In this document: piece by piece, positions 1 through 64,000 of the stretch | Layout: each line of letters begins with the position of its first letter | Numbering within the stretch: position 1 is the stretch's first letter | Assembly (NCBI GenBank): GCA_001643675.2 | Contig: LSRY02000034.1 | Coordinates: forward strand, 1,031,895-1,095,894 | Length of the DNA: 64,000 nucleotides | DNA from: Monocercomonoides exilis PA203 | Taxonomy: Eukaryota; Protista; Preaxostyla | Direction of reading: 5' to 3' | Notes under the pieces: model-generated | What the model was told of the DNA's origin: nothing | Database searches by the model: none | Seen by the model: the letters and a program-made list of their open reading frames with translations, nothing else | Made by a program: the position numbers and the translations under genes

Positions 1-435
1 TGAATTTGATTCGAATTATCGAAAAATACTCTTGCATGAAGCATCTGTTAATAATTAAAAAAGCTTCCTTATTTGAAAAAAATCTGTTCATATGAATCGA
101 CAGATCGAATTCACATTTCAACAAATTAACAAAAAACCCTTCTGAAAAATTTAACATACAAAAACAACTCTGAATAACAATCATAAAATAAAATGCTTTC
201 TTTGAAGAAATGATAAAAAAATAAAAAAAGAAACTCTCTCAAGAAATTGCCAATAAAAAATCAACATAAACTTAAACAGCAGAAAGTACCAACTTCGAAA
301 GAAAAATTAAAATTAAATAAAATCAAAACAAACATGAAAATGTACATTAACATTACAACACGTACACTCAAATTTAACAGTGATAAATGGTAAACAATTA
401 GAAAAAACCTCAATAATAAAGCTTGCTTGTGCGCA

Positions 436-1665
436 TTAAGCGTATTCATCATCTTTAATAATTGCTCCTGCTTCTGCTCCAACTTCCACATATTCGACTG
501 TTCTGGCAGAATTGTTACTCTTCAGATTTCCCGCTCCTCCATCGCTTCCTAACATTACTTGCTTTGCCATCATATTTTCCATTTCAATTGCAGCCTCATG
601 GCTTAATTTTTCGTTTTCTTCCTTTTCTTTTCTTTCTTCCTCCTCTCTATCGATTTTTTCTTCGAACTTTCTTTCTTCTTTTGACAAAAGCCATCTCCAC
701 TCTTCTTTTCTTCTCCAGTCTTGAATTCTATGCTCCACACATGGAAGCATGACTCCTTTCAATTCGCTCGAAAATGTACTCCACGACAAGTCTCTCTCCA
801 CTCCCCATGAATCCATGCATGTTGAAAAGCATTTAATAAATGACACAAATAAAAAGCACGTGAAAAAAGATGCTCCAATGATGATCATTACAACTCCGGC
901 ATTCCCCGAAATGGATGTTCCAACAAATAAAAATACAAATCCAGCAACAAGCAGGAGCATCAAAAATATAAAGACTTTTGATTCTGTGAGACAAAATCGA
1001 TTATTGCAAGCAACCCTTTTCTTCTCTTTTTCCCAAATTCGTTTGAACTCGGTTATCACAGCTTTTTGATCTTCATCAAGGCATCTATCGTTTAGAAAAG
1101 TGTCATTTTCTATTGATTTCCTGGCAACTTCGCGCTGAACGTCTGTCGAACGTAAAAATGGAATTTTTTCCTTTTCTGGCTCCTTTACCGCTTTGATCCC
1201 TTTCATTAGCTGAGAAAAGAATTGCCGAGAAGGTACGCCTTCTTCGTCGATAATTGGAGCAACAAAGCTTAATTCCCATTTATTCTTCGGGGCAGCAGCT
1301 CCCAAATTGGTAGGAGGATCACAACTTATTTCACCTGCAACTGGAACTGAATTGTTAACTCCCTCAAGATTTGGTGGTGTTGCAGTATATGCGTTAATGT
1401 TATCTGATGTGGGCAAACTTGGCAATGGAACGGAATTTGTTGATTGAGCCTGAACTTGAGAAACAACTTTCCAAAATTCTGCCTTTTCTGCAATACTGAG
1501 TGTTTCTGAAAAATTTTCCAAGTCGATAGGCAATGGCAAAGAAGGCAAGAACTTTGAAAAGAGGCTTATACATTTATTCTTAAGATCCTCTGGCAATTGC
1601 GCAGCAAATTCCCTTATTTGTTGCGGGATATTATGTTCAATCGATTCAAAGGATTCTTTATCCAT
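436..1665 (-). CDS. Hypothetical membrane protein (409 aa) with a two-helix hydrophobic hairpin and acidic C-terminal coiled region
   Basis: Long ATG-started ORF; two adjacent hydrophobic segments (VFIFLMLLLVAGFVFLFVG; AGVVMIIIGASFFTCFLFVSFI); no family motif recognised. Confidence 0.7.
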   Translation of the reverse strand: MDKESFESIEHNIPQQIREFAAQLPEDLKNKCISLFSKFLPSLPLPIDLENFSETLSIAEKAEFWKVVSQVQAQSTNSVPLPSLPTSDNINAYTATPPNLEGVNNSVPVAGEISCDPPTNLGAAAPKNKWELSFVAPIIDEEGVPSRQFFSQLMKGIKAVKEPEKEKIPFLRSTDVQREVARKSIENDTFLNDRCLDEDQKAVITEFKRIWEKEKKRVACNNRFCLTESKVFIFLMLLLVAGFVFLFVGTSISGNAGVVMIIIGASFFTCFLFVSFIKCFSTCMDSWGVERDLSWSTFSSELKGVMLPCVEHRIQDWRRKEEWRWLLSKEERKFEEKIDREEEERKEKEENEKLSHEAAIEMENMMAKQVMLGSDGGAGNLKSNNSARTVEYVEVGAEAGAIIKDDEYA

Positions 1666-2432
1666 TTTTCAGATCTTTTATTCTTTCAATTAATGATTAC
1701 CCTTAATAAAGTTACAGAAGTAATTTTTGTTTTTCTTTTTTTTTTCCAAAAAAGAAATATCTTTCGGTCTATGAAGAAAAAACTTTGTGTTATGTTTTGT
1801 TGTCTTTTAACATTTTATCGCTTTAAATATTCGAAGTTCAACTTAATAGAAACATGTGAAATTTTCATCATTAAAACAATCATGATTTGATTAATAGAAA
1901 AAAAATAAGATTTATCGAATAAAAGATTTCACACGTTCGAAAAAATGATTTTATTCCCACCTTAATCTGTTTTCTTTTTAATTATAAATTTTTGCGAACA
2001 AATTATAATTTGGAAATCTGTCAGGAAAAAAAGTCTTTTTTTTTTTTAAATTTTTTTTCATATTAAATTTTTTTCTCCTTTTTTAGTCAAAGTTTCTTTT
2101 CTTTTGTTTTTTCAAAAAGAAACGTACTGGATAGAGAGACATACGAATCATGAAAAATAAAAATTACAAAAAATATATCACGATTTATCGAAACAGAAAT
2201 GACTTTTATTTGTATAAAAAAACTAAAAAATGATTATAATTAGGATTATTTGAATTGCACAATATGTCTTTGATATCATGAAATAATGATGCTTTCATGG
2301 ATTGATTTCATGAGGATATTTCAACAAAGGCAAATGAATGAAATGAGAGAATATTGATCAAGAACATAATTCAGATCACTGATAGAAGATTATTTTATTG
2401 TTGTTTGTGCGAAGCGAAAAAGAGATTGAGAA

Positions 2433-5400
2433 ATGGGAATACCAAAATTATTCAGGTATTGAAACAATGTATTATCATTTTAAGTAAAATTATCACCATT
2501 GTTGCGCAGATGGATAAGCGAGAGATATCCGTTGATTTTATCGCCAGCTAATGTTTTTACTTGTCCTGAAATCGGTTTTTCTCTTAAATATTTGACTTTA
2601 ATTCTTTATTCAATTTGAAAAACGTCATGTTTTTTTTGTAAAACAATTATTGAACGAAATAATAAACATTTGCAAATTTAACAATTAGACAATTTATATC
2701 TTGACTCAAACGGAATTATTCATAACGCAACGCATGGGAATCAAGGAATTACGCACCAGCTAACAGATGAAGAAATGATAGCAGGAATATTTCAATACAT
2801 TGATAGGCTATTTCAGATAGTTAAGCCCAAAAAGCTTCTTTATATTGCTGTTGATGGTGTTGCTCCACGTGCAAAACTGAATCAACAACGATCTCGCCGT
2901 TTTAGAACAGCTCGTGATAGAGAAATAGCTGTTCAAGAAGCAAGAGCAAAAGGGGAAGATGTACCAACTGAGGTGTTTGATAGTAACTGCATCACTCCTG
3001 GTACAGAATTTATGTTTAGATTATCGGAGTGGCTTAAATACTATGCATCAATAAAAATGAGTACCGACAAAGCCTGGGCTGGTGTTAGTGTTGTTGTGTC
3101 TGGATGTGACACACCTGGCGAAGGAGAACACAAGATCATGTCGTTTATTCGCGCACAGAGAAGCCAGCCAGGATATGACGGATCGACTTCGCATTGCATT
3201 TACGGGCAAGATGCAGATCTGATTATGTTGTCACTTGCTACCCACGAGCCAAACTTTGTGGTACTTCGAGAAGAAGTTAAGTTTGGGAGTGCCAATAGCG
3301 GTGGAGGCGGGGGAAAAGAAGACGACCGGCCAACAGCGGACAAAACACAATTCCAGTTTCTGCACATTACACTTCTGAGAGAGTATCTGGAGAAGGAGCT
3401 GAGCGGGGTGAAAGGGCGCCTGCGCTTCGAGTACGACTTCGAGCGGCTGATTGACGATTTCGTGCTTCTATGCTTTTTTGTGGGCAACGACTTTATTCCG
3501 AAGATGCCTGGGCTGGACATTGCTTCAGGCTCGCTCAGTGAGATCTTCCAGTTGTATGTGGAGCTGCTGCCGTCGCTGCCAGACTACATCACTAACCACG
3601 GGCGAGTGGATTTCCGGTCTTTTGAGAGGATCTGCCAGGGTCTGGCGTCGATGGAAAGGAGCCATTTTGCTGAGCTCGATGAGAACGAAGAGACTTTCGG
3701 GTCAGGGTCGTATTCACGCTCGTCTGGAAAAGGCGCAGGCGAATGGAAAGACGGTGAGTGGGTGAGTGGAGGAGGCGAAGGGATGCAGCAGAAGAGCGAC
3801 AGAATCTGCTGTGACCACGTCGAACAGAACACACAACACAGAAATTTGGAGCAAGACAGCACTTCCAGTGCTAATGCATTAGGCACACCGTTAACATCTG
3901 CTGCTTCTCTTTCTCCTGCACATGCCTCTGCTCCTCATCAGCTTCCTCATCTTTCTCCATTTGACATCGCTTTGAGATGCCCCTCGTGGCGTTCCTCGTA
4001 TTACAAGCGCAAGTTCGGGTATTCTGCGCCACCGCTGTATGTTTCTGAAGCGTGCATTGTGCATTCGAAGGATAAACACCATCTGAGAGAGGCTGCAAGA
4101 GAAATGAGGGGAGACGACGAGGAATATGAGGGAGAGGAAGATGGAGAAGGAGAAGAAGAAGGAGAAGGAGACTATTATTATGGCAACAAAGAACTTGGTG
4201 GTTATTCGCGCACATCATCAAAATGGGAGAGAAAAGGAGGGCTGATCGAAAGGCCTGATCAATACAGCAGCACACAATCTCAATCACAACCGTCTTCATC
4301 ATCATCATCTTCTTCTCCTCATTCACTTGTCCCCAAGCGCTCGTCTGTGTTTGATCCATCGCGTGAGCGGCAGTTCAGTCTGCACAGCACCTCCACTCCG
4401 CAGCACAAGCCCTTCCGCGATCTCGTCTTCCATTACTTAGAGTCCATCCAGTGGGTCTTTTCCTATTACATCTCTGGCTGCCCGTCCTGGGGCTGGTTCT
4501 ATCCTTACCTCTACGCCCCGCTCCTGTGCGATCTGTGCGACTTGTCTTCCTTCCCCCCCATCGCCTTTGTGGAGGACAAACCTCTCCTTCCCTTTGAGCA
4601 GCTGCTGGCGGTGCTGCCGACAGCGTCGTGTGCTCTGCTTCCAGCGCCGTTCAGACCGCTTATGCAGAGCGAGGAAGTGGTGGTGAGGCAGAAAGTGGAT
4701 GAGGAAGGGAACTTTGTGGGGAGTGCGTTGCTTGTGGGAGAAGGAGGAGGAGGAGGAATGGATGGGAATGAGGATGAGGATGATGAAGGAGATGATGATA
4801 ACAAGAAAGCTATCAATGAAGATTATTCTTCAGCTGCGGGTAAAGCCGCAGCAGGGCAAAGCGAACAAATCGAAAAGAAGAAGAAAACAAAACTTAGAAC
4901 AGTTTCGCGCCGTTTTATTTCTCCGATCGCGGCATTTTATCCGAAGGAGTTTGAAGTTGACATGGAGTTCTGCAAGATGCCATGGGAAGGGGTGTGTGTG
5001 CTGCCATTCATCGATGTGGAGCTGCTGAAGCAGACGGCGCAGACGATCTATCCTCTTTTGTCGAGTTTGGAGCTGCGGCGCAACCAGCACCAGTTCAGCA
5101 CTTTGTTTCGGTCTCCACATCATCCAGACTTCAGAATGGACATGATGCTCATCTCGTTCATACAGGAAGAGAACGAAAGAGGAAACGGAGGAGAAGCAAA
5201 TGGAATTAATTCTTCTTCTTCTTCTTCTGCCTCATCCTCTTCTCTATACAAACACCCTCTTCCTTCACACACCCATCTCTTGTCGCATCTCTTCCCTTCT
5301 TTTGTTCTGACTCCCCCAATCGACCATCCTGCTTTCCTTTCTGTTTCCAACTGCCGAATTGTGCAGCAGCCCGCGGTGCCCCACGACACACGGCCGATGC

Positions 5401-8400
5401 TGGCAGACACTTCTCTGTTGGATCGAATGATGGCAGTGGTGGACCAGGTGAAGGAAGGAGATGAGGATGAGGAGGAGGAGGAAGAGAAAGAGAAAGAGAA
5501 AGAGAAGAAGACAGGGAAGCAAGCTGAGAAAGCGGAGAGGAAAGAAATCGAAGAGAAAATAAAGAGATTCAAAAGGATGAAGATGCAAAACAAAGAAAGA
5601 ATCCAAAAGTTGCACAATCTTGTTTTCCCACCTGCTTTGCAGACTCCGTCTTCTTCGTTTATTCCTCCGAATCTTTTAGCTACTGCCTTTCCGAATGAGC
5701 AAGATAAAACTTTATCATCATCATCATCGCCATCAGCTTCAGCAAAAGAGAAAGAGAAAGAGTCAGAATCAAACACGCGAATGATCCATTCAGAAATATC
5801 TTTCCTCCGAACAGAGTTCAAAATTATCGTTTCTCTCTTAAAATACGCCAATGTTGCTTATCTTCCTCCGCCATACTCACTCCAATCAAGCACTTCTCCT
5901 CTTCATCTTCATTCTTCTTCTTCTTCCTCTTTCACTTCTTCCTCTTTCTCTCTCCAAAAGCCACTTGCCCTTCCTTCTGCTTCTCTTGTCCGCCCCTGGC
6001 GAGAGCGAGGCCTGTCTCTCTCTTCATTCATCCTTCCTTCTTATCACCCACGTGCCAGGTTTCCCTCTCTTTACACACTTCATCCAGCATCTTTGTCATT
6101 CTTCATCAAACACACACAGCATGTGAGTGGAGTCACATTCAACTGGGAAAGAATTAAGAAGAAGATGATCAAAGAGGACGAGATGGATCAGGAAGAAGTT
6201 GAGAAATCGAATAATTTTATGTCTTCTTCTTCTTCTTCTCAGTTCAATGGAACAGAAAATGGATTGAACGACAGCCAACAGAAGAAGAAGAAGAAGAAGC
6301 CGTTGGATTTGAGTGGAGGCGACAGGCTAGAAAGAATCGTGCCATTTCGCCGTTTTGGAACAAAAGCAGACAGAAGCCGGCTTTTGAAGATGAAGAACGA
6401 GAAGAAAAGCATCAGCGAAATGAATGCAGAGCTGATGATATCGAAAATGAGAGGGGTGAAAGGGATGAGTGGTATAGGGACATCAGAAGAGGAGGAGGAG
6501 AAGAAGAAAGGAAAAGAAAGTAAAGAGATTTCTTCTTCTTCTTCTTCTTCTTTGAGTGGAAATTCATCATTGAATGGAATAAATGCTCGATTTGGAAGTG
6601 GAAGAGAACCAAACACACAACAAGGAGCACAAAATGCTCGTGTGAATGATCCATTCATGGAACTGTTCAGCAGAATGAACATTAACGTCAACGTAAAACC
6701 TGTTCAGAACAAGCAAAATACTTCTAATTCAACTTCAATCCCTGTTTCTTCTTCATCTTCTTCTTCTCTTTCATCGTCTTCTTCAACCACTTCATCATCA
6801 TCAACTTCATCATCATCACCAACAACCCAACAACCTCTCCTTCAAGCCCAACCTCCAGCAACTGATCCTCTTCCCTTGCCTTCAGTCATCAAAGAGATCA
6901 AAGCGCAAGTCTTCTCTTTCCTCTCCAGACAGCCGTCGCGTGTGCTGAATGTGGAGAATGCTCTGTTTGTGTCACACAGATACCATCCATTCACACTTCC
7001 TTCAGCTGCATTGATAGACAGAGAAGAGACAGACAGACAGAGAGACATGCAGAACGAGAGGAGAGGAGGAGGAGGAGGAGGAGGGTACTGGGGAAGCAGT
7101 GGCAATAACAGCTATGGAAGATCAGGAAGGCCGCAACACGCAGGGATTGGATACAACAATGAAAGGAACACACAACATCAATCAAACCAGTCTAATTTTG
7201 TCAGCAGTCAAGGAGATTCTGGAAGCTATTGGGGCAGTCAGAAATCAAAGACATCAATTGAACGGCCTCTTTCTCTTGCTGATCCTTCTTCTTCTTCAAT
7301 CTCAACAACCTCGTTTTCTTTCCCTGCCTCTGTGACAATTCCTCCATTGCATCTTTCGTATCTCCTTCGCTTTCTTGTTGGAGCTGTTGTGTACTTCAAC
7401 TATCCTCATCTGAGACCAGGGAGAGTGTGCAGAGTGGAGGCAAAGGGAATTGGCGGTTGGGTGCTCAATCCGAAGGCGTTGAAGGAAGAAGAAGAAGAGG
7501 AGGAAGAAGAAGAGGATGAGGAAGATGTTAATGAGGAGGGAGAAGAGGAAGAAGGAGAAGATGGATATGGAGCTAATTATAAGGATGGATCAGCAAATAT
7601 GACTAATAAATACAACTCAGCCGAGCAGAAGAAGAAAAGAGAGGCAGCAAGAATTCGAAGGCTGGCGAAGATGGAAGAGAGAGACGAGGAAGATGTGATG
7701 CAGAGATTGGAGCTTGTCGACGAGAGCGAAGACGATTCTGTGTTTGAACTCGACGAAAACGATAAGCAAATAGCAAACGGAACAGCAAACAATACAACTT
7801 CATCATCTTCTGCTAATAATAATAATAACAATAATATAAAGCAAAGCAAAGCTGCTTCTTCCTATTCCTTGAAGTCCAATCCCACACCCGATCCTTTCTT
7901 CCCCAATTCCATTCTGTCTTTCATTCCCCCCAAGCGCAAAGCGAAAATCCTGCGCCGTTCTCTTCCTCTGGAGACATCTTCTCAATTGGAACACCATTCA
8001 GTCTCAATCAACCCGATGGCTGTGCAGAACCCATGGAATCAGCAGCAGAAGGCATCAGCTCAGACAACTTCACAGGCAAAAGGAGGGTTTGCTGCTAAAC
8101 AACAAATGTATTCATCATCATCTTCTTCTTCATCTCCCTCTCAAAATGCCCCTTCTCCTTATTCCACCACACACACACGGGAGTCCAAAGAAGATGTGGC
8201 AGAGTTTGTGTCGAGGTGTGAGAGTCTGAAGCAGCAGCTGCTGCAGAGAAGAGGGATGGAGATAGGCGATGTGAATGTGCTGTGTTATGTGCAGCCGCTG
8301 GTTGCGATGAAAGTGGAGGAGAAAGCAGAGAAGAAGAAGAGGAGGAAGGGGAGGAAGGGGAGAGGGAACGGGAAGAGGAGTGGAGGAAGTGAAATGAATG

Positions 8401-11400
8401 AGGGAGGAAATGATTATTATGATGAAGAAGGAGACGATTCAGAAAATGATGAAGACGATGAGGAAGAAGAAGGCAAAACGAACAAAGCAGACTGGAAGAA
8501 GCCGAAGAAGACGTCAGGAGGAAGAAGAGGAGGGAAGAATGGAATTGGATTGTGTGTCATTTCTGACAAGTCGAAAGAGGTTGTGAATGTGAATGAGGCA
8601 GACGAAGAGGAAAGGCTGCTGAATGAAGCGAGAAGGCAGCAGCAGAAGAAGAAAGCAGAAGAGATGAGGAAGAAGAAGAAAGCAGAGGAGGAAGAGAAGA
8701 GAAAGAAGGAGCAATTGAACAATGCTGCTTCTTCTTCATCAGCTGACTCAGTACAAAATAAAATGAAACATAAACGTCATATTTTGTCAACTGATTCTTC
8801 ATCTCTTTCTCTTCTTTCATCATCTTCTTCTTCAATGAGCCATCTTCGTGTTGTTCCTGAATACGACGATGGAGGCATTGTGTGTGTTCCCATTCAGCTT
8901 TTAACAGCTCTGCCTGTTGTGGATGATGGAAGGTTTATTGATCTGACGAGGAAGAGGAGGGAAATGCTGATAGTGGCAGAGCGGATGGAGGAGGAGAAGA
9001 AGCTGATGAAGATCAGAGAAGAGAGAAGGAAGAAGAGAGAGGAAGAGGCAGAGAAGATGAAGATACTCACAAAGCAGTTTGGGTTGAGCTTGGGAATTGG
9101 AACAGGAATAACATCAGAAACTGTGAAAAGCGAGGAAAAGAAGGAGAAAGATGAAAAAGGAAAAGGAAAAGGAAAAGTTGAAGAGAGCGATGAAGATGAT
9201 GATGAAGAGGAGGAAGAAGAATTATTGGGAAAAGAAACTGAAAATGTAGAAAAATCAAAAGAAGGCAAACTAAAAGAAGAAGACGATGAAGACGAAGAAG
9301 AAGATGAAAGCGACAACCGTATCACTTCATCAGCGTCTGCTGCAGCGCTTTCGACTGAATCAGCCGGTTTGAATGACATTCGCCATCTGTTTGATGTTGG
9401 GAGGCTTGTTGTTGTTGGAGGGACAGGAGTGGAAGTGCTGTCAGTGACAGCAGTGAGAGAGAAGACTGTGAGGAGGAAGGAGAAGAGGAAGAGATGGGTG
9501 CAGAAGGAGAAGGAGCAAAAGGAGAAGGAGAAAGAGAAGGCAGATGAGAAAGGAGAAGAGAAAGCAAATGAATCAGAAGCCACAGCAGTGTCAGTTGAAG
9601 AGGAAGAGTATGAAGAAGAGATTGTTGACACGAAGACAGAAAAAGCGCCTCAGCCGATTCTGTCTATACCCCATCCGCTTGCTCTGCTGGGTGTTGGGGG
9701 AAGAATTGTGGCATCGCCTGAGGATGTGAGGAGGATGGACGAGAACAGCAGGAGACACAACAAGAAGATGAGGAGGAAGATGGCAAGGGAAAGGGAAAGT
9801 GGAATGGCGAATGAGAAAGGGAAAGAAGAAGAAGAAGAAGAAGAAGAAAGAGAAGAAGAGAATGAAGCAGTTTCGTCACTCTGGGACGAGGAAGATGAAG
9901 GAGACGAAGAACAAGACAAGTTGGAGTCGATGAAGATGAGAAGGAAGGCATTTCCGACAGCTTTGAAGGGAGATTGCGTGATTGTGGAGTTGGAATACAA
10001 TGCTCTTGTTTATTCTGAGCATTTTGCCACTTTGAATCCATCACCAAATGATGAAGAATTAAGCTCAACATCTTCTTCTTCTTCTTCTTCTTCTCATTTC
10101 ACTCCAAACATCTACTCAAACATCCCTCCCTCTCTCATTCGTGCACACATTGTATCTCATTCGTGTCCTTCTTCTTATCTGCCTGCTTTTCCTTCTCTTC
10201 CTTCTCTTCTTAACAAACAGTCAGAGAAAGACAGTTCTGATGCCTCATCTCCTCCTCATGTGTCCATCCATCCGTATCATTCATTTCTTTCCTCTTTCTC
10301 TTCTTCTCTTTCTTCTTCCTTCACTCTTTCTCCCCTCTCCTCCCACAGCTCTTCTCTTCTCCCTCCTCCTTTCTCTCTCTTCACCAAGTTCCTCTCTCCG
10401 TTCACACCCGAAGCACAGAACTGGTACACCCTCGACGAAGCTGCTGCCATTGTTGGGACGACTCCTGTTGCCATTGCTTGCCTCACCAGCGTGTTTGTGG
10501 TGACTGTGAGGAACTTCTCATTCAATGCGTTTTCGGCAAAGGGGAAAGGAAAAGAGAAGGAGAAAGAGAAAGAAAAGGAAAAAGAAGCAGAGAAAGATAA
10601 AGTATCAAATGGAATGGAGAAATTGAAAGCGCTTTTTGCTTCGGCGAAAGAGAAAAGCGATGGAAAAAGCACAGAAACCACACAAAATTCAGCTTCAGCC
10701 TCAAAATTTGTTTATTCTCCTTCGCAAAAGACAGATGCACCGTCGCCTCTGACACCTCTTTCTCCTCTTTCTCCCAACAGCCAGTCAAGTCTTTCCACTC
10801 CTCCTCTGTCTCCTCCGACTTCTGCATCTTCTTCTCCTTCTTCATCGTCTTCTTCGTTGCTGGCTAATCCAAACACTGCTTCTTCTGTTTCTCCTTCTCT
10901 TCTTTCCCCTCTCACCACGCCTCCCCTTTCTCCTTCTTCTCCTTCTTCTCTTTCACCTTCTGTTTCTCCTTCTCCCTCTTCTCTTTCTCTTTCTCCTTCC
11001 TCCCCATCTTCTGTGACTGAAATGTTCCATCCAGTTTGTGCTCCTTCTTCTTTGGCATCTGAAATGCCTCCGATGATGACAATCAACTTTGCTTTTCCTT
11101 TTTGCGATCCAAAAACAAACATCCATTCGCCTTATTATGCACGCTTCAACTCAACCACACGTCAAGTTGATTATTCTGACGCTGCCATTGATCTTCTTCG
11201 TGAGTACAAGACTCGTTTTCCTTCTGTTTTTTCCTTTGTTTCGTCGTCTTCGCATGTTGGCTCTTTCCTTTCGCCTTCTTCTGCTCTATCTGCCTCTGTA
11301 GCTGCTGGCCAGACCTCCTCATACATTCGCAAAGTGAATGCCACACAGATCATTCCACAAGGCACACACGAAGCATTCGATGAGCTTGTGTCATTTCTCT

Positions 11401-14400
11401 CGTCGGCGCAGAAGGAGAGGGCGATGCGGGGCTATGCAGGACACACGACGCTGATTGCGACGAAGGAAGGGGTGGAGTCGGTGATGAGGTTTTATAAGGA
11501 GACAGGGTGGGGCAGGATTGTGACGAGTGCTGATGAAGAGAGCGTGCAGAAGAAGTTTATTGATAAGAGATATAAAAATAGGAAGGGGAATGAAGAGAAA
11601 GAGAAAGAAAATGATAAAAAGATAAATGCAGTTGAAGACAAAACAACAAGCAAAGAAGCCAATGAAGACGCATCGTCTTCAAAGAATGCCTCTCGTCTCC
11701 CTCATCTTCCCCACGCCATCAACACCCCCACAAAGGCCATCCATCTGATTGTGCGAGCACGTGTCTCTCTCTCTTCTCTCATCACATCCTCCAGCGATTC
11801 TGTCATTGGCACCTCAAAATACACAGGAGGAGAGCTCAGAGTGGGAGACAGAGTGGTAAATGTGTCATCTTCAGGTGCGGTGCCGTTCGGGCTGACTGGA
11901 ACTGTCGTGTCTTCCACGACATTCACAGCGTCTGGCAGCGATGTGGAACAGCAGTTTGCTGCTTCTGGTGCTGATGAAGAGGAAGAGGAAGAGGAAGAGA
12001 GAGGAAAGGGAAAGAAGGAGAAAGAAGGGAGTGTTGGATGGCTGCAGCAGGAGGCAGCGATGAGTGGACGCACTTTTGGCTCTAAGCAGAATGAGTCTTA
12101 TTCAAATGCTCTGATCTCTTCGACTGTTCCACCAACAAATCTGAATACAAATACGAACTCTTCAAAACCACTGCCAAATCTGTTTGCTTCTGCGCTGTCA
12201 AAATATCGCTCTTCTTCTTCTTCTTCTTCGAATTCATATTCTTCTCGTTTCCCATCATCATCCACATCATCATCATCTTCTTCTTCCTCTTCCTCTTCTT
12301 CATCTGTGTATTCCCCATCTCCACTCCGCACCTCCTCTGTCCTCTCCTCCACCCACCCGTTTCTCCTCTACCCATCCAAAAATGCTCCTTCCCCTTTAAC
12401 ACAGCCAGCAGGCGTGGGTGTTGACAAGTTCAGCGGCGACTCACATCTTTCACGTGCGCTGAATCCGAACCAGACAGTCGATGTTGTTTGGGATGCTCCG
12501 TTTATGAATGGCTCTGATCTGCACGGGAAGGCGCCTCTGATGCAGGGATCAGTGGCGTGTGTGAGCAGTCTGTACAGATATGCGACGTTTGTGCAGCAGA
12601 AGGAAGGGGCAAAGGGGAGAAAAGATGATGCGAATGAAGTGAATGGAAGAAGAGGAAGAGGAGGAGAAGCAGAAGGAGAAGAGGAATATCTTTATGCCCC
12701 ACTTTCTGCGGAGTCTCTGTCACTTGAGGATGTTCTGAGGGAGTACAGCACATTCCAGTTGAGAGCGAAGAAGGCGTATGAAAACATTGCAGGCAGAGAA
12801 AAGATGAGATATCGAATGCTTTTGGAGAATGGGATAGATTCTGTGTCTTCAATTGTGCAGCAGGCATTCAATGAACAGTTGGTTAAACCTTCTTCTTCTT
12901 CTTCTTCTTCTTCTTCATTGACATCCTCAAAACAACGTTCTTCTTCTCGTCTTTCAGCTGATCAGTTCATTCGATCTGCGTTTTCGTTGTATCGGCTGAC
13001 GTTGTGGCCGATCTTCCCCATCCCTCCCACGCAATACAAGACTGTTGGGTTCTACTCGAAACTTGCTGGAAAAAGAAGGAAAGAACTGAAGAAGACGAAG
13101 AAGGAGCTGAATGAGGGAGAAAACACAGCTGAGAAGAAAAGGCAGCTGAAGATGAAGATTCAGCAGCAGACGAAAGAAGACGCGAAGATTGTCATTCCGT
13201 TTGTGGAAGATGCTCGTCTGCCAAAAGTGCTGATGGAGTATGCAATTCGTCCACTCACCCAGAGGGAGAGGCAGAAGCCAGTGTATTTGATGCAGTCACG
13301 GTATGGAGGGTATGGAGGGTATGGAGGAAGTGTAAATGGAGGAGGAGGAGGAGGAGGAGGAATGTACAGGAGTGGAGGCTATCAGAGCAACAGTGCTGGA
13401 TTCAGTTCATATTCATCGCAGCAGAGCCAGTCAAGATTCGCTTCGTCTTATTCATCGAGTGATTCTTCTGCATTGTTGTCTTCTCCTTCTTCTTCATATT
13501 CATCATCATCATCATCTTCTTCTTCTTCTGGAAAATCAAAAGCGTCAGTTGCAATTCCACCTCCTGCCTCGCTTTTGGGAAGCAGCCAACAAAGTTCAAC
13601 TTCTTCTTCTTCTTCTTCTTCTCAATTCAACTATACTCCTTCTTCATCTTCCTCTTCTTCTCCTTCCTTCAAAATAATCTCAAAACCTTCTGTTGCAATT
13701 CCGCCGCCTTCTTCTTTGCTTCCATCAAAGCCATCTTCTGCTCCTCTTCTTTCGAATCCTCAAATTTCCAAATCGAAACAAGAAGAAGCATCACAAGTTG
13801 GTTTGTTGCCAACACCAACATCTTTGCAATCATCATCATCATCATCATCTTCTTCTTCTTCTTCGTCGTCTTCTTCTCTGCTACCCACTCCATCAAGCGA
13901 CTCAAAGGGAAGCACAACAGGGCGAGTGCTGACGTTTTATGAGAAGCAGCAGCTGAGAAAGAAGGAGGAAGAAGAGAGAAGAGCGAAGGAGAATGAAGGA
14001 GCAGACAGCTCTGCGCAGACAGCTATCAACAAGAATGTGCTTCTGCCAACGCCGAAAGCAGCAAAAGAAGCAAAAGAAGCAAAAGAAGAGGAGAAAGAAA
14101 GCGAAGGAGCGAAAGAGAAGACGAAAGTGCTGTCATTTTACGAAAGGCAGAAGCTGCTGAAGGCTCAAAAGGACAGCCAAAGCAGCCAGACACAAAAACA
14201 AGAGAATGCAAATATGACACAATCTTCATCTTCTTCAGAGGACAAAACGGTTCAGTCAGAAAATGCAGAAAAGCCACCAAAAGTGCTGTCGTTCTATGAA
14301 AGACAGCAGCTGCTGAAGAAACTGAAAGAAGAAGTGCTCAAAACAGACAAGCCATCAGCTGCTGAAGAGAAGAAGAAAGAAGAAGAAGGAGAAGAAGGAA

Positions 14401-17240
14401 AAGAGAAAGAAGCAAAAGAAGCAGACAAAGAAGGAATCTTGCCAGACGCGTCAGCAAAGCCGCTTGCCAAGCCGTTATCGTTCTATGAAAGACAGCAGCT
14501 GAGGAAGAAAGAGCAGGAAGAGAAGAAGAAGAAGATGCAGCAAGAAAAACAGACATCCAATGAAAGCAATGAAACACCGGTTTTGTCACCTCCTCTGTCA
14601 CCACCTGTGCTTTCAAAGGAGCCAGCTGCATTGTCACTTTCCTCTTCTTCTTCCTCTTCTTCCTCTTCTTCTTCCTCTCAAACCGAAGTTCCAATTCTTC
14701 CAAAGCCGAAAGTGAGAAAGCCAACGTTTGCGTCGCAGTTGCTGGCGAAGCAGATGCGGCCGAAGAAAGAGGCGTTGATGAACCAGTCGTATCTGCTGCC
14801 GATTCCGCTGACACACACGACGCCGCTACAGAGCGAGGTGGATGAGTGGAACAGGAAGGAAGCAGAGAAGCGGGTGAAGATGTTGGAGGAGGTGAAGAAG
14901 AAGATGCTGAGCGGGGAGCTGGAGGCTGGGTTTGTGCTGGATGACGAAGATGACGAAGAAGATTACGATAATGAAGGCAATGATGCTATTGCTATCAATG
15001 GGATTGGTTTGAAGGAGAAAGATCGGATGGATTCAGAAGCAGGGAAGTTTTCGTATCAGCCGAATGTGTTTGGAGGAAAAAGCAAAACACTCAGCTTATC
15101 GAATGGAGCAGGCAAAGTAGTGGAAGACGGCAGAAGAGGAGGCAAGCAGAACAGAGGGATCACGCTGAGCATTGAGGAGGAAGAAGGGTTTGGTGGGGCA
15201 GAAGACGAAGAGATGGCAGCGCTGCTGTCAGACACGCTGGGTCTGTCCTCGTCCAGCCAAGTTATGCCCCATCTGGTGGCCAACACTGAACTCCGCGACC
15301 GCTCATTCGCTGCGCCGCACCTGACAGCGAGCGGACCGTCAGCCACAAAGCGATCGAAGAGGCAGAGAGAAGCAGAGCGGCAACTGAAGCAGGTGGATCG
15401 GGAGAGGATGAGCATGACAGCACAGTCTATGGTAGCAGTAGATGCGGATGCGGGAGAAGAGGAAAAGAAGAAGGAGAAGGAGAAGGCACAGCGGATGATT
15501 GAAGAGCTGTTTGCGAGTGCTGGTCTGAAGGCTGGGCTGAATCGAGAGGAGAAGCGCGTGAAGCAGCAGAAGATGGCAGAGCTGTCGAAGAAAGCATCAG
15601 AAATGGAAGCATCTGCCACAACTTCCTCAACAGCGCAGGTGATGTCGCTGATGATGGGCTCTCTTCCTCCACCACCTGCCGTTGATGCAAAGGGAAGTCA
15701 GCAAAAGAACAAGAAGAGAAACAGGGATGTGAATAATAAAGCGTCTGTAGCTGCGACTATTCCAACTCCTACTGCAAGAGTTTCTGCTCCATTGCTGCCT
15801 CCTCCATCATTAACATCATCAACTTCATCATCTTCTTCTTATTCAACAAATGTGGATTCTTCAAACAGATTCTCTTATAATCCGATGCCTCGTTTGCCTG
15901 ACAGCACCAAAAAATCGATTGATAAAACAGAAACAGAGCAAAAAGAGAGGGAGAAAGTATTGAAATTATTGCTTTCAGCACCTCTTCCTCCGCCTCCCGT
16001 TGCAGTTCCCCTTCTGAAAACGCCACCACCTCCTCCATTGCTGACTGCTCGCTCATCATCATCATCTTCTTCTTCTGATCCTTCTTCCTCTTCCTCCACC
16101 TCACCTCAATCTCCTCCATCGAAGCTAAAGATTGACTCGCCTGTGTTTGTGCCTCGCGCCCTCCCATCAGCCGCAATGCCTCCATTGTTTGGCAGCACAG
16201 AAGCAGCAATGGCACAACCGAAGAAGGCAAAGACAAAGGCGAAGAAGACGGCAGAAGAGCTGCAGATGGAGAAAGCAGATAGAGTGATCAAAGCATCGCT
16301 TTCGAATGATTTTGATATTCTCCGCTACACAACAGCATCTTCTGTGAAGCCGAATCTTCCTTCTTCTTCATCTTCAGGTGCAATGCCATCCAACCCAATT
16401 GGGCTGGGATATGAGCAAGACGAGCTCGACATACACGACATAGGCGAGCGGAACAAGCTGTTCTATCCACACATCGATCCCACGGTGCTGGCTGAGCAGA
16501 GGTTGAAGCAGGAAAGGAAGGAAAAGAAGGAAGAGAGAACTGGGGCAAGAATGGAAGTACAGCAAGGGATGGAAGAAGCACAGCTTTTTGTGCACATTCC
16601 AGTTGGTGACAGAGATGTGGAGATGGAAAAGGAAAAACAAGAGGAAAAGAGGAAGATGAGAGAGAAGCAGTATTTGCAGCAGCAGCAGCAACAACAACAG
16701 CAGCAGCAGCAGAGAGCGAATGATATTGGAGCGAAGCAAGGAGCATTCAGAAGCGAAGGACAAGCCCAAAACGATATGAGACGACCGACTTTGTTGCAGA
16801 AAGCTTCGATGCCTCAGCCTTTACTTTCTCTGAACCACACAAGCACAGCCAATTCAGCTGCAAAAGACAGCTTAGCTCAACCATCGCAAAGGAAAGCAGC
16901 CAGCACGCTGCCTTCTGCCCCACAAAATGCATCTGTGTCGTCTGTGCCATCGCAGGCACGCTCTCCTTTCTCCTTCGAAATGGACGATGAATTGGATGAT
17001 CCGTTTCTGTCGATGCTTCACTCGTCTTCTTCAGCTGGCACAGCTGGCTCATCTGTCTCGCAGCTGCATCATGCGTCGCTGTATAACACGCGCATTCCGC
17101 TACCTTCCTCATTTATTCAGGATCCGCACAAAAGGTGGCAGGCAGAACAGGCCAGAACAACCCAGCCTGGCGGCACTCACAGCTTGGCAAATCAGAAGTT
17201 CGCATACAATCCATTTTTCAATACAGAGGGGAAGAAATAA
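2433..17240 (+). CDS. XRN1: 5'-3' exoribonuclease 1, ~4879 aa; exons 2433-2455, 2510-2574, 2689-17240
   Basis: Removing two GT-AG introns (2456-2509, 2575-2688) gives MGIPKLFRWISERYP...DNLYLDSNGIIH in frame with the 4821-aa ORF. Catalytic motifs AVDGVAPRAKLNQQRSRRF, FDSNCITPGTEFM, PGEGEHKIM, YGQDADLIMLSL and GNDFIP are present. XRN1-type C-terminal domains are visible (FNYPHLRPGRV, RRGMEIGDVNVLCYVQPL, SH3-like LRVGDRVVNV..GAVPFGLTGTVV..DVVWDAPFMNG). Confidence 0.95.
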
Positions 17241-17875
17241 TTATTGAAAAGGAACTTTTTTTTGACATTCATTTCAATTTTTATCGTTTTATTTTCCATG
17301 AAAAAGTGGATGGAAATGAGTAAATGAGAAGGACAAATTATTTTCATCTGAATGAATTTTGAGTTTGTTTTTTTTTTTATTAGAAAAATGAACAGACTGA
17401 TGAAAAGTGTCAGATGCCATGGAATTCTGTCTGTGGAAAAGCTTGTTTAAAAAGAAATTATTTTATTAAAAAAAAAAATGCAAACACCACTTTCACAGAT
17501 TATTTGAGAAATAGAAATGAAAACGAAAAAAACTCAACAAAAAGAGAATGCTTGCTTTTGAATAATTCTTGCATCACAATTCATTGAAACAATAAAAAAA
17601 ACCGAAAACAACAAATGAAATGTTGATTTATATTTCAAAAAGCTTTCAAAATCAAAATGAAGTAAATAAATCTCCAATAAATAACAGAATTGTTAGAGAT
17701 GATCGCAAAACATCTGCCAAAGAATAAAATAATAAGCTTTATAGAGGAATGACAAAAGAAGTCTTTGAAACTTTCACAATTTACGATCAAAAGTCTGAAT
17801 AAAAAAAAAGAGAGAGAAATAAAATAAAATAAAATAAATAAAAAAATGAAGAAAATGATATAAACACATGATTCA

Positions 17876-19291
17876 TCACCAAAGATAATAATCTTCAATG
17901 TTTTGAATCAATAAATGGTCACCAAATATCCCAACAGTTTTGAAACAGCGCATCTTGACAATGCAATCTTCATAGCCTTCCTCTTCCATCTTTTCAAACA
18001 CTTTTTTTTCCGTCTCTTTTCGTTTTGCCTTTTCATTTTCTCTTTCACTTTCTCCTCCTTCACTCTCCATCTTCTCATTCAATCTTTCACAAAGATGCTT
18101 GAAAAAGAACACACAACTTTCAATTGCATAAGTTTTTTCATTTGAACTGTTCATTTTAGACAAAACAATTTCAGCAACTTCCTTTTTCAGCAAATCACAA
18201 ATATTCACAGCTCTGTTAAATGTAGTATATTTCAAGGAATAAACGCACAAATCACCAATTTCTCTGTCATTATCATTTCCTGCTCGAAATATCTGAACAA
18301 CGCTCCCGGCAAGCTCAACATGTTCTTCACTCCTCAATTTACATGAGTAAAAATATTGGTTCAATACAATCATCCATCTTTTTATTATCATCGTTTCTTC
18401 CTTTTCTTTTCCTCTTTTGTCTTCTTCTGTTTTCTTCCAATCCACATTTCTTACCAGCTCTTCCAGTTCTCTTCTTGCTTCTCCCACAAAATACAGTTCA
18501 TTTGTTATCACTTCTTCCAAACTTTTGTTGTTGGAAAGTCTTTTTATCAAAAACTGCCAAGCCGATTGATATGCAAGTCGCGTCAGATTGTGATGTTCCA
18601 GATGATATTTCATAACCTCTTTGATCTCATTTAAATATTGTTCTTGATTTATATCCTTGTTTTAAAAAATTAGAAAAAAAATCAATTGTTAAAAAAAAGG
18701 TAAAAGATATGAATAAACTTGAATGTCATCGATGCAACTTAAAGCCAGCAAGGCCAATTCAGTTTCTTTTTTCTTTTCTTCACTTTCCTCTTTGTTCATT
18801 GCAGCTATTAAAAAGCAATGCATACAGATCACCATCAGATTATTGCTGATTAAATCATATCCTGCCCCCCAAAATAAAAAGCATTCGCAAAGATTGATCA
18901 ACAGTTTCTCATCCTTTCCCTCTTTTTTCTTTTCCTCTTCCAGAATTACTCTTCCAAATCTTTTCTTCAAAAAAGGGTTTGTAAAAAATTGGCGCTTTGT
19001 TGGTTTTTTCGCATTCTCATGTCCAACATGCTTCAGCAACATGAGGGATTTTTCAAAAGGATAATTGTTCAATTCAATCAATTTATAATTTTCATCAAAT
19101 TCTTCTTTCGAGAAAAAATGCTTCAATTCTTCTTTATCCATATTCTTCAGCATTCCGTTCATCTCTTCCTTCATCAGACTTTTCTCTTCTTCTGCAAAAT
19201 CTATTCCAGGAAACATTTCTTTTGCAAATAAATCAGAAATCAATTGCAATTTCCCCTCCTTTGATGGAATCAAATGAACACACCAAAACAT
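17876..19291 (-). CDS. Member of a lineage-expanded alpha-helical hypothetical family ('LAYQSAWQFL...EKMEEEGYED'), copy 1, intron near 18660-18720
   Basis: ORFs 18689-19291 and 17876-18613 are colinear with the paralogues at 21183-22660 and 42258-43669; exact start uncertain. Confidence 0.7.
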
Positions 19292-21182
19292 TCCTCTGTG
19301 TCTTCCATCTCCGGTATCTTTTCACAAAGACAGTGCAACCATCAGGAATCAATATTTTGCCATTTTCATTAAAGCAAAGGAATAAAAAACAGAGAAAATG
19401 GATGAAACATAAAAATTGATAACGGAAGTGAAAAAATCATAGCTCATACCACTCTTTCCTGTATTGGAATTAAGACAAGAAAATATGGAGAAAAGAAAAG
19501 ATTAATCTAATAAGAAGAATACTTATGGTTGTCAAGTTCAAAAAAACATTTTTGAAAATTGAAATTATTCATCAATAAAATGTGCAATTAACAGACGTTG
19601 CCTATCGTCGAGTTTCAGAAATTGTATTCATCCCGAGTCGTATTGAACCGATAGACAAGAAATATTTTTTGCATTTGAAAGGGAAATCAAAAGTTATTGC
19701 AGAGTCTATGACCATGCAAGAAAAAAAGTTGAAAGACCATTAAAGGAGGCTCAAAGATTCGTTGTTTTTCTTTATAATGAAGGTGTTTCTGTCAACCACT
19801 TCCTTTTGCCATTATAACCTTTCAAATAACTGAAATGATCAATTCTTGCTTCACAGAGTCCAATTTTGTGGACTGGAGTTGAATATTGAAGAGAAACAAG
19901 TTAATATGAGAATATGAACAAGCTTTATCCACTTCTCATAACTTATGTTTGAATGGAAGATGGAAGAATGGAAAATGAAGTATTTGTTGATGAAGTCCAG
20001 AGTTATAGATTCCCATGAAAAAAGATAGATGCCTAATATTGAAGAGTATGTCATATTTTCATGAACTCAAAAACGATGGAAATTTTCTTCTTTTGTTCTT
20101 TCTTCCTGAAAATAGAGAATTCGAGAAAACATGCAAACTCAATTCCAAAGCTGCGGATGAAGTTCATCATTTTCTTCAAAACAATTAATGCTCCTTTTCA
20201 ATATCATTTGCATCTTTTCAATCTTCCTATTTTTTCATTTCTTTTTGTCCATATTCATCATGTTTTTACTTATTTCTTCCTCTTTTCTGTTTGTCAACTG
20301 TGTTTCAAACACTCTTTGTTTTCCTTCTCATATCTATTATCATCGCACACATTGAATGCTTTTGTGAAACTCACAGGTTGAATGTTCTGCGTTATTATCG
20401 TTTCCCTGGCAATTTCGATGGGCCACTGTGATCTATTCAGTGAAACAACAATAACCTGAGGAGGACTGGATAAAATCAGTGAATACTTTGAGAAATGAAT
20501 TTTTGAAGGTGTCAGCAGAGCATCAAAAATAATCGAATGAAGAATGATAACAAATGGTTTGGTCAGCACTTGAAGGCTTAATGGCCTAAGCCTGTGCATC
20601 CAGGGGGAAAAAATTAAAAACATTCAGTCCTTTCTTCTTGTGAATATGATGTATCTTTGATTTTTTGTTTGTGGTTTATTTTTCATCATTTCTCAACTTC
20701 TAATAAAAAAAAACAATCTATTTATCATATGTCTATCGAAGGCATATCTCTTGTCTGTAATTGAGATTTTCTTCGCCGACTTTAACACGCACATATCTTC
20801 AATCCAAACCTCATTCTTATTTAATTATCAACATTAAGCTCATTGAAGTTGATGTTTGATGGAAATAAAGAAAGAATCTGAATGGATATATGTCATCTTG
20901 CAAGAATGGGGAAGAGGATGATGAAAAATAATGCCAGAATACCAAATATTCTCAAATCCATAAGTCAGCTGTGAGAAAGAGGCGAAATAGTCAATTCATT
21001 TGGAGACGGCTTTTGATGAAGAAAAGGAAACAACACAAATTCTGAATATTTCTTTTTTCATTGCCATGTTGCGTTTCAAAGAAATAAAAAGAAGTGCTGC
21101 TTTTATCCAAAACCATAAAAGATTACAAAATTACAATAAAAGAATCAATTTTTGAAATTCAAAACTCGTGGTTTTTTTTCCC

Positions 21183-22660
21183 TTAAACATTGACATAATA
21201 ATCAGAAACATACAATGATAACATATTATAAGAATATTTTCCATTCAGTAGATTAAACGTTACACGAAGACTTATTACACAATCTTCATATCCCTCTTCT
21301 TCCATTTTTTCGAGCATCTCAATTTTCGTTGTCTTTCGTTTTGCTTCCTCAATATCTCTATCCATCTTTTCTTTCAATCTTTTCGAAATATCTGAAAAGA
21401 ACATTAGACTTTTCCACAATTTTTCATCCTCCAATGTTGGTTGCTGAAGATTCTCCAAAAAGAAATCGAAAACACCTCCTTTCAGCAAATAACCAACGCA
21501 TTCAGTTGCACAAAGCGCCATTCCATAAAAAAAGGAAAAGCATCTTTCATATAATTTTTGCTCATTCTCTCTTGCAACTCTGAACAACGTGACAAGATAA
21601 CGAATCAGCCCAATTTGTTCTTCATTCCACAAACCGTACATAAAAAAGATATCTGAAAACACATTGAACCACCGTTTAATTATACGGTCATCTTTCATTT
21701 CTGTTCTTCTCTTTTGAGTCTTTTCTTCTTTCCCAATCCATTCAACACATCCCGTCAGCCCATCCAATTCTCTTTTAACCTCTCTTGCAAAATACAATTC
21801 GTTCACAATAACTTTTTCCAAAGATCGATTGTTGTGCAATCTTGCAACCAAAAATTGCCAAGCGGACTGATATGCAAGGGGAGAAAGATTTCGATTTTCC
21901 TGGTGAAATATGATTATTACTTTGATCTCATTCAAATACAATTTTTCTGGCATTCTTTTTGTTTGAAAAAATGAGAAGGAAATAATTTACGTTCAAAATG
22001 AAATTGAAATCCTCAAACTTCACTTCCCCCAATTTGACTCAATGCGAGCAAAGCCATTTCCACTTCATTTTGTGTTTCCTTGCTTTCTTCTTTGTTTAAT
22101 GCAACTTTCAGAAGACAGGACACGCATATTGAAAGCAGTACCGATGAGACCCGGTTGCTAAGCAAAATATAGCATTCGCAGAGATCAACAAGAAGTATTT
22201 CATTTTTTTCATCTTTCTTCTCATTTTTTTCTATTATCAATTCTTCAAATTTTTTGTTCAATTTAGAGAGACAAAATCCAGTACCACATGTTTCTTTCAA
22301 CACTTCCAATATCCGACTTGCTTCAACAGCACGAGTGCGTCATTCATCAAAAGTTTCTTTTTTTCAATCATTTCAAAGATTTCATTGAACAGCTCAAACT
22401 TGAAAATCGAAAAGAATTCTTTTTCTTTCATCTCTTCCATCACTCCATTCATTTCAATGATTTTCTGTTTTTGCTCATCTTCATTGCAATCTTTCAGTTC
22501 ACAAAATAATTCTTAAAGACTTTTTTTAAAAAAATCATAAAAATACACAAACTATCACAACAGTAAATTCAAAAGGGAAGGTGAGCAAACTCGAAAACTT
22601 GTGCGCAATAGACTGTTTTTGTATTCCATCTTCGATCTTATTATCAGAGCCTGCTTTCAT
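21183..22660 (-). pseudogene. Same family, copy 2, with a 1-nt frameshift near 22303
   Basis: Reads KLFCELKDCNEDEQKQKIIEMN...LLKQVGYWK and then shifts frame into VLKETCG...EVEMALLALS; after an intron it continues LYLNEIK...EKMEEEGYED. The frameshift could be an assembly error. Confidence 0.6.
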
Positions 22661-23070
22661 TCCAATTGTAAAAATAGAATGTTCAGTTTGCAATGAAAAG
22701 TGCTTCAAAAAAAAAAATGAAAACAAAATATAATCAAACGATGTGACTGCACTGGAAAGCAAAGAGTTATCAGCGCTAACCTCATTTGCTTTTTGGGATG
22801 AACTGGAAAAAAATTGGCCCATCGATCAATTTGCCTTTATTTTTGTTATGTTTAACTTTTTTTTTTTTAAAAAATCTTGATTCCAGAACATCGCAAAGTT
22901 TTGAAGAATAAAATTGCTGTTAATCAAATCAAATGACAGAAATAAATTTGGGCGATGAAAATGAGTGAGTAGTGTTTTTATTTTGACGAAGTTGAAAAAT
23001 GAATTTTGAGACAGATTGACATGTCAGAAAAATATAATATTCTAATAAATGCTCAAAAGTTTATTTCTTG

Positions 23071-23120
23071 CACCACCACCACCACCACCACCGCCTCCGC
23101 CGCAACCACCACCACAACCA

Positions 23121-23177
<57 letters not shown>
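23071..23177. repeat. (CAC)n-like tract followed by an A-run of ~56 nt
   Basis: Read directly from the sequence. Confidence 0.9.
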
Positions 23178-23179
<2 letters not shown>

Positions 23180-24127
23180 GAAAAGACAAAAAATAAATAA
23201 ATAACAAAAAATAAAATGAATATCGAAATTTATAACTCTGAAAACCTTTGGTGGAAAATCCGGAATGTGGTGAATAACCCGGATATCAGAAAGAAGCAAT
23301 TGTCAGATTTTTTCAACATAAAAGTCCACTGAATTCACAATTAATATGTCTAAATTTTTTTGAAAAGTTCCTTTTGTTTAATTTTCAAATAAAAAATACT
23401 CTCGAAATAAGACTTTTCTGAATGAAAAAAGAGCATTTTTGTAAAGACATCTTACGTATGCATGCACGTATTTCGAAATAGAGAAAAAAAATGAGTTTAA
23501 AAAATTGAGTGTGTTTTGAACTCTCAAAGTTTTGGTTATTTTTTTCTCTTTGAAAAAACTTCATTGTCAATTTATCCATTTATTTCACACATATAAACTA
23601 TCCTTATTTAAAAAATCACTTAGAGAACAGAATAATAATAATAATAAATGAATATTATTTGGTTTCATCGATGTCCTTCAAGTTTCATAATGCACTTAAC
23701 ATACAGTGTAGCTTATTAACTTGTTAATCTTTACAAACAAATTTATTAAAATAAAAATTTTAACTGAAAAGAAGAAATGCTAAATTATGAAATGGAAGCT
23801 TACAACTTCCGACTCAAAATATTTGCTTTAAAACAAGCAATATGATAATCACAAATAATAACAATCAAACTTGAGCTTACTGATAAATTGAAAACGTTGG
23901 AGGAAAAAAAATAGAAAAAGAAAAAAGAAAATAATTCTCAAAAACTAATATTTCCTGCAACGTTTCACAGGCCACAAGCTCGGAGAAAGCTGCAGCCAGT
24001 GTTGAAATTAAGGTGAAGATAAAAAAATACTTGGAATAAAATTAAAGTCAAACAAACAAAAAAAGAAAAAATATATCTCAAAAAAGTTCTTGAAAATACA
24101 ATACACTTTAAAAAATACATCACAAAT

Positions 24128-27100
24128 TTATCCTTTCTTTTCTATATTTGGCAGAATTGATTGTTCCATCAATCCTTCTTTTGTTGCGGTTATTTGAACG
24201 TTTTGCTCGCGATCTTGAATGCCATCAAGACGCTGTTTAAGTTCTGAGAAAGACATATTTGGCTCTTTCTGCAGAATTTCAATCATATGCTTTGAAAGCC
24301 ATCCTGTTTTTGTTCCATCACCAAACGAAAGTTGTTTAGCTGATTGATCAGCAGCAGAAGCGCCAATGTGAATGGCATTGGGTAGCTGCTTGTCTCTCCG
24401 CACATTTCTAAACTTTACCATTTTATCAAGATTGAACAACGAGCCTGCATGGCAGCACTCAGAGATTAGTACGATTCGGGTGTTTATTGAAGCTTTGTTG
24501 AGAATGAGATCGAACAAACACCAATCAATCACCATTCCTGAAAACACACCTCGTGCTGTTGATTGAAAAGGAAAATAATCGGAGAAGAGAGACGAGGGCA
24601 AAAAAATATCTGCTTGTGAAGATGAAGCACTCAATGCAGTCTTGTTTGCATCAGTCATTTCAGTTGTGTTCAATTGAGCTTGCTCTTCTTTTTTTGGAAA
24701 TGAATAAAATGAACTCTTTCCGCTTTCACTTAAGCCTGTTGGATCGGAAATTTCCCCTCCATGTCCAGAAAAGTATTGAACAAATTCACTTCCAGAATGA
24801 TCAATAAGATATTCCATCCACCGATAATACTCAGCTGCCGAACAGTCACATGTATAAAAGATTACAAATTCCCTCTTTTTTAACAATTCGGCAATTAATA
24901 TTCCATTAGTTAGGGGACCAATTCCCAAACTATTCGATTGTCCTTCGTCAGGGTTGAGAAACAAAACAGCTAAACGATTAAAACGAAAATTTTTTGGAAG
25001 TTGTGCTTCGCAAATGCGCATCAGATTGATACATCCCAAAGAATCCAAACGCTCGAGGTATTTTGAATGCTCAGTGAAAGAATAATCAAAAGGACTTTTT
25101 TGTAATTCGAGTAAATTTGCCCATTGATTTTGTTGTTGTTCTCTTTCAATTTGTGGAAATGATGCAATCATTGTCTGAGAGTTGCTTTGGGAAAAACATT
25201 GTGTGGAAATGAGAGGCTTTGCAGATGGTGAGGAGTTTTGAGAGAAATTACTGCTATGCATTTTCATTGATGTTGCACTTGCATCTGAAGCAGCAGAACC
25301 TAAAACTATTTTGCAAAGTTGACTGGTTAAATCACTGAGCTGAATTTCTCTCTCTTCTTCTCCAAGACATCTAATGACTGGGGCCTTTAGTAATGCTGAG
25401 TTTGTTGTGGTTATTTGCGGATGCACCGAATCTTTCAAAGGCCGATTCAATAATTGCAAGATATCTTTCCATTGAATATCAACGCATTTATCAAGAATTG
25501 ACACAAAACTGAAAAAAAATGAATCAAAATATTCTTCATTCGAAAAACTCTTCATGGACAATCCTTCTTCAGATGAACAAGCACTGATATGGATGGCATT
25601 CCAATTCGTTGCTCTTTCAATCATCAGCATCTCATCATTTTCATATTCCCTGCTCAATCCATCCTTTGAAAACTTTTCTCCTTCTTCAAGAAGAAATACA
25701 TCGCCAGCATAAGAAGCTAGAGTTACAAGAACAATTCGTACACCAGCGCAATGTGGGTTCTTTTTAAACAGCTTGTGCAGAACATCCTCGGGGAGATAAT
25801 CTTCTCTATTTCCAAGAAGAGGCTTTCTCATCCCTTTCCCAAAGAAAGTTGTTGTTGTTGTAGTATCAAGCCCAGCTTGAATAGCTTCCTTTTTCCATTT
25901 ATCTTTTTCTTCTTCAGGCATGAAGCAAAGGGCTTTCTTTTTCTTTTTTTCTTTATTGTTCGTAGTTATTGCAACAACTTCTCCAATAAAAATTGATGCC
26001 AATTCTTTTTTAACAGTTCGTAGAAGCCATTCCATCCAGTGATAATACTCTGTTGCAGTTGGATTCACAAAATAAAGCACTCGATATCCCCGCTTTTGAT
26101 AAAGCCGTGCAGTTTGAAGCGCTTGATTCATTCTCTCTTTAAACCATGTTTCCGGAGAAACCACACGTTTTTCAGATTCCTGTGGTGCTGCTTGTGGAGA
26201 TGAGTTCGAAGCAGTAGTTGATGCTGAAGAAGAATTCGATGCGGAAGAAGACTTGTTGAAAAAATCACGAAATTTAGACATATCATTCGTGGCAGCTGCT
26301 GGCACAACAAGGAAAATTGCACAAACATATCTGAGTGAAATTGATGGGAATGTTTTTGGAGTTATACGATCGAGATTGAAGAAGCCTTCTGAATCAAGTC
26401 GCTGCAAAAACGGATTCAACACAGTAAAATATTTCACAGGCTTCTTCATTTCGAATGAAAACTTTATTAAGCGAGAAAATTGTTCGTTGGAAGTGTCAGG
26501 AGAAGAGAATGAAGCATGACGAATGTGAAGTTGTTCTATATCGTTAAAGTCGTCATACACGTCGTTTTCTTCTTCTTCAGGAGAAGTTTGTTTCGGAGAA
26601 CCCATCAAATTCAAATAAAACTTGTTTGTGATATCGCTAAGTTGAAGCTCCCTTTGAGATTTTGAGAGTTGGCAAACGACCCTTCCCTCAAGCAATCCAT
26701 CAGCGGTTGCTGACAATTGCGGGTGCTGATCGGGTGGAATTAGTGGCTGCAGCGAACATAACAGCTGTTTATAATTGAGTTCCATATTTGCATCAAGCAG
26801 TTCAACAAATTTCAAAGAAAATGAATCAATAGAAGAATCTTTGGTTATCATCAAGTTGATTTTTTCTCCAACATTGCAAGAGCCAATGTGAATAATTTTT
26901 GGAATTTGTTTGAGAGATTTATTCGAAAGTACTTCACAGTTATGTTGATCGACTATTGCTGGTTTTGTTGAAATTTGTCTAAGATTATAAATATCACCAC
27001 TAGATGGTGCAGAAGTAATAAAAGTCAGCTTAGCAACTGAGTTTCTTGAATTTTTCGTAACAAGATGATGCAAAAATCCTTCTGTAATATTATTATTAAT

Positions 27101-30100
27101 TCCAGTAACTTTTGTCCTTATTCCTTTTCCATACGGAACAGCTGCTGAAATTTGTGACGCACATTTCCCGTATTTTTTCTTCAGTGCTGCCAGCCACTCA
27201 TCCTTCACGCTCTCCTCCACAAAGCATAATCCACTTGACGTATTTGACGAGCGTAGTGTATATCCTCCTGATACATTAGTTACTGTCCCACAATAAATGC
27301 AAACAAGATCTGTCTGAACAGCATTCATCAGCCACTTGACCCAGCTGAGATATTCCGTTGCTGTGGGATGCATTGAATATAAAACACGATATCCTCTTTT
27401 GACGAAGAATTCAGCCAACAAAAGCCCACTTCCAACAGAATATGAATTCTCTAACAGTGAAGTCGATGCTGAAGAAGAAGAAGAGGAGGAAGAGGGAGAA
27501 TCTGCTTGGTGATCCGAAATATTCTTTGTTGATGGAACCATAAAAATTGCACAAACATAACGAAAAGAAAGCAGTGGAAATGTTTTTGGTGTAATTCTGT
27601 CAAGGTTTATACATCCCATTTTATCTAACTCTCTTTCTTGTTCAGCGCAAATGGAGTCATAATCAACCGTCTGACTCATCTTCAATGCAAAGTCTATGAA
27701 TTGCCGCTTGCGCTCGTCTGTGTTATCTTGCAATGCAAATTGCTTTGCTTGAAGCTCGAAGATATCATCATCATCTTTTTCTTCCTCCTCCTCTTCTTCT
27801 TCAATACCTCCCACTAATTCAACAGATCCAACAGATCTTTCGCATTTATTAGACGATGGCTTTGGGCAGCCAAGCACTTTCATATGTAAATCATTTGTAA
27901 TTTCTGTTGCTTGCAGTTCTCTTTCTTTCTTAGAAAGAAGAGGAAGCACAGGTAATTCTTCAAGAATGCAATTTGTTGAAGTAATCTCTGCATGCTGTGA
28001 GTTCCCCAGCAGCAGCTGGATGTGCGAAGCCATTTCTTTCCAGTCAATCAGCGGGTCAATTTCCAGAAGAGATAAAAAGTGTTTAGTGAAAGAATCTTCT
28101 TTTCCTCCATCAGGCTTAAAACTAACGTAGCGCGACTCATCTGCTCTACACGATGCAATATGAATAATGTTTGGTCTCGAAAAATTTGAGTCACTTGAAG
28201 ATCTTTCGCTCAAAGATGACAAATGACCATCTCCAGAGAATTGAACCAAAGGACGAGACGTTGTTTTGTCTTTAGAATCGTCTGAAGCAGCAGATGCACT
28301 GACGCTCTCATCAATCTGCGACAATCCAAAAATATCACCCACGAAAGACGAGCAAGTAATTAACACCACGCGCAATCCTGGTCTGGGCTTATTCTTCATT
28401 AAAAGCTCACGCAAGTTGCGCGTGCGGATGTAATCGCGGCAGCCGATGCTCTCCACCTGCTTCCTCATTCCCTCTCCCTTCAGTTCAGAAACTATTCCTA
28501 TTTCTCTCCTTTCACTTCTCATTCGATTTATCCATCTGTCTTTTTCCTTCTCTTCCATAAAACTCAATGCCATTTCTTTATGATCTGAAGTATTCGTATC
28601 AGCAGATGCAGAGCCCGGCTGCGACGAAGATGGCTTCTTTGAATTGTGAACACAATAGACAGCAATACCAACGTAGACAGAAACAAAGTCAACTTGCACA
28701 TTCTGAAGAAGCCATTCCATCCAGTGATAATATTCTGTTGTCGTGGGGTCTGCAAAATATCCAACACGATAGCCTCTCCCGACAAAAAGCTTTGCATAAC
28801 TCATTCCTTGTTCCATTGCTGCATTCCCCGTCTTCTTCATCTTGTTTTTTTCTTCCGCATCGACAGACTTTCCATCCGAATCGGTTGCATCATCTGGGTC
28901 AAGATGGTGTCGGGATGTGACAATAAACACAGCTGCAAAGTTTCCAAGACGGAACGAAGAGAAAGCATCTAAAGAAAACCTGTTGAGGTTTATGCAGCCC
29001 ATTCTGTCAAGCTGAACCATGTATTTTGCATAAGGAGATGGATAATCAAAGGATTGTTGCATTTCTAACAGAAAGGAGATTTCTCGTTTCAGTTCCTCTT
29101 TTCGTTGTACTGAAAAAGATTCAAGAATGTTTTGCGTTTTTTGTTCACTTTTCTGCTTCTTTTTTTCTTTGTGCAAGCTTTCCTCTTCATTCGCATGACT
29201 TTTTTCAATCGTATTTGTGGAAGAATGCTTTTCGGGTATTTTTTCGTCCAATGTTGGATTTCGATTTGGTTGCCCCTTTCCAGATATTTCTGCAAATATG
29301 GCTCTATTTTTCTCTCTCAGCTTGTCTATTTCACTTGCATTTCCCCCGCTTTTGTCTCTTTCCATCGAATTTAACTCTTTTTCTTTTGATTTCTTGCTAT
29401 TTTGTATTCTCTTTTCATCTTTTGTTTCATTGTTTGTTTTCCTTTCTCCTTTAAATTGCTCTGCTTCTTTTCTTTCATCCATGTCTCTTTCTTTTTTCTC
29501 TTTTTTCTTGCTGTCACTCAAGTTTGAAAGATAAATTTGAAGATCTCCACCAACTTTAGGTTTTTTTGAATCAACTAAAATGCTACTATGCTGCTCTTTG
29601 TTTTCTTCATTACTTTCTTTTTTATCTTCTTCCTTCGGTTTTTGTGAAAAATCCCCGCTATCACTTTTTCCTTTATCTAAATTTTCTTTCCTTCTTCGGA
29701 ATCTTTCCCGATTTGTGTAAAGTTCATATGTCACATCATCATCTGAATCAGGTTTTGCGGGATTATTATCAACATTTTGATCATTGTTACGCTTATTTTC
29801 CTTTTTGCATTCACCAAAAGTTCCGCCTTTGTTCCCAATCTGACTTCTTGCTCTTTCATCTTTCCCTGTTTTGTTCTGTTTGTCTTCCCTCTTCAATTCG
29901 CATGAAGAAGATGCTTTTGTTGCTTCTGGAGCATCCGAAGATTCTTTTCTCAGCCATTTTGCTTGGCATCCGTTGAAGTGCACATCAAATAATTTCTTTG
30001 AGAAGAATTTTGTGTTGCACATGCAGCAGAGCAGATGAGTCTTATCGGAAACTGGTTTTTCTTCTGTCAGCTGCACTTTTCTTTTTGTGCTTTCCTGATT

Positions 30101-30980
30101 CCTTTCACGTTGTTTATCTTTCCTTTGGCTGCTGCATTCATCGTGTTCATCGTTTGACAATGGAAGTACTGATTTGCTCGGAACAGACCGCAAGCTGTTT
30201 AGAGAAACATCTTGCTTCACTGTAACTTCATGAGCAGATGGCAAAGTTGGAAACGGAAAGGAAGGTGAAGGTGATGATGAGTGAGACGAGTTAGAAGAAG
30301 ATGGAGAAGGCAGTGCTTGATTCTCCGTACGAGGAATACGTGTGCGAGCATGATGTTTTTGCTGAGTTTCAGTGTCTGCATTTGGAATTTGAGAAGTTTT
30401 TGTTGTTTCAACAGTAGTCTTTGTTGGAATGTGATTAGCAATGTCTGCAGAAGATGTTGTTGGCTGAGGGGAACGTGGTGTTCTATTGGCTGGAGTGCGA
30501 AGGCCTTGTTGAATGCGATTTTCGCTTTCTCCTGTTTTTGCTCCTGTTTTAAAAGTTGCCTTTTCATCTGTGATTTCTCCACTGGTTTTTTCTGGCTTTT
30601 CGTGTTTCTCCTTCTTTGCTCCTTCTTTTCTCGCTGAAGGTCTGCTATCTATTTTATTCTCTGTCAGTCCACCATCGCAATCACTAGAGGATGTGCTATC
30701 CGTTGTATGCGTTTTTGAATACTCCTCTTTTGCCTCTGAAGTTGCTCGTCTCTTTTTAAGTGATGGTGCAGGAACCCTCAACTGTGGCGAATGCGAAGAC
30801 GAAGAAGAAGAAGAAGAAGAAGAAGAAGAGGAAGAGGAAGAAGAAGAGGAAGAAGAAGAGGAAGAAGATAAAGAAGAAGAAGAAGAAGAAGAAGAAGAAG
30901 AAGAAGAAGAAGAAGAAGAAGAAGAAGAAGAAGAAGAAGAAGAAGAAGAAGAAGAAGAAGAAGAAGAAGAAGAAGAAGAA

Positions 30981-31015
<35 letters not shown>

Positions 31016-32195
31016 CGATGATGATTCTGTATCATCTGAATGCACAGTATGCTCCAATGGAAATCTGAATGTTCTGAGCCTTTCGCTAAGCTGAGATAGT
31101 GTTGGCCGCTTTTTTGGATTCTTATTGCATTATCATGTTTTTTAACAATGAAAATTCAAGATCATAAAAAGTGAATTTCTGGTTATAATCCTCTAAAATG
31201 TTAAGAAGAATCAAACTTCTTCCAGAGCATCGATAAATAACTGCATCAGCGGTTCTGAAGGATCTGTAATATCATTTTTACTGAAATTTTTCATCGATTC
31301 TCTAACTGCATCTGAATTAATTCCTGTAAAAATGGGTTTTTTCAAATGAGCATAGAATATCAGTGAACCTAATGAAAACACATCGCTTGCGATTGTTGGC
31401 CTTTCATTTAAACAAATATACATCAAGATATTTTTTGTTAAAACATTCAAACCTACAACCATCAATTATCTCGGGAGCAATGAATGAGAATGTAAAAAGC
31501 GATGAACGAAATGTTAGCAATAATGACGGAAAAAAGGATGCCAATCCAAAATCATCTTTTTTAAAAATAAATCGTCGGAATTTTAAAACAATTCAAACTT
31601 ATTTTCATATCCATGTTTTCATTGATAAAAACATTTTCAGGATGGAGTCTTCCATGCACGATACCACAGGAAGCAATGTAACTTAGTGCATCAATTGCTT
31701 GAATCGCAAATTTTAAGATGAACTGCAAAAAAATAAAATATTCAATTAAAATGAATTATCAAACTTTCGAAGAAATAAGTGTTGCAATTTCAGGGTTATT
31801 TATTGCTGCGAAAAGCGAAGTATCTCCTTGATCTTCTGTTAATGCGTGACACATACGCGCAGTAATTATGCACCGTGTATAACGAACAATTCCCTTGTTA
31901 TGATAGTGAGTCAGATTTAAAAATTGAGATTTGTTATCCTTGTCTAAATTTATAGTTTCATGTTTTATTCGTTTCCAAATAGATATTTCGCCTGTTTTCG
32001 TATATCTCACTCTTGAAGAAGAACCAAGAGCTCCTTTTTTGAGAGAATTTACAACCTCATCTGAAAAAAAAGTAATTTTAATTTAAAAATATATTAACTT
32101 CATAACCATAAATAAGAAAGATTATTTATACAATAACTTTCAGATTTTTTTTCTGGTGAATCCGTTTTAGCAACTTCACTCATGATCGTGCCCAT
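24128..32195 (-). CDS. Pseudokinase - poly-Ser - Zn-finger - 3 pseudo-metacaspase - metacaspase fusion protein (~2585 aa); exons 32195-32138 (or 32132), 32060-31765, 31722-31599, 31555-31453, 31400-31217, 31120-24128
   Basis: Five short GT-AG introns keep the frame and join kinase subdomains (KGALG, SIWKRI, IVHGRLHPENVF, DFGLA, FIAPE, SDVFSLG, NPKKRPT) to the 2309-aa ORF. The C-terminal domain has YFSGHGG and ISECCHAG (caspase-fold His/Cys dyad). Confidence 0.8.
30796..31026. repeat. (GAA)n/(GAT)n microsatellite encoding a poly-Ser linker of ~75 residues on the minus strand
   Basis: Read directly from the sequence. Confidence 0.9.
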
Positions 32196-33074
32196 TTTTA
32201 AAAATTTTTCTTATTTAAAAAAATCAGACCTTTTTCGTCTTTGTCTATGATATATGCAAAGAACAAGTGATTGTAAATTGGGAAGTATTTATTTAATTTT
32301 ATTGAATCAAATATGAATATACTCAATCGGAATCTTGATTTCTTAAAAATTTTGTTATATGGGGCAAAATATTTTTTTTCCGACTTTTGTTCCACCTGTT
32401 ATATATTAAATTGTTTTCCATTCATTTCCAAAATAACAATAATATAATTTCTTTGGAATGAATTTCAACAACAAAATTTTAAAAGCTAAATAATAATAAA
32501 TCATCCTGGAAAACTGATTCAGGACCAAGTTCCTGCAAGTTTTCCACAATTTGAAGAACAAATTTCATAGAAAACAGGATCGAATCAGTCTAGCCCTTAA
32601 TCATTGAATAAAATGATATCATTGGGTGAGCAATAATTTACGGCAATTTATTTGTAAATATTTATTTTATTTTATGTTTTTTTCTGCATCATTTTCAATT
32701 TATTTGTCAAATATAATTTTTTAATTATTTATCACAATTATGTCATTTTCAATTGAATCCATTGAAACAGAAAAAAAGAAAGCATTCCTTCAAACGTTTG
32801 TTCATCTTCGCTGTTTCCTTCTTTTGTGCCAATTGAATTACAAGAAATATAAAAATAATTAAAACAATAAGAATAATAAAAATTATTTGGGAAAGAATTG
32901 TCAAAAGGTGAATTATCGTTCGAATAACATTCCTGAGACAAACCTGAGCAACTGTCAGAGCCGCGCATATTAGAAAATGAATCAGAAAATACATTTTCAT
33001 TTTTTATATTAGATAAAGATTTATTATTTGAGTATTTTTCTATTAGCTTAACTGTATTTTCAATCCTATTTTTT

Positions 33075-35616
33075 ACATTTCTTCCTAATTTACCTTTTTT
33101 TCATTGAAAATGTTTTCGATTTTATTATCTTTTCTTTCAAACACTTTCCCATTTCTGCGATCTTCTCTTATTTTTTTTCCTTTATAGTAATTTCTTGTAA
33201 ACTGAAACAATTATTTGAACATGTGGCAGAAGAGGGAAACTTACCATTCATTTTCACAAAAAAACAAATAATTTTTCATTCCAGTAATTGGTTGATCTCC
33301 CCATTGTAGTTCTTTTATTTCCTTGTGTCTGAAAGATTTATTCACAAAAAATACATGTTTCATATCAACAGAGAAATAAATAAAGAATTCAATTATTAAA
33401 AATAATAAAAAACGAAATTAGAAAACATTTTTTTTTCAACAGAAAACAAACCACAAAAAAAATTTTTTTATTTCGTTTTTTGTTTAAATATTCACAACAG
33501 ACAAAGTTAAAAATTAAACAGATGACTTCATTAAAGGAGAAGATGCTGATGTGTAATTATTGTTGGAAATAAAAATGTCGGTATTATCATTATCAGTGTC
33601 AAATAAATAAGAATAATAATTCGAACAAAAAAAATCAATTAATTCATGAAAATTTTTCAAAGTTTTATTTCCAAGATTATTATTTATTTATCTCGTCAAA
33701 AACCCAAATTCGCGATCAGATTCGCTTTTCCTGTGATGTTCAGCTAAAAACGATAGAGAGCATTGTTTGTTTTTGAATAAAACTGAATTCTTTGAAAATA
33801 CAGCATGAAAAATATGCGAGTTTCGGAAATGAGGTCCATTATCACAATAAAAATAAAAACAATCAATATTAAAAAAATATTAAATTTTCACAACTTATAC
33901 AAACTTTCTATAATAAATCTGTAATCATGAGAAGTATCTTAGTTAAAAAATTAATGCAATATTTATTCTAAGAACCAGTACCGTCAACAATAAAAACAAT
34001 ATAATATAGATGTGAAATCTATCTCTTCTGGTAAAATTTTTTTCCAGTTTCGTTGTTAGAGATGGGGAGAGCCCTATTCTCTTTGAAATTTTTCAAAAAA
34101 ATGCATTCTTTTGGTTTTAAATTATTTCTTTTCAAATAATAAAGATCTCTTCGACTTTGCTTCATTTTTTTATGTTCATCTATCAAATTTTTTTTTCTTT
34201 TTCTTTTTCAGTTTACTCTTTCATTTTTCTTTTCAAATCTCTTTCTTTTTCTTCTGAATACTTTCCTCTCATACATATTTCACACAAATCAGTCCGTTTC
34301 TTGGCTTTATTGAAATGCTTCTTTTTTAATAAGACGTGGAAAAAACTATTTTTATTTCGATATCATTCTTAATTTCATTAAATAATTGCTTTTTTTGCTT
34401 TTTCAATTATGCTCTTTTCATTTGGAAAAAATACTTGATTTTTCTTTTTCTTTTTCTTATCATCTCCTTGTTCCTTTTTTTATCATCAATTTTTTCTTCC
34501 TTTTCTTTATCTTTTCTTTCAATTTCTCTTTTACAATCCTTTTCATAATGTGAATTGTCGCTCTCTTGATATTCATGTTCTCCACTAGTCGAAGAATGAA
34601 TAATCGACGGAGCATTTATTGGATTTTCTCTTATCTTTTTGTTATTATCATTTTCCTTTTTTTTTAAGTTTCTTTTTTTAATGTTTTTCAATTCACAATC
34701 AACATAATTATCTTTTCCTTTTTTATTTTCGTTATCAATTGCTAAATTCGACGTTTCGGTCAAATCATTGTGACATGTGGAAAAAGAAGATGAATGATTC
34801 TTTTTCTGGTAATCGTGACGACTTTTTGATGATTGATCCTTACATGAAGATGAGGAACTATATGATCTTCTTGAAAAAATCATAATAATTTTATTCGTAT
34901 CATCGAAAAAGCAAAAAATCCATACAAAAACAAACGAAATATTTCAATCATACCAACCTTTTTTAACTCTTCTTCCATTTTCGCAGCTGCAGAAACTGTG
35001 GTGACTAAGCCAGTTTTCGACTTGGCTGTTATCTTTCTCAGCTTATAACAAATAACATGAAAATGTGAATTAATCATCCAACGTAAGAAATAATATAAAT
35101 AGAATACCTGATTCATCGAAACCATTGTTTGCTTCTGGACTTGAGCCATACATTTCGACTTTGGCCTTATCTCTGGAATAGTAGTATTCTCCCCGAGATA
35201 CTGCAAAACCAAAGCTTGACAATTCTTTTATTGACAAAACAGAAGAAATACGTGTTAACAGATTCAAGCGATCTTTTTTTGAAGTGACTTTATAATATTT
35301 CGATAGATTGTTTTCAATTTTTTCAATTTTCTCTGTTAGAAATAAAATATTGCTAGAAATTTATTAATATTTGAAATTAGAGAATGACAATAAAGACAAT
35401 AACATTATGAAATAACAACAAACTCTGGAAAATGGTTTCGATGGCTTCCCGAAATGGTTTTCCATTTTTAAAGTTGAAAAGAAAGTGCATCAAGCACCCT
35501 TCCGGATCGTCAGGATCCAAATGCTTAACACTATTTAGTATCAAGCTTGCTTGCCTCCTTTTTGTTGCACGCGGCTTTGCAAAATATGAATGTTCAGTTA
35601 TATTTATGTTCATCAT
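33075..35616 (-). pseudogene. Decayed DNA-transposon transposase, Sola-like (DDD) type
   Basis: Manual translation across stops and frameshifts gives KAKKRTDLCEIC (~34274-34310), ECIFLKNFKEN (~34076-34108), DTSHDYRF, YCDNGPHFRN (~33821-33850) and FLAEHHRKSESDREFG (~33701-33750). These match the DF.EN / D..GPHF.N / HGKS.CD..FG motif order of this transposase class. Confidence 0.6.
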
Positions 35617-35849
35617 TTTTCTAATGGTTCAGAAAATTGAAAAAAGAAAATTAATTCATTGAAGTCAAAGAATAAAGCAAAAGAGGAATGATCCAAAAAG
35701 TATAAATGAAAGAGAGATTGAGATTGAGCTGAACAAAATCTAACAGTATCAGAACACCCTTTGTTATATTAACAGTTAGATGAAGCAAAAGCAAATAGGC
35801 GATTTTTTATTTTTTTGATATCATTAAAAAGATCAAAAATCGAAAGTAT

Positions 35850-36068
35850 AATATATGGCTGATCCTTTTTGAAATCATACTTTCGTTCGAGTTTTGATCA
35901 AAAAATTAATCTCAATGGGATTTGTGTCAAATTTTGTTTTTGTAATAGCAATATCATAAACAACATGTATAAACAGTTTGAGTTCAATTTTTCAAAATCC
36001 CATTGAGATTAAAATTCTGATCAAAACTCGAATGAAAGTGTGATTTCAAAAAGGATCAGCCATATATT
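35850..36068. repeat. Long inverted repeat: 74-bp arms (35850-35923 and 35995-36068, ~5 mismatches) with a 71-bp spacer; MITE-like or a transposon subterminal hairpin
   Basis: Left arm aatatatggctgatcctttttgaaatcatac...ctcaatgggattt is the reverse complement of aaatcccattgag...gatttcaaaaaggatcagccatatatt. Confidence 0.85.
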
Positions 36069-36328
36069 GTGGTATTTTTTGATCAAAGAGAAAAATTGAT
36101 TTTTCACAAGTATTTACACCAAAAATAATTCATATTCGAAAAAAAATAATTCGATTTCGGAAATAATTATTTAATCGAAAAATAATAATTTGAATTCGTA
36201 ATTTATTAATTCGAATTCGGAAAAGAATAATTCAATTTTGAAATTTATTTAAAACTGAAATTTTTAATTTTTTTGGATGGATTTCGGAAAATGTCAAGTT
36301 AATTTTTTACCAGTCAAATATTAAAACT

Positions 36329-36329
<1 letters not shown>

Positions 36330-36365
<36 letters not shown>
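36330..36365. repeat. Poly-A run (~36 nt)
   Basis: Read directly from the sequence. Confidence 0.9.
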
Positions 36366-36367
<2 letters not shown>

Positions 36368-36829
36368 GAAGTTTCAAGACTAACTTAACAATACCGGTAA
36401 TTGGAAAATAAAAACAAAAAACATTAGAAAAGTTTGAGATATGAAAAATTAAATTTTTTTTGACTTTCTAAAAATGACAATAGTTTGTCATCTTTAATTT
36501 CTTTGGCTTTAACATCACAAAATCATCATTTAAGTTTCGTGCTTCAGCTTCAACAGCAAAACAAAAGATAAAACTGTGGAAAAGGAAATATTTTCAAGAA
36601 TAACAATTGATTCAAATTCGTTATCTCTCTCTATTCTCCTGATTATTTGGAGTTCAAATTTTCTTCTCTATACCATTTGTTTTTCAACTATAATTTTCTA
36701 TTATTATTTCTTTCACATTATCATTCTGCATACTCCCTCTATCGCTCCTTAATCACCAAATGAATACATTCCACTCATCCTGCACTTTCTCTTTTTCTAC
36801 TTTTATTTCTTTTCTTTATTTCCCCCCTT

Positions 36830-37441
36830 TTCATCTTCATCTTTCTCGCTGACTGCTCCCTCGCCCTCCACTCCTCTAACATCACCGACATCACCTCCAC
36901 TTCCACTCCCAAAATCTGTGTCCTCTCCTCTGCCACCTCCCCCGCCCTCTCCCTCTCCCTCACCAACTGCACCATCACCAACATCAACTCAGAACAGTTG
37001 AGCCAACAGACTGCCACAGATGGCGGGTGCATCTCATTCGCCTCATCCGTCTCTGACAATACGTTTTTGGTGAGTGACATCTCCTTCTCCACCTGCTCTG
37101 TGAGCGAGGATGCAAGTTCTGGAGGAAGAGGTGGGGCACTCATGATCGAGTTCAATGAAGGCTCACAAGTGTCAGAATCTTCCTTTTCCATTACCAATAT
37201 CGTGTTTTCATCCAACAAGGCCAGTGTCGGAAGAGATGTGTATTTTGTGTGTGAATCATTTGTCGCTTCTGTGAAAGAGCCCATGTTCGCATTCATGGGA
37301 AACATCACTCAGAAAGACAACTCGGTTGTTGGACATGATAGAAGCAACTGGAATGTCAATTTGTTTATATTTCTCGACTGTTATACAGCTGACGATGAAT
37401 ATGCGAATGATCATCTTGGCATCAAAGCAATGTATTGCTGA
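36830..37441 (+). pseudogene. Fragment of a right-handed beta-helix (pectin-lyase/Pmp-like) surface protein
   Basis: LSLTNCTITNI, DGGCISF, ISFSTCSV, GRGGALMI and FSSNKASVGRDVYF (GGA[I/L] and FxxN motifs); no start or signal peptide, and it decays into stops. Confidence 0.55.
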
Positions 37442-39349
37442 CTATCAAAGATGTCCTGCAAGAGGACACACAATACGACGAGACTTCAGAAAAATGTGGA
37501 GTTCATTTAGCTGATATTATTTCATGAGCTGACTTGTCGGTGAATTTATGTGCAAAAGAAGGCAAAGTCGAAGAAAGTTGGGGGGATGGCACACAAAATA
37601 GAAGAAAACATCTCACATGTGCATTTGATGAAATCAACATTGCTTGTCGGGCATTTATTCTCTTCTTTCATAGAATTTTCTGTTAAATATGCCTTTTCAA
37701 ATAAATAAGTTTCCCTCATTGTTTCATCTTCTGCGACTTTTTGAAGGCATGTGGCCTTGCGAAATCTCTCGAAAACAATCCCTGCAACTGTTTTTTCAAA
37801 GAAATCTTTTCCAATCTTGTACTTTCTTCTTCCTGTAATTCTTTCAATCTCAAAACAAATAATGCAGAGGCAACCTTCATGGATTGTGTGCCCGATGATC
37901 GGTTATTCTTGATTTGACATTGAATCACTTCCGTTGACATATAATTTCAGCTGATATTCTACGATAGAATAAATATTCGTTTTGTGCTTTACAAAAGAAA
38001 ATAAAAGATGAGGCATGGCGCTGCATTTGACAGGAGTTGAATGAATTTGAATAAACATTATTTTTGCTGTTCGTTGAAGAAGACGTAGAGGAAGAAGTCT
38101 ATTTGTATGAAATGAAATCAATTCGTTCAAATTACATTTATTCATCATCAAAATTGTGAATGAAAAATGAAGACTTGTTCAGTGATTGATTGATTAACTG
38201 AGACAATAAAAAGCGAAACAAACATTTTACGGTTCAATATCGTGGCTCTTCTGATTGAGCTGTATTAATACATCAGAGGGTTGATGCCCCGATCCAACTT
38301 TAAGTTAAATGAGCAGCAAAGAAGAAGGCGAAGAAGGCGAAGAAGATGAGATGATAATGAATTATGAATTGAATCCAAAGCTTTTTTATATAGAAGTTGA
38401 ATTAAACTTGTGTGATGTCGATGAGATATTATTTGTTATTCAATAAGTTGATTTGAGATAGAGCGAATAATCGCAATCACAACATTTGTGGCAAGCTGGC
38501 TGAAATTAATTGATAAAGACTGAAATAGGAACATCAGCGACTGACTCTGAGTTGATATCCCGTCTTTGCTTAAGAAATAGAAGATTACACTGTTCTGTTG
38601 GAGCTGATTTTTCAAACATAATGAATATCTTTCAAGGATATTGGCAAAAAAGAATTCGAAGAAGTCGCTGAAGAAGCAGAGGAAGATGAAGAAGGCGAAG
38701 ATGATGAAGGTGTGAAGGTGAAGAAAAAGAATTAGAAAAAGTATTTATTTTTGGGCTTTGAGCTATTTTCGGAATAAAATCGCTTTGTTTGTCAAGAGAA
38801 GAGCGAAGAAGGAACGTGCTTGGGAAAAGAGAACCCAATGAAGAAATTATTTGGAAGCTGGGTGTCGTTGCGGCTTCATATAGAGAAGGAAGAACGACGC
38901 TGGAAGAAGAAGAAGTCGAAGTTGGAGTAGTTGCAGATGAAGGAGAAGGAGAAGGAGAAGGAGAAGGAGAAGGAGAAGAAGAAGGAGAAGAAAAAAGAGG
39001 AGGAGAAGAAGGTCAGGAAATGCATCAGAAGGAAAGGATGGATGTGCTTCTCCTTTCAAATCGTGTAGCGTTTATGTATGACTTCTTTCTCTGCCTGCAC
39101 AACTGTCTGAATGTATTCCATTCCTCTCTCAAAAACTGCCTTTGCTAGCGTATGCACAACTATATGTATTTTTGAAGACATATTTTTTGCTGTCCTGCTC
39201 TTTTCTGATCTCTCTCCTAATCGCAGCAACGGTTGGCCACATGAAAACAGGATGAAAATATTTCCTCTTGCATTATTCACTTACACTTTCACTGCTCAAT
39301 GATGTGAAGGATTCTGTATCATCTGAGGAATAAGAAGAATTACAAGACG

Positions 39350-41000
39350 TTGGATATGAAGATGAAATATCCGATTAATTGTGAAGTGCACAATAAAAAT
39401 GTGTTGTATCAGAGGAAGATGAAGATAACATTAATAATTCCTCTTCGCTTTCACTTTCTCTCTCCTTCCTCTTTCTCTCCCCCTTCTTCATCTTATCTCC
39501 ATCTTTATTTCCATCACTTCCCTTCTCTCTGCACGCACGCCTTCTCCAAAACCCCTCTTCCATCAGCGCTTCTGTCTCTTCGCTCTGTACAACCCACTCT
39601 TCACACAGCTCCCTGCTTTTCACATTATACCTCGGTGAAACCACTGCTGCCACCCTGTTCAAAAATGTCATTCAAACAGACAATACAATACGATCACATT
39701 TGTACTCCGCTCCTCCTCTTCTGCAATTGCTCCATTTCCAGTGCTCTTCCGTTCTTTGCTGTTACAACATCTCTTCTTCTCGTTCTTCTTTGGAATCTTC
39801 ATTTCAATCAGCCATTCTATTGCCTCATTTTCATCTCTCTTCCATCTTCTTTATCATCATCTCCACAATATGCTCTTTTCAGTAGTGGAAGCGCAATCGA
39901 CAGAATTCCCCTGAACTTCATCAGCATCTCATAGAGCGAGTTGACACACGTCACCGCCACGAAATACGCTGCCAGCGCCAACAGAACACATGGCAGCACA
40001 TCATTCGGTAACTACATCACATTCACAAAAAAATAGAGCAGGCAATATTATGTACTTCACAGCCTCCAGATGCTCTGCTGCCACATGCGCTCAAAAGATC
40101 GTGGTGCAATGTAATTGACCAGATGCTGCAGGGTGCAGCGCCTCTCCACACACGCGCTCCATCAGCGACCCCGAAGCAAACGAAGGTATCATTATACCTG
40201 CGGGAACAGCCTGCGAAATTGACATCTGCTGGGATGCATGTTTCACAACCAGGCACGCACACATACTCCGCTCCCAAGTCTCACATACCTGCAGCAATAC
40301 CTCAGTCTGCACATATGCCTGTAGCAGTGCCTTAAACAGTATCGTGTCGTCTGTCCCAATGTCTATCCCTGTCGAGAACACAAATGAAGAAGTCGAAAAA
40401 GAGGCAGAATGGTGCGAAAATGTTTCTATTCGTCGGGTTCTGATTGAGAATAAAAAAAAGAGGAAACGCATTATTTCACAAAAATATCAAAAGAAAATAA
40501 TTAAAAAAATATTGAAAATATAATAATTCATGCCTTTGAATTCTTCAATCCCAGTGTTTTAGATCAAACAAATTTATTATAATCGACTCAATTTTCTTTC
40601 TTCTCTTCCTCTTCTTCTACGGTAGCATCGCAATTATCAAATCCAAAGACCACCTCCCTGATTAACTTCCTTCCTTCATTCTTTTCCATCCCTCCCTCTC
40701 TCTCATTCACCCTTCTCACTCTTCTCACTCTTCTCGATAAGCTCCAACAATTCTTTGCCTGTTAAAACACTTGCAAAATGAAGAGGAAACTGCTGCATCG
40801 ATGAAAGCTGTTAGAATACAAAGTGGAAGAACATTCAGTCAATGAGCGGAAAAATGAGAGAAGGAAGAGAGAAGGAAGGATAATGGAAGAGTGATAATTG
40901 ATGAGAAGCATTTTGCATGTGCTCTGATTGCATGCACCTGCCGCAAATGAAAAGAGTTGAGAATTCTCATTCGCAAGTCAGTGCAGCTCGAGATTACTCC
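39350..41000 (-). pseudogene. Highly decayed fragment of a single-pass membrane protein gene
   Basis: Coding-like short ORFs in shifting frames, including the TM-like MLPCVLLALAAYFVAVTCV; no intact frame. Confidence 0.3.
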
Positions 41001-41389
41001 TGAAGAGATGGCTATATAACAGAGAAGATGCAGATATTCAGAAAGAAGAAGAGGAGGTGAAATTGCAAGAGAAGATGCGTTTGATAGTCAAATGAATTTT
41101 TCACAAACAGAAATACCAAATTGTCAACGTCAAGCTTGCTGTTTGATAACATTCCAAATTCTTTCAGAGCAGAATTCAGATGCAGCTGGACAGAAAATTG
41201 TTTGATATCCGAAAAGTATTCAATAATTGAATGTCTCGTTGTTGGCGTTTCTCCACTCTTTTGAAGCAATAGCGGAATCAGAAATAGAATTTCGTCGCTT
41301 TCCATGTCTGTCTGGCCAGTCCGAGCAACAGGAAAATCTAACAAATAAAACCAATATATTGGGGTTTTCCTTTTTTTCGTTGAATTCTT

Positions 41390-41390
<1 letters not shown>

Positions 41391-41451
<61 letters not shown>
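41391..41451. repeat. Poly-T run (~61 nt)
   Basis: Read directly from the sequence. Confidence 0.9.
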
Positions 41452-41452
<1 letters not shown>

Positions 41453-42257
41453 GTGATTAATATCCTTCCCCTTGGTTGGCAAGCCACTTTCCTTGTCAAA
41501 AAAATACCACAAACTGCTCCCCCTGCCTAGCATTCCAAAATACTATATTATTTTGTGCAGATTTTGTCCTTCACAGAATTCCATCCATAAATCTTCATTC
41601 AACAAAATATCAGTTGAATTTGTTTTCATCTCTTGCTCCAAATAAAAAAATCATATATCTTGCGTAACTTCATTTATTTCCAAATTGCTATACAATAATC
41701 TGCTCCGTTTTCATCGTGTTGCTCTCCAAAGCGGAGATTGGCCATTTCAACAATAAGCAGGATTTCTGGACTCTGGAGAGGATACAGATAGAAATATCTT
41801 CACAACATATAGAACAATATAAATTACATACATTATGTCTTTTTGCGTCTAAATAAAATTGTTGTATTCCCGTTGGTCTTCCAATTACAAAAATTATGAT
41901 TTAGAATTTCAAAATTGTTACAACTCCACCATTTCTTGTTACCTCCATAGGAAATAATATTCCTAGTTCTATAGTAAATGTTCATCCACAGAATTCTCAT
42001 TTTGTTAGCCTATGTCCCTTTTGAAACATCCAATTGGATCAATACTTCCATAATAACAAACCAAAATAAGATTAATAATTATTTCTTTTTGTAATTCTTT
42101 GTCAAAATGCCAAAACAAAAAAGGAAGGTGCGAACAGGTATATTTTCTTGAATATTTTGAGTATTGATTTTGCACCAATTTACTTCTATCCAAACATATT
42201 TGAATTCAATGTGAATATCATAGTGGTGTTGTTTTCTTGTTCAATTTTTTTTTAAAA

Positions 42258-43669
42258 ATGCAGGCAACTGGTGCCACAAAAAAGTTCAATAGTCTGCATT
42301 CATTTTTGCATTTTAATTCTTGTCTATTGAATTTCTTTCTTTGAAGAATTATATTCAAAACTGGAGCATTGCAGCGAGGATGAGCAGAAACAGAAAATCT
42401 TTGAAATGAATGAAAAGATGGAGTTAATGGGCAAAGAAGAATTCAAATCTGTTTTCACAAAAGAACTATTCGATAAAATGCACAAGATGATTGAAGAAAA
42501 GGAAATTTCAATTGAAAATGCAATTTTGTTGCTAAAGCGCATTGGATATTTAAAAATTATCAAAGGAATCCCAGATTTTCGATTTAACTGTTTTTTACTC
42601 AACGAAAGAATTGAAAGGATGATTTTGGAAGAAGAAAAGAAAAAAGAAGAAAAGAATGAGAAACTTTTGATTGATCTTTGCGAATACTATTTATTGAGCA
42701 AAGAGTGTTCTTTCCCAGAAAATATAATAAGCATTTGAACGCGTTGCCTTCTGAAAGCTGCATTGAACAAGGAGGAAAACGAGGAATCGCAAAAAGAAGT
42801 GGAAATGGCTTTCATAGCTTTAAGTCACATTAGCCAATATTGCGTATGTTCACTTCTTTTTCATTTTTGAAGTTATTTATTTGTTTTTCTTGTATTTTTA
42901 TAAGGAAATTGAACAAAAACTGTACTTGAAGGAAATCAAAGAAATCATCAAATATCACCAGGAACATCACAATCTGACTCAACTCGCCTATCAGTGTGCT
43001 TGGCAGTTTTTGATAAAAAGATTTAACAATGACAAAAGCTTGGAAGAAGTGATTACAAATGAACTTTATTTTGCAAGAGAAGCAGCAAAAGAACAGAAAG
43101 AGCTAGTAAAGAGTGTGGATTTTAAGAGGAAAGAAGATGAAAGAGGAAAAGAAACAAAAGAAGAGCTTGCTTTATCAAGATGGATCGATGTAATTGTAAA
43201 TTTCTTGTCATGGTTCAAATTGAGAAATGAAGAACTTGCTGGGCTCATCAGCAGCATTGTTCAGGTGTTTCGAGAATCAAGAGATAATTACCCAGATACA
43301 AGCAATGAATGCATAATTTCTTTAAGACATGCAGCAAGAAATAGAAATGTGAAAATTGATACTTTTGCAAGGGAAGGAGTCATCATTTTGTTTTCAGAAG
43401 AAATGAAACAAGCATCTTTGAATGATGAAATTATGTGGAATTGCTTGCTTTTCTTTTTGAATATTACGGAAAAATTGAAAAAAGAGGAAGATGATGAATT
43501 GGAAGAAGAAGAAAGAAAAGAATCAAAAAAGAAAGTGCTTGAAAAGATGGAAGAAGAAGGATACGAAGAAATTATTCTAAGCTTTTATGAAAGATTTGAT
43601 TTTCTTCGCAAAAAATATTATTGTGACGATTTATCATTGAATATTTCAGATTATTTTGCATTCGTTTGA
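42258..43669 (+). pseudogene. Lineage-expanded family, copy 3; exons 42258-42291, 42347-42843, 42905-43669; one in-frame TGA at 42736-42738
   Basis: The spliced frame reads MQATGATKKFNKLYSKLEHCSEDEQKQKIFEMN...ISI*TRCLLKAALNKEENEESQKEVEMAFIAL...EKMEEEGYEE. Confidence 0.7.
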
Positions 43670-43863
43670 AACAAAAGAGCTTTTTCTATTTCTGACTTTT
43701 CTGAAATTGCATTTGTTCAGCCAGAAGAAGAAACGAAACAGAAGAAGAAGAATTAGAGAGGAAGAATTTGATAACAATCCGAAAAGAGTTTTTTTCAGCG
43801 ATACGGGCAACACCAATTCATTCTTCATCTATCTCGTTCAACAACTTCTTCAACAACAATTAT

Positions 43864-44098
43864 TCCTTCTCCTTCTCCTTCTTCATCCTCCTCTTCCTCT
43901 TCCTCTTCCTCTTCCTCTTCTTCTTCTTCTTCTTCCTTCTTCTTCTTCTTCTTCTTCTTCCTTCTTCTTCTTCTTCTTCTTCTTCCATTTTCTTCTTCTC
44001 CTTCTTCTTCTTCTTCTTCTTCTTCTTCTTCTTCTTCTTCTTCTTCTTCTCCCGTCATCATTTCCCCTTCTCCTTCTCTCTCCTTCTCTCCTTCTTTC
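43864..44098. repeat. (CTT)n pyrimidine-rich microsatellite
   Basis: Read directly from the sequence. Confidence 0.9.
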
Positions 44099-44109
44099 AC
44101 CAGCCGCAT

Positions 44110-45312
44110 AATTAATTCCGCACTTCGGTCAAACGGCCCACCGCCTCTTCCTCCATCGATGCTTCATCTGCTCGAAATGCTGACACCAAAATCTGAAGAG
44201 AAAGACAAACACGAAGAAGAAATTGAGATTTTGAATTCTTCTTCTTCTTCTGCTGCTACTTCTTTCTTCTTCTGTGTCATCTCCTCCTCCCATGTCTTTT
44301 CCTTCTTCTTCTGCTTCTTCGAATTATTATTCTTCTAGCTCCTCAAGAACAACCTGTACAATCACTGCAGGCCACAGAACGACAACCTCCACCCTCAGCC
44401 CCTCCGCCTCCAGAGCCTTCTCCACAATCTCCCCCACTTCGCACACTGTAACCCCTCGCCCCATCACTTCGTCGTCCAGCGTCACTCACACGCCTCGACT
44501 GCAGCTATCTCCGATGGTATCAGCGACGGGTCAAACAGATCGTAGATCGACGGGAACGCATTCACATCCGCCTCCGCAACGATCCACTTGCTCCCCGACT
44601 TCTTTCTCACTGATGCTGCAAGTGAACGAAAGCAGCGCAACTAGCGGAACCGAAAGCATCTCCAAAAGCGCCACATCATACGCACACACAACATCCCCAT
44701 TCAACACTACCCTCCGCGTCACGCCATATCCCTCGCAGCGTCTACAGCGACAGTGGTATGTGCCGCGCATACACCCCTGTCGCATCTGGCACCACAATCC
44801 GCAGCCGCCTCTCGATGTGGTCCATCGCTCCTTCCGATGTGTATGACGCCTCCAGCGCTGACGCATCCGAAGGGTCAATCGCAGGCGCTGATGACGAAGA
44901 TGAAGATGAAGATGGCTTTTCATCTCCTGCTGCTTTCTTCTCTTCGCTTTTCCGCTTTTGGAATGGTCAAGAAGGCAAATAATACAAAAAGTGCTGAGAG
45001 AAGAAAGGACTGCTGCACTTCGAAGGAAACAAGAAGCTTTTTCAGATAGCCCACCTTGTCTGCCGGCAGCTCCACCGTCCACACAAACACAGCATCCACA
45101 TTCCAATCACAAATGTTAACCAGCTGCAAAAGCTCTCCATTCCCCAGAGATGTCTAAAAGATGGAACAAAAAAAATTTTTTTGCTTGGAGATAAATATGA
45201 GTGAAGAAAAAAAAGAAGTTGATAATAATGAGATGAAAAAGAAGAAGATAAAGATGAAGAAGAAGAAGATAAAGAAGGAGAAGGAGAAGGAGAAGAGAAA
45301 AAACAAGCTGTT

Positions 45313-45347
<35 letters not shown>

Positions 45348-48300
45348 AGAGAAGGATATGAAAGAAAGAGAAGAATAAAGAAGAGGAAGAAGAGAAAGAG
45401 AAGAAACAGAAGAAATCTTTTTATTTCTGTTTGCACTGAGCGGCGGTTGAAACAGGAATACACGCAAAAGAGAAGAAGACCCCTTCAGCTCCGAAAATCG
45501 TATTGCAGAGATGCTTTTGAACAACATTCTCAAAAATATCTTTCGGTCTGGTTCTCTGAAGCTGTCATCCCATTCTCTGTCTTCGTCTCCCTCACCCAAC
45601 ATCCCCTTCATCCCTCCATCCAAATCATCTCCATCCAAATCCTGCAGCCCATCCAACCCGCCAAACTTACCCTTCTTCGACGACATCCACCCTTCATGTC
45701 CTCTTTCTCCTTCATTTGGATCTTGCATCCCCAAAGGAGGCAGACGAACTGCGCTGCCTTGCTTGTTCATTGCTCCAGTTGGAATAAGCCCTTGAATTCC
45801 CGGAATCTACTGTGATTGCATAGACCACTGTTGCACTATTCCCTGTTGAGAATACAATGGAACTGAAACGGAGCCAGAACCAGAAGAAGAGCCAGAAGAC
45901 GGATTCAACAAGGGAGGAAGAGACACATTCACTCCGCTCACTTCATCTGCATCAGTCATCCTCCTTCCTCCAGCACTGCTGCTTCGCGACCCTCTCAGCG
46001 GTCCCAAGTTCCCTTTGTTCTCTCTTGGTGTTCCTTTCATGGCAGACATCGTTGGAATGAGTTTGAACATCCCAAACGCTTCTCTCTCCTTCTCCTTCTG
46101 CAAAATCCTGATCTTCTGCTCCTCTTTTGCCTGCGCTGCTATCTCCAGTGCCTGCTTCGTGGTTTCATTGAGTGGAATGCCACTGGCCAATGTTCGTGAC
46201 TGCAGTGTTGACGCAGCAGCTGCTGAAAGCGGATTAACAGGCTGCCTCGCCAGCGCCAACAGAAACTGGTTCTCTTCGTTTCTCGCTTTTTCCAGTACAA
46301 AGCGGAACTGCTCAAGTCGTGTGGCTATTTGAATGCCCTGCGACTTCGTGATGCGCTCAATGACACTTACTCTCGGTGGCTGTTTGCTGGTGCTTGGTTG
46401 ATGCGGGGCAATTGCCAGTGAGAAGGAAGAGGAAGACTGAGAAGGCACAGGATACGAAGAAGAAGGAAGGCCTTTGATTTTTCCCAGTTGAGAGTGCTGC
46501 GTGGATAGTGAGGAGATAATGGAATGATCATGAATGCTGCCTGAGTTAAAGTTGGATGCAACAACAACAGAAGAAGAAGGAGAAGAAACATTCACAGAAG
46601 ATGAACGACGAGCTAAATGGAAACGATGATACGAAAAGATCTGATTAACTTCTGAACTTGCACCAACACCATTAATGGAAGAAGAAGACGATGAAGAATT
46701 CTGATTTGCAATTGAAGAGTTTGATATCGAAGAAGTGAAGATCGCTTTTCTAATGTTGCACTGAAGTGAAGTATCCACAACCTGAGCAGCTATCGGTGCA
46801 TGCAGCTCCACAACACACACACATCTCTCTCCTTCTGCAATCTCTCCTCTGATCGGCCGAATCGTCACAACCTGTGACTTGATAAGCGGATGGCTGTCTT
46901 CCTTGTCAAACAGGATGCCTCTCTTCTTTCCTTTCTCATACGCCCTCTTTTGCAGTGCAGGGTGCCTCCTCACACGCGGACACACCAGACACACCAGCCT
47001 CAGCTCGATGCTCCCACCCGCCACGCTCCCAAAGCCAACTCGCTCATGTGACAATAAGCACAGCTGGCCAGGAAGCGGAGAAAGAGGAGGGAATTGTTGT
47101 CTTTTTCTCATCCACAAGTGGCTCTGCTCCTTCCTTCGCGATGAAACCGTCTCCTGCCAGCAGCGCTTGCAGCACAGTTTCCATGTGAGTTATTCCTTCT
47201 GTTCCATCACTTCCTCCTGCTCCTGCTCCTTGTGCTCCTCCTTGTGCTCCACCAACACCCATCCCTATTCCATTGTTGGACGATGGTGAATGATTCGTTC
47301 CATTCACATTCCCATCTCCTCCCCCTGCTCCTCCTCCAACATTCGCGTTCATTACACTCATCGAGCTGTATCTGCTTCCCAGCTTGATCGGAATCCTCAC
47401 CAAATATCCTCTTTGCATCAGTGGACGGAAGCGCCAGTATATCGTCTGCTTTCCATACGCTGGCACAATCCCCCTTGTGACAGGGCACTCAAACAGAGGG
47501 AAATCCGATGCTGAAGCATTCAGCCGCTCCATGTCAGTCAGGTCGAGTCTGTAGTCGATGCTCGCCCCGCCTTCGTTCAGCAGTACAATCGACTGCATCG
47601 GCTCATCCACCTCTCTGATGGGTACCTACACCAGAAAGCATATTTCCGTAGCTTCTTCTCCTTGCCCGCTTTCGAGCACAACATGCGCATCAGTTGGACT
47701 CAGCGTCTGGCACGCTATCTCCAAAACGACTTGCTTCCCGCCGCCCAGCAGCTGCCAGATGAACGATGCCTGGTGCATTCCCTCGCTGTGGTGGTTGCAC
47801 GAAAATCTCACTACACATTCTTCTCCTGTCTCAAGATGGCCCTCACGCGGCTCAATCGAAATGGCACTCATTCCAACTCCGTTAGCCTCCTGGTTTTCCA
47901 CCACTTCCGTCTCCTCCATTGTTATCATCATTTCTTCCTCCTTCTCCTCCACTTGCACCTCCGCCTCTATTATCACCCAAACCCATCCCTCCCATCTGAT
48001 GCATCATCCCCTTCCTCAGATCTCTTTCCTCCACCCAATACTCCACTCTCACATTAAAATTTGAAAAATTGTATTCGTCAATCAATTGGATATTTTCACA
48101 TTGCTCTGTACACGCACAAATACCTCTATGTCTTTGCTTCCCAGCGGAGCAGCACCCAAATAGAATGGCAGGTGTAGCAGATTCCGCAGCAAGCGCATGT
48201 CAGCATCTGTGTAGAGCAGTCAATTGAAGCGGTTGAATGTCTCGTAGGCAAATGCAGACTCGTGGGTTTACTCGATGTTCAAATGGTTCAAAAAAGGATC

Positions 48301-48370
48301 TTTCCACAGAATTTCCTTTTCTGTGTTGTGGCGGGACACATCCGCGACACCCGTGGAGGGATGGGCTTCA
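44110..48370 (-). pseudogene. CFAP65: 5'-truncated, disrupted copy of a CFAP65 (CCDC108)-like ciliary ASH/MSP-domain gene
   Basis: ISIEPREGHLETGEECVVRFSCNH, QSIVLLNEGGASIDYRLD...FPLFECPVTRGIVPAYGKQTIYWRFRPL and PGQLCLLSHERVGFG resemble the C-terminal part of CFAP65 (from recall). There are in-frame TAG stops (47626-47628, 45807-45809), a frameshift near 47100 and several stops beyond 47980. Confidence 0.6.
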
Positions 48371-49653
48371 ATCAAAATATGAGCAAACTATTTAATAAGT
48401 GTGTTAATTGCTATTCGTTGGACAAAAATACAATCTGATACAGAAATGTTGCCTTGCTGAAATTATGTTGCAATGTGGTTGAGTGTTTTCAGCAGGCTTG
48501 GCTAGTGAATGCACAGAAGATAAAGGAAGCTGCAATTTCAATTTCTGTTTATTCGAATGAAAGTTAAAGAGGAAGAAAGAGAAGCAGATTACTCCGATAT
48601 ATTACCACAATGTTGCAAGAAGTTCTTTCTGTAGAAAGTGGCAAACAGAAAAGTCGATGAGAATACTAAATACGAAAGAGAAATAACCAAATTCTTCTAT
48701 TTTTTGAGCTGATAGAAACAATCTCTTTTTTAATTTTCTCGCCAAATGAGCAGATTTATCAGATTTTTGATGCCTTTTTGCTCAACTCCTTCGGATTCTT
48801 CGCTTCGAACAAAATAAAATACAAGTCCTTCTCTTTCTTCGGTGACTTCTTCATTCTTTCTCCAACCAGTTTAGAGAAATCGAAGAGCTTTGGTCCTCAA
48901 TTTTCGAGCAACTCTTCAAAATTAACGCAGCTTCCATCATCTTCAAATTAAATGTCTCTCTTTTCTGAACTTCAGCCACCTTTCAGCCATTGATACTGCT
49001 TCATTCATGGAATGATCTTCCCATGTTCAAAGAATACATTCCTGATTGTTGTCTTTCATATAGGATATTTGTTCTTCTGATGTTTTATCATCTTCTTGGA
49101 ATGCGTTCTTCTGACAAATGAGGAATAAAGTGAAAGATAACTTTGGAAACTGACAATGAATTGAGGAAGATTTCGAGTTTTGAACGTTAATGTGTGGAAA
49201 AGGCAACTCACAAAACATGGATTGATGATTCTATTAAAAAGCTCAAAAAGAGGAAAACAATTTCGCAGAAAAATCAGTTTTAAAATTCAATTTCTTCGTT
49301 TTGTTCATCTTTCTCTTCAAAGCGTGCTTTTGCAACTTCTCCTCTTTCTTTGTAAACACAATTTTTTCTCTTTCACAAAAAATAAGCTTGCTGAATCAGT
49401 TTTATGGCCGAGCGATCAACGGATGTTTTACGATCTGTCACAGATGAGAATTAAATCATGAAAATACATGGAGTGAGAAGCAAAAGGAATTCTTTTTGAA
49501 TGTTAACATTCAACACACGATTTGAGAAGAGCCATCAAGTTAGGTATCAACGAGGCTTCAAAGTGAAGTTATTTAACCGCTTTTTGTAATATCTATTCCA
49601 GCAATCTTCTATCTTTTCATCATTTTCCTGTTATTTTGATGGGATCTACAGCC

Positions 49654-50307
49654 TCAGACACAGCGCATAATTTCAACCGAAAAGGCAACTGACTCTTTTG
49701 TTGCTCTCATCTTCTTGTTCATTTGCAGCTCAGGTGCTGTACATCTCAAACACTCTTTTTTGAAATCATCTTCATCCTTAAATGCAGATAAAGGCAAGGA
49801 GTCCTCATAATCATCGTCATTATCACTTGCAGATGTCACAACAGTTGATGATGAGATGGATGATGAATCAGAGTCATCTGATAAAAGATCTGAGTGCATC
49901 GCAATGCAGATGACCATATGCTCAGAGAACAGCACAATGTGTGGGCTCAGAGTGGAAAGAGAAGACAATCCATTTTCCATTTCGTCAAATGAGTGGATCA
50001 CAAGATTAACCACCCAGAACAGAATTTGGGCAACTGTGTGCTCCCTCTCCTGAAAAGTGACTATTGCCATTTCTTTCTTCTCATTCCTTCCGTGGAGCAG
50101 CATGAACAGAGAATCCCTCAGATCCACAATCAGCTTCTCATGAGGAGATGAACAGGCCATTGCAGCCAACAAGTAAGACATAGATGAAATTGTTGGACGC
50201 AGACTCTCAGATCGTACAAATGTTAATTCTGTTTTTGCTGTTGAAGTTGATGAGGTGGATGGTAATCTCTTCCTTGCCTCTTCTTTCTCATCAACCTTAT
50301 CCAACAC
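49654..50307 (-). CDS. Hypothetical protein exon, probably part of a decayed multi-exon gene
   Basis: 217-codon ORF with no recognisable motif; flanked by coding-like fragments that contain stops. Confidence 0.35.
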   Translation of the reverse strand: MLDKVDEKEEARKRLPSTSSTSTAKTELTFVRSESLRPTISSMSYLLAAMACSSPHEKLIVDLRDSLFMLLHGRNEKKEMAIVTFQEREHTVAQILFWVVNLVIHSFDEMENGLSSLSTLSPHIVLFSEHMVICIAMHSDLLSDDSDSSSISSSTVVTSASDNDDDYEDSLPLSAFKDEDDFKKECLRCTAPELQMNKKMRATKESVAFSVEIMRCV

Positions 50308-50832
50308 TCAAAATTATAATTTGAAAAAGAATGTTAATCATAATTAATTCTCAACCTATCATCTATCTTTTTTCATTTCTTCCGATTTCTTGACTGATTT
50401 TTCCGAGAAAAAAATAGATTTTACGATATCAGTTAATATTGCGAGATGGAAATGAATGGAAAAAATATTATTTCATCTGAGTCAATCAACTTGTGCATGT
50501 GGACATAATGATGAAAAAGAAAATCGATTTATTTGATGATTCTGAGAAAATAAAAAGACAAAAAGTGAAATGATTCACACATTTGGAAAGAAGATATCAA
50601 AGCAATGAGAAGGCAACAGAAGATATTCAAAAAAGAATGTTTTTTTTTTTGAAGCATGTCCAAATATCCATGGAAAAAAGAAAATCAATTCAAAAAAGAA
50701 AAGAAAGAACATTCCTATATCAAACATTTCATCTCGTAAATGACAAATGTTTTTGTTCAGATGCGCAATGAAATGTTGATTTGTTGAAGTTTAGAGAACG
50801 AATTTCATTTCCAAAGAGACACTCTTTAACAA

Positions 50833-53018
50833 TTATGATGAATTATCGACCTTCATCCATTCTGGAGGCTCTGTCTGAACTTCACTTACCCATATCATTG
50901 CCATTGTACTTCCATATTTATTACTAATAGTAATTCCATGTCTCATCCATTCAGGAGGTTCTGTCTTGACATATTGAATCCAGAACATGGCCATTGTTTC
51001 ACCATATTTATCAGCAAGTGTTATATCATGTCTCATCCATTCTGGTGGTTCTGTTTCGACATTTTCAATCCAGTACATAGCCATTGTTTTACCATATTCA
51101 TCAGCAAGAGTATTTCCGTGTTTCATCCACTCTGCTGGTTCTGTCTTCACGTTTGCAATCCATATCATGGCCATTGTTCTTCCTCTGCTATCAGCAAGAG
51201 TAATTCCATGTCTCATCCATTCTGGTGGTTCTGTATCAACATATTCAATCCAGTACATGGCCATTGTTTTTTTATCTTTATCAACAAGAGTAATATCGTG
51301 TCTCATCCATTCTGGTGGTTCTGTGTTGACATATGTAATCCAGTACATGGCCATTGTTCGTTCCCAAATACCTCCTTTTATTGTAATATCGTGTCTCATC
51401 CACTGAGGAGGTTCTATTTTGACATTTTCAATCCATAGCATGGCCATTGTTCCCCTTTCTCCTTCTCCAAGAGTAATATCGTGCCTCATCCACACTGGTG
51501 GTTCTGTTTTGACATTTTCAATCCAGAACATGGCCATCGTCCTTCCCCTGTTATCAGCAACTGTTTTGTCATGTCTCGTACATTCAGGCGGTTCCGTTTT
51601 TTTCTCCACAATCCACTTCATTGCATCCGTTCTACCATATTTGTCTCCATTCGTTTTATCATAATGCATCCATTTGGGTGGTTCTGTTTCGACATTTTCA
51701 ATCCAGTACATGGTCATTGATTTACCATCCTTATCAGCAAGTGAAACATTGTGTCTCATCCATTGTGGTGGTTCTGTCTTCACATATTCAATCCAATACA
51801 TGGCCATTGTCTTTTCTTTCTCATCAGTAAGTGTGATATCATGTCTCATCCACTCCGGAGGTTCTGTTCTCACATTTTCAATCCAGAGCATGGCCATTGT
51901 TCCCTTTTCTCCTTTTCCAAGTGTGATTCCATGTCTCATCCATTCCGGAGGTTCCGTCTTCACATATTCAATCCAGTACACAGCCATTGTTCTTCCTTCC
52001 TTATCAGCAAGAGTAATTCCGTGCCTCATCCATTCCGGAGGTTCCGTGCTGACTTTCCATATCCATAACATGGCCATTGTCTCACCATTCTTATCTGCAA
52101 GTGTAATTCCGTGTCTCATCCATTCTGGTGGTTCTGTCTCCACAGTTGCAATCCAATACATAGCCATTGTTCCGCATCTTCCTTTTCCAAGAGTAATATC
52201 ATGCCTCATCCATTCTGCAGGTTCTGTTTTCACAAATAGAATCCATAGCACGGCCATTGTCATTCCAAGAGAATCTTTAAGTGTAATATTGTGTCTCATC
52301 CATTCTGGTGGTTCTGTCTCAACATATCGAATCCAGTACATGGCCATTGTCCATCCGTAATTATCGGCAAGAGTGATATCGTGTCTCATCCATTCTGGTG
52401 GCTCTGTCTTCACGTTTGCAATCCAATACATGGCCATTGTTTTTTTATCTTTATCAACAAGAGTAATATCGTGTCTCATCCATTCTGGTGGTTCTGTGTT
52501 GACATATGTAATCCAGTACATGGCCATTGTTCGTTCCCAAATACCTCCTTTTATTGTAATATCGTGTCTCATCCACTGAGGAGGTTCTATTTTGACATTT
52601 TCAATCCATAGCATGGCCATTGTTCCCCTTTCTCCTTCTCCAAGAGTAATATCGTGCCTCATCCACACTGGTGGTTCTGTTTTGACATTTTCAATCCAGA
52701 ACATGGCCATTGTTCTTCCATATTTATCAGTAAGAGTGATATCGTGTCTCATCCATTCTGCAGGTTCTGTCTTCGCATATTTAATACATATCATGGCCAT
52801 TGTGTTTCCGTTGTTATTAGCAAGTGTAATGCCATGTCTCATCCATTGTGGTGGTTCTGTTTGAACAAATTGAATCCAATTCATGGCCATTGTCCATCCG
52901 TTATTATCGGCAAGTGTAATACCATGTCTCATCCATTTCGGTGGTTCTGTCTTCGCATATTTAATCCATATCATGGCCATTGTTCTTCCCTTGTTATCAA
53001 CAAGAGTACCATCGTGTC
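50833..53018 (-). CDS. Intronless protein made of ~24 tandem 30-aa ankyrin-like repeats (consensus GxTMAMxWIxxVKTEPPEWMRHDITLxDKx), 5'-truncated by telomeric repeats
   Basis: 90-nt periodicity. The repeat register continues upstream of the annotated ATG until atcgtgtct|aggttaggttag at ~53019. Confidence 0.8.
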
Positions 53019-53031
53019 TAGGTTAGGTTAG
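53019..53031 (+). repeat. Short interstitial telomeric seed TAGGTTAGGTTAG
   Basis: Sits exactly at the breakpoint of the repeat gene. Confidence 0.7.
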
Positions 53032-55175
53032 TATGACCGTGGTCAATTCAAAATTGTGAAAAATGGGAAGAACATGAAAAACTGACAAAAATCAGACTTT
53101 TTTGAAATATATGAATTTTTATGAAAAACATCATAAAAACGATTTTTTTGAACTTTTCAAGTGAAAATACGTTAACTATGAAACATTATGGGTCCATTTT
53201 TGACACTGGAAAGAGATTAAAATGGGGCTTAAATGCTTAATATCTCAGCGCTCAAAAGGATATTCGATTTCTATTTATATGAGTTGGATTGGCAGTTGAT
53301 GGTATATGTGTTTGCTGCCATATCTCACAAAAACACTTTTCCTTCAGAAAAATATTTAATAATGAGCTGTTATTTTTGACTGCGAATCCTTTGAACAGGT
53401 GTAATTGTCGCTTTGTTAAACAGAAAGAAGCAATTGAAATGAAATTCTTTTAGTGTTATTGAATGGAGAAGTCTTTCGCACATTGAATACTGAAATATGA
53501 AAGTTATTCTGAAAGTTGTTAACTTGGCACACAATTTTTATTGAATGCGAATGAAACAAGAAGAATTATTGGAAAAAAATAACTTTATCATTAATTATCT
53601 CTGTTAATAGGAATATTTGGAGGATAATATTATCAAAAAACAATAACAAATATGTGTCACTTCAAAAATATTTTTTTTGAAAAAATTGAAAAAATTTTAA
53701 AGTTGATGAGATTTTCACCGAATAACCAAGAAAATTTGATTGAATTTGAAAATAAAAAAATCTTTTCATGAATGAGATATGTTTTTGAAATTAAAAATCT
53801 GGAAAAAATAGAAAATATAAATTTGCTTCTTTGTGTCAAACGATTTTAAAAATTTCAAGGGAATTGAATGGAAAAGTGGAGTTTGACAAAAAATTGATCA
53901 AGAAAACATAATAAAATAACAATAATTATTTGCATTTTGCAATAATATTGATAGAAATGCATCAACAAACAAATGTAATTTATTTAAACAAGAAATGAAA
54001 AACATTTTGATAGTCATTTTCTAAATATATATCGTTGTTTATTTCCATTTTCAAAATTTTTATTTATTTCACACTGGAAAATCGAAATGAATAAAAAGAT
54101 AGACTGAGCAGTTCAAGATTAATAACTTATATTCCATTTTGTATCTGTCATTATTCATTTTCACAAAAATTCCTTTATATTGTTAAAAATTTTCACTTTC
54201 TTTCTTTGAAATCATAAAAAAATTGTTTAATTCTCAATCATTATAATAAAGAGTTTTATTGACAATCAAAAAATATAGAAATGAATATTGATTGAAGAAA
54301 ATAGACTTTCAGATGTTGATTTAATTGATAACAAAAAGGGATCTTTCATTATTAATAACAGTTATTTATATTCAATCAAAATTTAAATATTTTCAAAATA
54401 ACAATCACAACAAAACCTTTTTAATATCGAAACGCTTCTATCTTAACGCATTTATTAATTTGGATCATCTCTTCCGTCTTCAATATCTAGACGAAAGGAA
54501 TAAATTAACAAAACGATATGAATTGATAACAATAAAGAAATGAAAAAAGTCTGGTGTAAGAAAAACAGACATTGAAAGAAGTAATCTAAAAAAGAACACA
54601 CTTTTTACGTGATTTTCATTATTGAAGTCTATTCGTTTCAACATAACCCATCAAGTGAAGGGTTCTTGAAGAATGTTTAAACACTGAGAAATATCAAAAA
54701 AGTTGAACAAAATAAATCAAATGGATTGTGATAATGAAATACAAAATATAATTCTAACTATAAGTTTTGTTGGAACGACCAAAAAGTGTTCATTTTGAAA
54801 GAAATAGATATGAAAGAAAAAGCTGAAGATCACACCCATTTTCACTTTAATTAGAAATAATTATAAATAAAGAAATCAATTTTCAAAAAATTGTGAATAA
54901 AAGACCTAATTACGATAAGAAGGTTTGTGTTTTTATTGATTATCGATTAACTATTCATTATTTGTTTGCTTTCAACAACTAATATATCGAAACATAATCG
55001 TGTGGTTGCGTTTTTATCATGTTGATTTAGCGATGATTCGAAGAATGAGAAAAGTGAATAGCAGAAGGTTTTTCATTCTTATGCAATTAAGAATAAAGAT
55101 TATTTTCATATATCTTTTTTTTTCAAAGCACTCAATCGACTTTCGCAAGAAGTTTGATCATTATTTATTTCATGG

Positions 55176-56213
55176 TTGCCAATAAATATTTGTTTTATTT
55201 TATTCATTACAGCTCATCTCAGCAACAAAATTTCGAAGATCAAATCTTTTTCAAGAATTGAAGAGGAAAGAAAAGCCAACAGAGGAGAACTAAGTCCATC
55301 AAAACCAGGATTTTTCTCATTACCAGCTTTATCTCCTCTGGTTTCTATCAGTTCACCTCATTCTCCACAGCTGTCTTCAGTCTCTACTCCATCTTCTCCA
55401 TTCCTGGTGAGTCCTCCTCTTTCTCCTTTAAGAATAAGTTCAACTGAACAATTCAGAACTTTCGATGATATTTTATCAACTCCATCTTTGACTGAAAATG
55501 AGAGCAGAATGATTGATGATCAAGAAAGAACAGATTCAAGAATAAGAAATCTGAATGATAGCGATATTGAATCAATTTCTTCATGGCTGATGAATTTAGC
55601 AAATGATGAAACAATCCCCCAGATAAGTTTCAATTCCACGATACTTGAACAATATCCGCTTCAAGCTTCACTGGAATCAGTGAGACAATATGCGCATCGC
55701 AGTATTTACCCAAGACCTTTGTATTTTGTCAGAAAAGAAAACTTGGATGAATTGTGCAAGATCAGGAGGCAGAAAGACAATAACTGCGATAAAGATATTT
55801 CAAGTGAATCAGAGCATAAAAATTTTGATGAAAAACGTATTTCCAATCTTTGTAACGAACGCAACGATAGTGAAACTTTATTAACTAATGATGAAACATC
55901 AAATTCAAATGAAAAGAATAAAGATTTTGAATTATCAGAAAAAGATTTATCCCATATTGAAAATCAGGAACAGCATTTGTGTGAAGGAGGAGCTTATTAT
56001 TATCCAACACAGAATTATCCTTCTGCATGTGTAAGTGCATCCATTCAATATCCAGTTTGTACTTCCCAAACATCATCATTGGTTTCAGAAATGGATATTG
56101 AAAGAAGTGTTGATATGCAAGAATTTAATCGTGATTTATCAATAAATTCAAATTATCTGTCACACACCAAGCAATTTACCGAGCAATCTTTTTTGAATGA
56201 TAAACAAAATTAG
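55176..56213 (+). CDS. Ser/Pro-rich hypothetical protein whose stop codon (TAG) is supplied by the first telomeric repeat; probably 3'-truncated
   Basis: 345-codon ORF ending caa aat TAG gttagg...; true start and any upstream exons unclear. Confidence 0.5.
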   Translation: MPINICFILFITAHLSNKISKIKSFSRIEEERKANRGELSPSKPGFFSLPALSPLVSISSPHSPQLSSVSTPSSPFLVSPPLSPLRISSTEQFRTFDDILSTPSLTENESRMIDDQERTDSRIRNLNDSDIESISSWLMNLANDETIPQISFNSTILEQYPLQASLESVRQYAHRSIYPRPLYFVRKENLDELCKIRRQKDNNCDKDISSESEHKNFDEKRISNLCNERNDSETLLTNDETSNSNEKNKDFELSEKDLSHIENQEQHLCEGGAYYYPTQNYPSACVSASIQYPVCTSQTSSLVSEMDIERSVDMQEFNRDLSINSNYLSHTKQFTEQSFLNDKQN

Positions 56214-56272
56214 GTTAGGTTAGGTTAGGTTAGGTTAGGGTTAGGTTAGGTTAGGTTAGGTTAGGGTTAGGG
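56210..56272 (+). repeat. Interstitial telomeric tract: 9 x TTAGG plus 3 x TTAGGG
   Basis: Read directly from the sequence. Confidence 0.95.
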
Positions 56273-57617
56273 GACCAACTGTGCATGATGGAAGTGCTGA
56301 AGGTTAGCACATGTAAACCTATATACATTATGTGTGCTTTTAGTATTAAAATTTTGGATTTTCAAGTCACTAACCTCAAAAATTCAACTTTTGTAGGAGG
56401 TCCTAGGAAAAGTGTATTTTTCTGTGTTTTGATACTAAAGTCGTTAGAAAATTTTTGAAAAGGAAAGATGCCTATTAATTATTTGTAATCATTAAAGTAT
56501 TATTGAGAATTTTATGTGGGATTTGGATAGAACTAACCATGAATTTTTGCTTTTTTTAATCAAATCAATGAATGAGTGAAAATGTGTGTGTTTTCTGAGT
56601 CATTTGTGATGTTGCAACCAAACAATTTCGATTTTATCATTCATTTGTTATGATGGAATGTATGTGTGTTTGTTGGAGTGAACATTGAATCACCATTCCC
56701 TTTAAATATCATTCAATCTGACTTTGAAGTTTTAGTGAAAATGACTGATATTATTTGACGTGAGAAGTTAGTTGAAACCCAAGAAATGTTGAATGATGAT
56801 GTTCATGAAAGAAATTTATTGACTTTGAACGATAACACAACCCAACTTTCTTGAAGAAATGCAAATTTTGAATGAATTTGTGTGTTTTGTTTCATTGAGA
56901 ACCATTGAATTTCTATCAGTTTATTGAACATTTGTTATGTTGGCTGAAATCATAAAAATATTGAATTCACACTATTGGAGTCACCTTTTCGAATAACCAA
57001 CGAATATTCCTTGCATCTTTTTAAAGTTTTGAGAATAGTTATCATACTCATTGGAAAAGTCATTTGGGTGAAACCTAAGAATATAACTATTTTGAATATC
57101 ATTAGGATTAAAATTTTAATAATTGAGTGAATTTTGTCATCCGAACCTTTGAAAATTTCTGAATATAAATGTGAACAGAGATGTTTTCATTTTTGACAAA
57201 TTATTTAAATATTTGAATTGTTTTTTGAAGAAAAAGCAACCCAAGAAAATTTTGATTTTGTTAGAAAAAGAGAATTTTATTAATCTGGATTATTTATATT
57301 AATCTGAAAATTTATGAAAAATATCAATGTGTTATTGAAAAACATTCAATAAACCTCAATAAAATCGAATAATATCAAGAGTGAAAAATATCAAATATAT
57401 TGGTCAATCGATGAAAGATAAACATCAATTTCATCTGACCTTTGATATTTCTTTCAAAATAATAAAAGTTAAAAAATAAAAATGAAAAGAAATAAAAAGG
57501 TAATTAACTGGGTATAACTTGGCAAAGCCAAATAAAAATAAAATATTTCTGAAAACAATGACTATATAGAAAAAATCAAAAACCAATAAAAATTCAAATC
57601 AAAAGGTAATAAAAAGT

Positions 57618-60325
57618 TTATTTTTCATCATCATAATTTATTTCAATTTTTCTTTCTTTTGTATTTCTTTTTTTCATTTCTTTTTTCAAACTAATTTTTT
57701 CCTCAATTTCTACAGTTTCTTCATCATCAGAATCTTCAGAATCATCATCTTCATCAGAGTCATTATCATCTTTCAAAATCGTCTTTCTTCTCTTCATCTT
57801 TTTCTTTGTCATGTTATCATCCTTCCAATTTTCGATAACCCCCAAATTTCTTAGTCGATCTCTGCAATCACGAGGCAACCTCCCAGGCAACTCAGCAGCC
57901 ATCTCAACTAACCTTTTCTTTTCAAAGTTCATCTCAAGCAATTTTGTATCTTCTTCATCAGTCCAAGGTATTCTCTTTCTATGACCCTTATCATCAACCT
58001 CCCTGTGCAAAGAGTGCTCGTAGGGGCAAGGTTTCTTTCTGTTGTATTTCTTCATTTCTTTCGATCCATCCATCTCATCTTCAACAAACCTAAGTAATTC
58101 ATTTACAATATCCTCAACATTTTCACCCTTTTCATAGACTCTTTCATTGACATGGCGAATTCCAACATCAACACGAGCATTTGCTACTGTTGAATAGCGA
58201 GTATGTGGATTGTTATAGTTTTTATGTTTTGCATAAATCTCACTTGCTTCCTTTTCCAACTCCTCTTCACTCACAACATATCGAGTCAAAGCATTCTTCC
58301 AAGCTCTTTGTTTATATTTCCTTCTCTTCTCTTTCGTTTTTCCCTCTGAAGTTGAAGTCACTCTCTCTACGTTGATCCTATCTTTGAAGGCTTTGCGAAC
58401 CAACTGAATTGCCGTTCTCTCACAGATGTTATGCTCGATTTCATTGTTGAAGTTGATGTTGTGAAATGTCTCAGGGTTGACAAGAGACATGTCGATGACT
58501 TCATTCTCAATTTTCGTTTTGATGATGCGAGAGGAAACAATAGAGGCAGTGATGGCAGGTTTTGCATATCTGTTCTGAACCTTCGAATTTGGAACCCAGC
58601 CAGCAATGGCAGCAGTGTACATATATGCCGAATCCCTTGCATGAGCATCAACACCAGAAGCCAAAATCGCAGAACACATAAATCCACTTCTGAATGAATG
58701 GAAGGAGAAGAGATCGTGTGGGTACCCAGCAGCTTGAGCACGACGACGAAGACGTTGTGACATAGCATCCCGTGTTAAATTCCACAACTTTCGTTTTTCA
58801 TCTCATCAGATAAAACCCAAGAATTGCGCTCATGAAGATCCAAGTTGAACTCATTAATGAGATGTTGATTGATCCAGTACAACACATTCAGATTGTCCCT
58901 CTCATCCAAAGTGCCTTCCACTGATACTGTATGATTCCAATTCTGGTTGCCTTTTGTAACTCTGAATGTAATTTTGAGTATCTGAGTTTCACCAGACTCA
59001 GAGGTTATCAATGCTCCAATATCACCAATCAATACATTTGAAACAGTTACAGCCCTTGCACCAGTGTTGATTGCCACTAACCATAAAGATGCTTCCATTG
59101 CCTTCGTTGGTGACTGATCATTTGTTTTGTCGATAATCCTTTCCACATCAGATAAAATGCAAGGTTCCTTTCCTTTTCCGTCCTTCTTGGTATTCCTGTC
59201 GTTCTTTCCTTCTCTGAGAACCTGAGCGATTGACTGTTCAGCTTCATTGGATATGGGAATACCAGTTCTTATTATCTGTATTCTTTTGAGTGAGCAAGCG
59301 AAGACATTTTCAATTGAAGATCGAACATACAGACGAGATCGAAACAAGAACCGTAGAAAAGAAGAAGCATTTGTTTTATCGAGAGGATACATTGGAATAT
59401 TCCTCTTTTCGCAAAAAGTTGCATAAACTTGTTCCACATAGTCAGTCTTCCTCAAAGTGTTTTCTGCATATCCAGGTCCTGCCACATCGAATTGTTGGAG
59501 TTCCTCTTCAGTCATTGCCCTGATCAAATTCACAGCCCGGGATCGACTTGGGCTTGACTCAGATTGTTTTTCCTTGAGTGAGTTTTCGAATTCCAAGTCA
59601 CTCAGTGGGACAGTCAGTGTATCGGATTGAGATGATGACATTGAAGATATTGATTTGAGAAGAGGTGGGTGATTGTCCATTAGAAATGAATCCTCCTCTA
59701 ACCTTTCATTTTCAGATCTTTCTCTGTTCAGTTGAGTGAATGTTGGAATTTTGAAGGCAAGCTCAACAGATGAATCAGATGAATCAGTAAAATCAGAAGA
59801 ATCGGATGAGAGAGTTTCGAGAGAGAACCTTTGATTTTCAGATACCTTCTCATCTTCTTCTTCAATTTCAGACTCATCCACCACAACAACCTCTCTCAGT
59901 TTCTCCTCTTTCTTCTTTTTAAATAACCCAGAAATTCTTCCTTTCACTTCTCTCTTTCCTTTCTTTCTGTCCTTTTCATTCATTCCACCTCTCCCCTTCC
60001 TTTCTTTCTTCTTATCCTTATCCACAATTTCCATCTCCTTCCTCTCTTCCACTCCCTCAAAATTCTTTTCCTCTTCCTCAGAGATCCGTTTCCACAAGCT
60101 CTTCTTCGGAGGTGAGAACCAAAGATTTTCCACTTTTGTCGAAGATGAAGATGATGATGATGGCGATGATGGCGAAGATGAAGATTCACTTAAGACAGTC
60201 GAAGTCGAAGTAGAAGAAGCAGAAGCAGAAGAAGAAGAAGAAGAAGAAGAAGAAGAAGAAGAAGGACACCAAGAAGAAGAAACTGAAGCAGAAGGAGGGA
60301 GACCTGTTTCGGATAATTCCGGCAT
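57618..60325 (-). CDS. Tyrosine recombinase fused to a C-terminal Myb/SANT (telobox-like) domain; ~902 aa if the -1 frameshift near 58790 is resolved
   Basis: Catalytic set: R in NTGARAV (59054-59056), K in RVTKG (58952-58954), HxxR in FHSFRSG (58689-58700), W in IAGW (58596-58598), Y in QNRYA (58566-58568). DIRS-like core-binding region YAENTLRK...YATFCEKRNIPMYPL...FLRFL. Myb domain RKRIPWTDEED...PGR...DCRDRLRNL (57844-57980). Confidence 0.85.
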
Positions 60326-60685
60326 AGTCTTGTTCTCCTCTGAAAAAACACAGGAAAATCAACCCAAAAAAATCAAAAATTTAGCAGAGTTTTCCCAAGG
60401 AGGTAACAAATCAACAGAAAAAAGAACCGAAAAAAACAAAAATTTGAGCATAGTCATCCCAAGAAGAGAATAAAAATGAAAAAAAACAACCAAAAAATAT
60501 CAAAAATTCAGCATAGTCATTCCAAAGAGTGAAAAAATCAATAAAAAAACAGACAAAAAATGAGAAAAATCCGGCATAGTATTGTTTGAAAATAGAAAGA
60601 ATATGATTAATTTGAATGAAAATAAAAAATAAAAAATGACAAACCCTTTGGAAGAACCGATGAAAATTTTGGCATAGTCCTGTTA
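60313..60685. repeat. Six-copy subterminal direct repeat AATTyyrGCATAGTC, mostly at ~63-bp spacing
   Basis: GCA(T/G)AGT cores at 60322, 60384, 60448, 60511, 60574 and 60672. Confidence 0.8.
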
Positions 60686-60782
60686 AAAGTTTTAGGACTA
60701 TTCTTGTGTGGGACAAAAACAAATTCCGATTTCGAATTAAACATTCAAGAAGAGATGTTCACTTGACAAGTTTATAAAAAAC

Positions 60783-61917
60783 TAGGTTAGGGTTAAGGGT
60801 TAGGTTAGGTTAGGGTTAGGGTTAGGGTTAGGGTTAGGGTTAGGGTTAGGGTTAGGGTTAGGGTTAGGGTTAGGGTTAGGGTTAGGGTTAGGGTTAGGGT
60901 TAGGGTTAGGGTTAGGGTTAGGGTTAGGTTAGGTTAGGGTTAGGGTTAGGGTTAGGGTTAGGGTTAGGGTTAGGGTTAGGGTTAGGGTTAGGGTTAGGGT
61001 TAGGGTTAGGGTTAGGGTTAGGGTTAGGGTTAGGGTTAGGGTTAGGGTTAGGGTTAGGTTAGGTTAGGGTTAGGGTTAGGGTTAGGGTTAGGGTTAGGGT
61101 TAGGGTTAGGGTTAGGGTTAGGTTAGGGTTAGGTTAGGGTTAGGGTTAGGGTTAGGGTTAGGGTTAGGGTTAGGGTTCAAACTAGGTTAGGGGTTAGGGT
61201 TAGGGTTAGGTTAGGGTTAGGGTTAGGGTTAGGGTTAGGGTTAGGGTTAGGGTTAGGGTTAGGGTTAGGGTTAGGGTTAGGTTAGGGTTAGGGTTAGGGT
61301 TAGGGTTAGGGTTAGGGTTAGGGTTAGGGTTAGGGTTAGGGTTAGGGTTAGGGTTAGGGTTAGGGTTAGGGTTAGGGTTAGGGTTAGGGTTAGGGTTAGG
61401 GTTAGGGTTAGGGTTAGGGTTAGGGTTAGGGTTAGGGTTAGGGTTAGGGTTAGGGTTAGGGTTAGGGTTAGGGTTAGGGTTAGGGTTAGGGTTAGGGTTA
61501 GGTTAGGGTTAGGTTAGGGTTAGGGTTAGGGTTAGGGTTAGGGTTAGGGTTAGGGTTAGGGGTTAGGGTTAGGGTTAGGGTTAGGGTTAGGGTTAGGTTC
61601 AAACTAGGTTAGGGTTAGGGTTAGGGTTAGGGTTAGGGTTAGGGTTAGGGTTAGGGTTAGGGTTAGGTTAGGGTTAGGTTAGGGTTAGGGTTAGGGTTAG
61701 GGTTAGGGTTAGGGTTAGGGTTAGGGTTAGGGTTAGGTTAGGGTTAGGGTTAGGGTTAGGTTAGGTTAGGGTTAGGGTTAGGGTTAGGGTTAGGTTAGGG
61801 TTAGGGTTAGGGTTAGGGTTAGGGTTAGGGTTAGGGTTAGGGTTAGGGTTAGGGTTAGGGTTAGGTTAGGGTTAGGTTAGGGTTAGGGTTAGGTTAGGGT
61901 TAGGGTTAGGGTTAGGG

Positions 61918-61958
<41 letters not shown>

Positions 61959-64000: not shown

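What the first reader, a model, noticed from the sequence alone, without database searches (positions are those of the whole stretch)
24128..32195. Pseudokinase-metacaspase fusion not visible in the ORF track
Seen: five small upstream exons splice in frame onto the 2309-aa ORF and add a kinase fold. Its catalytic loop reads HGRLHPEN instead of HRDLKPEN (catalytic Asp lost), while DFG and APE are intact. It is followed by poly-Ser, a C-x2-C...H...C Zn-finger-like motif (~29950-30030) and four caspase-fold units. Known: pseudokinases (MLKL) and pseudo-caspases (cFLIP) are switches in cell-death signalling. Inference: a one-chain sensor-protease signalling module, notable if the host is the mitochondrion-lacking Monocercomonoides.
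Basis: partly seen in the sequence, partly recalled or inferred. Interest (0 to 1): 0.8.

Follow-up and report, generated by a model that had tools for sequence, protein, structure and literature searches.

The report
Dead-kinase, four-metacaspase fusion gene
One spliced gene of the mitochondrion-less protist Monocercomonoides exilis joins a kinase that has lost its catalytic residue, a small zinc-finger motif, three dead metacaspase copies and one apparently working copy; oxymonad relatives share the layout, but its function is untested.

Summary
On the minus strand, 32195-24128, lies one six-exon gene of about 2585 aa. RNA contigs from four runs of one study join exons 2 to 6 exactly at the predicted GT..AG introns. 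Exon 1 and intron 1 are not covered by RNA.

The last kinase helix (NPKKRPT...) lies in the same open frame as the 2309-aa ORF, so the fusion is real. The public M. exilis annotation already holds it (P0001, 2499 aa), named only for its kinase domain.

The kinase matches Pfam Pkinase (105 bits). It has Arg for the catalytic Asp, His for the loop Lys and Gln for the alphaC Glu. The beta3 Lys, the loop Asn, DFG and APE are kept.

Four homologous metacaspase-fold units follow. Units 1-3 lack both His and Cys. Unit 4 keeps SGHG and CCHAG and passes the Peptidase_C14 threshold.

Kinase and all four units give dN/dS 0.27-0.43 against a 92%-identical paralogue. Another M. exilis paralogue and two Streblomastix-type proteins share dead kinase + dead unit + active unit. 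Sister paralogues carry C2 or EF-hand domains instead.

Most likely this is a regulated metacaspase with built-in pseudoenzyme regulators. That function is inferred, not shown.

This scan noted the same family before, on this stretch and on two paralogues. I found no paper describing it.

The parts
32138..32195 (-). Exon 1 with the start codon (MGTIMSEVAKTDSPEKKSE...). The public model P0001 uses a donor 6 nt further on, so its exon ends at 32132. Both donors are in frame.
   Evidence: Sequence and frames. P0001. 83% conserved in the C10 paralogue. Not covered by RNA contigs.
31765..32060 (-). Exon 2: kinase N-lobe. The Gly loop is degenerate (K-x-G-x-x-G), the beta3 Lys is kept, and the alphaC Glu is replaced by Gln.
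   Evidence: RNA contigs cover it and join it to exon 3. Alignment to CDK2.
31599..31722 (-). Exon 3: alphaE helix and catalytic loop HGRLHPEN (31633-31656). Asp is replaced by Arg and Lys by His; Asn is kept.
   Evidence: Pfam Pkinase profile positions 102-139, E 1.5e-4 for the exon alone. CDK2 alignment. RNA joints.
31453..31555 (-). Exon 4: DFG (31545-31553), activation segment and APE (31470-31478).
   Evidence: Pkinase profile positions 141-170. RNA joints. Coordinates.
31217..31400 (-). Exon 5: kinase C-lobe, subdomains IX-X.
   Evidence: Pkinase profile positions 177-211. RNA joints on both sides.
24128..31120 (-). Exon 6: the last kinase helix (NPKKRPTLSQL), the linker and four metacaspase-like units, ending at the stop codon. 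It contains the 2309-aa ORF of the ORF list.
   Evidence: Open frame of 2330 codons. RNA joint 31120|31217 in four runs. The RNA runs hold 0.81-0.88 of the sampled words of 24128-32400.
30782..31045 (-). Ser tract, (TCA)n(TCT)n, with its flanks. It is in frame, and the public model removes it as a 264-nt intron. The paralogue has only about 14 Ser/Thr here.
   Evidence: RNA contigs of runs X1 and X2 run 44 nt into it. Contigs of X3 and X4 run 324 nt past 31040 with 2-3 mismatches, so the status is unresolved.
29966..30028 (-). C2HC zinc-finger-like motif (C-x2-C-x12-H-x3-C) inside the low-complexity linker.
   Evidence: It is conserved in the C10 copy (1 change in 55 aa) and in the distant C29 paralogue (CC.C...F.....FD.HF..CQ..W). 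No Pfam match.
27911..29143 (-). Unit 1: metacaspase-fold pseudo-protease. The His site is Ile and the Cys site is Ser.
   Evidence: phmmer against unit 4, E 1e-12 and 1e-8. Alignments. dN/dS 0.43.
26651..27748 (-). Unit 2: pseudo-protease. The His site is Thr and the Cys site is Pro.
   Evidence: AlphaFold model with pTM 0.81. Foldseek best matches are metacaspase 9, GSU0716, TbMCA2 and Yca1, E 1e-8. dN/dS 0.35.
25361..26518 (-). Unit 3: pseudo-protease. The His site is Glu and the Cys site is Ser.
   Evidence: dN/dS 0.27.
24131..25168 (-). Unit 4: metacaspase with an intact dyad. His lies in FSGHGG (24761-24763) and Cys in ECCHAG (24452-24454).
   Evidence: Pfam Peptidase_C14, 24.6 bits against a cutoff of 21.4. 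Model with pTM 0.82. Foldseek matches metacaspases and MALT1, E 1e-9. The profile hits Yca1, CgMCA1 and TbMCA2. dN/dS 0.33.

Best explanation
Shown here:
- This is a single expressed gene of Monocercomonoides exilis.
- Its product reads, from N to C: a protein-kinase fold without the catalytic Asp; a Ser-rich disordered linker holding a conserved C2HC zinc-finger-like motif; three metacaspase-fold units that lack both catalytic residues; and one C-terminal metacaspase unit with an intact His-Cys dyad.
- The dead-kinase + dead-unit + live-unit layout is shared by an M. exilis paralogue (C29) and by Streblomastix-type proteins.
- The kinase and all four units evolve under purifying selection.

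Inferred:
- The protein is a regulated Arg/Lys-directed cysteine protease in which only unit 4 cuts.
- The dead units act as built-in partners or scaffolds for the live unit. Known analogies are separase's pseudo-protease domain, cFLIP with caspase-8, and TbMCA4 with TbMCA3.
- The pseudokinase is the input module, working by ligand, nucleotide or partner binding rather than phosphotransfer. It occupies the position that C2 and EF-hand calcium sensors hold in sister paralogues.
- The acidic cluster after the catalytic His is largely replaced in unit 4. This fits control by something other than calcium.
For: One gene:
- RNA contigs join exons 2-6 in four runs.
- Kinase subdomain XI lies in the same open frame as the units.
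- The public model P0001 has the same layout.

Kinase fold and lost residues:
- Pkinase 105 bits over profile positions 1-258.
- The exons match the profile colinearly.
- CDK2 alignment: D127 to R, K129 to H, E51 to Q, G11 to K. K33, N132 and D145 are kept.

Units:
- Internal repeats at E 1e-8 to 1e-12.
- Dyad table.
- Caspase fold for both a dead unit and the live unit.
- Peptidase_C14 above threshold for unit 4.
- The profile hits Yca1, CgMCA1 and TbMCA2.

Selection: dN/dS is 0.34 for the kinase, 0.27-0.43 for the units and 0.73 for the linker.

Conservation of the layout:
- In the unit tree, live units of C30, C10, C29 and Streblomastix P0007 form one clade (100/99). Their dead units form the sister clade (95/95).
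- The C29 kinase exons read HSNLHPGN.
- P0007 and P0018 read HLNLWPAN.
- Sister paralogues carry C2 or EF-hand + C2 instead.

Acidic cluster: unit 4 reads DPTGLSESGKSS where CgMCA1 reads DLDGDEEDGMDD.
Against: - No activity, binding or processing data exist for any part.
- Exon 1 and intron 1 have no RNA support.
- It is unresolved whether the Ser tract is translated or spliced out.
- The kinase keeps the beta3 Lys, the loop Asn and the DFG Asp. It may therefore bind ATP, and some kinases lacking canonical residues are still active.
- The kinases of M. exilis and Streblomastix are only 23% identical. This is no closer than to unrelated kinases, so one origin of the fusion is parsimonious but not proven.
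- Metacaspases are described as monomeric enzymes (abstract of PMC12914765). A caspase-style pairing of dead and live units is therefore an analogy, not an expectation.
- dN/dS was measured against a copy that carries one in-frame stop.
Confidence: 0.6

Rival explanations
1. The kinase domain is an atypical but active kinase. It would phosphorylate the Ser-rich linker or other proteins, so the protein would be a true kinase-protease bifunctional enzyme rather than a pseudokinase scaffold.
For: The beta3 Lys, the catalytic-loop Asn, the DFG Asp and APE are kept. The domain is under purifying selection, dN/dS 0.34. A long Ser/Thr-rich linker lies next to it.
Against: The catalytic base Asp is replaced in every family member seen: by Arg in C30 and C10, and by Asn in C29, P0007 and P0018. 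The loop Lys, the alphaC Glu and the first Gly of the Gly loop are also lost. The Ser run itself is not conserved.
Confidence: 0.15
2. The gene is a decaying product of lineage-specific duplication. The dead units and the dead kinase would be relics without a role, and only unit 4 (if anything) would matter.
For: Three of four units and the kinase lack catalytic residues. The sister copy on contig C10 has an in-frame TAG. The linker evolves almost neutrally, dN/dS 0.73. A microsatellite has expanded inside the coding frame.
Against: An open frame of 2330 codons in AT-rich DNA. It is transcribed and correctly spliced. dN/dS of the dead units (0.27-0.43) equals that of the live unit (0.33). The dead + live pairing and the dead kinase are kept between Monocercomonoides and Streblomastix.
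Confidence: 0.1
3. The kinase exons and the metacaspase ORF are two neighbouring genes wrongly joined.
For: The ORF list shows only the 2309-aa ORF. Contigs cannot prove one molecule across the Ser repeat.
Against: The RNA joint 31217|31120 places the last kinase helix in the same unbroken frame as the units. There is no stop or start signal between them. C10, C29 and Streblomastix have the same layout. The public model joins them.
Confidence: 0.03

Closest known systems
Type I metacaspases (yeast Yca1/Mca1, Candida glabrata MCA1, Trypanosoma brucei MCA2; MEROPS C14B)
   Same: Unit 4 has the caspase-hemoglobinase fold, the SGHG His and the (D/E)-C-C-H-x-G Cys, and there is no long p20-p10 linker. 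These proteins are the best sequence-profile and fold matches.
   Different: Four units lie in one chain and three of them are dead. Each unit has a family-specific helical extension of about 55 aa at its N-terminus. The acidic cluster after the His is largely replaced. An N-terminal pseudokinase stands in place of a Pro/Gln-rich or LSD1-zinc-finger prodomain.
Trypanosoma brucei MCA4, a pseudopeptidase processed by active MCA3 (PMC3220528)
   Same: A catalytically inactive metacaspase homologue works together with an active one.
   Different: In T. brucei these are two separate proteins, and the dead one has a single substitution at the Cys. Here the dead and live copies are fused, and the dead copies have lost both His and Cys.
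Separase (pseudo-protease domain plus active protease domain) and cFLIP with caspase-8. Cited from general knowledge, not tested here.
   Same: A dead caspase-fold module next to, or paired with, a live one acts as regulator or scaffold.
   Different: These are different clan CD families. There is no sequence relationship beyond the fold, and no evidence here that the units pack against each other.
Pseudokinases that lack the HRD Asp, such as MLKL (HGK loop). Cited from general knowledge.
   Same: The kinase fold is retained, the catalytic Asp is lost, and the context is linked to cell-fate signalling.
   Different: No specific sequence relationship: the best solved matches are CDK2, PLK2, NEK and Lck, all near 50 bits. 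DFG is kept here, whereas MLKL has GFE. No four-helix-bundle effector is present.
Oxymonad tandem metacaspases with C2 or EF-hand N-termini (M. exilis MONOS_11445 = P0002, Blattamonas P0003 and P0004, Streblomastix P0005, P0009)
   Same: The same family-specific unit in tandem. The C-terminal unit is usually live and the N-terminal unit is often dead.
   Different: They carry calcium- or membrane-binding domains instead of a pseudokinase, have two units rather than four, and keep more of the acidic cluster.

Membership tests
Metacaspase (Peptidase_C14, PF00656) | Pfam model matched above the gathering score | tested here: met
   Unit 4 scores 24.6 bits against a cutoff of 21.4. Units 1-3 give no Pfam match and join the family only through unit 4 and the profile.
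Metacaspase (Peptidase_C14, PF00656) | Caspase-hemoglobinase fold | tested here: met
   AlphaFold models of unit 4 (pTM 0.82) and dead unit 2 (pTM 0.81) match metacaspases, caspases and MALT1 at probability 1.00, E 1e-8 to 1e-9.
Metacaspase (Peptidase_C14, PF00656) | Catalytic His-Cys dyad in the SGHG and D-x-C-H-S-G motifs | tested here: met
   Met by unit 4 only (FSGHGG, ECCHAG). Not met by unit 1 (I, S), unit 2 (T, P) or unit 3 (E, S).
Metacaspase (Peptidase_C14, PF00656) | Acidic calcium-binding cluster after the catalytic His | tested here: inconclusive
   Unit 4 reads DPTGLSESGKSS where CgMCA1 reads DLDGDEEDGMDD in the profile alignment. Most acidic positions are replaced, but the liganding residues were not mapped on a structure.
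Metacaspase (Peptidase_C14, PF00656) | Cleavage after Arg/Lys, and autoprocessing | not testable with these tools
   Needs an enzyme assay. The acidic residue before the Cys pair is Glu instead of Asp.
Eukaryotic protein kinase (PF00069) | Pfam model matched above the gathering score over the whole domain | tested here: met
   P0001:1-300 scores 105.1 bits against a cutoff of 31.7, over profile positions 1-258 of 263. Exons 3, 4 and 5 match colinear profile segments.
Eukaryotic protein kinase (PF00069) | Catalytic Asp of the HRD motif | tested here: not met
   HGRLHPEN aligns with HRDLKPQN of CDK2, so Asp is replaced by Arg. The same loss is seen in C10, C29 (HSN), and P0007 and P0018 (HLN).
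Eukaryotic protein kinase (PF00069) | beta3 Lys, alphaC Glu, DFG Asp and Gly-rich loop | tested here: inconclusive
   Lys and the DFG Asp are kept. The alphaC Glu aligns with Gln, and the first Gly of the loop aligns with Lys. The N-lobe alignment is of low identity.
Pseudokinase (sequence definition: at least one of VAIK Lys, HRD Asp or DFG Asp missing) | Loss of a canonical catalytic residue in a retained kinase fold | tested here: met
   Lack of activity itself cannot be tested with these tools.
C2HC zinc finger (UBZ4-like or zf-C2HC type) | C-x2-C ... H-x3-C ligand pattern, conserved | tested here: met
   C-x2-C-x12-H-x3-C at 29966-30028. It is conserved in the C10 and C29 paralogues.
C2HC zinc finger (UBZ4-like or zf-C2HC type) | Match to a curated family model | tested here: not met
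   No Pfam family even at E up to 10. The family assignment is therefore only a resemblance recalled from memory.

The most novel reading that the evidence does not exclude
The protein is a self-contained, single-chain cell-fate switch in a eukaryote without mitochondria. The pseudokinase senses a ligand or partner. The three dead units, which carry a conserved Lys/Arg-rich helix where live units have the acidic loop, hold the live unit in check as built-in pseudo-substrates or pseudo-dimer partners. Release would unleash an Arg/Lys-specific protease. That would be a mitochondrion-independent route to regulated proteolysis or death, invented in oxymonads by swapping a calcium sensor for a pseudokinase.
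Probability: 0.15. Interest if true: 0.85.

Novelty: new variant of a known kind. Interest (0 to 1): 0.55.

Why it matters
Metacaspases are the main caspase relatives outside animals. How they are switched on is known mainly as calcium dependence and autoprocessing.

In this oxymonad family the input module has been exchanged: C2 or EF-hand domains in some members, a pseudokinase in others. Dead protease copies are also fused in front of the live one. That gives a natural experiment on how pseudoenzymes regulate their active cousins.

It also bears on whether regulated cell-death machinery persists after complete loss of mitochondria. A Pfam-based survey counted only two metacaspases in M. exilis (PMC7539657). 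At least five genes with twelve units are found here, most of them invisible to the Pfam model.

Tried and rejected
- Pfam on the whole 2309-aa ORF found no caspase domain. Only unit 4 scanned alone passes.
- Pfam on exon 2, on the linker and on the zinc-finger piece found nothing.
- The word-based protein search with the unit alignment found nothing at E 1e-5. The exhaustive profile search was therefore used.
- I first concluded that the C29 paralogue has no kinase.
- A common origin of the M. exilis and Streblomastix kinase domains could not be shown from pairwise scores.
- A literature search for kinase-metacaspase fusions or tandem metacaspases found no description.
Exons were searched one by one by reference. 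Joined analyses used only the database protein P0001 by its id.
Full report
**Observation**

The ORF list shows a 2309-aa ORF on the minus strand (24128-31057) and only small ORFs upstream. I read the minus strand of 30900-32500 in three frames and located the splice motifs. This gives six exons:
- exon 1: 32195-32138
- exon 2: 32060-31765
- exon 3: 31722-31599
- exon 4: 31555-31453
- exon 5: 31400-31217
- exon 6: 31120-24128

All introns are GT..AG, and introns 2-5 begin GTTTGA. The frames connect throughout, and the total is about 2585 codons.

Exon 6 opens with NPKKRPTLSQL. This is the last conserved helix of a kinase domain, and it runs without a stop into the 2309-aa ORF. The kinase and the long ORF therefore cannot be separate reading frames.

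**RNA evidence**

Four metatranscriptome runs of one study hold 0.81-0.88 of the sampled words of 24128-32400. I laid them on 31040-32400.
- Their contigs skip exactly 31121-31216, 31401-31452, 31556-31598 and 31723-31764, with CT..AC ends on the plus strand.
- In three runs a single contig joins exon 2 through exon 6. In the fourth run (X4) shorter contigs carry three of the four joints.
- All contigs stop at 32060, which is the intron-1 acceptor. Nothing covers 32061-32400, so exon 1 and intron 1 have no RNA support.
- All four runs come from one study and are contigs. They show presence and joints, not transcript ends or levels.

**Public annotation**

A region search with exon 6 returned one protein, P0001 (2499 aa), named "putative Protein kinase domain [Monocercomonoides exilis]". 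It is 100% identical over the scored region, and its precomputed Pfam hits are kinase families only.

Its sequence has the same exons as my model, with two differences:
- It uses an intron-1 donor 6 nt downstream (SESYY instead of SEN). Both donors are in frame.
- It removes 31045-30782, the Ser tract, as an intron.

So the fusion is already in the public gene set, but the metacaspase part is unnamed.

Exons were searched singly by reference, and joined analyses used P0001 by its id.

**Kinase**

- Exons 3, 4 and 5 match Pkinase profile positions 102-139, 141-170 and 177-211, in order.
- P0001:1-300 scores 105 bits over profile positions 1-258 of 263.
- The nearest solved kinases are CDK2, PLK2, NEK and Lck, all near 50-55 bits. 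No specific subfamily stands out.

| CDK2 position | State here |
|---|---|
| G11 (Gly loop) | replaced by Lys |
| K33 (beta3 Lys) | kept |
| E51 (alphaC Glu) | replaced by Gln |
| D127 (catalytic Asp) | replaced by Arg |
| K129 (loop Lys) | replaced by His |
| N132 (loop Asn) | kept |
| D145 (DFG Asp) | kept |
| APE | kept |

By the sequence definition this is a pseudokinase. Inactivity itself is not shown.

**Linker**

About 640 residues are rich in Ser, Lys and Glu (22% Ser). The Ser tract of about 78 residues corresponds to only about 14 Ser/Thr in the paralogue, so it is a recent microsatellite expansion.

Contigs of runs X1 and X2 run 44 nt into the repeat. Contigs of X3 and X4 continue 324 nt past 31040 with 2-3 mismatches. 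A spliced form would give 4 mismatches over the last 6 nt. Whether the tract is spliced out remains open.

Inside the linker, C-x2-C-x12-H-x3-C at 30028-29966 is almost unchanged in the C10 copy. It is also recognisable in the distant C29 paralogue as CC.C...F.....FD.HF..CQ..W. No Pfam model matches it. A UBZ4- or C2HC-type finger is only a resemblance from memory.

**Caspase-fold units**

- phmmer with unit 4 finds three further copies in the same protein, at E 1e-8 to 1e-12.
- Unit 4 alone passes Peptidase_C14 (24.6 bits against 21.4). Units 1-3 give no Pfam hit.
- A profile of 14 units hits Yca1, C. glabrata MCA1 and TbMCA2 among solved structures.
- AlphaFold models of unit 4 (pTM 0.82) and of dead unit 2 (pTM 0.81) match metacaspases, then caspases and MALT1, at probability 1.00.

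| Unit | His site | Cys site | State |
|---|---|---|---|
| 1 | Ile | Ser | dead |
| 2 | Thr | Pro | dead |
| 3 | Glu | Ser | dead |
| 4 | His (FSGHGG) | Cys (ECCHAG) | dyad intact |

The dead units have also lost the acidic residue before the Cys. In unit 4 the acidic cluster after the His is largely replaced: DPTGLSESGKSS against DLDGDEEDGMDD in CgMCA1.

**Family in the same genome**

| Locus | Content |
|---|---|
| C30 (this window) | dead kinase + 3 dead units + 1 live unit |
| C10 | 92%-identical copy, same exons, same HGRLHPEN, one in-frame TAG at the equivalent of window 26275 |
| C29 | dead unit + live unit, with kinase exons upstream (loop HSNLHPGN, DFG kept) |
| C26 | dead + live unit; its product P0002 (MONOS_11445) begins with a C2 domain |
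| C13 | two live units |

I had first missed the C29 kinase exons. In C29 the breaks between exon matches lie just before DFG and just after the APE-equivalent, about where the C30 introns lie (by eye).

**Selection**

| Region (window against the C10 copy) | dN/dS |
|---|---|
| Kinase | 0.34 |
| Unit 1 | 0.43 |
| Unit 2 | 0.35 |
| Unit 3 | 0.27 |
| Unit 4 | 0.33 |
| Linker | 0.73 |

The dead modules are as constrained as the live one. The caveat is that the C10 copy has a stop codon.

**Other organisms**

The exhaustive profile search gave 1207 hits. The top hits are two-unit proteins of Blattamonas nauphoetae, Streblomastix strix and unnamed assemblies.

Among the 150 listed hits, only P0001, P0007 (S. 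strix, partial, 1168 aa) and P0018 contain a kinase.
- P0007 is Pkinase (123 bits) + dead unit + live unit.
- Both P0007 and P0018 have the loop HLNLWPAN.
- P0009 has EF-hands + C2 in the same position.

In a maximum-likelihood tree of 30 units:
- The live units of C30, C10, C29 and P0007 form one clade (support 100/99).
- Their dead units form a second clade (95/95), within which C30 units 1-3 are a sub-clade next to C29 unit 1.
- These two clades group together (94/87), apart from the C2/EF-hand group.

So the dead + live pair predates the split of Monocercomonoides and Streblomastix. The window's gene later tripled its dead unit.

The kinase domains of the two genera are only 23% identical and no closer than to other kinases. 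A single fusion event is parsimonious but unproven.

Tandem Peptidase_C14 proteins without kinases also occur in a dinoflagellate, in MMETSP transcripts and in a fungus.

**Literature**

- One survey reports "two metacaspases" in M. exilis by PF00656 (PMC7539657).
- TbMCA4 is a described pseudopeptidase partner of an active metacaspase (PMC3220528).
- I found no paper describing tandem metacaspases or a kinase-metacaspase fusion. The library lacks most subscription journals.

**Mechanism**

Shown: one transcript, the domain order, which catalytic residues are present or lost, the folds, the constraint and the conservation of the layout.

Inferred:
- Unit 4 is the only protease.
- The dead units regulate or scaffold it.
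- The pseudokinase is an input module, replacing the calcium sensors of sister paralogues.
- The C2HC motif is a binding module.

Rivals are an atypical active kinase, relic domains without a role, and a mis-joined gene. The last is largely refuted.

**Verdict**

This is a new architectural variant of a known protease family. It is present in public data but undescribed, and its function is unknown. This scan has already noted the same stretch once and the C10 and C29 paralogues.

Noticed in passing
L013:2375-9097 (G000:C10:143874-150596) and L017: A 92%-identical paralogue with the same six-exon layout and the same HGRLHPEN. It has one in-frame TAG where the window has AAA at 26275, which splits it into open frames of 1525 and 678 codons. 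This could be a nonsense mutation, a small intron or an assembly error.
   Followed up: partly
window 32061-32400: RNA contigs of all four runs stop at 32060, plus 1-3 letters. Nothing covers exon 1 or intron 1. Two in-frame donors 6 nt apart (32137 and 32131) could make the assembly graph branch exactly there.
   Followed up: no
window 30782-31045: A coding (TCA)n(TCT)n tract of about 78 Ser. The public model removes it as an in-frame 264-nt intron. The paralogue has only about 14 Ser/Thr here. RNA contigs disagree between runs.
   Followed up: partly
L014:7282-7840 (G000:C29, upstream of the 1194-aa ORF): Kinase exons with the loop HSNLHPGN and an intact DFG. Six-frame searches at E 1e-5 had missed them. 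The same paralogue keeps the C2HC motif.
   Followed up: partly
each unit, first ~55 residues (for example window 25000-25168 in unit 4): A family-specific helical extension with the motif RW..F...M..P..Y.S...K.L..LD.MGCINL.RIT precedes the first strand of every unit. It is predicted with high confidence, its role is unknown, and Pfam has no model for it.
   Followed up: no
dead units, for example window unit 2 model residues 179-199: Dead units share a conserved Lys/Arg-rich helix (E..KD.W...) where live units have the acidic or disordered loop after the His.
   Followed up: no
P0056, P0069, P0095 and others: Proteins with two or three complete Peptidase_C14 domains occur in a dinoflagellate (Yihiella), in MMETSP transcripts and in the fungus Phlebia. 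Some have EF-hands. I found no description of such tandem metacaspases in the papers searched.
   Followed up: partly
window 60000-64000: Extreme GC skew (0.69 to 0.98) at the end of the window. This is consistent with the telomeric repeats noted by other readers of this scan.
   Followed up: no
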